From Lama guanicoe (lineage: Eukaryota): a stretch of 64,000 nucleotides of DNA. The stretch covers positions 5,047,770 to 5,111,769 of the forward strand of contig MU054466.1 of NCBI GenBank assembly GCA_013239625.1, given 5' to 3'. The translations under genes were made by a program, and so were the position numbers. Shown in pieces: positions 1 through 64,000 of this stretch (positions within the stretch are counted from its first letter, which is position 1; every line of letters starts with the position of its first letter). A model generated the notes under the pieces. That model had not been told where the DNA came from and did no database searches. It saw nothing but the letters and a program-made list of their open reading frames with translations.

Positions 1-122
1 GGAAGCCTTCCAGGACCATCCTGAAGAGGTCCATTTCCCTATAACACCTTCCTCCCATAGACTTGGCTACTCCTGTTTCAAAGCAATTTTATACTTATTA
101 ATGAATATTTGAGGTGGGGAGG

Positions 123-160
<38 letters not shown>

Positions 161-225
161 ACACACCTCTCCCTGCCCCTTGCACAGTGCCTGGCATGTG
201 GTAAACAGTAAACACTTGTTGAAGA
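1..225 (+). mobile_element. L2 3' fragment interrupted by (CA)n
   Basis: ggaagccttcc...gcacagtgcctggcatgtggtaaacagtaaacacttgttgaa resembles the L2 3' terminus. Confidence 0.5.
125..158. repeat. (CA)n microsatellite
   Basis: ~17 perfect CA units. Confidence 0.95.
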
Positions 226-400
226 GCTGGGCCTGGTTTGCTACTAGTTGGGGCCATTTGCAGAATTGGCGGCAGTGTTCCGTCTGGCCACCAGGGGGGG
301 CAGTGGTGCAGTTTTGGGCCGCCCAGGGTAGGGTCACCAGCAAATGGAAAGGCCCCTTCCACCACCCTTGTCTGACTTTAAGGACCTCCTTTTGTGCCAG

Positions 401-508
401 AAAACGGACATCACGGAGGCTGCCCTGGGGGTACTGAGACAGAGTCAGGTGAAGATGGTGTGGATAGTGGGCCGACGTGGACCCCTGCAAGTGGCCTTCA
501 CTATTAAG
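401..508 (+). CDS. FDXR: Ferredoxin (adrenodoxin) reductase, internal exon (human exon 7 equivalent)
   Basis: cag|AAAACG...ATTAAG|gt; encodes [36 protein letters not shown], including the VGRRGP NADP-binding region of adrenodoxin reductase. Confidence 0.96.
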
Positions 509-752
509 GTGCTGGGGCCTGAGGGAGAGGGGCCAGGGTCCCAAGTAGATGGTCTGCCCTTAGGAGGTGTGGCAGGGCAGAGCTGCCTGTGGTGGAAGAG
601 AGGGAGCCAGGCAGGGCCCCCCAAGGTCCAGTGCCTTCTGTGGTGGTGGGTGGTACTGGTATCTCCCACCTAGGCTGGGTTCTGGGGTGGGCTGAGGCTG
701 GACAGTGCTCTGGGCCTGATCTCTTCCCCCACTCCCCACCCCCACCCCCAAG

Positions 753-837
753 GAGCTCCGGGAGATGATTCAGTTACCAGGAACTCGGCCCATATTGGAT
801 CCTGCGGATTTCTTGGGCCTCCAGGACAGAATCAAGG
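753..837 (+). CDS. FDXR: FDXR exon (exon 8 equivalent)
   Basis: aag|GAGCTC...AAGG|gtgag; [28 protein letters not shown]; 85 nt, phase fits neighbouring exons. Confidence 0.95.
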
Positions 838-970
838 GTGAGGGGCCCTGGCCTGGCCCCCCAGCTCACTAGAGAGGGGATGGTCTAGGTCAGAGAGGGC
901 TTGGGGGAGGGTGTTCGGGGAGAAGGCTGGAACCCAAAGACAGCCCTGAGATGTTCTGTGTTGCTGACAG

Positions 971-1170
971 AGGTCCCTCGCCCGAGGAAGCGGCTGACGG
1001 AATTGCTGCTTCGAACAGCCACAGAGAAGCCAGGGGTGGAGGAGGCTGCCCGCCAGGCATCGGCCTCCCGTGCCTGGGGCCTCCGCTTTTTCCGAAGTCC
1101 GCAGCAGGTGCTGCCCTCGGCAGATGGGAGGCAGGTGGCAGGCATCCGCCTGGCTGTCACCAGACTGGAA
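971..1170 (+). CDS. FDXR: FDXR exon (exon 9 equivalent)
   Basis: cag|AGGTCC...CTGGAA|gtgagt; [21 protein letters not shown]...[13 protein letters not shown]...VTRLE. Confidence 0.96.
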
Positions 1171-1253
1171 GTGAGTCTCCTGTTAGCCAAAGACACCCCC
1201 ATTCCTAAGTGTTCCCACCCACAGCCTGGTATTGCCCACACTGTCCCCAGCAG

Positions 1254-1425
1254 GGTGTCGGTGAGGCCACCCGGGCAGTGCCCACTGGAGATGTGGAGGA
1301 CCTCCCTTGTGGGCTAGTGCTAAGCAGCATTGGGTATAAGAGCCGCCCCATCGATCCCAGTGTGCCCTTCGACCCCAAACTTGGCATCATCCCCAATGTG
1401 GACGGCCGGGTCATGAATGTGCCAG
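1254..1425 (+). CDS. FDXR: FDXR exon (exon 10 equivalent)
   Basis: cagcag|GGTGTC...CCAG|gtgag; [53 protein letters not shown]. Confidence 0.95.
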
Positions 1426-2005
1426 GTGAGAGGGTGCAGTGGGGGACAGGGAAGCTGGTGTCTCCTGGGGTCATTCCCATTCATTCATTCATCTGGTGAC
1501 AGGTACTGAGAGCCAGGCCATGTCCCAGGACCCCATCCTGGGACTTACTCTAGCTGAGATGCCCACACCTATGCCTGGTTATTAAGTCATTCAATTTACT
1601 GAGGCCTGCTCTGAGCTAGGCCTAGTTCTGGGATTGGAGATTAGGCAGCAGCCCCTGTAATCAGCAAGCTTGCAGTCTGATTGTGTATCCACATACCAGT
1701 CTAGTCATTAATTCATTCAGTTAATGTTTACTAAGAGCCTGCTGAAGCAAGGTGGGCAGGACTCAGCTCCTACAGGGAGGTACTGATCTACAGGGACACT
1801 GAGGGGTAAGGGAGGATGGCATGGTAAAAATAGGTTGGGAACAGTTGAGAGCAGTGGGCCAGCAGCCACAGTGGGCCCACTGACGGATGCTGGAAGGCCA
1901 TGGGGTCAATGGATGCATGCACATGCAAGTTTGTATGGGGGCTGAGGCTTGCCAAGTGTGTCCAGCCCACTCCCCATTATTTACACCTTTGTTACCCATT
2001 CCCAG

Positions 2006-2176
2006 GCCTCTACTGCAGTGGCTGGGTGAAGCGAGGACCCACAGGCGTCATCACTACCACCATGACTGACAGTTTCCTCACAAGCCAGATTCTGCTGCAG
2101 GACCTGAAGGCCGGGCAGCTTCCGTCTGGTCCCAGGCCTGGCTATGCAGCCATCAAGGCCCTCCTCAGCAGCCGAG
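2006..2176 (+). CDS. FDXR: FDXR exon (exon 11 equivalent)
   Basis: cag|GCCTCT...CGAG|gt; [20 protein letters not shown], the FAD-binding motif. Confidence 0.96.
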
Positions 2177-2307
2177 GTCTGGGCCCCATGTGAGCTCCAA
2201 GGAGGGGGGGCGGTATCCCTGGACCTTCCCACTGTTTGGGAGTTGGGTGTTCGGGGCTAGAGTGGAGGAGGCGGTGGAGGCAGTGACTCGTCTTCCCTCT
2301 GCCTCAG

Positions 2308-2438
2308 GGGTCTGGCCTGTCTCTTTCTCGGACTGGGAGAAGCTGGATGCTGAAGAGGTGTCCCGGGGCCAGGGCACTGGGAAGCCCAGGGAGAAGCTGC
2401 TGGATCCTCAGGAGATGCTGCGGCTGCTGGGGCACTGA
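2308..2438 (+). CDS. FDXR: FDXR terminal coding exon
   Basis: cag|GGGTC...; [43 protein letters not shown], the C-terminus of adrenodoxin reductase. Confidence 0.96.
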
Positions 2439-2736
2439 GCCCAGATCCTGGCCCGGCACGGAGAGGAGGAGTCCTGTGCAGGGGAGAGGGACTGAGCTGG
2501 ACTCCGCACCACAGCTGCATCATTTGCTGGTCCTGGCATGGGGCCTTGGCTGCCTCTTTTCCAGGGGGTTCTGAGCACTTCCTTATGCCAGAAGGTCACT
2601 CTTGCCAGTGTGGATTTGACTCTCAGCAAGGAGATAACCTTAGTTAGAGATGGGTGCCAGGTGCAGGCTGATCTTCCTCCCTCCTGCCTCTCTCCTGCTG
2701 GACTGTGGAGGGTCACCAGGTTGGGAATAGGCTGGA

Positions 2737-2742
2737 AATAAA
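2737..2742 (+). terminator. FDXR: FDXR polyadenylation signal AATAAA
   Basis: First AATAAA, ~300 nt after the stop; followed by GU-rich gtggttgatgtg at ~2763. Confidence 0.8.
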
Positions 2743-2807
2743 ACACCTGCAACCCAGGATCAGTGGTTGATGTGCGACTTCTTTAGGGGCCCCGGGTCAC
2801 CTTCCAG

Positions 2808-2840
2808 CTGCAGCTCCCCTCCAGTCACCAGGTGGCGCTG
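2808..2840 (+). promoter_or_regulatory. Candidate CTCF site: core plus upstream motif
   Basis: CTGCAGCTCC-5 nt-AGTCACCAGGTGGCGCTG matches the CTCF core (CCACCAGGTGGCGC) with a TGCAG upstream module at canonical spacing. Confidence 0.7.
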
Positions 2841-3289
2841 CAGGGCCAGCTCCCTGCTCAGGGACCTCTTGGGGGCTTGAGGGGTTTTGGCAGCCAGGCC
2901 TGGCACCCACCCTCTTTTCCTCAGCTTGTCCCTGCTGCTGCGGCCTGCGTGCCTTCTGCACACACTGCAGGCACCCTTTGACCCCAGTCTGCTTGCTCTG
3001 CTGGCTTCACTGCCTGGTCCCCTCCCTGGTGAGTCCCCAGTACAACCAAAACAAGAACAGAAGAGAAAAAGTGGGAGTGAGGGAGCTAGGCAGCAGCTTG
3101 TCAGAGCTCCTCCCTGTGGCCCCTCTATCTGGTGAGGGTCCCCTACTCCGTGGCTTCCAACACCTTCCTGCTTTGTCGGTTTTCAGCCAGACCGACAAGC
3201 CTTTTAAAAATAGTACCTGAATCTCCGTAGTGCTTTGCAGTTTGCAAAGCGTGGTCACCGTCTTTGTGCTAGCCCCCAAGATGCTGGCC

Positions 3290-3370
3290 TCACTTTATAG
3301 ACGGATGGAGTCTCGAAATTAACTGGCCCAAGGTCACACACCCAGTGAGCTTCGGCCTCGAACCCAGGGC
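3290..3370 (-). mobile_element. MIR fragment
   Basis: ttaactggcccaaggtcacacacccagtgag...ctcgaacccagg is the reverse complement of the MIR core. Confidence 0.55.
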
Positions 3371-3429
3371 TCCGGGCAGCCCGTTTTTTCCGAGGCTGCA
3401 CTTGGCCCCGAGTGTCGGGTCTGGGGACA

Positions 3430-4330
3430 CAGCCCTAGAGACGGGAGGAGGGACCCAGGCGCCTGGCGCACTGGCGGGCAAGGAGGGGCTGGAGCAGCGC
3501 GGGTGCTGGCGGCGGGGGGGGCCGGCCGGGGCGGGCCGGGGCGGGGCGGAGGCGGCAGGCCCCGGTGGGGCGGGCCCGCGCGGGCGGCGGCGAGCGCTTC
3601 GCCACAGCCGGCTGGCTGGCTGGCCCCGGGAGCCGGAGGCGCGGCGTGCAGCGCAGCCCGGGACGGAGCCGGGCGCCTAGCGGGCCACGGGAGGGGCGCG
3701 GGGCGCGGGGGCGGGCCCGGCCCAGCCCGCCAGGCCGCGCCACGGGCACTGGCCCCGCGGCGCCCGGGCTCAGGCGCCCGCCGAGCTAGGACAGAGCGCG
3801 CCAGCGCGCGGAGCCGAGGCGGCGGGACATGCTCCGCGCGGGAGGCGGCCGGCGCGGGCTCTGGGCGCGGGCGCAGCGCCCCTTCCCCTCGGTGAGTGGC
3901 AGGCGGCGAGCCGGGGGCGCCAACTTGGCCAACTTGGGGCTGGGCTCAGGCGACGCGCGGGCAAGGACGACGGAGACAGAGGCGGGACACTGGGGAGAGT
4001 CTGGCTGGCGCAGGGAGCCCGAGGAGGGGGGCGGTCGGGGGACCGAGACTCTCGGGGTCCCGGCCTGGGGTTTGGACCGGGGCGGCCGGAGAGGAGGTGA
4101 GGAAGAGAGGCCCAGGTGACAGGCGCGCGGCGGACGCGAGGGAAGGACGCGGGCGAGGCGCCCAAGACATTCGTCTCCCGGGTCGCCGAGCCCTCCAGCT
4201 CCTTCTCCCGGCGCCGCGGCACCGCAGGGGAGGGGGCGGTGCGGGACGATGGAGTCTGGGCTGCCGGCCCTGCAACTGTTGCTGCTGGAACCCGGGCGGG
4301 GTGGGGAGGGAGCGGGGCTGTGAGCTGGGG
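3430..4330. promoter_or_regulatory. GRIN2C: CpG island / GRIN2C promoter with clustered GC boxes
   Basis: Very GC- and CpG-dense; multiple GGGGCGGG Sp/KLF boxes at 3520-3575 and 3690-3720; no TATA box seen; boundaries approximate. Confidence 0.85.
3600..3891 (+). other. GRIN2C: Candidate GRIN2C upstream first exon (5' boundary uncertain)
   Basis: Lies in the CpG island just downstream of the GC boxes; ends at a strong donor TCG|GTGAGT (3892). Confidence 0.6.
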
Positions 4331-5412
4331 CCCTGGCTGGGTTCGCCAGAGAGAAGGGAGCTGGAGAGGACATGGGGCAGAGAGGACGAAGAGGGGCTGT
4401 CGGTGGTTCCAGAAGCCCAGCCCCCTGCTCCCGGAGGTTTGCTGAGCACCTACTGCGCACATCTGCTTTCACACCCCTGCCCTTTCACCCGCCGTGAGTC
4501 CCCCCAGGTCCTCCCCTCCTAGCTCTTCCTTTTCTCCGCCGCCCCGCATAACGCTCCCTCCTCTGACCTCAGGGAATCAGCCTGGGCTTCACCCGTTGGT
4601 GGGATCTTCCCAAACGCTGACCTCACTCCCAGGCGGACCCAGGCTCCGAGGGTGGGAAAGGACGGGGTGGGGGGCAAAGAGGACCCGGGACAGCCGTGAG
4701 CCCCTGTGCTCTGGGCCCTGGCTGCTGCACCAGCGGGTTGCTCTGGTCTGCTGGGTCTTCCATCAGGATCCCCGACGGTGGGGAAGGGAAACCCCGAGTA
4801 TCCTGCTGCGGAAGGCCGTTCGTGCCTAGGCCTAAGCGCGCAGGGCCAGTGCCAAGAGAAGTCAAAGGCAGCCAGCAGCTAAAAAATCCCCAAGGGTGCA
4901 TACCACGACACATCCAGAAGTCCTGCTGGGTGAGTGAAGGGGGAATTCTCACTGGACCCTGAGCTCACTCCACTGGCCCTAGCCCTGCTCACCCGATGGG
5001 ACTTCTGGCTCGGTCCCCAGCCCTCCGATGGTGACACTGCCCTGGCTGGGTCCTGACCCTGGCCGTGGTGGAAACTGAGGGGAGGAACTTGGAGGGGACC
5101 AAGTGGGCTCTGTTTCGGAGCCCGTCTAGTTTCTGGCTGTGCAAATAAGTTGGGAGCCTGCTTCGAATAGATTCCGTACTAGAAACTCGAATAGCATCGT
5201 TAAAGGGATCGGGTAAGCCGGGAACCAAACTCCCGACTCCTGGGTTCGCCCTAGGGCAGGCCCGGGGTGGTAACCTCCCACAGCCCCGCCTGCCAGGCGA
5301 GCTCCGCAACCCCTACCCGCGGGGCTTGAGGTGGCGACCAACTTGGGGCAGTGGGGAAGGGGACCTAGAAGCCGGAACGCCCGCAGAGGGTAGCCGCGAG
5401 GCGAGGGGCGCG

Positions 5413-5546
5413 NNNNNNNNNNNNNNNNNNNNNNNNNNNNNNNNNNNNNNNNNNNNNNNNNNNNNNNNNNNNNNNNNNNNNNNNNNNNNNNNNNNNNNNN
5501 NNNNNNNNNNNNNNNNNNNNNNNNNNNNNNNNNNNNNNNNNNNNNN
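5413..5546. other. Assembly gap (134 N)
   Basis: Run of n. Confidence 0.99.
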
Positions 5547-5636
5547 CCCCTCCTCCCTCGGGGGGAGCCTGATGCCACGTTCCCTATGAATTATTTATCG
5601 CTGGCCTAAAAATACCCCGAACTTCACAGGCCAAGT
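5547..5636 (+). other. GRIN2C: GRIN2C alternative 5' non-coding exon (5' part lost in N gap)
   Basis: GATGCCACGTTCCCTATGAATTATTTATCG..CCTAAAAATACCCCGAACTTCACAG resembles the human NR2C cDNA leader as I recall it; ends at donor AAGT|GTAAGA; lies in a second CpG-rich patch. Confidence 0.7.
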
Positions 5637-6989
5637 GTAAGAGATTCCCCCGGGGGGTCCGGGGCGGAATCAGCGGGGAGGGGGGAGTTAGTCTTGGAGG
5701 AGGGAGACCTCGGTGCCCGCGCCAGTAGGGGCGTGATGGACAGGTGGTCGTCTCCCCTGACGCCTGGGTTCGGGTTTTAGCTCGGCAAAAGGGAGGGAGG
5801 GAAACCCGACGGCAAAGCAGAGGCCGCTCACTCGGAGGGAAGTGGATCCAGAGGAGCCGCGGAGCCTGGGTCCCTCGGCTCCCCGGAGGTGGCGCGGCTG
5901 GTGGGTGGGGCCGACTCCTGGGACCGAGGCTCCTGGCCTGGGAGAGAGGATATCCATCAGACGTCTGGAGTGCGAGTCTGTGTGCATGTCCGTGTGTGGG
6001 AGCCTGCCTGAGACTGGGGGAGCACATGGAGATGCTCAGGCGGTTCAAGGTGATGCTGAGTGTCCCGGAAGACTGACCACTGTCACCCTTCCCCTGGATC
6101 CTTTTTGGGGGTCCGTCTATTCATCAAATATTAACAACCCGTTTGTGAAACGGGTGGACCCCAAGTGGGTGGGCAGAGATCTCTAAGACAATAGTCCAGT
6201 GTGGGTAAGGGGCATCTTGGGCTGGCAAATACCTGCCACGGGGCAAAATGAGGGAAACAGTGGCAGAGGAGCTCCCCAACCCAGGAGAAGGGGGGGTGTG
6301 GGGTGGGGGGAAGAAAGGCAACCAGCCTAGAGCCAGACCCAGACCTTCTGTCTTGTCACCCATGTTTCCAGAGCCTGGAAGGACTAAGGTAGTTGCGCTG
6401 TGGGAGGAGGATTGAGGTTGGGCTCTGGAAATTCTGGAATTTTTTGGGTAGACAAGACAGAGGTGGTGGGAAGAGGGCATTCTAGCCTGAGGGAACAGCA
6501 GAGCAAAAGTCTAGAGGCGAGGACAGTAGGGTCATCCCTAGGTGGCAGGAGTGTGGGGTCCACGGAGGGGAGGACAGTTGGTTGGGGTCAGGGTGTGTGG
6601 GGCTCTGTCCATGAAACCCAGTGTCTGGACTTAATTTGTGGGCACCAGGGAGCAGCTGTGCTGTTCGAGGAGGGGTGCAGTGGCCAGACAAATGTTTCAG
6701 GCCAGTGGGGCCTCCCCTCCTGCCTTGTGTGGGAGGCTGGATGCCATGTGGTGCTAAGATTCTGGAGTCTACATCTCTTTGAATCTGCCTGTTGCTATTT
6801 TAAATTCACAGACTTGCCTGATTGGGACCCCTCCCTCCAGAGGCATCCTGAGATCAGTTTCTGTGAGAGGCAAGACCTGCCTCAACTTTCCTCCTCAACT
6901 CCAGTCCTGGAGGCACCTTCCAATCAGAGAGAGTCTCTGGGGACAGCGCCCCCTTGGAGCTGAGGGAGGCCCTGGGTCCTTCATCTAGA

Positions 6990-7275
6990 GCCACGTTGTC
7001 CAAAAGAAACCAAGTGAGAGCTCATGTAGACACATTAGAAAAAGTAAAAAGAAAGGTGAAATGAATTCTAAGGCTATATTGTGTTTAGCTCTGTGTATCT
7101 TAAATGTTCTTTTGACATGTAATCCATAAAAAATATTAATGAGATGTTTTCTTTTTTGAATACTAAGTTATCAATAGCCAGTGTGTATTTGACATGACAT
7201 GCCTCAATTCCGACGAGACACATCTGAGTGCCTGATAGTCACACGTGACTGGAGGCTGCTGTGCTGGGCAGCAGA
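6990..7275. mobile_element. MER33-like hAT-Charlie DNA transposon remnant
   Basis: ttgtccaaaagaaa...cacattagaaaaagtaaaaagaaaggtgaaat...attaatgagatg...gtcacacgtgactggaggctgctgtgctgggcagca. Confidence 0.7.
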
Positions 7276-7824
7276 GGTCTGGACCTCAGAGCTGGGAGGC
7301 AGAGGCGGGGGAAGCTTCGAGCTTCCCAGAGGGTGGAGAACCTACAGGGATGGGCAGGGATGAGCACAGAGAGGCCTTGCCAAGGGCAGACAAGCACGGG
7401 AGTGCCCTTTTCAGGTGTAATTTGAAATCTCTGGTTGGAGGTAGCTGCAGGCAAGCACGCTTAGGCTCACACACGACTCACGCATGTCTCCAGGTTGACA
7501 TTCAAAGTCAGTGTACTAAGAAATCATACACAGGGGGAATTTCAAGGGCACAAAAATGAGTACAGTATTCTCTCCCCTGCCAAAAATCCTGTCTTCTTAT
7601 CCTGAATTAAACCAGGCCCAGCCTGGTCACACTTTGACTCTTCCCTGTTCAAAAGTTTTGTCGGGGATGTGATGGAGATGGAGAGAGGGCAAAGCTGTGG
7701 CCGGTGGCCAGCTGGGAAGGAGAACTGCATCCATGGGTACCACTCACCGGTGTGGCTATCAGTCGTAGTCCAAAGCAATGATGCTCATTTAGCAGGGATA
7801 CACGTCAGGCCCTTGGGTTACGGA

Positions 7825-7854
7825 AAACCAAACCAAACCAAACCAAACCAAACC
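7825..7854. repeat. (AAACC)n pentanucleotide repeat
   Basis: ~6 units. Confidence 0.9.
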
Positions 7855-8093
7855 CTCATATCAGTGATGGCCTAGGGAGGCAGCTCATGTGTGAGATACC
7901 TTGGGGATTCAGGTGACTCTGAGCCCTGAACAAATCAACTGTGTCACATGCCTGCTGTAGATGAGCTGCTACTTATTGAGGCAACGGGGGTAGGGTAGGG
8001 ATGTCCAGTGCCCAGGAAGAGCCAGGCAGCCTTATTGCAGAGCAGGGTTCTCGGAGATGTTAGGTTCAGTTTAGGATGGAGAAGGGTGCACAT

Positions 8094-8121
8094 TGTGTGT
8101 GTGTGTATGTGTGTGTGTGTG
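8094..8121. repeat. (TG)n microsatellite
   Basis: Direct reading, one interruption. Confidence 0.9.
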
Positions 8122-8199
8122 TTACAAGAGCTGCCTGCCTCCCCCTGGCTGTGGGGCTGTCACCTGTAGGATAAGGATGCTGATTGTGAAATAGGTCCT

Positions 8200-8325
8200 A
8201 TGATTGTTGCAGGCAAGAAAACATGGCTCAGAGAGGCTAAGCAACTTCCCAAGATCACACAGTTAGTACGTGGCAGAACTGGGACTTGAACTCAAGTCTC
8301 TCCAACTCAAATCCATGCACTTGGC
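8200..8325 (-). mobile_element. MIR
   Basis: ggctcagagaggctaagcaacttcccaagatcacacagttagt...gggacttgaactcaagtct. Confidence 0.75.
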
Positions 8326-8697
8326 ACCAGATTAGCATTTGCTGTGTACCTTCCTGAGGCAGAACCCAGATGGATGAGTTTCCAAACATGATGTTCAACC
8401 ATAAAATGGAAGGAATGAGCACCTAGCCCGGCATGTTCTTCCCAGCCCCCGCCCTCTGGGCTGCGCTTGGACGCTCAGCTAACCTCTGTCTCTTTCTCTT
8501 TGTCTGTCTGTGTCTGTCTGTCTCCCCCTCTCTCTGCCTCTCTTTGTGGTGGGAGGTTCCCCCTCTTCTCTTTCATCCTCTGGATGTGTGTCCCTCTGAC
8601 TCTGGCCTTTGTCTCCTCTCTGCCACTCCTTCCTCTCTGTCCCTCTGCCTCCCTCCCCATGCCTATCCTGGTCTCTCCACAGGACCCTCCGGTGGAC

Positions 8698-9096
8698 ATG
8701 GGTGGGGCCCTGGGGCCAGCCTTGCTACTCACCTCACTCCTCGGTGCCTGTGCAGGGCTGGGCCCTGGGCAGGGCGAGCAGGCTGTGACAGTGGCCGTGG
8801 TGTTTGGCAGCTTGGGGCCATCGCAGGCCCAGGCCCGTATCCGCCTCACCCCCCAGAGCTTCCTGGACCTGCCCCTGGAGATCCAACCACTCACTGTGGG
8901 GGTCAACAACACCAACCCCAGTAGTCTTCTCACCCAGATCTGTGGGCTCCTGGGTGCTGCCCGCGTCCATGGCATCATCTTTGAGGACAACGTCGGCACT
9001 GAGGCCGTGGCCCAGATCCTGGACTTCATCTCCTCCCAGACCCACGTGCCTATCCTCAGCATCAGTGGGGGCTCTGCCGTGGTCCTCACCCCTAAG
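8698..9096 (+). CDS. GRIN2C: GluN2C (NMDA receptor subunit 2C) first coding exon; acceptor at 8683
   Basis: gtggacATGG; [22 protein letters not shown] signal peptide, then ATD ...[44 protein letters not shown]|gt. Confidence 0.97.
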
Positions 9097-9949
9097 GTGC
9101 CTGTTCAAAATCATGTCCCCTCATCCCTGGAGCCTGGAGCCGGGCTGGGGCTGGGGGAGTGGGGCTGAGTCTGGGCCAGGGAGACACTCAGGTCCTGGGA
9201 AGCTGGGACTGGGTGGGATCAGCAAGGAGGTGGGGGCTGAGGGAGACATGGGTGAGGGAGGAGAAGGCTGTGGGAATGATGTTCCCATGTTTTAGAAGAG
9301 AAACTTTCTGGGCTGCTTTGACATTCATGTCTGGACAAGGGCTGGGCAAACTCACCCCTGGTTCTGGGGCAACCCTGGCTCACCTTCTTCCTGTTTCTCT
9401 GGCCTCCCTTGGTCAGGCTCTGGATCCAGGGGCAAAGGGCCAGGCTGGGATCTGATGTAGTTGACCGGCAGGGGAGAGCATCCTGGGACAGGTCACTGCC
9501 CAAGGCCTGGGGGCGGCAGGCCCTCGCAGAGCTTGCCGTCCTGTGGGGAGAAAGTTCCAAACACATTGCTGCCGTCACAGCTGGGATAAGCATCCTGAAG
9601 GAAGATCACAGGATGCCATGCCACAAGGGAGTCTAACGGGACCCCCTGTGGGTCGGTGGTTGATCAGAGAAAGGATCTTAAGAAATATATCGAAGCTGAG
9701 ACCTGGAAGGTGAGGGAGGGTTGACAAGGTATGTGTGTGTACAGAGTTGGGGTGAGGGTTCCAGGTAGAGGGGGCAGGTGGTGTGAATGACCAGAGGTGG
9801 GAAGTAGCTTGGAGTTTCTGAGGGACAGAGAGAAGCCTGAAGAAGGTGGTGGGGTCCCACCCACATAGGAAAATATTTGGGTTTTACCCTAAGTAACTGG
9901 GGAGCTGAGGAAGGTGTTGAGGGGAGAGACTGATCTGATTTGCATTTCT

Positions 9950-10450
9950 TTTATGATTTTTTTGTTGTAGGGAATTTTGAGCAGACACAAAAGTAGACAA
10001 TTATAATCCCATGTACCCCTATTCACCCCAGGCTGAGCATGCCTCATCCTTACCCCCACCCACTTCCCCCTTGTCTGTATTATTTTGAAGCAAAGCCCAG
10101 ACATATTTATATCATCCATAAATACTTCAGTTCACATCTCTAGATGATAGGGCTTTAAAAATAATAAAACCACCATACATCATCACGTCTAAAAAAATAA
10201 TAAAAATTCCTTAATCTCATAAAATACCCAGGCAGTGCTCAAATTTTCCCCATTGTCTCATAAATGTCATAAATGTTTATTTTTAAGTCTGTTGGCTTGA
10301 ATCAGGAACCAAATTAGGTTCCCACATGGCGATTGGTTGACAGGACTTTTGAGTCTCAGTCTCTAGACTCCTTCTCCATCTCTTTTTTCCCCTTGCTGTT
10401 TGTTTGTTGAAGGAACTGGGTTACTTGTCCTATAGGGTTTTCTTGGAGTT
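9950..10450 (-). mobile_element. Old L1 (L1MC-like) 3' fragment
   Basis: AT-rich block with cacaaaagtaga..., tattttgaagcaaagcccagacat, aatacttcag and ttgttgaaggaactgggtta motifs typical of L1MC 3' ends. Confidence 0.6.
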
Positions 10451-10687
10451 GCTTTTAAAAAAAGATTGGGACCGTCAGAGTGTGGTGAAATCTTGGAGGG
10501 CCCGCAGTGGCAGCAGGGAACCCACAGTTAGGAGAGGATTGTGCTAGCTCAGGCTCCAACTGGCAGCGAGTGCCCTGGGCATTTGTGGTGGCAGAGGCAG
10601 TGGAGATGCTGAACTTTCTCATTTCCAGGGCTCCCCGGAGGATGGTGATTTCCCAGTTACCTTGGGGCCTGACATTAGCTCTCAGCA

Positions 10688-11008
10688 CAGTGGTTCTCCA
10701 TCCTCAATAGTGCTTTAGAAAAATGCAGACGCCCAGAGTTCCATCTCAGAGATTTCCATTCAGTAGGTCTGGGCTAGCGGGGTCAAGAGCCACGTGAAGA
10801 GCTTGTTGAAATACAGATTCCTGGGCGACATACTCAGAGATCCTCAGCCAGTAGGTGTGCAATGCGCCCGAGAATTTGCATTTCCTCAAGCTCCCAGGTG
10901 ACGCTGCTACTGCTGGTTTTCGGTCCAGCATTGGTAGGTGGGGGTCGAGCACGCATATTTTAAAAAGCTCTCCAGGTGATTCTAATGGGCGGCAGGGGCT
11001 GGGAACCA
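10688..11008. mobile_element. MER5 (hAT-Charlie) composite, probably MER5A within MER5B
   Basis: Termini cagtggttctc and gggaaccac; two copies of the internal motifs cagtaggt and (ag)ctc(t)ccaggtga. Confidence 0.65.
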
Positions 11009-11174
11009 CGTCCATGGCAGAAGGGAGAGAGGGTGTGGCGAGATAGGGGTTCCCGGGACGCCTAGCATCTTCCGACTCAAAGGAGTGCGGGGGTTGACTT
11101 GGGAGCAGAAGTTGGGGCGGGGCGGAGCCCGGCTCGCCCCGCCCCGCTGATGCCCCGCCCCCCCCCGCCCCCAG

Positions 11175-11773
11175 GAGCCGGGCTCCGCCTTCCTGCAGCT
11201 GGGCGTGTCCCTGGAGCAGCAGCTGCAGGTGCTGTTCAAGGTGCTGGAGGAGTACGACTGGAGCGCGTTCGCCGTGATCACCAGCCTGCACCCGGGCCAC
11301 GCGCTCTTCCTCGAGGGCGTGCGCGCCGTCGCCGACGCCAGCTACCTGGGCTGGCGGCTGCTGGACGTGCTCACGCTGGAGCTGGGCCCCGGCGGGACGC
11401 GCGCGCGCACCCAGCGCCTGCTGCGCCAGCTCGACGCCCCCGTGCTGGTGGCCTACTGCTCCCGCGAGGAGGCGGAGGTGCTCTTCGCCGAGGCGGCGCA
11501 GGCCGGCCTGGTGGGACCCGGGCACGTGTGGCTAGTGCCCAACCTGGCGCTGGGTAGCACCGACACGCCGCCTGCCGCCTTCCCCGTGGGCCTCATCAGC
11601 GTCGTCACTGAGAGCTGGCGCCTCAGCCTGCGCCAGAAGGTCCGCGACGGCGTGGCCATCCTGGCCCTGGGCGCCCATGGCTACCGGCGCCAGTATGGCG
11701 CCCTGCCCACCCCGGCTGGGGACTGCCGCGGCCACCCCGGGCGCATCAGCCCTGCCCGGGAGGCCTTCTACAG
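11175..11773 (+). CDS. GRIN2C: GRIN2C coding exon 2 (ATD)
   Basis: cag|GAGCCG...TACAG|gt; [32 protein letters not shown]...REAFYR; CpG-rich. Confidence 0.97.
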
Positions 11774-11849
11774 GTGTGCACCTGCCCAGGGCATAGGAGT
11801 GAGGGGGGCGCTTCAGGTAACTTGGTGGCAGTGAGCTTGGGCTCGCTGG

Positions 11850-11990
11850 CCACACCTCCCAACTAGCTGTGTGTCTGGGGCCAAGTTACCTCCCCTCTCT
11901 GGGCCCTAGTTTCTTCAACTGAGAAAAGAGCCTGGTAGGCTCTGGTGGTGAGGATCTCAGAGGTCAATACAGGGAAACACAGGACAATAA
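11850..11990 (+). mobile_element. MIR
   Basis: actagctgtgtgtctggggccaagttacctcccctctctgggccctagtttcttcaactgagaaa. Confidence 0.6.
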
Positions 11991-12101
11991 GTACACAAAA
12001 GCTACCTGTTGTTGGTGGTGATGAGGCAGAAGGTGGGGGAGGGGCGTCTGGGCAGGGCTGCAGGCATGGCTAAGGGGACACTGGCTTCTCCTCCCTCACA
12101 G

Positions 12102-12216
12102 GCATCTACTGAATGTCACNNNNNNNNNNNNNNNNNNNNNNNNNNNNNNNNNNNNNNNNNNNNNNNNNNNNNNNNNNNNNNNNNNNNNNNNNNNNNNNNN
12201 NNNNNNNNNNNNNNNN
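12102..12216 (+). CDS. GRIN2C: GRIN2C coding exon 3 (only first 18 nt visible; end inferred inside N gap)
   Basis: cag|GCATCTACTGAATGTCAC = (R)HLLNVT, then Ns; end coordinate assumes the recalled orthologous 115-nt length. Confidence 0.75.
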
Positions 12217-12251
12217 NNNNNNNNNNNNNNNNNNNNNNNNNNNNNNNNNNN
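12120..12251. other. Assembly gap (132 N)
   Basis: Run of n. Confidence 0.99.
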
Positions 12252-12732
12252 CTCTCCTTTTGTCCCCACCTATTGTCCCACAGCCGAGAGTCCCTACTGT
12301 CCCTCATCCAGCCCCTCATCCTTCAGGTCTCAGCTGAAACATCTCCACTGAGAAGCCTTCCAGGCCCCCCAGAGTGGGTGAGGCATCTCTGCTCGGGGAT
12401 CCCACAACACCCCGGCCTCCCTACGCTGTAGAATTTACCAAGCACTCTTGTTACATTGTCCTGCCCCAGGAGGGGTAACCCACAGCTGTGCTGGCTAGAT
12501 GGCCATGTTAACTAGTAGAATTTGGGGAGATCAGTGCTTGAGAAGAAATGTTTGCAAAGCATTATGGGAGTAGAAAAGAAGGGCAGAAATTCATTCTGCC
12601 TTTAAAGGAGGAAACTGGGGAAGGCGTCACAGAAGTTGGGACATTTGGGCTGGGCTATGGAGGGTTGAGTAGGAGTCCACCAGGAAGGGATACTAGACTG
12701 GTATTGACAGAAGGGAAGGAGGGCTTGGGATA

Positions 12733-12889
12733 TTTTTTGTTTGGTTGGTTTGGGGGTTGTTGGGGAGGGGAGGTAATTAGGTTTATTTATTTATTTACTA
12801 ATTTTTTTTTCAATGGAGGTACTGGGGATTGAACCCAGGACCCCGCTCATGCTAAGCACGCACTCTGCCACTGGGCTCTACCCTCCCCC
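12733..12889 (-). mobile_element. Vic-1-type camelid tRNA-derived SINE
   Basis: Minus strand reads GGGGAGGGTAGAGCCCAGTGGCAGAGTGCGTGCTTAGCATG..GGTCCTGGGTTCAATCCCCAGTACCTCCATT, then A-rich/(TAAA)n, CCTAATTACCTCCC and an A-rich tail; A and B boxes visible. Confidence 0.8.
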
Positions 12890-13331
12890 GTGGAGCATTT
12901 TTTAAGCAATGTGTTTGGAGGTGTGGAGACTGGGAAAGGAGGGTGGGGTGATGGAGAGAAGCTGGACCTGAGTGTGAAGAGCCTTGAGTGCCGGGCTGAG
13001 GACTTGATATGAAAGTTGGGGGAATGAGTGTGGTGAGACAGGCTCAGGTCTGGCTTTAGCAGGATGCTGGGCCAGCAGCAGTGTGGAGGCTGGATTGGAA
13101 AGCACAGGGACCAGAGGCCAGGGGAGGCTGCAGAGAGCTTCCCTTCTGGCCTTGCCCTGACTCTCCTGTTCTCCAAATGCTCCAGCCCCAGGTCCTGCTC
13201 CGACTGTTCCCAGCAACCCCAAGTGAGGGAGGGGGATTCTTGTCCCTGCCAGGCCCCGCCTAGAAGCCTCACCTACAGGGTGGGGGTAGTAAGGCGGAAG
13301 GCCCCAGGCTGAGGCTGGTCACCCTCTGCAG

Positions 13332-13543
13332 GTGGGGCGCTGGGACCACGGCATCCTCCACATGAAGTACCCAGTGTGGCCTCGCTACGGTGCCTCCCTG
13401 CAGCCCGTGGTGGACAGCCGGCATCTGACAGTGGCCACGCTGGAAGAGCGACCCTTTGTCATCGTGGAGAGCCCTGACCCTGGCACAGGTGGCTGCGTGC
13501 CCAACACCGTGCCCTGCCGCCGGCAGAGCAACCACACCTTCAG
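13332..13543 (+). CDS. GRIN2C: GRIN2C coding exon 4 (start of S1)
   Basis: [19 protein letters not shown]...[16 protein letters not shown]...[16 protein letters not shown]; AG/GT flanks. Confidence 0.97.
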
Positions 13544-13699
13544 GTCCGTGAGAACACAAAGGAGGCCTGGTGTGAGCCGTGTGCTGCCCTGTGATGGCAG
13601 GCGTTGAGTGTGTCTTATGCTTGGTCCTGGGGGTGGGGGTCCAGCTGCCAGGCTGGGAGGAGTGGCCAGCTCTGATTTCTGGTGGTCTCTTGGCGGCAG

Positions 13700-13865
13700 C
13701 AGTGGTGACGCGGCCCCCTACACCAAGCTTTGCTGTAAGGGCTTCTGCATCGACATCCTCAAGAAGCTGGCCAAAGCGGTCAAGTTCTCCTATGACCTGT
13801 ACCTGGTGACCAATGGCAAACATGGCAAGAGGGTGCGCGGCGTGTGGAACGGCATGATTGGGGAG
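13700..13865 (+). CDS. GRIN2C: GRIN2C coding exon 5 (S1)
   Basis: [56 protein letters not shown]|gt. Confidence 0.97.
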
Positions 13866-14134
13866 GTAGGCCCGCCCCCAGTCCCCTCGAGCCCACCTGC
13901 CTGCCCCTCTCCAGGCCGCCCAGGGCCCCACACATCCGTCAGCCACTCCCAGCTGTTCCTTAGGTCTTTCCTCCTGGGCTGGGGATCAGTCAGGGTAGGA
14001 CCCAGGCCCAGCTCCTCAGGGTCCCCCAGGGGGCAGGGGGTCTGGGCTGTCACCAATGATGACCCCTGGGGTGGTCAGAATGGAAAGTGGAGATCTGCTT
14101 GACCCCAGGTGGGAACAGCTGACTCAGCTGGTAG

Positions 14135-14536
<402 letters not shown>

Positions 14537-15478
14537 TAGGTGAATAGAATGGACTGTTCTGTCCTGAGCCTGGGTGTTGGGTCAGGGTTGCGGAGGCGGG
14601 GAATGGGATAAAAGGGACAGAAAAACCAGGAAGGCAGGCTGGCTTCAGGAGGTGCCTAGTGGCCGGGACATTGGAACAAAGGGAGAAGATCCAAGAAGCG
14701 GTGGAGGGGCCAAACCAGAGCCTGGGAAACTGGGCTAGTTTCTGACTTGATTAGGAATTCAGCATTTCTTGGGCAGCTTCCTTGTGCCAGGCCCTGTGCT
14801 GGGTGCTGGGATCCAGCCATAGTCCTGGCCTTCCCAGGGTGCCCCGTCAGGAGGTCAGGTGGGACTTGCAGTGTGGGGCCCCAGTTTCTGTGTCAGTAGG
14901 ATGAGGAGTAAGACTTGACTTCAGAGCTGATTCCAGGCAGAATGAGCAGCTCATCGACACTGGGTCAGGCAGGAGAGTTCCAGGACAGGAGTGTGTTCAG
15001 TCGTGCTGGTGACAAGGGAGGAGAGGAGAACAGAGAAAATCCCTTGAGCTTGCTGACGTGACTTTGGGGGATCAGGCTCATGGGGAGGGGGATAGAAGGG
15101 CTTGCAGGCAGGGGGATAGGAGAGGAAAGGGAGGGAGCATGGGGTGCAGATCCTCTTTTGTGAAAGGAAGCTGTGGGAAGAGAGAAAATGAGAGCAGTGA
15201 AGACTAGAGTCAGAGGGAGGTTTCCTAGGGTGGGTGGTGAGATCCTGTTCCAGGGTGGAAGGGAGAGGGGAGCCTGAGGATGCTGGGGAGCTTGAACTCC
15301 CTGGGGTGGAGTCTCCCCTGGGGCTCCGCTGCTCTGAGAGTCAGCGACCACTCGGCTCAGTCCGTGGGGTCGATGGCCCGGCTTTGACCACATGGACTCA
15401 CCTGTCTGCACTCAGCACTCCGGGTTGCAGGTGGGAGGGGCCGCGCTGAGGCCTCTGAGACCCCTCCTTTGTTCCCAG

Positions 15479-15604
15479 AGCCCTACAGCCCCTCGGTGTG
15501 GGTGATGATGTTTGTCATGTGCCTCACCGTGGTGGCCATCACTGTCTTCATGTTTGAGTACTTCAGCCCTGTCAGCTACAACCAGAACCTCACCAGTGGC
15601 AAGA
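15479..15604 (+). CDS. GRIN2C: GRIN2C coding exon 7 (M1)
   Basis: [42 protein letters not shown]|gtaag. Confidence 0.97.
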
Positions 15605-15848
15605 GTAAGCTCCCCCTGGGTCTGGGTCTAGGGGGAGGGAGGAGGGCTGGCCTTCAGGCTACATGCTGGAGGCCAATCAGAGAGAGAGAGAGAGAGAAAC
15701 AGGGTGACTTGTCCTGGGGTGGGGATGGCTAAGGATGGGGTCCCCACCCAGGACAGAGTGGAGACAGGAGCCACGGAAGCGGGTGGGCTGAGACCTGAGC
15801 CCCTCTGTGCTGGGCAAGAGGAGCCTCAGTGTCCACACTCTCCCCCAG

Positions 15849-16078
15849 AATCTGGGGGCCCGTCTTTCACCATCGGCAAGTCTGTGTGGCTGCTGTGGGC
15901 ACTGGTCTTCAACAACTCGGTGCCCATCGAGAACCCCCGGGGCACCACCAGCAAGATCATGGTCTTGGTCTGGGCCTTCTTTGCCGTCATCTTCCTTGCT
16001 AGCTACACCGCCAACCTGGCTGCCTTCATGATCCAGGAGCAGTACATCGACACTGTGTCTGGCCTCAGTGATAAGAAG
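15849..16078 (+). CDS. GRIN2C: GRIN2C coding exon 8 (M2 pore loop, M3)
   Basis: [12 protein letters not shown] (NN site); KIMVLVW has Leu at the GluN2 S/L site (2C/2D type); SYTANLAAF gating motif. Confidence 0.98.
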
Positions 16079-16442
16079 GTTCTGGAGCCATGGCTGTTGG
16101 AGGCTGGGGGGATGCTGCAGGCAGGGGCAGGCCTTGGGTGGGACAGGAGAGAGTTGGAATCAGTGGAATTGGAACTGGAGGTGGGAGCAGAAAGAGGCTG
16201 AGGAGCCTGGTGAGGAGGGGGCTGGGCACAGAGGGGTGGAGAGATGGCTCAGGTTCGCTGACTAAGTGGCCTTGAGTAGGTCTCTCCCTGTCCCCACCTC
16301 CGTTTCCCCATTTGTAAAACGCAGATGGTCTCTAAGGCCATTCTGCTCTCTGTGAGTCCAGACCGCTGGGTGGGGGCTGGGGGTGTTGGTGCCTGGAAGG
16401 TTGGAGGAAGGCTTATGAATGGCGGCTGTCCTCTGCCCGCAG

Positions 16443-16603
16443 TTTCAGCGGCCTCATGATCAGTACCCACCTTTCCGCTTCGGAACGGTGCCCAACGGCA
16501 GCACGGAGCGGAACATCCGCAGCAACTACCGGGACATGCACACCCACATGGTCAAGTTCAACCAGCGCTCAGTGGAGGATGCGCTTACCAGCCTCAAGAT
16601 GGG
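16443..16603 (+). CDS. GRIN2C: GRIN2C coding exon 9 (S2)
   Basis: [54 protein letters not shown]. Confidence 0.97.
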
Positions 16604-16833
16604 GTGGGTCCGCAGTCCTGCACCCACCCTCTGACTGTCTACCCACATGTCTCCCCGAGAGACCCAAGGTGGGGACAGTGAGACTGGGTTGCCCTGTAGG
16701 ACTCCCGGGGAGGAGGTCTTGGGGCAGAGTGAAGCCTGAAGCAAAAACAGACCCCCACCAGGGCTCAGAGATGCAGCTGTGATATTGACCAGGGGTCAGC
16801 CTTGCCCTGAGGTGTTGGCTGTGACCTTCTTAG

Positions 16834-17400
<567 letters not shown>

Positions 17401-18223
17401 TGAGTGCCCAGGGCCAGTGGGCAGGGAGAGGTCTCTGGAGGTGCAGTGGCTGGTAGCGGGTATTAGAAGTAGCTGGATGGAGACCTGGTGAAGGGATAGG
17501 TTTGCTGGGAGGGAGTAAGAAATAGAGTTGGGGAGCCCCTGCAGGACAGGAAGACAGGAAGGAGCTCAGGCCACACAGGGGGGGTTGGGGGCTTCTGAAC
17601 ACCTTTATTTTTCCCCATGACCCCTTTCCTCCATTTCTATCTTGAGATGACCTGGGGTAGTACCAAGGGCCAGCTTCGTCCCAGAGCTGGGACCCAGGCA
17701 TACCTTGGTAGCAGGGGCTCAAATGTGTGAGTGGTCCAGCTGGGCCTGCCCCAAGACCCACAGAGAGCATTGACCATGGAGTCACATCCCCACTAGATAA
17801 CTGGTTTCCCGTCAGTGCCATAGAACAATGCAAGTGATAATAGTGAAGCTCCTTGCATTCCTCGGGGGCCTAGACCTTTTATCTCTGTGTGCCCAGCTCC
17901 ATGCTAGGCATGTAGGTGATCAATACATGTTTGACGAATGAGGGAATCATAAAATTTACCCAGTCAACAAACTTTTACTGGGCATGTGGCATGTAGGCAT
18001 GTGGGAAGTGGGTGTGTCAAAGGCTGGCATTGCCCCCTCCCAGCTCCCACTCTGCTCTTCTTCCTTCCTGCTCATTGACCACCCTTCCATCTCCTGGCAT
18101 CGGGCTGGATCCCTGTGTGGTCCTACCAGGAAGTGGTACCCTGGCCCCAGACCTCTCCTCACTCCAGGCTTGAGTGAGTACTGGGAGGGTCCTTTCTAAG
18201 CCGGGTGTGCCCCATCCCCCCAG

Positions 18224-18456
18224 GGGAGACTCAGAAGCTGGAGACGGTGTGGCTCTCTGGGATCTGCCAGAATGAGAAGAATGAGGTCATGAGCAGTAAG
18301 CTGGACATCGACAACATGGCCGGTGTCTTCTACATGCTGCTTGTGGCCATGGGGCTGGCCCTGCTGGTCTTCGCCTGGGAGCACCTGGTCTACTGGAAGC
18401 TGCGCCACTCAGTGCCCAACACATCCCGGCTGGACTTCCTGCTGGCTTTCAGCAGG
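18224..18456 (+). CDS. GRIN2C: GRIN2C coding exon 11 (M4)
   Basis: [61 protein letters not shown]...AFSR|gt. Confidence 0.97.
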
Positions 18457-18634
18457 GTGGGTACCCACCTTACCCTAGACAGGCTCTGGCTCCAGGGGCA
18501 CAAACCCAGCTAGCTAAGTCAGAGGTGGCCATGGCCCCAATTACGAATGTAAAAACTGAGGTCCGGAGAGGTGACATGGACTGTCAGCATCACACAGCAG
18601 ATGAGAAGCAGAGCCCTTCTCCAACAGGCTGGAC

Positions 18635-18800
18635 AGGACTTTGGAGCCAGGCTGACCAGGGTTCAAATCCTCACTGCCATTTACAGGCTGAATGACTTTA
18701 GGAGAAGGAGTTAACCTCCTGGAACCTCAGAGAACTCCTCTGTAAACTCTCCCAGCAGCACAGTTCCTGGCACATAGTAGGCACTTAACAAATGTTAGTT
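18635..18800 (+). mobile_element. MIR (a short inverted MIR piece lies at ~18535-18605)
   Basis: ggactttggagccagg..gggttcaaatcc..tgactttagg..ttaacctc..cctcag..cctggcacatagtaggcactt. Confidence 0.75.
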
Positions 18801-18910
18801 GCTTCCTGGAACTTAGAGATGCCTGGGCTAATGCTTCCCAACGGGGCGGGGCGGTGGGCGGTCGCGGAGGGGAGGGCGCTGCTCACACACGTCTCCTCCC
18901 CGCTGCCCAG

Positions 18911-20011
18911 GGCATCTACAGCTGCTTCAGCGGGGTGCAGGGCCTGGCCAGCCCCGCGCGGCAGCCCAGCCCAGACCTCACGGCCGGCTCGGCCCAGGCC
19001 AGCGTGCTCAAGATGCTGCAGGCGGCGCGAGACATGGTGACCACGGCAGGCGTGAGCAGCTCCCTGGACCGCGCCACGCGCACCATCGAGAGCTGGGGGG
19101 GCGGCCGCCGTGCGCCCCCGCCACCCGCCTGCCCCAATCCGCGGCCGCCCACCCCCAGACCACCCCCCGAGCCGAGCCCCAGGGGCTGGGGGCCGCCAGG
19201 CTGGGGCCGCGCCGCGCTGGGGCGCAGGGCCTCGCAGCCCCCGGGCCGTCCCCCGACGCCCGGGCCCTCCCTGCCCGACGTCTCACGGGTGTCGGGCCAG
19301 CCGGCCTGCGAGGCACCTCGGCAGGTGCGGGCGGGGCGCTTCGGGCGGCACCTCTGGGCTTCCGAGCGGCGCGCGCTCCCAGAGCGACCCCTGTCGCCCG
19401 AGCGCTGCCACTACAGCTCCTTCCCTCGAGCAGACCGGTCGAGGCGTCCCTTCCTCCCGTTCTTCCCAGAGCCCCCAGAGCCCGAGGAACTGCCGCTGCT
19501 CGGGCCGGAGCAGCTGGCCCGGCGGGAGGCCCTCCTGTGCACGGCCTGGGCCCGGGGGTCGCGCCCACGCCACGCTTCTCTTCCCAGCTCGGTGGCCGCG
19601 GTCTTTGTTCGGCCCAGCTCAGGGCCCGCCGGGTGTGCCCGACCCACCTGCGGGCGGTTGGCGCAGGCGCAGTGGATGAGGCTGCCGTCCTACCGGGAGG
19701 CCTGCCAGGAGGGGGTGTGGGTAGGGGGCCCCGCCTGGCCGCACAGACAGCACACCTGCCTCCATGCCCATGCCCACCTGCCGCTTTGCTGGAGGTCTGT
19801 CTGCCCTCACCTCCCACCCTGTGCCAAACACGGCCCCTGGCTCTCTGGGGCTTGCGGGCCTCTGGGGCACAGGGGCAGGACCCTGGGGCTGAGCACACGC
19901 TACAGGGACAGTGGGGGGCTGGAAGAGGACAGCAGAGTGGCTTGTGGGATGCACGGCTTCCCCCGACCTTGCACCTGGAGGAGGATCTCCAGCTTGGAGT
20001 CGGAAGTGTGA
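18911..20011 (+). CDS. GRIN2C: GRIN2C terminal coding exon (cytoplasmic tail)
   Basis: GIYSCFSGV...RPRHASLP...[11 protein letters not shown]; ends in the class I PDZ ligand ESEV; full CDS ~1227 aa if the gapped exon is 115 nt. Confidence 0.97.
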
Positions 20012-20402
20012 GGTGTCAGCTACTCTGGTTCCTCCTCAGCTGGATTCTCTGCCTGGCACTGCCAGCATTAGGGGGCAGATGGGCTTGGGCTTTTCTGGCT
20101 TCTGCAGTGAAATCCTGGCAACCCAGGGACAGATGATGTCTTCCACGGTCAGTTCAGCGACCTCAGCAGCCTCAGGTCCTGGTGTGGGCTGGACTTTTGC
20201 TGTCTTCTTATGCAAGGCCCTTCACACCTGGCCTAAAGTCACAGGGAGCAGTGGGGTCTCCCAGCTCTGCTGTGAGCGGGTCCCTGGTCATGGCTCCTGG
20301 GGGCTTGGGCATGGGAGCATGGAGGCTGGAACTTGGGGTTGGGGCAGGGCTCTCCTACTCCTTATTCCACCTGGCTGGAGTTTCTTCTCAGAGTGTTGGG
20401 AC

Positions 20403-20408
20403 ATTAAA
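20403..20408 (+). terminator. GRIN2C: Probable GRIN2C polyA signal ATTAAA
   Basis: First A(A/T)TAAA, ~390 nt after the stop. Confidence 0.6.
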
Positions 20409-23400
20409 CAAACCTTTTACAACTCACTGGTCCTGGCTGCCTCATTCTGCATCCTTGGAGGGTATACACAGCCTGTAGGCAGTAGGAGCATCATGGGAGT
20501 ATCCCAGGTGAGGTGTCTGCCTAGGGCTCCCTTTAGGGGAGTATCCAGGAGGTGAGGCTGAGGACTCTGGGCAGCAGAAGCCCCTTGATATTCAGTGCCA
20601 ACTCCCGCCCACCCTGATGCCGTATGTGACAGATGTGTTCAGCACAGGGGCTCTGGTGGTAATGGATAGAGTTCATCCTTCAGTCTCCTTGAAAAGAAAG
20701 GCTCATGCCAGGGACTGTGGGTATCCTGCCCTGCCAGGGGCCCCCATGAGTACGTGACAATGTCACGGTAGAAACAGCAGAGGGAGGTTTGTTGCGGGGA
20801 ACCTGCTGGGCTCTCCTGGGCCCTGGTGCATTCACTCTGTGGTGGATGTGCAGGGCTCAGACTGTCTTCTGGGGTCAGCACAGCTTAGCCTCACTGATGC
20901 TGGGACTCCTTGGGAGGGAAGAAGCCTCAGGTCAGAGAATCTGTCCCACATCTCAATTCTCTGTCCTCCCTCTGGGGTTACCAGCCCCACCTCCTTTCTC
21001 TGTAACATGCCATTGGCTGTAAACCGTTTTAAAAGATGGCTCTTCCTGACCATTTTTAATGTCTTCACATTAAAAGACATTGGTTACATGTATCCCCACA
21101 GTGACTGTGAAGCAAGCATGCACTCACACTTCCATTCATTCTGCAAAAACAGTGAGCATGATTGGTGCTGTCAGAACCTTTTCTAACTGTGAGCATGTGC
21201 AGCCTGGGGCCTTGCAGTTCTTCACCATTTGGGTGAAGCAGGGCAGAAACTAACTCCATGCAGTAGAGAGGAGGTCGGGAGGGCAGTGCTGGATGCCCAG
21301 AGCTCTTTCCCACACAGCTCCTTGCTGGCTCCCAGGAAGCTGGGTCCCCTCTCCAGTCTCCAAATACTCCACTTCGGGGATTGGGGCCATGAAAACTGGA
21401 AGATTTTGTTTGGTTTTAGGAATGAGAGCAGCTGAAGTGGTAGAGTGGGGAAATTTCTAATACCTCTCCATTCCTGGCTGGAGAGCCTAGGTACACTGAG
21501 AGAATGGGTAGTCCTTGTCCATTACAGTCAGTTTCATGTTTCTGCCCTATGGATTTTCATGGGTCCAGGTCCAGGATCGGGGGGCTCCACAACAGATGTT
21601 GAATGTGAGTCTAGGTGAGTGCTAGAGGCCAGTGCTGAGGAAGGGAGCTTAACCTTGGTCGCAGTCGCTGGTGATGAGAGGGTTAACTCTTGCCCACCAG
21701 CCCCTGGACCTAACCTGTCCTGCTGCCCGGTCTGGGTCTGAGTGCAGCTCTGGGTGGAAGGCTGCAGCAGGTGAGGCTGGGAGGAGGTGTGAGATCCAGG
21801 CTGCTCTCTGCTCACTGCTTAAGATCATTAATAACCAAGAACTGGAAAGATAATTAAAAGCCGCATGTGGAGCTAAACCTGCTGCTGGCTGGCTCTAAGA
21901 TGGGGCCAATCCTGCTCCTGGGGCCAGGCTCTTGGCTGCCTTGCTCCTTCTCTAGGAGTGTATTCTGGCCAGTGGAGGCAGGAAGGATGCCTCCTCCAGT
22001 TTTGGAGCTGCGATGCCCTCTGCCCCTCTGCAGGAGGACCAACGAAGGGTCCTGTATTACCAAGGGGAGGGCAGAAAGCCTGGCAGGGGAGGAGGGAGCA
22101 GCTATGTTGGAGAGTGAATTGAGGCTCTAGATATTCAATCGTCATAAACAAGGGCGTGACTGCGTAGCAAAGAGAAGGCTGAACCCAGACACCAGACCCA
22201 ACTGCTGTTTTTTTTTTTTTTCTCTTTTGGGAGGCTCCAGGAAGAGAGAGGCCTTTAGTCACCAGTCTCAGCAACAGAAATTCTGTCTTACCCTGTTCCC
22301 TCCTGCTGCTGCCATCACTGTTTCTCCCTCTGTCTTTCCTGTGCGGCTCAGGGTTCACACCACCTTTTTCCTGGGGCCTGTGTGTGGGGAGGGGGCGCAG
22401 AGGTGCCTGCTGCCCACCTCCCACCACTCAGCAGTGCCTCCCAGCCTGTCACCTGCCATCTGCCCCATCCCTAAGCCCGCAGCTGCCTCTCTGGCCTCAG
22501 GTGAGGGCACAGCCAGGAGCTGCTGGCACAATGGCACGCGTGCATCGGCAGGGGACAAGACAGAGACCGCTGACTCCCACCTTGACCTGGCCTGCCCTCG
22601 GGACCCGTCTGGGGCAGAGCGAGTGAGTGGCATTGGGCAAAGGCTGATGAGTTTGCGTTCTCCTCCACAGTGACACTTGTACCTGGGCCAGGCTGGGCTG
22701 GTGCCCCACTACTGACACCAGGGCCCATCTGTAGAATGGAAACCATAACCCAACTTGCCCACCTCTCCAGGCTGATGTAAAAACTCACAGCCAGACAAGC
22801 TGGATGGGCAAGGTGAGCATCACCTGGGGAATGTCTAGCTCTCAGGGTCCTCAGTCCTCTCCCCTTAGCCCCAAGCCCCCCACCCCCACGGCTATCAACA
22901 TAGAGTGGAAGGCCACCCCAACTGACTTTCAGCAGGACAGACAGCAGGTGAACACCAAGGAGCAAAGGAATCCAGACTGTTGCAGGGGTGGGGGCCCTGG
23001 TTTGCCATCAGTGACATGGTCACCGCCAGCCAATTCCTTCCAGGACTGGGGCTGCTCAGCTCAAGAGGTGGAGGGGAATGCAGCCATCCGACTCCACTGC
23101 TGTGTGACTCCAGATTGTCACATAAATCAACCTGGGCTTTACGCTGCTAATAAATTTGTGTCCAAAATTTGGTTTGGAGCCTGAGGTGGCAGGATGATTT
23201 AATTTGCTTTGTCCTTAAGCAAGTAGGGATGTAATTGGAGAAGGGTAGGTACAGATGTTTTGAGTTCTCCCCAAACAGCCAGGCTGCTCCAGGGAGGGGC
23301 TGAGCTACAGGGGGCGGGGCCACTGTGGAGGCCTCCCGGCTCCGCCCACCCTGGGGCGAGGCTCCCTAGGAAGCAGCCACGACGGCAGATGGGGAAGAGG

Positions 23401-25055
23401 CGTCTTTCTTTGACGAGGGTGGAAAACAATTGCCAGGGATAAGCTGTGAGAAGTGAAGACGTGTGACCACAGTGAGAAAGCTGATCGCGGCCACTTACGA
23501 CACGAGATTCGCACAGGCTGGGGCTGCCATGGGCCAGAGGGGAGGGGCCGGCGGCGCCTCCAGACGCCCGCTTGTTCTTGCGAATCCCGTGTCCCCCTCC
23601 CTGTTCCCTGAGGCCCCGGGAGACCTGGCGTCCTCGCTCTGTCCAAAGTCCAAAGACGGTGGGATGCAGGGGGGAGGCCGCAGAGGTTCCCCGGAGGGTT
23701 GAGCAAGGCACTGAAATCAAAAGAGGGCTGGGGAGGGGCCTGAGACCCCACCCCAGAGGGGCAGCTCCTGGTCAGGCTGCTCTGGGATCCAGGACAGGCA
23801 GGGTTAGGCTCAGGGCTTGGGGTCACACCAGGGAGGGCCAGGAGGGGCCCCCAGGTCCTGAAGCAGGAGAAGGCACATTGAAAATGCAGAGTTCATTAGA
23901 GTCACCTGTTTCCCAGGAAGGCTGGCCCAGCAGGTACGTGCATGATTGTGAGGGGGAGGGGACCAGAGGAGCTGGTGAGGGGCCCTGGAACCTGGCCCTC
24001 CTTCCACGGGAATGGTGGCCAGTGCCCCATCTCACCCCACAGCACCCAAGTGACGTGGAGTATGTGAATGCTGAGCATCCACAGCCTGGCTTGAGAGGGA
24101 GCCAGTTAAGTGTTGGAGTGGGAGCAGGGACAGCAGGGACAGGGGGCAGGCCTGACCTCTCACGCAGTGGGAACCAGGGCCTACAAGCTACTGTGGTGAC
24201 AGATGGGGAGAGCTCCCGTCTAGTGGGCCTTATACGCTGCCCCCCCACACTGCAGGAGGCCCCAGGGACCCCAGTCAGAAGGGCAGAGGATCCCTTTCAG
24301 GGGTCACAAGCTCTGGGCTTTAATCCCCAGGCACGGGCTGCTGTGTCACCAACGGAAGGGCTGCTCCTGCCCGCTGCTCCAGAGACACCACAGCGCCCAC
24401 AGCAGGGAAATCACAGCTCTGGCCTGGGGACCCTGGTACTGATTAGCACTTCCTGTCCTTGTCATCAGTGGCCAGGCACTCCCCCAGGAGAGGCACTTGG
24501 CACCCCCAGGCCTGGCGGGAAGGTGAGCCCTGTCACTCGCAGTCCTGGTGGGAGGAGGGGGAGGGCTGGGGTTGCCCTAATGTAGTAGATTTCCCAGACG
24601 AGGATGCGGGAGGAACTGGGAGGGGGCGGTGGCAGTGGGGGAACATGTGTCTGGTATAAATAGTGGCAGTGCCAGCACTGCATCTCCACTGTGCAGGGGG
24701 AGGAGCCCGCCTGGGGTGGTGGGCGGGTGTGAAAGCAGAGGAATCAATTCCAGTAACCAGTCCGAGCAATAATCTGGGAGCAGCCGCGTGCCTGGGCTGT
24801 GGGACTCGGCTGGCCAGGGGGGCAGCCCCAAGTAGGAGGACCCGGAGGAAGGTGACCCCGGCAAGTGAGGCGAGGTGCAGACTGTGGAGTCCTGGGTGGG
24901 GAGAAGAGCCCCAGCTGGGGGAGTGGAGGGTCCCTTCCAAGAACCTGGGCCTTGCCTGCCCCAGGAAGACCTGGGAGGCAACTAGCTCTTGGCTTTGCCA
25001 GCAGGGAGGACGGAGTGGGACCCCTACCTCTCTCGTCACCAGACATGTCCTGCCA

Positions 25056-25816
25056 TCAGAGCTTGGTCTCGCTGAGGACGATGTTGGCGGTGACAAATAA
25101 GAAGCAGGAGAAAGCCCAGAGCAGCACAAAGCCCACCCAGAAGGTGTGGCGGAAAGGGGACCCGTGCTTGTTGATGGTCCCGAAGCCAAAGGCCAGCTGT
25201 GTGTCCCTGCGGCAGAGGTACACCAGGAAGGCGGGGATGATGTACTGGATGCCTGTGCCCGCGTAGGCCCCGGTGATGCCCACCAGCGACTCCAGGTCGT
25301 GGGTGCAGAAGGCCACCAGCACGGGGGGCAGCAAGGTGATGGTGGGGAACACCACACGGTCCACCACCCAGGGGTACGTGCCACCCTCGCGGTGGAAGAG
25401 CGTCTTCCAGTTGTTGCGGANNNNNNNNNNNNNNNNNNNNNNNNNNNNNNNNNNNNNNNNNNNNNNNNNNNNNNNNNNNNNNNNNNNNNNNNNNNNNNNN
25501 NNNNNNNNNNNNNNNNNNNNNNNNNNNNNNNNNNNNNNNNNNNNNNNNNNNNCTCCTCGGAAGCAGAAGATGGCGGTGAAGGAGAGGAGGCCGTAGAAGG
25601 CCAGGATCAGCACATAGTCCAGGAAGACCAGGCGCGTGAGGTGGCGCTTGGAGGAGACAGGGGTGACGAGGGACGGCAGGGAGTGCTGGCACATGAAGGA
25701 GTAGACGCACACCCCGAACAGGTTCCGGACGCCGGAGAAGTCGGCCAGGGGCGGGTGCCCCTCCCCACGCCCGTGCCCGATGCGGACCAGGGCCAGCACA
25801 ATCATGATGGCGAAAG
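25056..25816 (-). CDS. TMEM104: TMEM104 (SLC38A12, putative amino-acid transporter) terminal coding exon; 132 nt in N gap
   Basis: ttccag|CTTTCGCC; AFAIMIVLALVRIG...NLFGVCVYSFMCQHSLPSL...RNNWKTLFHREGG...ANIVLSETKL*; reading frame is continuous across the gap. Confidence 0.95.
25421..25552. other. Assembly gap (132 N)
   Basis: Run of n. Confidence 0.99.
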
Positions 25817-28800
25817 CTGGAAAACAGGAGGGGAGTCAGCTGGCGGAGGAGGAAGCAGCCCTACCAGGGATGGTTTCTGGCCTGGGGGTGTCTGCCAAGG
25901 GACTGGAGCCCCAGGGAAAGAATGACTCAATTTGTGTCACCCTGGGGGTCATCTTCTGGGTCACAGCAGTGGCTGCTGATCTCAGGGACATTTGGTTCAC
26001 GCCCCCCCCCGCCCCCGGCAGGTAAAGGAACATGTCTCTGGGGGTGGGGGATGGGGGTGGCAGGAGGGCAGCGCGGGGGCGATCAGCAGAGCAGCTCAGG
26101 CCCCCGGCCAGGACCTGCCAGCTCCCTTGTCGGCCCCAGGGGCTCTCTCACGGGGCTTTGTCAGCTTCCTGGCACCAGGTCTGGCGCAGGACTCTGGCCG
26201 CTCTCCCTCCTTTTAAAGGATGTGTGTGTGAGGAGCGGGCGTGGGGAGAGTGGAGAGATAAGAGGCACAGAGCACTTGGGAGGAGGTGTCCTCCTGGGCC
26301 AGGGCTGCTGCTGGAGACAGCTGAGGAGAGATGGGGAAGCATGCCAGCAGCCCTGAGTAGAGGCGGGCGCTCAGGGGCCCACACCAGGCAGGGACGTTCC
26401 CATAGTCACTCGAGGTCACTCGAGGGAAGAAATGGCACCAAAGACCAATGCTGGAAGAGGGGAGCTGAATTCTCTGCGCTGCCCATGCCAACAGCACGTG
26501 GCTCCCTTCTCCTAGGCCTGCTGGCACAGGTAGGGGACAGGGAGTGACTCTGACCCGAGTTTGCTGCAGAAGTGGAAGGGGACCTGTGATTCTATCTGTT
26601 CACACAGCGCTCCAGGCTGGCTGCGCCTCTGACAGCCACTCTCCTGCGGGTCCTGCATCCGGAGTTGGGCTCGCCAGCCGGTGCTCCAGAATGTAGACTC
26701 TCTGAAGCAGACGTACTTCTAGACCCGGTGGACTCTCTCCGGCTTCTCACATGTTACCCAGAATTTCCCCGAACTACCACTGTTAGCACACCCAGGGACC
26801 ACCAGTGTCTCTGTCTCCAGTTTTGGAGTCTGCAAAGCCCTGCTGTCTCTGTTCAGACCAGGCCTGACAGTCCTTCCAGCCTGGGCCCCCATCGTGCAGG
26901 GAAAGCCACGATGACACAAGGCACTTCTAGGGGAGCAACTCAGGCAAACAGTGGCCAGAAGAGGCTGGCTGCCGGCTCATCAGAGGCTCAGGGCTCCCCA
27001 TTGTCCCCTTCAGGCCACATCATACCCCCAGCTCCCTGGAAGGAAAAGGCCTTTCTCCCAGGACTCACGGGAAGCCAAACCAATGTCTTCCCACAATGAC
27101 ACTTGGGACTGCGCTCAACAGAAATGTCATTTATTACTTTTAATCAGAGCTGCCTGATACTGTCGGGTACAGGAGGGGAGGAGGAGAGCCGGGAAACAGG
27201 CCTGTGAAAACTGCCAGTAAAGATGATTTGTTTCTGAGGCTCTCAGCCCACTCCTGTCCCTGCCGCTCCTGACTCTGAGGGCACCACGACTCTTGCCGCT
27301 GCAGGGACATCACAAATCCTGCCAGCTCCAGTCAGTCAAGGGGAAAGTGGCAACCCAGTTCCTTCCTTGAGCCCAGGAACTGCCTCTGGCTGAACTCTCT
27401 AAGGGTTGGGACAGGACACCCTGTGGGGCCTCCCTGTTCCCTCAGGGATGCCTAGGACCCCGGCAGTCTGGCTTGTCAGATTTCTGGGGGTGTGCAGGCC
27501 AGAGATCTGTATGGGAGAACCATACCCAGGAAGTGAGCTGGGGCAGGTGAGAGGGGGACCCAGGGAAAGGCTGGATGGGGTGGAGGTACAGTCCCTGTGT
27601 GCCAAGGAGTCTGTCCTGGGCCAGGAAGGGTTACAAAGCAGAGCTGAGCGGGTCGGGCAGCTACAGCTGGGAGACAGGGCCCCTGGGGCCACCTGGTGAT
27701 TAGGTATTCAAGAGGCTGCAGCTGACAGTTCTGCAACAGAGGTAGGCCACCAGCGTCAGGGCAGAGAGGACAGCTGCTGGAAGGCAAGAGACCAATCCTG
27801 CTGTGCCACCACTGTCTCAGGGGGTCACCTGGTGACCTGGCGCTATTCCTGGCCCAGGCCCAGGCCCGCACGGCCGTCTGGCTCGGCCTCGGGGCCATGG
27901 GTCTGGTGAGCGTGTGGGAGGCGGGGAGAAGCTGGCTGGCTGGATGTGAGGGCCTCCCCTCACTGCTCCCTCCAGCTGGGGTGCTGGCTAGTGCTTCGCT
28001 GTTCAGCTTCCTCCTCAGCCCTAAATCTCCAAGAGGCTGTAAGAAACGCAGGCAGAAAGTGGCTTGCTGACTTCAGGGCGAGCTGTCTGGACAGCCCTGA
28101 CTGGCGGCTTTGCTTATTGTAAACAAACCAATTTAGGAAGCAAGTTTCCAAAGAGTTTTGACTGATTTTTTTTTTTTACAGCATGCATGGGCACCCCCTG
28201 AAGAATGTGCACCTACTAACAGGGGTCCTCCAGAGTTGCTGTCTTGGGAGCTGCATCTTTACATCCACGATGGTGTGGGACATTTTCCAGAACTTTCTGG
28301 ATGCCTACAAAGCCGTAGCTCTGGGTGGTAAGAAAACTCTCATAATTTTCCAGCTATAATTAGCTTTACCTGATAATGCTATTACCTAGATTTGTCACCC
28401 GTTTTGTTCCCTTACTTGAACAAGTCTATCCGCCAGAACAACAGGTCTGTTTCCAAAAACCAGATCTACCCTCAAGGGCTGGATGTTTGCTCCTGTCTAG
28501 GAATTAAGATGCCAGAGGCTCTTGAGAGGTGATTCCAGGGGCATTAAAAAGTGGCCGCTTCGTGGGGTTGCAGCTCCCCAGGAAGCCCTAGGTAACCTCG
28601 GGACGAGACGGGGAAGTGGGAACCATGGGGCCCCTGGGAGGACATGGGGTGGGTGCGGGGTGATGTTTTCTGGAGTGGAGACACGGGGGCAATGATCCAG
28701 CCTGGTCTCCAGATTGGCAAGTGCAGTAAAAACCAGTGGTATCCACGCACTGCGTTGTGATGGAAGGACAGAGAGTGAAAGGAAGGAAGGAAGCAGGAGG

Positions 28801-31611
28801 GCCAGGTGCGGGCGGCTCTGACCTTGAGGGGTCCCGGCACTAGGGGCGTGAGGACTAACCTTCCCACTGCCACCTGGCCCTGCCCTTGTGACCACACTCC
28901 GTTGCTCTTGGCCCTTCCCTCCTCCAGTTACTGGAGGAGCAAAGTTCAACACCCATCTTCTAGATTGATCGCCCTGTCTCCAGGAGATAGCTGCTCCAAA
29001 AACTCATTAGGTCTGATAATAAATCAAGATGAGATGAGGATGACAGGATGTGAGCGACAGACACGGCCAGCAAGCACGATGGAGAGCAGGGCTCTGAGCG
29101 CACACAGGATGCCCAGGGTCTGGGCGCCGCCACTGACAGCTCATGCCACCTGGCCGGGGCCGTGTGGGAGGTGGGGATGGAGGCAGAGGAGGACACAGGG
29201 CGGGCTGGGCTTCTCTCTGACCCTCACACGCTGTGCTGAGAGAGCCCACATGATGGACGGTGGTTGCAGTCCCCATCCACCTGCACTGTGCACCAGCAGT
29301 CACGCTCCAAGGGGTGAAGAGATGCAGCGAGTTGCCAGGCAGGATGCTGCGGGGGTGAGGGAGGAGGTGAGGGCCTGATACAGGTCACACGAGGAGTGGC
29401 TGTCAGCCCCAGAAGGTGCAGCTGCAAGGTGACGAGGTGGGTCAGGAGACTTCTCTTTTAATATCTGCAGTAACAGCCCACGTGAAAACAACTGCCCTTG
29501 TTTTGGCAGCCGCACAGGGCTCACCGGGACAGTTCATTCATTCCACAAAGACGCACCCAGGGCTCTCACCTCACGGCTGTCTATGTGTCTGTCTGACCTC
29601 ACAGCCCCTTTCCTTTGCAGAGAGGGGAGCCAGTGAGTCGACCCCCTTCTGAACTCCTGCCAAAGGGCAAAGGTGGTCCAGATTTTTAAGGAGATGAGAG
29701 TGAAAAAACAAACAAGACCCCAAATCTGAATGACTTGCCTCTCCTGGTTCCCCACTTGGCTCTCCCAGGCCCTTCCCCTTGGGGCCTCATTGGCTAGATA
29801 AAGCTTTGAACCGGCCCGGACCTCACAGGAGTCAGAGTTGACTCATTCTTGGGGCCAAATGGGGATAAGCAGGGGTCTAAGGTCAGGGCCCGGGGCTCTG
29901 AGGCTCACTTCTGCAGAGTCCAACCGGCAGCCCCAGTTTGCCTCTCTTGGGTCTGTGGGTCAGGGCAGAGATCAGAGTGGTCAGTAGCTAGCTGCATCCT
30001 CCGTGCACTGGAACCACCTCGGGTGGGCACCTGCGTGCTGGCCTGTGCTGGGAGTGGAGAGGGAAGAGCTCGTTCTGGGCCTCCAGGCAGCTGGCTGGCA
30101 CTGCCTTGGCCCCGGGGCTGTGGCGAGGCTCTCCCTGGCGCTTGGAATGGTGGCGAGGCCCGTGCAGAGCTGTGAAAAGGGAATGTAAACTAGCTCCTTT
30201 ATCATTTTCTCACTGAGTACATGTTGAAAAGATATTTTTGATACGAAGTTGAATAAGCACACTATTAAAATTAAAGTTTTAAGACGTGCCTACACAAAAC
30301 TGAAAATTCCCCAGTTGGCTCACATTGTATTTTGATTGGGCAACCTGGGTTTACAGCGACCACGCCTCTGGGGAGTGTGTATCTGTGAAGCATCTGACCT
30401 GCTGGGAATCTGAAACATTTCTGCCTCCTGCCCCCAACCTCAGCCCGGCTCCTAACTCTAATCCTGTCACCGGCCCTGATTTGCTCTGAGACACTGAAGA
30501 CCTCGGGCCAAGGTGCGATACTGCACTCCTCCCTCCTGAAAAGCTAAAGGCAAAACAGGCTTTCAGTTCCCCTGGGCTGTGACCAACAGGGTGGCCTGCC
30601 CTGCAGCGGGGATACTGGCTGGGCCTGTGGTCCTGGGTCATTAAGTCAGAAGGACATTTTGGTAAACACGTGAGCTCGAACAGAGCTTCTCTGGAACGCA
30701 GGAGGGCTGTGCCCAATGGCCCGCGCCCCTGAGGCCCTAGCCCCAGTTGTCTCCTTTGCAGGCACCGGAAGGAATGCAGCTATCACAGAGGAGGGGGACA
30801 CTTCCCGCTAAGGCCACAGCCCTCATTCTTAATCCCCAAGGGCCCTGGAGTGCACAAATACGCAAAGCTGTGATGAGAGCCCAGGGTAAAGCCTAGGACT
30901 CCTCCCAGCGGTGCCTCGGGGCATCCTCACAAGCCAGCCCCACATCAGGCAGGGCCTCAGCCAGCCGGCCTCCCAGAGAGCCGCGGCTTCAACTCCCTGC
31001 CCTCTGGGCCCTGCCCAGCCGCCCTGCGCTGTGGAGTGGGCCACCCCCAAACACCTTGCTGCTCCTCGAGCCCCGTAAGTGGCTCTGACTCTGACACGTG
31101 CGAGATGGAGACCGTCCGTCAAGGTGGCTGACAGGAGGATGGCATTCTCTTCTCCAAGCAGGGGATCAAGATGCCAGGGCTGCGGACAACGACTGGCCAG
31201 AGTGTGCCCATCCCCAGGTCAGGCCCGGTGCTCCTCCTTTACTGCCACACAGCACTGGGAGGGGCTGGGGCACGGCTGTGTCTCTCAGGCTGGGTCATCT
31301 GAGCTTGGCTGGTGCCTCCCGAGATTCAGGGGGCTGGGAGGAGCTGAGAGGGGTAACATCAGCCTGACCTGAGAACCACTGAGGACTAAGCAGTTTCTCC
31401 ACCCTAAAAGCAGGAGCAGGTGGCTGGGCAATCGTTCCTTAAAGAACAGGACCCGCTGTGAACAGAGAGCCGTTTGGCAGCTCACAAGAGCCGCAGGCCA
31501 GGGGTGTGAGTGGGAAGTCACCCCAGGAGGCTCTAACACCTTGGAAGGAGGAGGGCAGTGGGGGAGGGAGGCCACTGCTGCTTTTCTTCTGAACAAGCTT
31601 AAGTTCTCCAG

Positions 31612-31805
31612 TTACACTGGGTTCAACTGATTCTGCCACAGAGCTGTGTAATCCTGGGGTGGGGATGGGGTCCACTTAACTTGTCTGCACCTCTGTTTCG
31701 TCACCTTTAAAAGGGAGATGCTCATGGTCCCTGGGAGGATGGAATAAGATGGTACAATAAAGCACGTGGCCAGAGCCTGGCCCACAGCGATTGTCCAAAA
31801 ACGTG
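31612..31805 (+). mobile_element. MIR
   Basis: ctgggttcaactgattctgccac..cacttaacttgtctgcacctctgtttcgtcacctttaaaaggg..agcctggcccacagc. Confidence 0.65.
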
Positions 31806-32969
31806 TTAAGTCCCCTTTCTCACTGCAGAAACCTTATTTCCCATCCTGAAAACCCATTCAAGTAGGAAAACTTGTCAATCCTGAGTTCTCACTTAATTCT
31901 CCTTTTGCTCCAAGGAGGACCCAACCCAGGTCAAGCTGCAGTCATGACCCCTCCCTGAGCATCTCTGGCTCAGGCACCAGCTAATCTTTTGGGCTCTGGT
32001 GGTTGGGAGGGGGTGTGAGGAGGACCAGGAACAGGCTGCTCATACCTGCTCTGTGAAGCAGAGCCACTTCCTCTTGCTCCACCTGAGGCCACACTGTCCC
32101 TATCACCCTGTCATCTGGGGAGACTCTGGGTGTGTGCTCTGTGTATGGGGTTAGGTGAGCCTGGAAAGTAATTCTGTTTGGGTTCTTTGGGGCTCACGTT
32201 GGTCCATCCTTCCTCAGTCATTGCCCTCCCACCTGAGCACAGGCTGTGGTTGGGGTAGGGGGTCCTTTCACGCCCTGAGAAGACAGGACACGCTGGGTCT
32301 CTGGCTGGAAGGGGTTCCCTCTGGGGAGAAGGGAAAGCTCACCATGCAGGTGTGTTCGGCTCCAGAAGCATCTTGGCCCTGGGTCACATTTCACGTCAGG
32401 CCAGGGAGACATTCTGTGATTGCTAGCCTTGCCTGCAATAACTCACAAAAAAGTCACCTGGGTTTCCACTGAAGAGAAGAATTTAAAGCCAATCTGACGA
32501 CCTTCCCAAGCTGGATCAGCCCCTGGGGTTTCTGGAGGATGTCTAGCTCTGTAGGTGTCACTGTCATCAGGGAAGCAGAAGAGGAGGATGTTTAAATAAT
32601 CAGCTTACAGGACTGTGGTTCTACTCCAGGACTCAGGGCAGAGCCGCCTGCCTTCCAAGTGTGTCAGGAGGAGCAGGTCGTTGATAAAGGGCAGGTATTT
32701 GAGTCTCGGAAGCAATCAAGCCTTAAGTACGAAATCAAGAGTTCTGGCCTTTTCATCCTACAACTTTCCACACCCTTGGAGCAAGCGGCCCCTGGGAGGG
32801 CAGGCTCTCTGCCCTTCACTCCTGAGCTGTCGGAGCAAGCTCAGTTCCGTAATCGCCGGGAAGGCGGAGCCCAGGGGCCTGTGGCTGCTGGCGGACTAAT
32901 CTTCCCAGAGGCTGGAAACATAAACCTTCACGCTGCCGCCTTTCCTGCGGGCCCTCAGCCCTTTCTCCT

Positions 32970-33354
32970 TGCTGTGGATTGAACTGTCTCCCTCTCTGAT
33001 TTGTACGTGGAAGCCCTAACCCCAGTGTGACTGTATTTGGGGGCGGGGCCTTTAAAGAGGGATTACAGGTTAAGTGAGGTCATAAGGGCAGACCCGGATC
33101 TGATGTGACGGGTGTTCTTTTAAGGAGAGAAAGGGACACTGGAGCACGCTCCCTCTGCGCACGCAGAGGAAAAGCCGAGTGAGGACACAGTGGGAAGGCG
33201 GCCGTCTACCAGCCGGGAGGCCTCACCGGTAGGCGGCCCCGAGAGCACCCTGATCTTGGGCTTAGCCTAGCCCTCGGAGCCGGGAGAGTAAACTTCCACG
33301 GTTTAAGCCACCCAGCTGGTGGTATTGCCACGGTGGCCTGAGCCGACTGAGACA
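32970..33354 (+). mobile_element. MLT1 (MaLR) solo LTR
   Basis: TG start (tgctgtggattgaa); aaccccagtgtgactgtatttgg, ttaagtgaggtcataagg, gtgaggacacagtgggaaggcggccgtct, tttaagccacccag; ends gactgagaCA. Confidence 0.8.
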
Positions 33355-34860
33355 GCTGCTGAGCAGTGGCTGGACGCAGAGAGAAACCAGGGAGCAGAGA
33401 AAGCGGACAGGCAGTACAGGACAAGGACGCTGGGTCCCCGGGTCTGACCGTGCATTCCAGAGCTCCAGGGTGGCCCCAGGCCTTGTTAGCTCTGCGGACA
33501 GGTATGGAAGCCTGACGTGGCTGGGGCGGCCCCTGGCTTGTGTGAAGCCCAATTCTGTGTAACTGTCGTCAGACACCTCACCCCACTGACCACGAGCTGC
33601 CAGGGCCTCATCCTCCCTTCCCTTGCTGGAGTCCAGGCCTGGCCTGCCAACCTCCTGGCGGGGCAGGAGTCCTCATCTGGTGGCCGGGTCAGCACACGTG
33701 TCAGGCACACGCAGAGCAGAGCTGCCGCCACAAGGCTGCTCGGAGGAGAGGTGCGGCCGAGAGAGCAGTGGTGTCTGCTCGGGGCCAAGTAGAGCTCTCA
33801 GGTCAGGCCTGTGCTAATGACAGGGGTCATTTGGTGGCATGTGGCTGGCCCTTCAGCAAACTTTAATTAGGTGTCCAGTCTACCCTAAGAGCTCTAAGAT
33901 AGAAACCCCTAGTTCCTTTCAACTGACCTCTGAGTCTGCGGAGAGAACGTGTAGAAAACCAAGAATATAATTAAGACCAAAATGAAACATACACAAAAAG
34001 GCTCTCCTGCATTCCCTCCGTTGGCTGTGTGACAAGGGGTATTGAACGGCCCAGGAGAGCCCTGGATGGTGGCCAGAGTCAGGGTGGGCAGGGCAGCAGT
34101 GAAGGCTCAGGGAGCACAGAGCAGAGGCTGGCTGGAAGCTCAGAGGGGGCTGGTATGCTGCCCTCACTGTGGGAGGGGGTCCTTCCTGGCCCTCGTAGAA
34201 GCACCAGTTGAGTGAGGGGGCAGCAGTGAGTGGCTGGGAAGGAATTCAAACACCAAGCTGGCAGGACGAGCCAACAGGATGTGGGAAACAGATGGCCCAG
34301 GCGTAGAAGACCCCTGGCTACTGGTGGTGACAGATCACAGCCGTCCCCCCAGGAGACACTCGGCTGAGATCAGTCACGGATCTGCGGGGGAGTCAGCCAC
34401 GTGGCCACAAATAATTCTGGGGACAGGTAAAACCAGAGCCCTTATGTTCCCAGGTGACGGTCTCCTCCTGGGGACCTTCTGCCACCCGGGCCACCACCAC
34501 TGAGTCCCACCTCTCCCTGCTGGCTCGGTCTGGAAGGCAAATCTGGGGCACCTGCCAGGGGGAGGTGGGGGAGCAGGGCTGAGAAACTTCACGAGACTGG
34601 CTCAAGTTTATCCACAAACGGTCGGGAGGATGGCGCCTGACCCACTTTGCGGGAGCACCGAGACAGTAATGACGGGTGTGGTGCTGCTCTGAATACACAA
34701 TCAGAGGGAAGGCAGCCTGTGGGTCCCTGACAACCCAGACCAAGGAGGGCTGCCACGCGCCAGAGCTGCCTTTATTAGAAAGAATCGTCTTTTTTAATAA
34801 CACCAAACGGGGCGCCTTGAGATGAGCCAGCTGTTTGTGTCCCCAAGTGGGAGGCGTCTG

Positions 34861-34912
34861 CTGGGGGGAGTCGGTAATGGCTGGGGAGTCGGTAATGGGA
34901 GTGGAGTAATGA
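34861..34912. repeat. Short tandem repeat (CTGGGGAGTCGGTAATGG)x2 plus a degenerate copy
   Basis: Direct reading. Confidence 0.8.
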
Positions 34913-37900
34913 TGCCACCGCGCCCCCTTCCAGCCTGAGAGCTTCCCACCGGTGGCCCAGGTGGGAACAGTCTACAGTTGTCGGCTTAGCTCTAAAGCCA
35001 CAGCTGCTGGGACTGTGGGCACGACAGTCTCCTAAGTGTCCCTGGTTGACTGATAGCTGACAGTGAGAGCCAGGAGTGGGGGAAGCCGGGCCTCTCTGTG
35101 AGGTGGGCCTGCGTCTCATTTCTCTTGGGCTCAAGCTTCCTTGAAGACGGTGGGGGTGGAGGCTGGCAGGATGCAGGGAGGGCTCCTGGCCCCGTGAGCC
35201 CAGGGGACCAGCGCTGGGGTCGGGTGGTGGGGAGGCTGTACAGAACAGCTGGTGATGCTCTGAGATCTCACCAAGGGACATCCATCCAGTGATACGGCTC
35301 TTTCTGGAGGTGGCTTGGGCCATGTCCCTTATCTCCTGGCCGGTCCCAAGGAAGGCTCACTCTGAAGCCACTTCTGGGAGGCAGCAGCACTCCTGGGAGG
35401 CAGCAGCCCGACATGACGACGGTGGGGACACAAGGGCTGACATCTGAATGCTGACCCGCTGCCGGGGACTGTGCTGCTAGCATTTCCCACGTGGTCCCAT
35501 TTTGTCTTCTGGCTTCTGTCACTGCCTGACAAGGAGCCTGGCCTGTGAGCACACACCGGCGGTGGACGCCATCCCACTCGCACCGAAGGGAACAAAGGGA
35601 GGAGGTGCAGCAGGGGCGGCACCTGGGCCAGAGCCTCGTGAGCTGAAGTAGCCGCTGGGTGCGAGCGAGTAGAAGGCATGCAGGGCTGGCCAGGAAGTCT
35701 CCCGGTCCTGAAAAGTCTCGCCTGCCAGGACAGTGATCGGAGACCATCCTTGTACACGTGAATTCAGGGGCATTTGCAAACCAGGTCTCCCAAGCTGAGC
35801 AGCCTGGTCTCCCCAGAACTTCTTTGGACAACAAAAGAAATGAATCAAGGTTGACACTTGTCAGACACGTTCTGACATTTCCCGGACAAGCGGCTATTTG
35901 CAAAGGCCATCCAACCTTTAAATTCCAGCCTGGGAATTCGAAAACCCTGGAGGAACCAGCCTACAGGCTTCTCAGCTTGTCTTGAGCTCCAGGGGGCCCT
36001 GCTCAGGGAGGGGCTCCTGCAGTCTTCCCCGGCCTCATTTCAACAGATGGCAGAACAAATTCCTAATTAAGCACGAGAAAGTTTCCGGCTCAGCACATTT
36101 ATTTATGATTTTCCGGTTCCTTTGGTGCTCATCCCTCCCTTTTGTCTTCCTGGAGCCCAAGCCAGCTTATTGCCACACTGAGCTCCCTACTCTGCTCTCT
36201 TGGACAGTCTGGGCCCTAATCTGGGGAGTGGGAAGAGGCAGGGGAAGCCGGAAGGAGGTCAGGCCGCACAGCTGCTGTTCAGAAGCAAAATGAAGAGGGA
36301 GTTTGTTGCAAACTGACAACTTGGCGCAGACTTGAGAGTACAAACAGGGCCCTGGTGCTCACTGCCTTTGGAGGAGTTCTAGAAAGATCACCTGGGGTCA
36401 GCTTGGGCCAGAGGAGAGAACTTCCCCTCTGGCATCCCACGGGCAGGGCTCGCTGCCTCCCACAGCGGTGCTGCCAGATTCCAGGACCTCCGCCCCTTCC
36501 CCCCTCCCCGTCCTGACGCTGCGCCTCTGCCTGGGTCAGGACCAGGCAAACACCTTCCGCACGGTTCTGGGCAGGGAGATGCCCGGGGGGCTCCAACGCT
36601 CCAAGGCTGAGAACTGAACCCGGGGCCCGGCTACACGCCAGACAGCGTACTTCACTGGGTGACTTCTCTCTCACTTGAGGGCTGTGTGTCACATGGAGGG
36701 TTACTTTTCGAGTCGAGGGCTGAGAGTCTCACGGAGAAAAGCAGCGGCCCGTGCTGTCACCCGCAGCAGTGCTCTGGGGAGAAGGTTCGCAGAGAGGCCA
36801 CTGCCATTTGATTATCTCTCAGATCAGAGGGAGGAAAGAGGCAAATGACTTGCAGAGACAACGATGTCACCACCAAAACACAAGCGCAGATGACCTTCAC
36901 GGGCTGGACTCCACCTCGCGCCCTCTCAAGGCCACCGCCTGCGCTGCCAGGGGCTACCTCTGAGGGCCCGGAAGCAGAGGGGTGGGAGACCCAGAGGAGT
37001 CCCGCTGCAGTCCCCTCGCCGCCCTGTGGGAGGGGGCTCTGGTTGGGAGGGGGAGATGCAGAATGGGGACACCGGGGTCCGGGGTGGCCCATGCCATAGG
37101 AAAGCAGTCAATTTTCTAAAGCAACTGGTTCTGGAGAAGGAGAGGAGTCTAACAGCAGAATGGGGAGGGGACGAGGGCTGCTCGAGGTACGTGAGGACAC
37201 CTCGTACGTGAGGGTTCAGCGCTGCCTTCACAGGTGGGAGCTGGGTCTGACTCGAGTCTGGGGGGCACCTGGTGGCCTGTGCCAAGACATAGGCTCTTTA
37301 CTTACTGTCAGCCTCCTCCTCTTCTTCCTTACAGCCTTCTCCCTTTTAACAAATGCATTGCTCACCAGAAGCAGAGAGGACTTTGTCATGCTAAACAGGC
37401 CCCGGGGTGTACGGAAGCCATTAACTGTCATTATCTGGGCGGTCTCCCTCGTGGGCTGACGAGGGGAATCCATCACGCCAGCTACAGCACGGGTGTCCCC
37501 TCCACCTCTCCCACCCTGCTCCTGCCTTTCCAATGGAAAGGGACGCGGAACCTGTGTTTAACGAGCCCCTTCCACCACTGATGCAGAAGGTCAAGGACAG
37601 CCAGTCCCGAGCGGGGCAGGGGCCAGACCTCCAGGACTTGGGGACCTGACTTCAGGGAGCAGAGGAGCTGGGGCAACAGAGTTGGGCCAGGGAAGCGAGG
37701 AGGGAGAACATTTTTCTCCGAATACTGTTTGCTGAAAAAATGTTTCCTTCTGAAGGTCACTGGGGCTTTCAAATACTTCCTATAAGCAGGCTTACAAGGA
37801 GAAGATCGGCCGGCCGGTAATTCTGAGCCCCGGCTGAGCCTCGTTTTTGGACACAAGCCCTGCTGGCACTCAGGGAGGCTCCGTTCCAACATCTTACTCT

Positions 37901-39116
37901 GGAACTAGCGTGACCCTCACGTTCTAAGTAATGAGTTTGCTTTTTGTCCCAGGTGGTCACGTTAACTTAACCCAGGGCTTTGGAGCTTGTGAATGCAATT
38001 TGGGAAAAGCATCCTGTAGGTGAGATGGGATCTGACCAGCTGGATGGGGTAGACAAGGCAGCTGTCCCCGTCCAGGTGTGCGGGGTCCTCCTGCTCCCTC
38101 ATCTCACCTGGTTGGTGAAGGGCAGGCTCATCGAGCTAAGAGGCCCCAAAGCCCACACACCAGACGGCTCAGTCCTGCTCTCGTTTCCTTGCAAAGGACC
38201 AAGAGTGGGAAAAAGCTACAGGCTGGTGAGTCCAGCTCAAGACAAGGCACTGACAAGGTACCCCTCAGGGTGGCACAGGAGCCTTTCCGCCATGAGCCCT
38301 GGATTGGAGGCCGCCCCGTCCACGTGCTGCAGAGCCTGCCCCTGCAGGGGAGGGGGGTGGGCTGGATAGCCAGGCAACTTCCAAGCGAAGATGAGCCAGG
38401 ACACTCCTGGGATGCAGTGGCTCCTTAGGCTAGGATCTTGCAACCGACCCCAGAGCATCTGCTTGCCAGCAGGGGTGGCAGCGACCACACACCCTCTGGT
38501 GATGGGCCCAGGTGGGTCAGCCGCCTGGTTGAGGATGAGGTCAGAAGTGAACGAGCTCCCTCCTGCAGACCAGATATTAGGGGAGAGACCCCCAAACCCC
38601 CAGCGAGGACAGAGGCGTTCTTGGTGAGCGGGCACTGACAGTTAGAAGGTACTGTGGGTGGGGTGTCTTTTCACGCCCTGGTGGCTGGGGACGCAGAGGC
38701 GGCTGCCATGGCCCACTGGGTTTTATGGCTGAGCTGCACAGTGTGCCCAGGAGAACAAACAGTACGCTGCTGTCCTGCCCTGAAGGGGGCACAGCCCAAC
38801 CTAGGCCTCCAGGCACCACGGAGCCCAACCACCAGCCTGTGGGTTGGTGGGATCCCAGCACAGTTGAAATCAGGTCCCAGGCCTAGTCCCACCTCTATCT
38901 GCATTATGTGACCTCGAAGTGACTTATCTTTCTCAGTACTAAACTTCCCCACCAGTATAAAAGGCACAGAGCACCTGCCTCCTCCTCGCCCTTGGGAGTC
39001 CACGGAAACGTTCACCACCTTCTAGCCAGGGTGGTGAGCCCACGTGGCCATCTCAGGAAAGGCTGAGGATGGGACGAGGGGAGAAAAGGTAGACTCAAGA
39101 TGTGTGTCAGACTCAC

Positions 39117-39210
39117 CGATCCATCTCATCAGCGACGTTAGGATCTGCAGGTACTTGGTCTTCTGGACGTCAAAGAAGGTGAAGGGTCCGAGGAGGAGAG
39201 TGAAGACAGC
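39117..39210 (-). CDS. TMEM104: TMEM104 exon (exon 9 equivalent)
   Basis: cag|GCTGTC...ATCG|gtgagt; AVFTLLLGPFTFFDVQKTKYLQILTSLMRWI; phase 1 matches the last exon. Confidence 0.95.
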
Positions 39211-39254
39211 CTGAGTGACAGAAGTGAGAGTGAGAGGGGTGCAGAGGCTGCGCT

Positions 39255-39400
39255 GCATGTGGCACACCGTGTGCATGGGGAGGGCACGCCGTGTATATGT
39301 GTCTGTGTGTAGGACAGTGTGTGTGGGTGTTGGGGGAAGGACACACCGTGCATGTAGGGAGGGCATGCTGTGTGTGTGGGGAGGGCATGCCGTTCATGCA
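39255..39400. repeat. Degenerate GT-rich minisatellite (core gtg..ggggagggcaygc)
   Basis: Four diverged units interspersed with (TG)n. Confidence 0.65.
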
Positions 39401-42400
39401 GACTCCACCCATGGCCAGGGCCTATCCTAACCCAGGTGTGCGCCTGTACCGGCAGAGGCTCCCGGGGTTCAGACAGCATCACCGGGCGAGTTCCCAGGGG
39501 GCAATGAGAATGAATCCACAGCTCTGCTTCTCTGCCGTTCCTCACACTTACTGTCTTAAGACTACTTTCTAGGCCAGTCCCGGGTGACATCCTGGGGACA
39601 CTGCCCCCTCGCTCTTCTTCTCTTCAGCAAGTACTGACTCAGGGGTCACGGGCTGGCACTGAGCTGGCATGAGCATGAGTCAGGTACGAGCCCCAGGAAG
39701 ATAAGGCTCCAAAATGAACACCAGGCGCACCCCAGGTCCTCACTGGGAAGAAAGGATGCGGCAAGGGGGTGGGGGGACGATGCAGGTGCCCTGATGATAC
39801 AGCACAGTGGAGAGGTCACCACCCTGAAGGGCTGAGAGGAAAAGGCTCATTGGGATGTCGTTTATCAGCAATGTTTTGGACATCAACAGACGGGGAAGCC
39901 TGGAGAACTAGAGCCAGTGGCTTCCAGGGCAAACCTGCCAGAGAAACAGCGGGACCGAGGAGCAGGGGCTGCATCCAGGAGAGCTGGGAGTGGGGAGTGT
40001 GGGGGTGGGGGCCTGGCCGGAGAAGTGGGGGCCACTGGCCCTGGTCCCCTCACTTCTCTTCCTCTCTAGAGAACAGGGGAAAGCAAGTGTTTACTTAGGG
40101 GAAGAAAAGAGAGTTCAAAGCCTGTCTTAGAGAGCTGGTCTATGGGAAATTCGGACCCTCTTTGCGAAAGAAAATGGGGGTAAAAGTGGCGCAGTGGAGA
40201 CCCGGCCTGGAAACCAAGGGAAAGTGAGGATTTTCGTGCCAAATGGGTTGCTCAGGGAGCAGAGGAATTAAAAGCTGCTGGTTGGAGTTACAATGATGGT
40301 ACCATTTCCAATCTGCCACTCGGAAGCAGTGGAGGCATCAGACCTTATTAACATTTACACTGTGCCATTTTATCACGTTAATGCTAATGACACTCGCCAG
40401 AGATGTGGCAGACGGCTCCAAGCCCGAAAGTGGGGATTGGGGCCCACTTCGGGGAGTCGGGTCTGGCCCTGTGACCTGGGTGAGCACATCGCAGCTGCTC
40501 GGCTGCCAGGCCGGTCTGGCTCCCCCCACCCGCCCAGTGATGGGCAGGCGGAAGCTCTGGGAGCTCCTGGAGCGGAGCTGAGTCCGTCCCTCCCCGCCCT
40601 GCCCGCAAGGAGAGCAGGATGTGGGAGAAGCTGTGACCTCTTATCCAAGTCCATTATCACTGTGAGGATGAATGACAGGAAAGACTAAAGTGCTGCTTAA
40701 GGAAAGGCTCTAATTAGCTGGGGGTGGGTCAGGCCTCCTGGCAGTTGCCAGGGCTGGGAGACTTTTGGAAAGAGCTTTCTCCGGGGGCCTGCAACCAGCC
40801 CAGCTTCCATCCTGGAAGGAGAAGCGTTTCCATCACGGAGTGAAGGGGGAGACAGAGAGGAAAGGGGCTCCCTGGGCAGCCCTCACCAGGCCCCCTCCGG
40901 CCCGGGGCCACAGTGAGGTGCAGGATCACCAGCTCTTGGCCGAGCAAGTCTGTATGCAGCAGCGTCAGCAAGTCATTTAGGAAAATTACCACTTCAGGGA
41001 AACTTTCCACTGATGAATTTCCCTTATGAAGGATGGGAGAGGGACATGTCACGTGGGAGAATATGTACAGAGCCACTTGCTCCAGACGTCCCCAAATGGC
41101 CCTGGCCTGCTCAAAACTGGACTCCAGGGAGCCCCAGGCTTGGTGCTGGGGTGTTTCGCCTCTGACCTGGGACGCCTCTCACTGAAAACACAGTGCTCCA
41201 GCTGCGGGTGCTGGGCATTTTACGTGGGACGTCAGATCTTGTCTTGGAAGCCTAAAGACTGGTTTTTAGAAGGTTCCACTGCGTAAAAACAGGGGGATCG
41301 CAGAAGCAGCCTCAGAGGCAGGTGGGGAATTCTGCTCCCGTGGGCGGTGCGGGGCTCCCCCTCCAGGCGGGAATCCACCTTCACCCTCCTCCTCAGCAGA
41401 TGCTTATCAAGATCCTACTACACATGACACCCCCATCCCTTTTTTTCTGAGACTAGAAAAGGAGTTTATTAGGTTACGCTGCCACAGACAACCGCGGGCC
41501 ACACAGACGAGAGGTGCCTGTGTGAGCACTGAGGGGCGACTGCTGTGGTCTCTTTTATATGGTGGGGTCACAAGGTGCCTGATAAAATGCCCCTTTTTAT
41601 ACAGCCCTGCAGGATGGGATCCTGCTGAGAGCACTCCTCATTTAAAGAGACCAAGCGAACGGACACACATTACAGGGTGGACTCAGAAGTGTGTGCAGGG
41701 TGCCCACTGAGGACCGGGAAGTGAGTCAAGAGCTGAGAACGGGGGTCCACCCTTGCCAAGCTCTCTTGGAAGATTTGGTCAATGGCTGTGGCACCCATGG
41801 CTGGATGGCAGCTAGATGTGATTTCTTTCTTTCTTTCTTTCTTTTTTTTACCTCTCAGGAGCACAGAGTGACTGCCCGGGTGGGGAAGGCACAGGGCCAG
41901 CTGCCAAACAGCAGCCCTCGCACGAGGCGGAGCTCCCGCAGCAGAGGGAGCCCAGACCAAGACTCACACACAAGCACAAGCTGGGGCTAATTAAGGAACA
42001 GGTGTCCTCTGCAAATTAGTTCGAGCCAGACTCGGCATCCGGGACGGGAAAGGACAGAGGATTCGGAGCGGCGGCATGTGTGGCCTCGCCATGGTGTGGC
42101 TGCAAAGTCTCGGGGAAGAAACGGCCCCAGCATCCCAGTGGTTCAGCGGGGACAGAGCTCATCTCTGAATGCTGAACAGCTGAGGGTGGCACCTTCTGTT
42201 TTCCTTTCCCTTTTACAAAAAGGAGAAATAAGAAGCCAAGAGACAGCCCATCCTCCTGGGCCTTCCTGCCCAGCCCGTAGGACATTAAAAATTAGCTGGC
42301 TCCTTCCCAAACCCCCAAATGCCGTTGATCAGCTCAAACTCAGTCTTTGTTCAAGGACTCTCCTAGCCCGACTCATTACAGGAGGCAGGGACACCAAATG

Positions 42401-45400
42401 CTGCAGCCAAATGTGTTTCTTAAAAAAAAAACAACACAACAATTCTTTGGTTTCTCATGAAACCTTCAAACTGGTCACTGGAAATAAAGTCTGAGACAGA
42501 CCCGGGGGTGCAAACGGGGTCACTCGTGTCTCTCTTTCTTCTCGAGTCGGTGAGTTTAGATGTGCACCAAAGGCCCCGAGGCAACCCTGCCAGTCTTGAT
42601 GGACAAGAGGTAGCGCAAGTTCCCCAGGCAGGGCTGGCAACGCTGGGCCAGCAGTGTCCCGGTGGCACTCTGAATCTCACACGGAGTCTAAAACTCAACA
42701 CAGCCGCCTCTCCTATGTCCCTGGGCGGGCTCAGCATACTACCCACCTCCAATTACCCCGCTCCAGACTCCCAACAATCTCTGACTCCTTCCTGACGGCC
42801 TGTAACTGCTGTAACTTGGTGGCTTAAAACCGTAAGAATGTGTTTTTCGCAATCCTGGAGGAAAGACAGGACGCACAGAGCAAGGGCCTGTAACCCTGTC
42901 TGGGAAGGGCTGGGGTGCGGGTCACAGCGGTCATAATACGTGATGTAAGAGGAATCAGGTGGGCAAAGGGCCTGGGGCGGGGAGTTCAGGACCGGGGAAC
43001 TGTCCTGATCCCTTTGTCCCTGTCCTCTGCCTCCTGGGCCCAGAGCCAGCTGGTGCCAACGTCACCTCCCCACAGTCAGCCCCAAGCACACCTGCGTCTG
43101 TCCAACTCACAAGGGCTCATCACCTCAGAGAAGGCAAGGCCCAGCAGCCCCATGATCTGGTTCCAGCCACCTTTTTCAACCTTGTCTCTGAAGACACTAC
43201 CCCCAGAACCTGCGGCCCAGCAGCCCTGGGCTGTGTGAGCCCCGACATGCCCAGTGCCTTCCTACCGCTGGGCCTTTGCTCAGCAAGCTCATCATGCCAC
43301 TTCTGCAGGTCAAAGTCCCACCCAAAAGTCTGCTCCTTCACCCTCGTCTCCCAAGTCCCCTCACTGGAGTATGGGTGTTTCCCGGCCAGCCACCCCTCCC
43401 CTGGCCGCCATCTTCGTTTCCAGCAGTGCTCGGCACAGCGCCCCCTACAGGACTGAGCGGAACGGGGCACATGCCTGGAGGGCAGGGAGGAGCCCCACTT
43501 CGCCAGCCTCCGCCAGAAAAGAGACCCAAGGACAGGGGCGTAAAGAGAGTCCTGATCTAACTCGCAGCTCCTGGCCCACCGGCGGCAGGAATCAGTGTCT
43601 GGGGGATGTGGGGCAGGCTGGGGATGGCTGTGCTCGGAGATTCCCGGGACAGGACGGGTGGCTTTGCTGAGATCCCGAAGTACCAATGCACAACCCAGCT
43701 GGCAAGGCTTAGTCTCTAACTGGGGACACTGCTTTCCTCTTGGGAAATAATCAGCCCCGGCTACAGGCTGGGAGAGAGGAACACATGCTGTGCTGCTACA
43801 GAGAGCATCATCGCCTGCCTCCAACTTCTGTAGTTTTAACCCTACAGCCCACCGCCCTCGGGGATGAAAGTCTCCAATACAGCTCACTCCTGCTACACAA
43901 GATGAGCGCAGGATTACTGGCCACATACTAGGTCCTTTGTTTAAATGTGCAAAGTGGGAAAACAGGGGTGTATCAGCATCAGGGCACAGAAGTAAAGAAA
44001 TTTCACACCTATCTCCTCGTCCCCAAATTTCTCTGCAAGCTTAGCTGGTCAGAGAAACACCATGAAAATTTTTACTTTGGTGCTAATTCCAACTTAAGTG
44101 CCAGTGTAACCGGCTGCAAAGTCCCTGGGTTCCACCTTCTGCCTGCATATCTACCATGTGAGCCCCATCCATGTCTTCCCAGCTGCGGGTCCGTGAACCA
44201 AACCATCACAGCAAAGGGGTCCTGTGATGAGGTCGCCACTGATGCTGCGGATCCCCCGCATCTCACAAAGTGCTCACTCACACGAGGCTTCGTGTCACAC
44301 TCCTGGCCATCCGTGAGGTCACCAGGCAGGTGACGATGCCCCATTTTACTGATGAGGGGGCTGAGGGACTGGAGAGGTTGGGAGACAGGGTGAGAAAGCG
44401 GCAGAAGGGACTGGGAGCCTCCCGATCGGGTCCCTCTGATTGCACACTGCATCCCGTGTCAGGCTGTTTCCCCCTCTGACACCTCCTCCCCCGACGTGGA
44501 GCTAATTCTCACCCTTGTGCCTTTACCCTCGTGATCCCTCCTGCTGGCAAAGCATTTCCCTCTACCTTCTTTATTTCCATCACCTTCCCAGCCCCGCTCA
44601 AGCACCAGTCTCCTCTGCAAGTTTCTCCAAATGTTTTAATCCTCTGGACTGATTACCAAACCCATGGTTGGTATCACATTACTTAGTTCTTGGAGGTTCT
44701 GTGTTACTCCTTGTTCATGGGTTGATTCTCTGCCCCCAGCAGAGCGTATGCACCATGATGGCAAGGACTGCATCCCCAGGCACAGCTTGAGACGCTCAGT
44801 GAGCACGTGCAGGACATGGTGAACTGGGTGGAGGAAGTGGCTGATAGGAGGGTTTAATCCTGCAGGGCGGGAAGAGGCCACCCCAGCCTTGCTGACATGC
44901 CTCGTTCGTACCCTCTAACGCTGGGAATGTCTGAGTTGTCAGAGCAAGTGGTGCGCAGGTATGCAGAGGTCACCTGTTCTGCGTGAAAGCAGTTCATGCA
45001 ACAAGTCTTGGGATGTTGAACGGTGATACGTGGCCTGATCCACACAAACACACAAGGACGTGTGGGGGCCAACCATGCAGGAAACAGGCTTGGCACCCAT
45101 GGGGCCCCGAAGGGCCCGTTCAGGCAGAGATGGTGGTACCCTGGTGGCACTGCTGAGCTCCCTGGACCCATCCTAGTATTTCACGTGATAAAGGAAACAG
45201 ATGCCCAGATTATAGGGCTGTCCTTGTTGGATGGTAGGGGTTAAGAGTTAATGGGGGTTAATGGCAACTCAGCATGAAATGATCCCTAAATGGGAACTGA
45301 ACTTTCCAGGCGTCCTTGAAGTGCAGTGAAGAAATGTTCAAGGATTCTATTTTTACTTCTCAAGTGGCTATGAACATTCTGGTTTGGGAGTTTGTATTTT

Positions 45401-48204
45401 CCCAACTTGAATTACAATGTCTGGCGATTCATCCACGAACAGGAGGTGAGTTCTGAGGCAGCAAGGGACAACGGGAGGACCAGAGGCTTCGGGCCACATG
45501 CACAGGGAGGGGGTATGTGTCCTGCTGTTGCCCCAGCTAACCGTGAGACCCTGCAGCGCTGGGGAACTTCTCAGAGCACATTACATGTATGCAGAAGGTA
45601 TTCAAATAAACGTTAGCCCTTGACCATGTGACCCCAACAAGGATCAGCATACACTCAAGGACACCCCGGCTGTCCTGCAAACATCCCAGGGGGAGGCATT
45701 TGAAACTGAAGCCAATTAAGGACCAATGTTAGGTCAGCACTAGTCTTACTGGACTTCCTTTTTCTCCACCCAAGTTCAATAATGGTCCAAATGCTCTTCA
45801 GGGGGAGCTCAAGTTCTTCCCATCCAAACACGAAGGCTCAACCGTCAGGCAGATGACTGTGAGAGGACAGGAACAGGAGCTGGGGCTGAAGTCACATGGG
45901 CAGCTTGTGCGCCGAACCCAGTGAACCATCATCACAGCTTATTTGCCAAAACCTTAGGACGCGCTGCATCGTGCCACCTAGAGGAGGTCGCCTGAGACCT
46001 GCAGGAGGCCTGGCACTTTCACATGAAACTTGGAGAATGAGGTTTCAGAAACAACATCCCCCACCCTCAGGGCAGAAGACGGGCAGCGATTTCTGAAGGC
46101 CTGGCCCAGGGAGGGGCTGACCCGGAGAGGGTGAGGAGCCTTGTTGCTGGAGAGGGGACTCTGCCAGGACAGGCTGCTGGGCTTCGGACAACCAACCCAA
46201 CCATGATGGGGACGCTGCCAGCCTTTTACTCACTGATCCCTCAAATATGTTTACCTGGTGGAGAGTGACTAATGAAGACAGATGGAGGCTGGAACGCCTC
46301 CTCAGCACACGTGTTCCCTCTACAGCAGGGTCTGTGTCGGACCGACACCTTCCTGGAAGGCACTGCTTAGAGCAAGTCACCATGTCTTAGGATCCCTGGG
46401 TACCCCCCCACCCCACCTTCCCAACCCTCACTGAGAAGGTCCTGGGAGATGCTTACTGAATGGATTGAGAGACTGAAGGATTCAGGTGATGCCTGAAGAT
46501 AGAAATGGAGAGTTGATGCTCAGATATTCTGAAGATGCACATGCTTCTTGAGCACAGAAGTCAACTCTCTAAACCCAGCTATTATCTCATGACTTCCTTC
46601 AGCAGAAAACCAAGTCCACTCATGTCAAACAATTCAGCCTTATTCTGAATTAGTGAGCCCAAGATATGTAACACCTGTACCTCTCACCAAAAGGGGCAAG
46701 CGTGTACCTGCTGGAAGATGCTGAGCCCGGGAGAGGAGAGTGCTGAGTCCCAGCCAAAAGTTCAAGATTTCCCCAGGGAGCTCTTAGTTAGCCACTGAGC
46801 TACAGAGCAGAGGCAAGAAACCCAATCCACCTGGCAGGAACTTGACAGCCCATCAGACACGTGGATCAGGCAGCTGGCCAGGAGAAATGACTTGTCCCTA
46901 TGCCCGATTAACTGAGAAGAGGATGAAACTCTGGGACACCTTCTGGAAAGAGACACAGACTGGCCAGGGAGGTGGTATCTGAACAATCTCTGCTAAACTA
47001 CGGTGAAAACCATCTCTGATACCAGGGAGCCTGGGAGAATGATTTCGAGAAACCATGGAAGGGGTGGGCGCGCACACACACACGGGGAGAGGGTGGTCTG
47101 GAAGGGATGGCAAGAGCCCCCTGGACACAGCCAACACAGCAGCTGCATGGGATGGGAGTTCCCTGGACCGTCTGTGCCAGCTGAGAGGGGAGGGCCGAAC
47201 ACAGGACGGTCCAGGCCGCTGGGGCACTGTTCCCAGGTCTCGAGGAGCCTGGGTGATGTGATCTCAGCCCTGTCAGCCCGGAGACAACCAGGCACTTGGA
47301 GGGCAGGTCTCAGGCTCCCTCTGTCACTCCCTGAACACACTGACTGAAAGGCCGCCTCTGACTTTTTGACAGTTGAAAACATTCCCAGGTCCCTTTCTCA
47401 GAACCCTCTGCTTCCCTCTTTTCAAGGCAACTGGAAACAGAATGGGCCTAGGAAAGAACCCAAATTACTTCTTTTTCTGAGCCCTCTAGTCTCAACAACC
47501 CCCAGCCTACCTAGATGAGATAGAAAACCCTTACTTAGGAACCTGGGCTCTGTATCCAACTTCTTTGGATGTGGTTTTTGCTCTGAGAGGGAAAAAACAA
47601 AAAACAAAAGAGGATGTCCCCTTTCTAACTCAGATGGTGATAAAGAAAGGCTGGGAAACTCATCCCAAACTTCTGTTACTGAGCACCGTGGTGACTTACC
47701 AGGAGCCCGGCTGCTTAACTCAGTTTTAAAGACGGTGGGAGGAGCTCCCTGGGAAAGAGAGAAATGTCACGACCCACGGGAGGCTCCTTCAGTGCAGGGT
47801 GGCCTGGCTATGTGCCACCAGGGAACGGTTCATGTGCTGTGACCACTGCTAGAGGGAACCCAGGTCCTTCCAGAACGCACACTGTGGCTCCCAGGCAGCC
47901 ATCTCCACCATCACATCACAGTCCCCTCCCCGCCCAGCCTTTGAGTCAGGAGGACTCCCGGAAACTGGTCCGGCAATCATCCCCCACACTATGTCCAAGT
48001 CCCCAGCTGGGAGGTGGCTGGGGTGGGGGGGTTGCGTTCTGAGGGGATGCTGTTGGCAAGGAGGGAGAGTTCTGCCCACGGACAGGCCACCCTTATGCCC
48101 AGAGCCTTTCCCTGCTTCCAGACACTCCCCAGGAGACTGACCCACCACTCAGAGGAGGCTCTACTTGGGCGCAGGGTAGAAAGAAGCTCGGAGAACAGGC
48201 AAGT

Positions 48205-48410
48205 GAAGCAACATTACCACGCACCTACTAAGTGCCCAGACAAGACAGCATCTTCCATCTAAGAGCTCCTTCTAATCCTGACACTCTAGAAGTTGGTTAT
48301 TAGCTCCATGTTAAAAAACTAAAGTTGAGGGGAACTAATTAACTTGTCCAAGATCTTGTAACAACTAAGACGCAGCTGAGATCAGAACTCGGGATGTATC
48401 TATCCAAGGT
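48205..48410 (-). mobile_element. MIR
   Basis: cacctactaagtgcccagac..ttctaatcct..taattaacttgtccaagatc..gctgagatcagaactc. Confidence 0.55.
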
Positions 48411-51400
48411 CCGGCCCCTCTTTAGGGCACGCGACTGCCTTCCTTGATTATGCCCTAGAGAAACAGCCTCTCCACCGCCTCCTCCATGCCCCTTCAAGGC
48501 TGGCTCCCTGGGCGCAGGAGGGCGGGCTGGTCCAGCGGTGTTAGCCCGGCATGGCTGCTGCCTCCCTCACCCTCTTACTGGAGGACAAGCCTGTGGGCCT
48601 GTGTTGTCTCTTTCTCAGCTGAAAAGCCAGATGGTACCCGGTGGTGGGCAGAGATCCAAGGACTTGATGCCAGAGCTGCAACCGTTGTGGTTTGGGGGGA
48701 AAAGATAAATATTGTGGAAAACCCACACGGTCACTTACTCACTGATTATAAGCCCTCGGGGTTTATAAAGGACAGCCTGGCTCTGCGCAAGCATGAAAGG
48801 GGGGGGCACACCCACACATCCAGGGGAAAAGACCCAGGGGCTTGACTGTGAACCAGGTGGGCTGTAAGAGCATTATGACGCGGGGCTGGGGAGGGACAGG
48901 AGGTGGGAAGTGGGGTGAAGCAGGGGGAAGGCTGGGGGCTCTGCCCGGAGAAAAAGACCTGACTTAGGTACTGGTATGTGTTCTAATACTTCACTGCCCA
49001 CATTTCAGGTGCCAAAGAAGAGGTGGCGGAGAAAGAGATGGGTGATGAGCTGTCCTCGACCTCCTGGCATGGGGACAGCTATCTTCAGCTCCAAAGTCGG
49101 GGCCCCTAAGTCCTTGCTGAGGGGCAGCTTGTCCTGGCAGTGAGGAGCAGAGGATGGCCCACGCCTCTGGGAGAGGAGGTTTTTTGACTGGAGCGGGGGC
49201 TGCCAGCTGCCGTGAGCCCTGGGTATCAGCAGGCCGAAGGGCTGACCAAGGGACTCGCACAGGTGCCCAGCCACAGACCCAGCAGCTGTGGCTCACCCGA
49301 GGGGTCTCGATCCTTCAGACATTCACGGAGTAGCCCTTGTGTGCAGCCCTCACATACAAGAGGAAGCTGGAGGTATTCCTGCTTGGCCATGTGACCAGGG
49401 GCTGGGAAACAGCTGTCAGGGCCAGGTAGGGATCAACTGATCCTTACAGGTCCTCAGAACAAAAGGACCTGAGGGGAACAGGCGGGCTGGTGACACTCCG
49501 CATGGTAGACTGCATTGTGAGTAACGGGGGGTGGGGAGCCTCTGGCCACTGCCCCTCAGCCCCCTTGGAAAAAAGCACCCACACCCCAACCACCTGGCCC
49601 CGTCAGGAATTAAGATGTTCAGATACTCAGGGTGATGGGCGGTGCATGAGCTGCAGGGCTGTTAGCGCCTCCAGTAACCAACTGACTGCTTCTGGTGCCC
49701 CAGCCCCAGGGAAACGAGGAGGTGGAGCCACCACGCTGTCACCTCAACTGCCTGGTGCTCGTGCGACACTCCAGGAGAGGTGCCAGGTGATCACTGCAGA
49801 TGCTCCCGCACTGACCCTGACCCTCCTCATCCCACTCTGCACAGGGAGAGCCAGGGAGAGTGGTGGTGGTGGGGACGCTCTGCGCTGGGGCTGGAGTGGA
49901 GGGAGGGAAGGAAGTCAGGTGCCCAGGACAGGGGAGCCCTGCAGAGAGCAGCCGCACAGGCCCGGCTGGCTCCACCCCTTCCCTGCAGGATTCTCTGCCT
50001 GGGCACTGAGTAACCTTGGAGGTGGGGAGGGAGGGGAGACAGCATGTCAAGCGGGCTGATTAACGAGCTCTGTCAAGCTGGGTGTAAGAAATCACACTAA
50101 CGACCCCCCCCAAGCCTCCGGCTTCCTCCCTAAGTCCACGGTCAGAGCGAGAGGCCTTTCTGTGGGGCTGGCACACCGTGGGCGCCAAGAGAAAGCCACA
50201 AGCACCAACCACAGGGACCCAGCAGGGAACCTGTTGGCCACAGGTAACAAAGCAGCTGCCAGCAAAGGGCTGTTGCTGGAGCCCCTTTTCTCCTGGGGAC
50301 ACTCAGAGTCTGAAACCGGTCTGATCAGAGCAGGAGTGAAGCTGTTCCCTGTCCACACTGAAGCGCCTGTGGTATCAACTCCCGTCTGTTACCAGTGACA
50401 CCAGGCTGGAGACCTGTGCTGTCATTGGCCTGTCTCTCCTGGAGGAGGCCCGGAAGGGCCCTAAGCACTGCCTCCTTGGCCGGCTCGGGAAGCACACCTC
50501 CAGGGGCATCCGAGCAGACTCCTCCCTAGGAGGCAGGTGTCAACAAGGCCTGACCAGGGGAGGGCCTGGCCAGCAGGTTTTCTCGAAAGGGAGGGTACAC
50601 AACATCGCCCTCCGAGCTGGCTGAAAATGTAGACTCCTGGGCCTTGCAGCCCTAAGACGCTGCTACACGAGGCCTGGGGTGAGACCCAGCAATCTGTATT
50701 TTTAATAAGCACCAGTGGTCTGGCAACCAAGCACTCAGACCCCATGGAGGCTCTTGATCCCGACCTGGGGGAGGGGGAGGGCTGGGCAGTGTTCCTGGGG
50801 CCGGTTCCCCATCCCTCGTGGGGAGCACGGCCTCCCTGCAGCGGGGAGGAGGACGCTGCCAGAACCCCTTGGATATCACACACCAGGGGCCCTCCAGCCC
50901 TGGTCAGCACCCAACCCAGCCCAGCAGTCTCTCCCCTCTTCCTGTCAAGGCTTCCAGAGAACGTCTCAATCTATGGCTAAAGGAAGTTCTTCCTGTAGCT
51001 CAACTCAACACGCCCTGCGGTGCGCTGGGACCCTTCCCCCTAGCCTCAGACAGCATCGGCTCAGCAATGCCCTCTGCGGTACCTCGCTTTGCACCCGAAG
51101 GCTTATTAACGTGCACCGCGGCCGGCTCTTGGAGAAACATCCAGGCTTGTGCTGATTAGTCAGGTGCCATCATTAAGATGCACCCTAATTGTTCAGCTCC
51201 ACCTAATCATGCCCATGTCCCAGACACCCCTCTGCTGGCTGCAAACCCTCTGGGGTTCATTGGCTCCTGCTTTCTCCTTGGGGCCAGCCTGTGGGCTGGA
51301 GAACGTCCCCAAGGATCCTCTTATTCTCTGCACAAGCTTGTGTGGCCAGCGCTGCGGGCTGGGACACCAGCCACCCGGAGGAGCACCGTTATTACTTTAG

Positions 51401-52141
51401 AATGAGTGCTTTATTTAATTAAACAGTTACTGCCAGGGCCCTGGGGCACTATTTAGAAAGACAGCGGACTCTGCTTATAACAGACACCCTGTAACAGAGA
51501 GTAAGCCTCGCTCAGGGGGCAGCCCAGCCTCACAAAAGCCAGCAAGGCGGTCGCCAGTACCACGGACCCATTTACGGAATGAAAGCATCAGAGAGAGACA
51601 GAGCGGAGGGCGGCGGAGCGGGAGGAGGAACATGGCTCGGCAGATACAGGCACCGTTCTAGTTAGCTCAAAATATTTAAGAACATTCCATATGATTCTTA
51701 AAACTACTAATTAAGAGGCTGCTGGATTTCTTAGACTATAGCTTTTTCCTGTACTTTTTGGGAAATAACGTGAAAAAAGAGGGCGGGGTGGGGAACTGAC
51801 ATCAACAATCAGGGTATTTCTTAAAGAACACACACACACGCACACAGACACACACACAGTCAGTGGCCAGGATCAGCCCCTGGGAGCTTGTGAAGCAAGG
51901 AGCACCAGCTTTTTATCCCTGATCGCACTGCACACAAATAAAGAAGCCTCAAGCTCAGGGTCTGCCTGAGATCAGTGTGAAGTGTGGATAAAAATGGTCC
52001 TGAAAGAGCACAGTGCAGAAGGTCCCCAGCAGGGATGAACACTCCCCACGGAGACCTATTTGGAAGCTTCCCAACCAAACTGGCCTGTGCGTGACTGTGG
52101 GCCGTGGGTATGTACTTCAGCTCTATGAAGCTTTCCGGGCT

Positions 52142-52166
52142 TGTGTGTGTGTGTGTGTGTGTGTGT
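52142..52166. repeat. (TG)n microsatellite
   Basis: ~12 units. Confidence 0.9.
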
Positions 52167-55029
52167 CCGTCCCTGATGTCCATGCCAACCTCACATCCGC
52201 CTGTTTCTACATGAACTGGGCTTTGGATTACTGCGCCCTGCACATGAACCCACAGATGCCCTCCCTTACACAAGAGAAGGGCTTCTATGAGTTCTATTTA
52301 TAAATACTTAATTTTCACAGGATAACATTTTAAACACACTAGGGAAACTAAGTACTCAAGAGAAACCTGCAGCGAGTCCTTCTGTAAAGTAACGAACTGT
52401 TTTGTAACAAATAATTAGCCCCCAAGTTTGTTTTACACTTCGGGATTTTCATATGATGGGGCTTCCTACGAGCTGAGTGCGCTGGCAGGGGTGGCCCTAT
52501 TACGGAGCACGTAACTTTTCCGGTCTCAGTATCCTTCCCTGGGTGAACTGGGGGACGGGGACCGGGAGGAAGTACGGGAAACCAGACAGGCCAAACTGAC
52601 AGTCGCCCACGTGCCCGGGGGGGGGGGGAAGCGCTTGTGCCCCGGGCAAGTTGTATTTGTAAGGATGTACTCACTGCTTCCCAGACGAGAGGCGGGGGTA
52701 GTGGGGCATTCTAAAGGGCAGAGAGACACTCAAGCTGCCATCCTGGGAAGGGGGTCTGGGCAGTTCACTCGGCTCAGGAGCTAGAACTGAGTTCCCTTCA
52801 CCCAGCAGGACGAAATAAAGGCCAGAGGACCCCGGCTCACCCAGTGAGCAGCTTCTGAGGCTCAAGGAGGGGGTGGCGGGGACTGTCTTGTGATCCAGAT
52901 TCCTGTCACCTGGTATCTTTCCTGGGAGCCCAGGGCAGGCGGCGCAGGGGAGTAAGCACCGTCCTCTAAGCTGGCGTGTCAGGTAGCAGCCATCAGAGGC
53001 AGAGGCAGGACGTGGGGCGTGATGGATGGTGAGCTTAACGCCAGTAGACAGAACCCGTGTCCCGGAGAGCCGCATTAAAAATAAAAACAACAATCCTCTC
53101 ACTGAGCCGGAGGAAGCTCTGGCCAAACACTCAAAGGCACTGGGGGCCAGGGAGGGGTCACTGTGGTTTAGGGAGGAGTGCTACCCAGGTCTCCTCGGAA
53201 AGGAGAGGGCTGATTCGGAGCCGACGCTGGGCAGCAGCTGGGCTGGCGCTGGGGGTGGACTGGAGGCTGTGCCCAGACACCAGCAGACGTGGGGGTGAAG
53301 GGCAGGCTGGGGGGGGGTCCTTTGGCAGGAGCTCAAGAGACAAGCCACAGTGTCAGAGTGAGTGACAGAGTAATCTGAATTTCATTTAGAAAGGGCTGGG
53401 GCGGAGAGGGGATGGAAAAGCACAACAAACACAAGAAGCCATTCCCTGGGTGAGATATATAGACAGCTACCTAGGAAAAAAAAAAAAAGAAGGAAAGAAA
53501 GAAAGAAAAATGCAGGTCTGTCCCTGTATTATTGATTTCCTTGAAAAAGAAGAGACAAGCTAATCCTTTAAAGTCAGTCTTTTCAATCTGGGCGCTGGTC
53601 ACTGAAGTTAGAACTCGCTCAGTATTAGCTCCTGTCTGGGAAGTGGGTACACTCATTTTGGGGGCATGGGGCAGAATTTCTTTCTTCCTCGAGAGCAGGA
53701 TCACTGGCTGAAAGCAGGAGTTTGGCACGTGGTGGGGGGGCTGCCCTCGGGGACACAAGTCTTCCCTGGGGCTCAGAGGAGCGGGGGACGACCTCAGATT
53801 AGCACCAAATCAGGGTGGGCCTGGCCTGGGTCAGAAGAGCTACTCTGCTCGCTGCACCTGCAGGGGCCGCCCAGTGTGACCCACCCCTTCCCACGGGCTG
53901 GCGGGGAGAAGAGGGTGAGACAAAATGAAACTGACTTTTCTGGGGCCTCCAGAACTGAGTGAGGAGCTGACATCGGGGAGGAAGGAAGGAAAGGGAAGGA
54001 AAGGGAAGGAAAGGAAAGAAGGCAGGCTTCCCCGGTAGCCCTGGTGGGTCCCCAAACAGTCGCCATCCTACGAGGGAGGCGCCTTGGGGCCCCAGATCCT
54101 GTAAGAACCTGTAAGCAACACTCTCCCTGCCCCAGGCGGCTGGGAACCTCTTCTCAGCTCATTCTAGTCTGGTGTTGGCTAAGTGCTCTGACCCAGGTGG
54201 GTCAGACAGGAGGGCTATGTCTCCCTAAAAAGGGAAACTGCCACTGGTCTGTCTCCTGACCTTAGGGGCCTGCTCCCCATTTGCGGATGGGGCCAATCTG
54301 TTAGACTCCTCTGTAAAGACGGACTGTTCCCATCAGCTCTCTAGCCCTCCAGGGCCCCCTCTCCATCCATCAATGGCCCCTGCTTCCTTCCAGGTGGCCC
54401 ACATTGTACAAATCTGGGGGCAGCATTCACACCATATCCTACTGGAGTTGTGCCCTAGGGGAGCAGGGTGGTGGCCTGGAGGTGTCCCCAAGAGTCCCCA
54501 GGTCCCTTGAGGTCACTGTTGCTGCTGAAACTTGTTGCTTCTCACTAACTTTCCCTCCTCACTGGTCCTGAAGGCCTCTGGGCCACCTCCTGCCCCAGAA
54601 TTGGTAACAATAAATATTCAAGTGATGGCAGTGGTGACCCACTTATTAGCAGATGCCACAGCCCCAGGGCACCGTGGCTGCTTTTGGAAGAACACAGAAA
54701 GAGACCAACCATAGCAGGGGAGGGGAATGTCCTTGGGAAGGCGCGCTGCATTCCAGCGCTACTTGAGTGGACAGGAGAAGTCCGCCTCACGACCTAGGAG
54801 CGAGGGGAGGCAGGAGGACAGCAGATGAATCAAGCAGACAGGATGCGCAGACACGGATCACTGAACAGACGCCATCCTTGAGCAGTGTTGCCCCAACCTC
54901 TGCAAACGCCAAGCCCCAAGGACTGATGAGCAGATGCGACCTGCTCTCTCTTATCCCGGCCTGGCAGCAGGGCCACCCTACGAGCTGAGGTCTGTTACCG
55001 GGGTCAGAGGACCAGCTGAGAGCCTGAAG

Positions 55030-55150
55030 GGCCCGGTTCTTGGCTCTGCCTCAGCTCAGTGACCCTGGGGAAGTTGCAATCTCCAAGTCTCAGTTTTCTC
55101 TGTTGTAAAATGGGATGATGCCATGGACCTTACTGGTGGCCTGTGAGGAC
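55030..55150 (+). mobile_element. MIR
   Basis: ggctctgcc..gtgaccctggggaagttgcaatctccaagtctcagttttctctgttgtaaaatgggatgat. Confidence 0.7.
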
Positions 55151-58100
55151 CCAGAGACGAAAAAGTAACTGGTAACACGCTACACCAATGCAAACAACAC
55201 GGCAGAGAAGACCAGTCAAAAACCTGCCACAGGGTGCACCACTCTCTTCTCTACCCCTACCTCCGCCCCTGCACAAAAAGGATGTTTTTCCCTTGAACGG
55301 TACTGTCCTAGCAAGAGACCACTTGGTTTTAAAAAGGGGATTGCATGCTGTTTGAAATGTTGCCAGTGGTAGAGGCAAGCTTTGCTGTGTAAGATTTAGC
55401 CAAGACGGAATCAGAAAACACAGCCTCCTGGCAGAGAAAAGAGAACCAGGACCCTCGGTGAAGGCCCGCACGGACCATTCAGGGCTAACCTGAGTCTGAA
55501 TCAGATGGACCTGCTCCTCCAGGAAGAGAGTCTGGAAGGAAGAACTCTCCCTACAGTCCCCAACACACAGCCTGCTTCTCCAAGGGGTTCCTGGAGGGAG
55601 AGGCCCCTCTGCCAGGCAGAGGGTGGAAGGTCACCTTGGGGCACCTGCAAGCTGCACCTCTCTTCTGGGTCACCCAGGTGGATCTCATGGCTCCCGCATT
55701 CAGGGCAGGATGGCAAGCCACGGCGACCTTGTTCTATCCCAATGAGCCTATGGGGGCCCCCCCATTCAACGCCGCCAGTTTGCGGCCGGGTCTCCAGCCA
55801 GGATGAGCTCCGTTCTGCCATCTGCGCACTCGGCTCTGGCCGGCTGGTGCCCCAGCCGCATCTGTCCACCTGTACGTGGTGAAGGCTACTCTTGTGGACG
55901 GTGAGGAGCCTTCAGCACTCAGAGTCCCACTGTCCCTCCAGGGTTTCCCTCTGACACTCTCAGGAGGTGGCGATGACCAGCCACGGGGTATGGGATGCGA
56001 ATGAGGCTGGGCAGCCCTGCAGCAATGAGGAAGGGGAACAAGAGTGCTTGGCGGTGCCCTTGACTTGAGGGGACAGCAACACACATCCTGCTTCCCAGAC
56101 ATGCGGGACAGTCTGATTCCTGCATGGAACTCATTTACATACGACCCTGCCACTTCACCAATGGCCCTTGACTCCTTCTCACTGTGTAGGAAAACGAAAT
56201 GCTAAATTTTGACTTTGTTTCCTACCAAAGCCAAAGAAGCTCTGCAGAAAGAATCCCAAGATGTTTCGCAGCCTGGAGGCAAGGCTGCTGGTTTGAAAGA
56301 GTTGGGGCATCAACACTTTATCATTTGATCCTTCAAAGGAGCAAGAGGGTTGAGGGGTGGGTTCTGAGAATCAGATTCTGATGTTAATTCTTATGGGTCC
56401 TCAAAATGGGGCCCAGGTCACTGCTGGCTCCAGCTGTGGCATCTTGCTGGGGTGCCCTGGGGAGCATGTGTGACTCACGGGACCACCCCTACCTCACAGA
56501 GCCCTGCTCTGCAGATACCCCCAAGGAGGGAGAGGGAGAAACTGACTCATACTGGCTGCAGCGGCAATCACAGAGTGTGGACGGAGGTCGCAGGGCACAG
56601 GAGGGGAGGAGGAATTTTCCATTCGTTAAGGTCAAGGGCTTAGGGAGGGGACTGGTAGCTGCTGGTAGAGAAAGCTCCCTTCTTGTGAGTAATGATGGTG
56701 CGACACACAGGCTGGCCTCTGGAGGTAGTTAATATCCCCCGTATTCTTTCTCATTCTGTGTGTGCAACTCAGTAGCATTCCTGGGAAGACACAGAAGAGG
56801 TTGCTTCCAGAGGACTCTCTAAAAATTAAGCCATGAAGTAAAAGCCTGCATCTTTGTCCCCCAGAACATACTGTCCTGTAATAGCGAAAAAGTGGCTATT
56901 ATGAGGTCCTTTTAAACATGCAGGCTGGACAGGTGCATTGTTTACCAGAGACAAAGAGATCACTGTCCCTGGGGTGGGAAGGATGCTTTCAGCCCACTTG
57001 CTGCCTTTCCTACCATCATGGTAAAGTCTGGCTGGCAGCAAACAGTTGGTAGAAAAAGGTGTGCTGGGAATCTCTAGGGAGGGTGGACAATCTTCCGAAC
57101 ATGAATGACTCTGGGGGAGGGGAAGGGACGATGCTCTCCCCCAAGACCTGAAGGAGCCACCTGATGGGATGAGAACACAGAGGTGAGCCCTGCAGGCCCG
57201 ACGTGGGAGGGGAAGATGCCGTTACCACCTGCAACAGAGTGCCCAGGACAAGGAAGGAGACCCACACTTGCTGACCCCTTCCTTCAGTTGCTTGGCTGCT
57301 TCCAGCTCACTAAGAGTGGGAGGCTGGCAGAAGGATGGAGGCCCCCGGTATTTAGGGTCAGGAGGAAGCCACGGGCCCTGAGAGCCACACACACATGCCA
57401 CATCAGTGGTAAAGTAACTTCTGAGACAAGGCCACGGTCCACCTGCCTTGAGCTTCTCTAAACCAGGCAGAAGAGTGCATCTGAACTGAAAACTTTCTGA
57501 GCAAACTGAAGCCTCCAGCAGCGTCCAGGTGGTGGGAGGGGGCGTCCACAACCCAGAGAGAACAGGCTCTGTTCCTGCTTCATCCCCTTTCCCCCTTCTC
57601 GCAGCTTTTGTGGGCCTGGTGGCAATTAGCTTTATGAGTTATAAGAGCAGTATCTGAGAGATGGAGGCAGTAATTAATGCCCTCCTGCTTTCCTGAAGGG
57701 TTCCTTCTGTTCGGTCAGAGAGTTATTGAGATTCAGGGCAGGAGGCTTCCATCATGTGGAAGGTTTATAGGAATAAGACAAGGAACAATTTAATAAGGCA
57801 ATAATAATCCTTCTAAATAATTCACCAAGCAAATGACAGCAGCCAATCTTCCCAGTGCTCCATACCTGTTTTGCCGGTGGGCAGGGGGATGTGCTGGGTG
57901 GTTCTGCACAGGCTTCAGCAGCTTCCCTGGGAAAGACCCCACTGGAGGGGCTTTGCCGCTGTCCCTCTGTCCTGGACATGCTCCTGCGTCTCCTGTACCC
58001 TCTCCTCCACCAGCTCCTTCTGCCTGGCCATGCCGGTTAGACCTCCAGATGGGTCCTGACACTTACTAATGCTTTTGCTATTTTATCTATCACGGTTTGT

Positions 58101-59319
58101 TGAAATGCTAAGAGGTCAACAGGCCTCTGCTCTCCTGGCCGCCCTGCTAGGTTCTCTGCTCGCCCCCCCAGGCTGGGGAAGTGGGGAAATTAACCTGCCA
58201 CCCAAGTCCCACCAGACCTGTGGCCGGGGGAGCTGAGATATGGTTCTGAGATACAGATTCCCAGCCGTAGCTGAGGGCAGAGAAGCAGCCCAGACCATCC
58301 GACTGCTCCAGAAACGCAGACGGGAAAACAAACCTCTCGCAGGGCTGGGGCCTCAGGGCTCCCGGGTGGGTCTACAGGGTGAGACCAGGAAGGTGAACAA
58401 CCATTCAGCCTTCCTTGGGGTTAACAAATTCAGACCCGAATCACACAGCCGGCGAGGCGGCAGAGACCTCTGCCGGGATGGGGATGATCAAGTCGAGAGG
58501 CTGACTCCCTGAAAGGTGGCTCTCTGGCAGCCCTGCCTCCCGTGCCACAACAGCTAAGTGGCCCCGTGTCAAGCTGGGTGTCACCTAATGCACCCAAATC
58601 TGTCTCAGGGCTGAGGAGGACCAAGCTGCAGCAGAGAGCATGAACAGACACTGCACCAGCCAAAGGGAAGCGCCCGCAGAGCAGGCAGACAGAGACGCCA
58701 CCTCTGGTTTTGTATCTCATTACCTGAGACCCTATGGGCTTGTTACTCAGCTCCAGTCTCACCCCCAGCCCACCTCCCGCCCCCACGGCACAAAGCAATC
58801 AAGACCGAGCCTGGAGATTCACTGCGCTCTCCTGTCTGCAGGGAGCAGGGTAGACGGAGCTGGCTGGGCTGATCCTGATCTAGAGAGTTTTGTAATCAGG
58901 GTGGACCGTGAGACGGCTCCGTCCTGCCTGCCCAGCCGGGAAGCCCGGCATCACCCTCGTGCTCCTGGGTTGGCCAAGAGAAAGGTCAAAGCAGGGAGCT
59001 GCTAGAAAACAGGCTCTGGCACTCTCTCACAGCACTTTGATAAGCGTGTCCCTCAAACCTTGAGCTAAGTTATGAGAGTTTATGGCCCTGGAACTGGCAA
59101 TGACCCAAATGCCAATGCCAAACCACATGCGAATGATGGCGGCCTTGTGGCCAGGACACTCTGGGGCTGGCGTTGTAGTGACACGACCCACTTTATGCCC
59201 AGGACCAAGGCCCCAGTAATGAGCCGGAGTGTAGGGCTGTGTAGACCTTCCTCTCTGGGGAAAGAGGTCGCCCAGAGAGTGAGGGTGGCTCACGGGCCCC
59301 GCTCCCCCAGGCCACTCAC

Positions 59320-59428
59320 CAGGTAGATGCGGTAGGCGTCCACTCGGCGCAGCGGCCCCCAGCACCGGTCCGTGTCGTTGTACTTGGTGTCGGCCTCCAC
59401 GCCGCAGGAGTCGTTGCCCATGGCGCTG
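59320..59428 (-). CDS. TMEM104: TMEM104 exon (exon 8 equivalent)
   Basis: (C)SAMGNDSCGVEADTKYNDTDRCWGPLRRVDAYRIYL|gtgagt; probable luminal loop with NDS and NDT sequons. Confidence 0.94.
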
Positions 59429-59856
59429 CTGGTAGAGAGAACAATGGCTCAGGGTGGGCCTCCCTGCTTGGCTGGAAGCAGACAGAACGTGCCGTTGTTA
59501 ATTACTGGCAACCACTGAACCTCTACGACCCCCACTGCGGCTTCAGGTCCAGCGATCTGACTCCACCAGCCACGTATTCCTGTCTCGGACGCAGGCACCT
59601 TATTCCTGCTGCACTGTTTCCCAGCGACTCAGGAGCCCCTGGTGGGAATCCCAGTCTCCTTCCCAACAGGACAGGGATGGGGACAGTGGTGAGGAGCGTC
59701 TCTGATGTGGCACGTGCAGAAAAGGGCCTCGGACACCTACGTTCCGTGGATGCTGGCGGATTCGCTCGGTGTTGGGCTTCTACCCTGAGAACTCTGCCCC
59801 GACTGCGGAGGAGGCCAAGGGGCTGCAGCTCCCGTGGGGGCCAGGGGGACACTCAC

Positions 59857-59956
59857 CAGGTCACTTGCATGAGGGAGAAGGGCACGGCGGCAGCATAGAT
59901 GGCCAGGTCTCCATACAGGTAAATGATGATGCAGAAATAGAACAGGTTGACCCCCA
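59857..59956 (-). CDS. TMEM104: TMEM104 exon (exon 7 equivalent)
   Basis: tttcag|TGGGG; VGVNLFYFCIIIYLYGDLAIYAAAVPFSLMQVTC|gtgagt. Confidence 0.95.
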
Positions 59957-61528
59957 CTGAAAGCAACAAAGTCATCAGTCAGGGAGCCCCAGGGAGACGC
60001 ATTCTCTGTTGACAACTACCTCTCTGCCTTGTCCACGGCTTTCTGCTCTCCGAGCAGAGTGGGAAAACCACCCCCAAGGCCTGTTTCTCATTCTGGCTGC
60101 CTTCACGGTAATGCTGGCAGGACACACATCTTGACTTTCCCCTGGAGAGGGGGCTGAGTGAGGCTGGGAGGACCAGAGAGGTTCTGAATCCAGGTGCAGG
60201 GTGAGTGCAGGGCACGGACTGGCCAGGGAGGAACCAGAGGTGGCCTCATGGTTAGGACAGGCTGCCCAAGGGAGGAGGAGGGGTGGCCTGAGTCAGAAGC
60301 CTGAACCCTGGTGCTCACCTGGGCCAGGGCTCCCTCCGCAGCCAGACACAGGGCTCTGAGACCAGGCTGCTACTGCTGAAAAGCAGGACGGTAGCAGGAA
60401 ATGGCCCGGCTTCGGAAACTGAACTCAAGAGGGTAAAAAGCCCTTGATTTCCAAAGACTAAGTGGCTCATTCTGAATCTGGCCCGTCACCAAGCACCAAC
60501 GGTGTGCTGTGGAGAGGGACCGGCAGGAGTAGGTGCTCATGTCTCTTCTTATGAGAAGCATTTGCAGGGGAGGGTGCTGACTTTGGAAGATGAAAGACAT
60601 GGAAGCTCCCTCTGCAGAGGCAAACCCTGGTCCCCTCTCCCTCCAGGGGGGCCTGGACTAGGAGTTGGAGACACAGGCTTTGGTTTTAATACCATAGGCC
60701 TTGTTTCCTGACTCTGGCAAGTCCCTGAGCATCCCCAATCCAGTACAGTGAGAAGAATTCTTCCTGCACTAAATTCCGTATGTGATCCCGGCTACCAAGA
60801 CCAAGTGTAAGAGCTCTGGAAAAAAGCACCCAGGCCCTATGACCTCAGGGTCGTGGCCCTAGACAGCCAGTCTCAAACTCCCATTCAGACCGACCACTTG
60901 TTTTTGGCATCACTGGTCTCAAGCTGCTGAAGTCTCTGAGAACAGAAAGGAAAATGAAGTGACAGCTCCCTTCTAATCCCGGTGGCTCAGAAGAGCCTCC
61001 AGGTCCGGGGGCGGGGGGAGGGGAAGCCAGGGACACATTCCTCCTGGGCTGTTTGAGGTCAGCTCAGTTCCTAGGAGTCTAGGTGAAAAAGACTCCAGGT
61101 GAAAGATACAGCTCTTGAAAGAACCCTGGAGGGCCTCAGAGTCTCAATGTCCAAGCTCAGTGGCCCCTGGGGTCACTGCCGCTCACACCCAGGTTCTGAG
61201 TCCAGCCCCCGCCCCTGCTTGTCTTTCTGCTCTTAGTCAAGGCTCCTGTAGGGAGGCATCGCCCCTCCCCATTCCCAGCCTTTCCTCTGCCTGCCCAGGG
61301 ACTCATGTCAGCTGTTTATAAACTGCCATTGGCCCTCCCTGATCAATAAATTTCATTACTAGACACAAAGTGGGAGGATCAATGAACTTCCAGGAGGACA
61401 GCAATGACTTGGGCTGGCATTTCTAATTATAATGACTGAGTCTGGACCTCAAGGGGGGGCTCTTGTGCAGAGTGATGGGCAGCCCTTCCAAACGTGAAGG
61501 GGACAGTCTTCAGAATGAGGGAATCGTA

Positions 61529-61725
61529 CAGTGGTTTCAACTGGGGGCAATTTTACCCCCCAGCCCCTACCAGGGACACTGGGCAACATCTCAGGATATT
61601 TTTTGATGGTCATGACTGGCAGGTCCTACTGACAACTAGTGGGCAGAGGCTGGGGATGCGACTCAGCATCTGACAACACACAGGACAGGCCCCACAACGA
61701 GGAATGGTCCAGCCGAACAGCAACA
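61529..61725. mobile_element. MER20 (hAT-Charlie)
   Basis: cagtggtttcaactgggggcaattttacccc..gggacactgggcaacatct..ctagtgggcagagg..cacaggacaggccccacaac. Confidence 0.8.
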
Positions 61726-63149
61726 GGGCCAAGCTCGAGAGCCCCTGCAGCAGGTGAGAGGAAGGCGGCCTCTAAGTCTGAGCTACTCTCGTATGGATTT
61801 ATTTTCTATCACATGTGGGTAAACTAGGAGTCTAGTACATTTGGGGAACAGAGAGACAAAACAAAAGCACAAGCTCCTAGAATTCTTAAAGAAATCAGGG
61901 TGGACTGTGAGATATGCAAATTAGGAAGGTCTGAAAGGTCTGTGTCCCCTCTCCAGTGTGCATTCTGTTTTCTGAAGCTTGCATTTGGGAGGAGACTGAG
62001 CAGTGGCCAGGAGGAACTGTCTGCCTCTCTTACAGAGTCTAACGAAATGGGGAGAGATAGAAACGGAACGAAGGACAAGCACGGAAGTGGCTGCACACAA
62101 CCAATCCGGAGTCGGTAAATTCTGAGACCCCCTCAGTGAGGCTGGCCCGGTGGGAAGATGGGAGCAGAGCCCCAGGGAACCTCCAACGGACAAAACATCG
62201 CACCACTGGTGGTAAAGGGAACGCTCTGAATGTCCGAAGCAGCTGCCGAGAAGCTTCTAGATTCTTGTTTCTACAATCTCCCTCGGCTCTAACTTAGCTT
62301 AGCCACATGCAAGACTGGAAAGAACCAGCGGACACGCCCCCATTTGCAAACAGGGGCTTTGAAGATGCTACTGACAACTAGTGGGTAGATGCCAGGGATG
62401 TGATTCAAAGGGGCGGAAAATCTTCTAAGACAACAGCAAGGACAAGGATTTCCTGAGATGTGTCTGACTCTCCATGAAGATTTGGGGGTTTAAAAAAAAC
62501 GAAACCCTTAAATAGCTCATCTTCCAAAAGAAAGAGATTTTGAATGGAGGTATAAGATGTTGCTGGAACGACCAACACTGCAGTGCCTGAGCTGGGCAGT
62601 AGCCCTATCCCACCAAGCAGCAGGTGGAGAGTGTGGAGAGGTCAGGACTAGATGCTCAGATTCCAGACAGCAGCCCTGTGCGCGTGCTGCTAGCACCCTC
62701 TGCTGGCCATGGGGAAGACATGTGTCCACACCGTGTACCCGACCACGGTCACAAGGTGGTAGCTCTGTGTTGTCCTAGACAGAACAGTCCAGGAAAAAGG
62801 GAGCCAAGTCAGAAGCAATTAAGCAAGAGGCACAGAACTACCAGCCGCCTCCACTGGCTCCCGTTGTTGGAAAGCTGCTTAGGATTCTCAGCCTCCACGA
62901 GCTGTAGTTGCTAAATAGCTGCTCTGTCATTCCTAAACACTGATGATCGGGGTGGGGGGTGGGGGGGATTCGGAGAAAACACCTTGAAACAGCTCAGGCC
63001 TCTCAGCAACGTGGCTTCTCAGATACACTGGGCGTAGGCGGAGAATCTGCCCCTCCCCATCGCCTGCCCTGTCCCTACTCCAGGTGGAACCCCTGCCTGC
63101 AGGGAGGTACCAGCTTTGCCCTCAGCCCACCAGGAAAAAGAACTCCTAC

Positions 63150-63230
63150 CTTTATTGAAGAACATGGAGGCCATCTGTCCCATTTCCACCCGGTCTGTGA
63201 TCTCAAAAAGGTTCGGAGATCCACGTCTCT
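63150..63230 (-). CDS. TMEM104: TMEM104 exon (exon 6 equivalent)
   Basis: cacag|AGAGA; QRRGSPNLFEITDRVEMGQMASMFFNK|gtagg. Confidence 0.93.
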
Positions 63231-63798
63231 CTGTGGAGCCAAGAGGAAAAGAAGGGAAGTGGTTTTTTCACACAAAAAGCTCCTAGAAGGAGCTGCTGAG
63301 CTCACTGACTCCTCCAGAATGACGAAGTCCCAACGGTTTCAAACTCTTGAAAAAACTTTTCCTAATGCTTCTTGCTTGAATCATTTAAAAACGTCTATAG
63401 AAGGGGATCCCAGGGACGCTCACTGTCAGGGAAGAGGGAAAGTTCAGCCCTAGTTCATCTGGACTGTGTATATGTGTGTGCGCGTGCACGCATGTATGTG
63501 TACGTATGTGTGTGTTGGGATGAAAGGAAGGAGAGAATCAGAGACCCTACATTTCCCTTGCACTTTCAGCGTGCACCAGGAGTGGAGGTTAAGGGACCCC
63601 CCCAAGCTGCAGACGTCAGTGGTGGAGCTGGCGGAGGGTGCTCTGTTGTACTGTTCCTGGTGCCTTTGTAAGAGTCAATGCTTAGGCGGGAAATGCCAGA
63701 GGGTCTCTGTAGGGAGATTCCCTGGGCCCTCTCGAAGAGGAAGGGGAACGCTGCGGACCAGAGGGAAGCACGGGCCAGCCCAGAATCCCAAGACTTAC

Positions 63799-63895
63799 GC
63801 ACAGACAGGATTGGCCGTTTCTCCGCCCGCTCGTAGTTGTCCTGGACAAGAACATCACTGTCGGAGGCCGTGGAGGAGTCGTCGTCTTCCTCCTC
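63799..63895 (-). CDS. TMEM104: TMEM104 exon (exon 5 equivalent); gene continues beyond the window
   Basis: cccag|GAGGAG; EEEDDDSSTASDSDVLVQDNYERAEKRPILSV|gtaagt. Confidence 0.92.
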
Positions 63896-64000
63896 CTGGG
63901 AGAGGGTGGGATGGGGAGAAGGATGGGAACAAGGGAAAAAGAAGGACTATGTAACTCTACAGAAACCCCCGAGAATAATGGAGAGGCTTTGTTATTTCTT

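Follow-up and report, generated by a model that had tools for sequence, protein, structure and literature searches.

Related leaders and first exons

The 43-residue signal peptide of shrew-1/AJAP1 secretes a reporter when complete, while its isolated N-terminal half goes to mitochondria (PMC2447879). It is the closest tested case for the N-terminus described here, and it indicates that a mitochondrial look of the N-terminal part is compatible with ER targeting of the complete signal (PMC2447879). The extended N-terminus of camelid GluN2C resembles NtraC/shrew-1 in being longer than 40 residues and in having a basic N-terminal part, a Pro-rich, putative turn region and then a standard hydrophobic signal (PMC2447879). 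Unlike that of shrew-1, the N-terminal part in GluN2C is optional (it has its own exon, and a second AUG follows) and is patchy among lineages.

Two in-frame starts have been described for rat GluN2C (RefSeq NP_036707.3, 1250 aa; Ishii 1993 as cited in PMC8257547), and there too an in-frame upstream AUG lengthens the signal peptide. The 13 residues added in rat come from just upstream of the exon-2 acceptor, and not from the first exon considered here, exon a. GluN2D of the same genome (GRIN2D, locus L004) has an Arg/Gly-rich, acid-free stretch of 15 residues, a second Met and then a hydrophobic core; it differs in that this stretch lies in one exon and is part of the canonical protein, and we claim no homology between it and exon a. 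GluN2D is a surface receptor subunit. Human GRIN2C junction (a) likewise uses the most upstream of three donors, goes directly to the same acceptor and shows a skip to exon 3 (PMC8257547), although its exon is described there as 5' UTR. RefSeq predicted isoforms, which are automated predictions, share this exon join and begin with 26 residues that are identical or homologous.

Organisation of the 5' region of camelid GRIN2C

The window, that is the whole stretch of 64,000 nucleotides analysed, carries camelid GRIN2C, exon 2 of which is 99% identical to GluN2C of V. pacos and 98% identical to that of C. bactrianus. The features of its 5' region are as follows.

3567..3828, + strand: CpG-island promoter and leader part of first exon a (GC 0.78-0.85, CpG o/e 0.84-1.01); the 5' limit was set by a duplicated block and not by RNA
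3787..3789, + strand: in-frame TAG, from the sequence
3829..3891, + strand: upstream ATG with the 21 in-frame codons that close exon a, from the sequence and homologous peptides
3892..3893, + strand: phase-0 GT donor of exon a, from the sequence
3982..4096, + strand: downstream stretch that contains a second donor-like site and is homologous to the N-terminus of cetacean X2 models (tblastn of P0008, E 8e-9)
5547..5636, + strand: second candidate 5' exon (3' part visible), by its spacing likely the human 'canonical' exon 1
8683..8697, + strand: 15 nt after the AG acceptor, read DPPVD in the extension, from the sequence
8698..8775, + strand: canonical ATG, with G at both -3 and +4, followed by the hydrophobic ER signal peptide (approximate end)
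8683..9096, + strand: coding exon 2, 414 nt or 138 codons; its omission leaves the frame intact but takes the signal peptide with it
8938..8940, + strand: cryptic phase-0 acceptor within exon 2, with AG before 8938, used by the signal-less C. ferus model X5 (P0130)
11175..11177, + strand: phase-0 start of exon 3, joined directly from exon a in horse, donkey and Rousettus models

The original prediction held that an upstream ATG could give GluN2C a 26-residue extension, and its reading of the letters was confirmed throughout. The 63 nt from the ATG at 3829-3831 to the GT donor at 3892 contain no stop, and the acceptor AG at 8681-8682 is followed by exactly 15 nt before the ATG at 8698. The 26-residue extension is in frame with GluN2C and stop-free in the direct splice form, and the 21-residue exon peptide does contain five Arg and no Asp or Glu. 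The ATG at 3829 is flanked by G at -3 and C at +4. No other ATG is present within 3306-3828, and the in-frame TAG at 3787 makes the ATG at 3829 the first possible in-frame start. Exon a lies inside a CpG island (the CpG o/e range given above extends across 3401-4200), and its leader is very GC-rich and structured.

Window positions 1-2745 hold the 3' exons and poly(A) signal of an FDXR-like gene on the same strand as GRIN2C; the N-terminus of this gene was found elsewhere in the same genome (L009). From the end of this upstream gene to the GRIN2C CpG island is less than 1 kb, and on account of this position and strand its read-through could contribute to the RNA signal over exon a. The second candidate 5' exon has an in-frame stop nine codons before its donor, which limits any GluN2C extension from that exon to at most 14 residues. 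Two short overlapping uORFs (starts 5572 and 5586; 5 and 7 codons) occupy 5572-5609 of this candidate exon. The human middle donor (b) was sought at about 4849, a position that fits on inspection and in its spacing; tblastn with peptides from rodents and marmoset gave no confirmation, and the site was set aside. A search with an RE1/NRSE-like consensus gave no match with fewer than two mismatches, and none in exon a.

Contig C7199 (about 198,085-204,713, minus strand) carries a partial duplicate of the GRIN2C 5' region corresponding to window 3567-10220. The duplicate is 85-91% identical to the window, has a frameshift just after the canonical ATG and has lost both the exon-a ATG and the donor. 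Its uORF stretch (window 5572-5609) is 96% identical, the highest of ten regions compared. Such a duplicate is the probable source of P0115, annotated in V. pacos as an 'uncharacterized protein'. In the canonical signal peptide, residue 18 (window 8749-8751) is Cys, as in V. pacos models, and Trp in nearly all other mammalian models seen. The pyrimidine-rich stretch before the exon-2 acceptor (window 8584-8682) is open in frame in many mammals and appears in annotation as hydrophobic extensions of the N-terminus; it is the source of the rat extension.

Distribution of the extension among gene models

The 26-residue extension of GluN2C is already present in automated annotation: the same residues start RefSeq predicted isoforms of V. 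pacos (XP_072795632.1), C. ferus (XP_032312776-79.1) and C. bactrianus (XP_074199744.1). A homologous exon peptide starts 50 of the 361 proteins collected (47 annotated GluN2C models and three unspliced genomic ORFs), rising to 58 of 376 with eight more pangolin models; these are automated models, and species without the ATG cannot show up, so the count is biased towards carriers. The peptide is 21 residues long in all 50, although the search pattern allowed other lengths. Conservation of the ATG and its frame across orthologues was borne out by gene models of eight orders, namely Artiodactyla, Perissodactyla, Carnivora, Pholidota, Chiroptera, Primates (mouse lemur), Lagomorpha and Rodentia, with camelids, whales, horses, donkey, rhino, carnivores, pangolins, bats, mouse lemur, rabbit, porcupine and guinea pig as carriers.

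The exon-a peptide was not seen among the listed cluster members of anthropoids (15 of 135), ruminants (15 of 56), muroids (15 of 53 and 15 of 38) or pig (8 of 8), where the lack of the extension in a model may only reflect the choice of a different first exon. A newer mouse lemur model, XP_012634201.2 (P0220), is without it. A shorter-protein search for spliced ORFs in assembled reads returned 11 matches, of which three were exon-a genomic read-throughs, eight were intron read-throughs and none was the spliced form. We found no paper in the open-access literature on extension of GluN2C via exon a, and GRIN2C was absent from the 11 of 13 supplementary files of PMC9789052 that were searched. 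Marsupial GluN2C models (P0112, P0113, P0117, P0329, P0336-P0338) start with a different Arg-rich in-frame extension of 39 residues that includes acidic residues, and tblastn of this leader gave no convincing match in the window.

Probable use of exon a as a first exon

In human brain RNA-seq, a new GRIN2C 5' junction from chr17:74861428 to 74855107 had 425 reads, as compared to 132 for the canonical 5' junction and 73 for the third first exon (PMC8257547). Herbrechter et al. 2021 named the 425-read junction the primary UTR isoform and treated its exon as 5' UTR (PMC8257547). Donor 3892 is likely the equivalent of this human donor, because its spacing to the last donor is 1745 nt here and 1684 nt in human, the downstream exon and intron lengths agree, and a skip to exon 3 is common to both. 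Exon a is thus likely the main first exon of GRIN2C. The objection that it might always splice through intermediate exons likely fails, given the direct junction in the models and its likely human equivalent.

Some models do take another route. In those of guinea pig (P0105) and naked mole rat (P0280) exon a is spliced to an intermediate exon, with the frame kept in the former and the ATG frame out of register in the latter. The AUG might therefore be a control element, in frame with exon 2 in one splice form and a repressive uORF when intermediate exons are included, so that splice choice would set GluN2C output. A very GC-rich, structured leader suits such a role, as does an AUG that is invariant among carriers while the peptide varies. 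We nevertheless hold this to be improbable, since all 10 rows with the human donor join exon 2 or later and none joins the other two 5' exons (PMC8257547). No reporter data on the AUG as a control element were found in the open-access literature searched.

Public RNA runs covering part of 3600-4100 numbered 24; the reads of four of these over 3300-3860 gave no contigs in any of the four, a blank that can be false and is evidence neither way. The naked mole rat model extends more than 100 codons upstream through the homologous region, which suggests that transcripts can cover that region. Mouse RibORF tables contain the canonical Grin2c start and at least nine extensions, those listed all starting from GTG or CTG; none of the nine listed lies 78 nt upstream, and the two transcripts used may lack exon a (PMC13396407).

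Another alternative is that the ATG is not used at all. If the principal start sites lie downstream of it or too close to it, exon a would be an ordinary 5' UTR whose conservation serves promoter or splicing elements. It is treated in this manner in the human study (PMC8257547), and gene finders would lengthen an ORF merely because the frame is open. Listed anthropoid, muroid, ruminant and pig models include no carriers, which also suits an unused ATG. Against this stand the position of the ATG as the first AUG in a CpG-island exon with a purine at -3, and the mole rat model, whose upstream run suggests transcript coverage. The ATG is moreover kept in models of eight orders, while the frameshifted camelid duplicate lost it together with the donor. 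At a uniform divergence of 8-10%, an ATG with its open frame would survive about 60% of pairwise comparisons and about 0.1-0.2 over eight branches, which leaves some room for chance retention. On balance we consider an unused ATG rather unlikely.

Conservation of exon a as DNA or as peptide

Compared with the camelid sequence, the exon peptide was on average 82% identical in 17 lineages; the corresponding means were 89% in the signal peptide and 91% in the ATD. Extensions that read through the intron of the GRIN2C locus had a mean identity of only 42% (15 lineages), and this comparison indicates that the end of exon a is constrained. The value of 82% is, however, what is expected for a uniform DNA divergence of 8-10% without selection on the protein. 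The substitutions are also radical: in the 20 lineages position 2 holds L, Q, R, P or H and position 3 holds R, C, G or H. There is free variation at residues 2-4 and 12, Trp at residue 12 being replaced by Ser, Pro, Gly or Arg in 11 of the 20. The AUG is invariant among carriers and the peptide is variable.

The naked mole rat model reads exon a in the +1 frame, with 18 of 22 residues identical, while in-frame identity is 15/21 for porcupine and 16/21 for guinea pig. The mole rat match involves at least four base changes, one at the third position of the ATG frame and three at others, in this one species. Under constraint on the protein, the ATG frame should be preserved and the alternative frame should decay; no such pattern was seen, which favours constraint at the level of DNA. 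The out-of-frame test rests on one species, with P about 0.01-0.2 for an assumed third-position divergence of 0.3-0.15. The end of exon a therefore looks to be conserved as DNA, with the peptide tolerated rather than selected, and an out-of-frame reading as well conserved as the in-frame one is also what an unused ATG would leave. The same mole rat comparison gave 18/22 inside the 21 codons and 13/30 in the 30 codons upstream, no carrier has acidic residues or indels in the exon peptide, and the ATG is gone, along with the donor, from the frameshifted duplicate on C7199; given these observations, there is still room for some constraint on the peptide.

Proposed resemblance of the leader to a mitochondrial presequence

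The original prediction likened the first 21 residues, which begin with MLR, to a mitochondrial targeting peptide. An 'ML' start is present only in camelids and one pangolin genus, and 'MLR' only in camelids. The leader has 3-6 Arg and no Asp or Glu across 20 lineages, while the next five residues carry two Asp. At least five basic and no acidic residues were also encoded by 118 of 1095 (11%) stop-free 63-mers of 80-90% GC in the window and by 27% of stop-free shuffles of the exon. With 11-27% of GC-matched controls alike, a presequence-like composition is near chance. The caution that the extension may be a coincidence was thus justified for its presequence-like make-up, but not for the exon peptide itself, which recurs above chance.

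Each leader of 21 residues contains 3-5 Gly, 2-5 Pro and 2-5 bulky hydrophobic residues. The hydrophobic moment ranged from 0.33 to 0.77 across lineages; the camelid value of 0.58 was reached by 18-30% of controls, and the real FDXR presequence of the same genome scored 0.51. The Tom20 motif (phi-X-X-phi-phi) was absent in 14 of 14 lineages and from the FDXR control as well. Since the FDXR control scores alike, neither the moment nor the motif discriminates. Residues 2 and 12 of the hydrophobic face are not conserved.

In the direct-splice form a dominant ER signal follows the leader, and it is absent only from the exon-2-skipped models. The order of events, with an intact hydrophobic core and SRP acting first, is a stronger argument against mitochondria than the composition scores. 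The strong form of the claim, that full-length extended GluN2C is redirected to mitochondria or retains an uncleaved N-terminus, has in its favour that the first 21 residues are basic and acid-free. It has to contend with an intact ER signal downstream and a linker carrying two Asp, with co-translational recognition by SRP, which is reported to precede (PMC4585086), and with the complete shrew-1 signal, which secretes (PMC2447879). In the passages of PMC7980376 on ultrapure mouse brain mitochondria, none of the NMDA receptor subunits tested was seen: GluN1 and GluN2A were not present, and GluN2C is unmentioned. We judge the strong form to be highly improbable. What stood of the original reading was a real first exon, a direct splice in models and a shared ATG and frame; the mitochondrial targeting was not supported, given the camelid-only 'MLR', near-chance composition, free residue variation and intact ER signal.

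A probable longer signal peptide removed in the ER

The probable explanation, which we favour with some reserve, is that initiation at the upstream AUG lengthens the signal peptide, which would then be removed in the ER so that the mature receptor stays as it is. The hydrophobic core remains intact after the extension (Kyte-Doolittle 11-mer about 2), and a Pro-rich stretch is seen in the sequence at residues 18-24 of the extended N-terminus. The signal would comprise the 26 residues plus the canonical signal, at least 40 residues in all; the canonical signal is the annotated start of most GluN2C models.

Transcription would start upstream of 3829, and a share of ribosomes would initiate at 3829, the rest leaking past C at +4 to the stronger ATG at 8698. 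The leaky scanning invoked by the original prediction fits this context, as every residue 2 found in the 20 lineages is compatible with C at +4. The longer precursor would consist of the Arg/Gly-rich extension and the canonical signal, and both precursor forms would enter the ER. SRP is reported to act ahead of mitochondrial receptors (PMC4585086), and would bind the intact core at about residues 31-44 during translation, before those receptors. Signal peptidase would then cut at the normal site to give an identical mature subunit, so that the different mature proteoform which had also been proposed is unlikely if cleavage occurs at the usual site. An in-frame AUG would cost little because its product is removed, and any effect would fall on the rate of initiation or of ER entry. 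GluN2C appears to tolerate added leaders, of 13 residues in rat and 39 residues in marsupials.

Skipping of exon 2 and a possible role of the leader alone

Exon 2 has 138 codons and both of its neighbours are in phase 0, so that when it is skipped the leader runs in frame into exon 3 and the ER signal is lost. Signal-less in-frame models are present in horse, donkey and Rousettus, where exon a joins exon 3, and in C. ferus, through the cryptic acceptor at 8938. The 21-residue leader could then be a cryptic mitochondrial signal, overridden in the full-length precursor and exposed in the exon-2-skipped isoform. Besides these models, such a role is consistent with the matching human junction from the same donor to exon 3, with 210 reads or 16% of the canonical exon 2-3 junction (PMC8257547), with the shrew-1 N-terminal domain, which alone targets mitochondria (PMC2447879), with the absence of acidic residues in 20 lineages, and with a crude moment score that does not separate the leader from the FDXR presequence. 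Several observations speak against it. The leader is Gly/Pro-rich with few bulky hydrophobic residues and no phi-X-X-phi-phi motif (the FDXR control also has none), its hydrophobic face at residues 2 and 12 is unconserved and its composition is near chance. GluN1 and GluN2A were not in ultrapure brain mitochondria in the passages cited above (PMC7980376), and the human authors listed the skip junction among apparently non-functional variants (PMC8257547). A cryptic signal of this kind is therefore quite improbable. There is an equally slim prospect that, in species keeping the ATG, the leader serves as the sole N-terminal signal of a GluN2C of about 1115 residues and takes it to mitochondria or another non-secretory site. 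Misfolding and degradation of the exon-2-skipped protein would be likelier than targeting.

Implications for GluN2C

If the leader does act alone, splicing would switch an NMDA-receptor subunit between compartments and would provide a direct handle on the disputed mitochondrial NMDA receptor. If instead the favoured explanation of a longer signal peptide removed in the ER is true, the effect would be modest. A species difference is possible in that case, the models listed including no human, mouse or cattle carrier. GluN2C of many mammals would have an additional start and a lengthened signal peptide; these are missing from standard cDNA constructs and may tune receptor supply.
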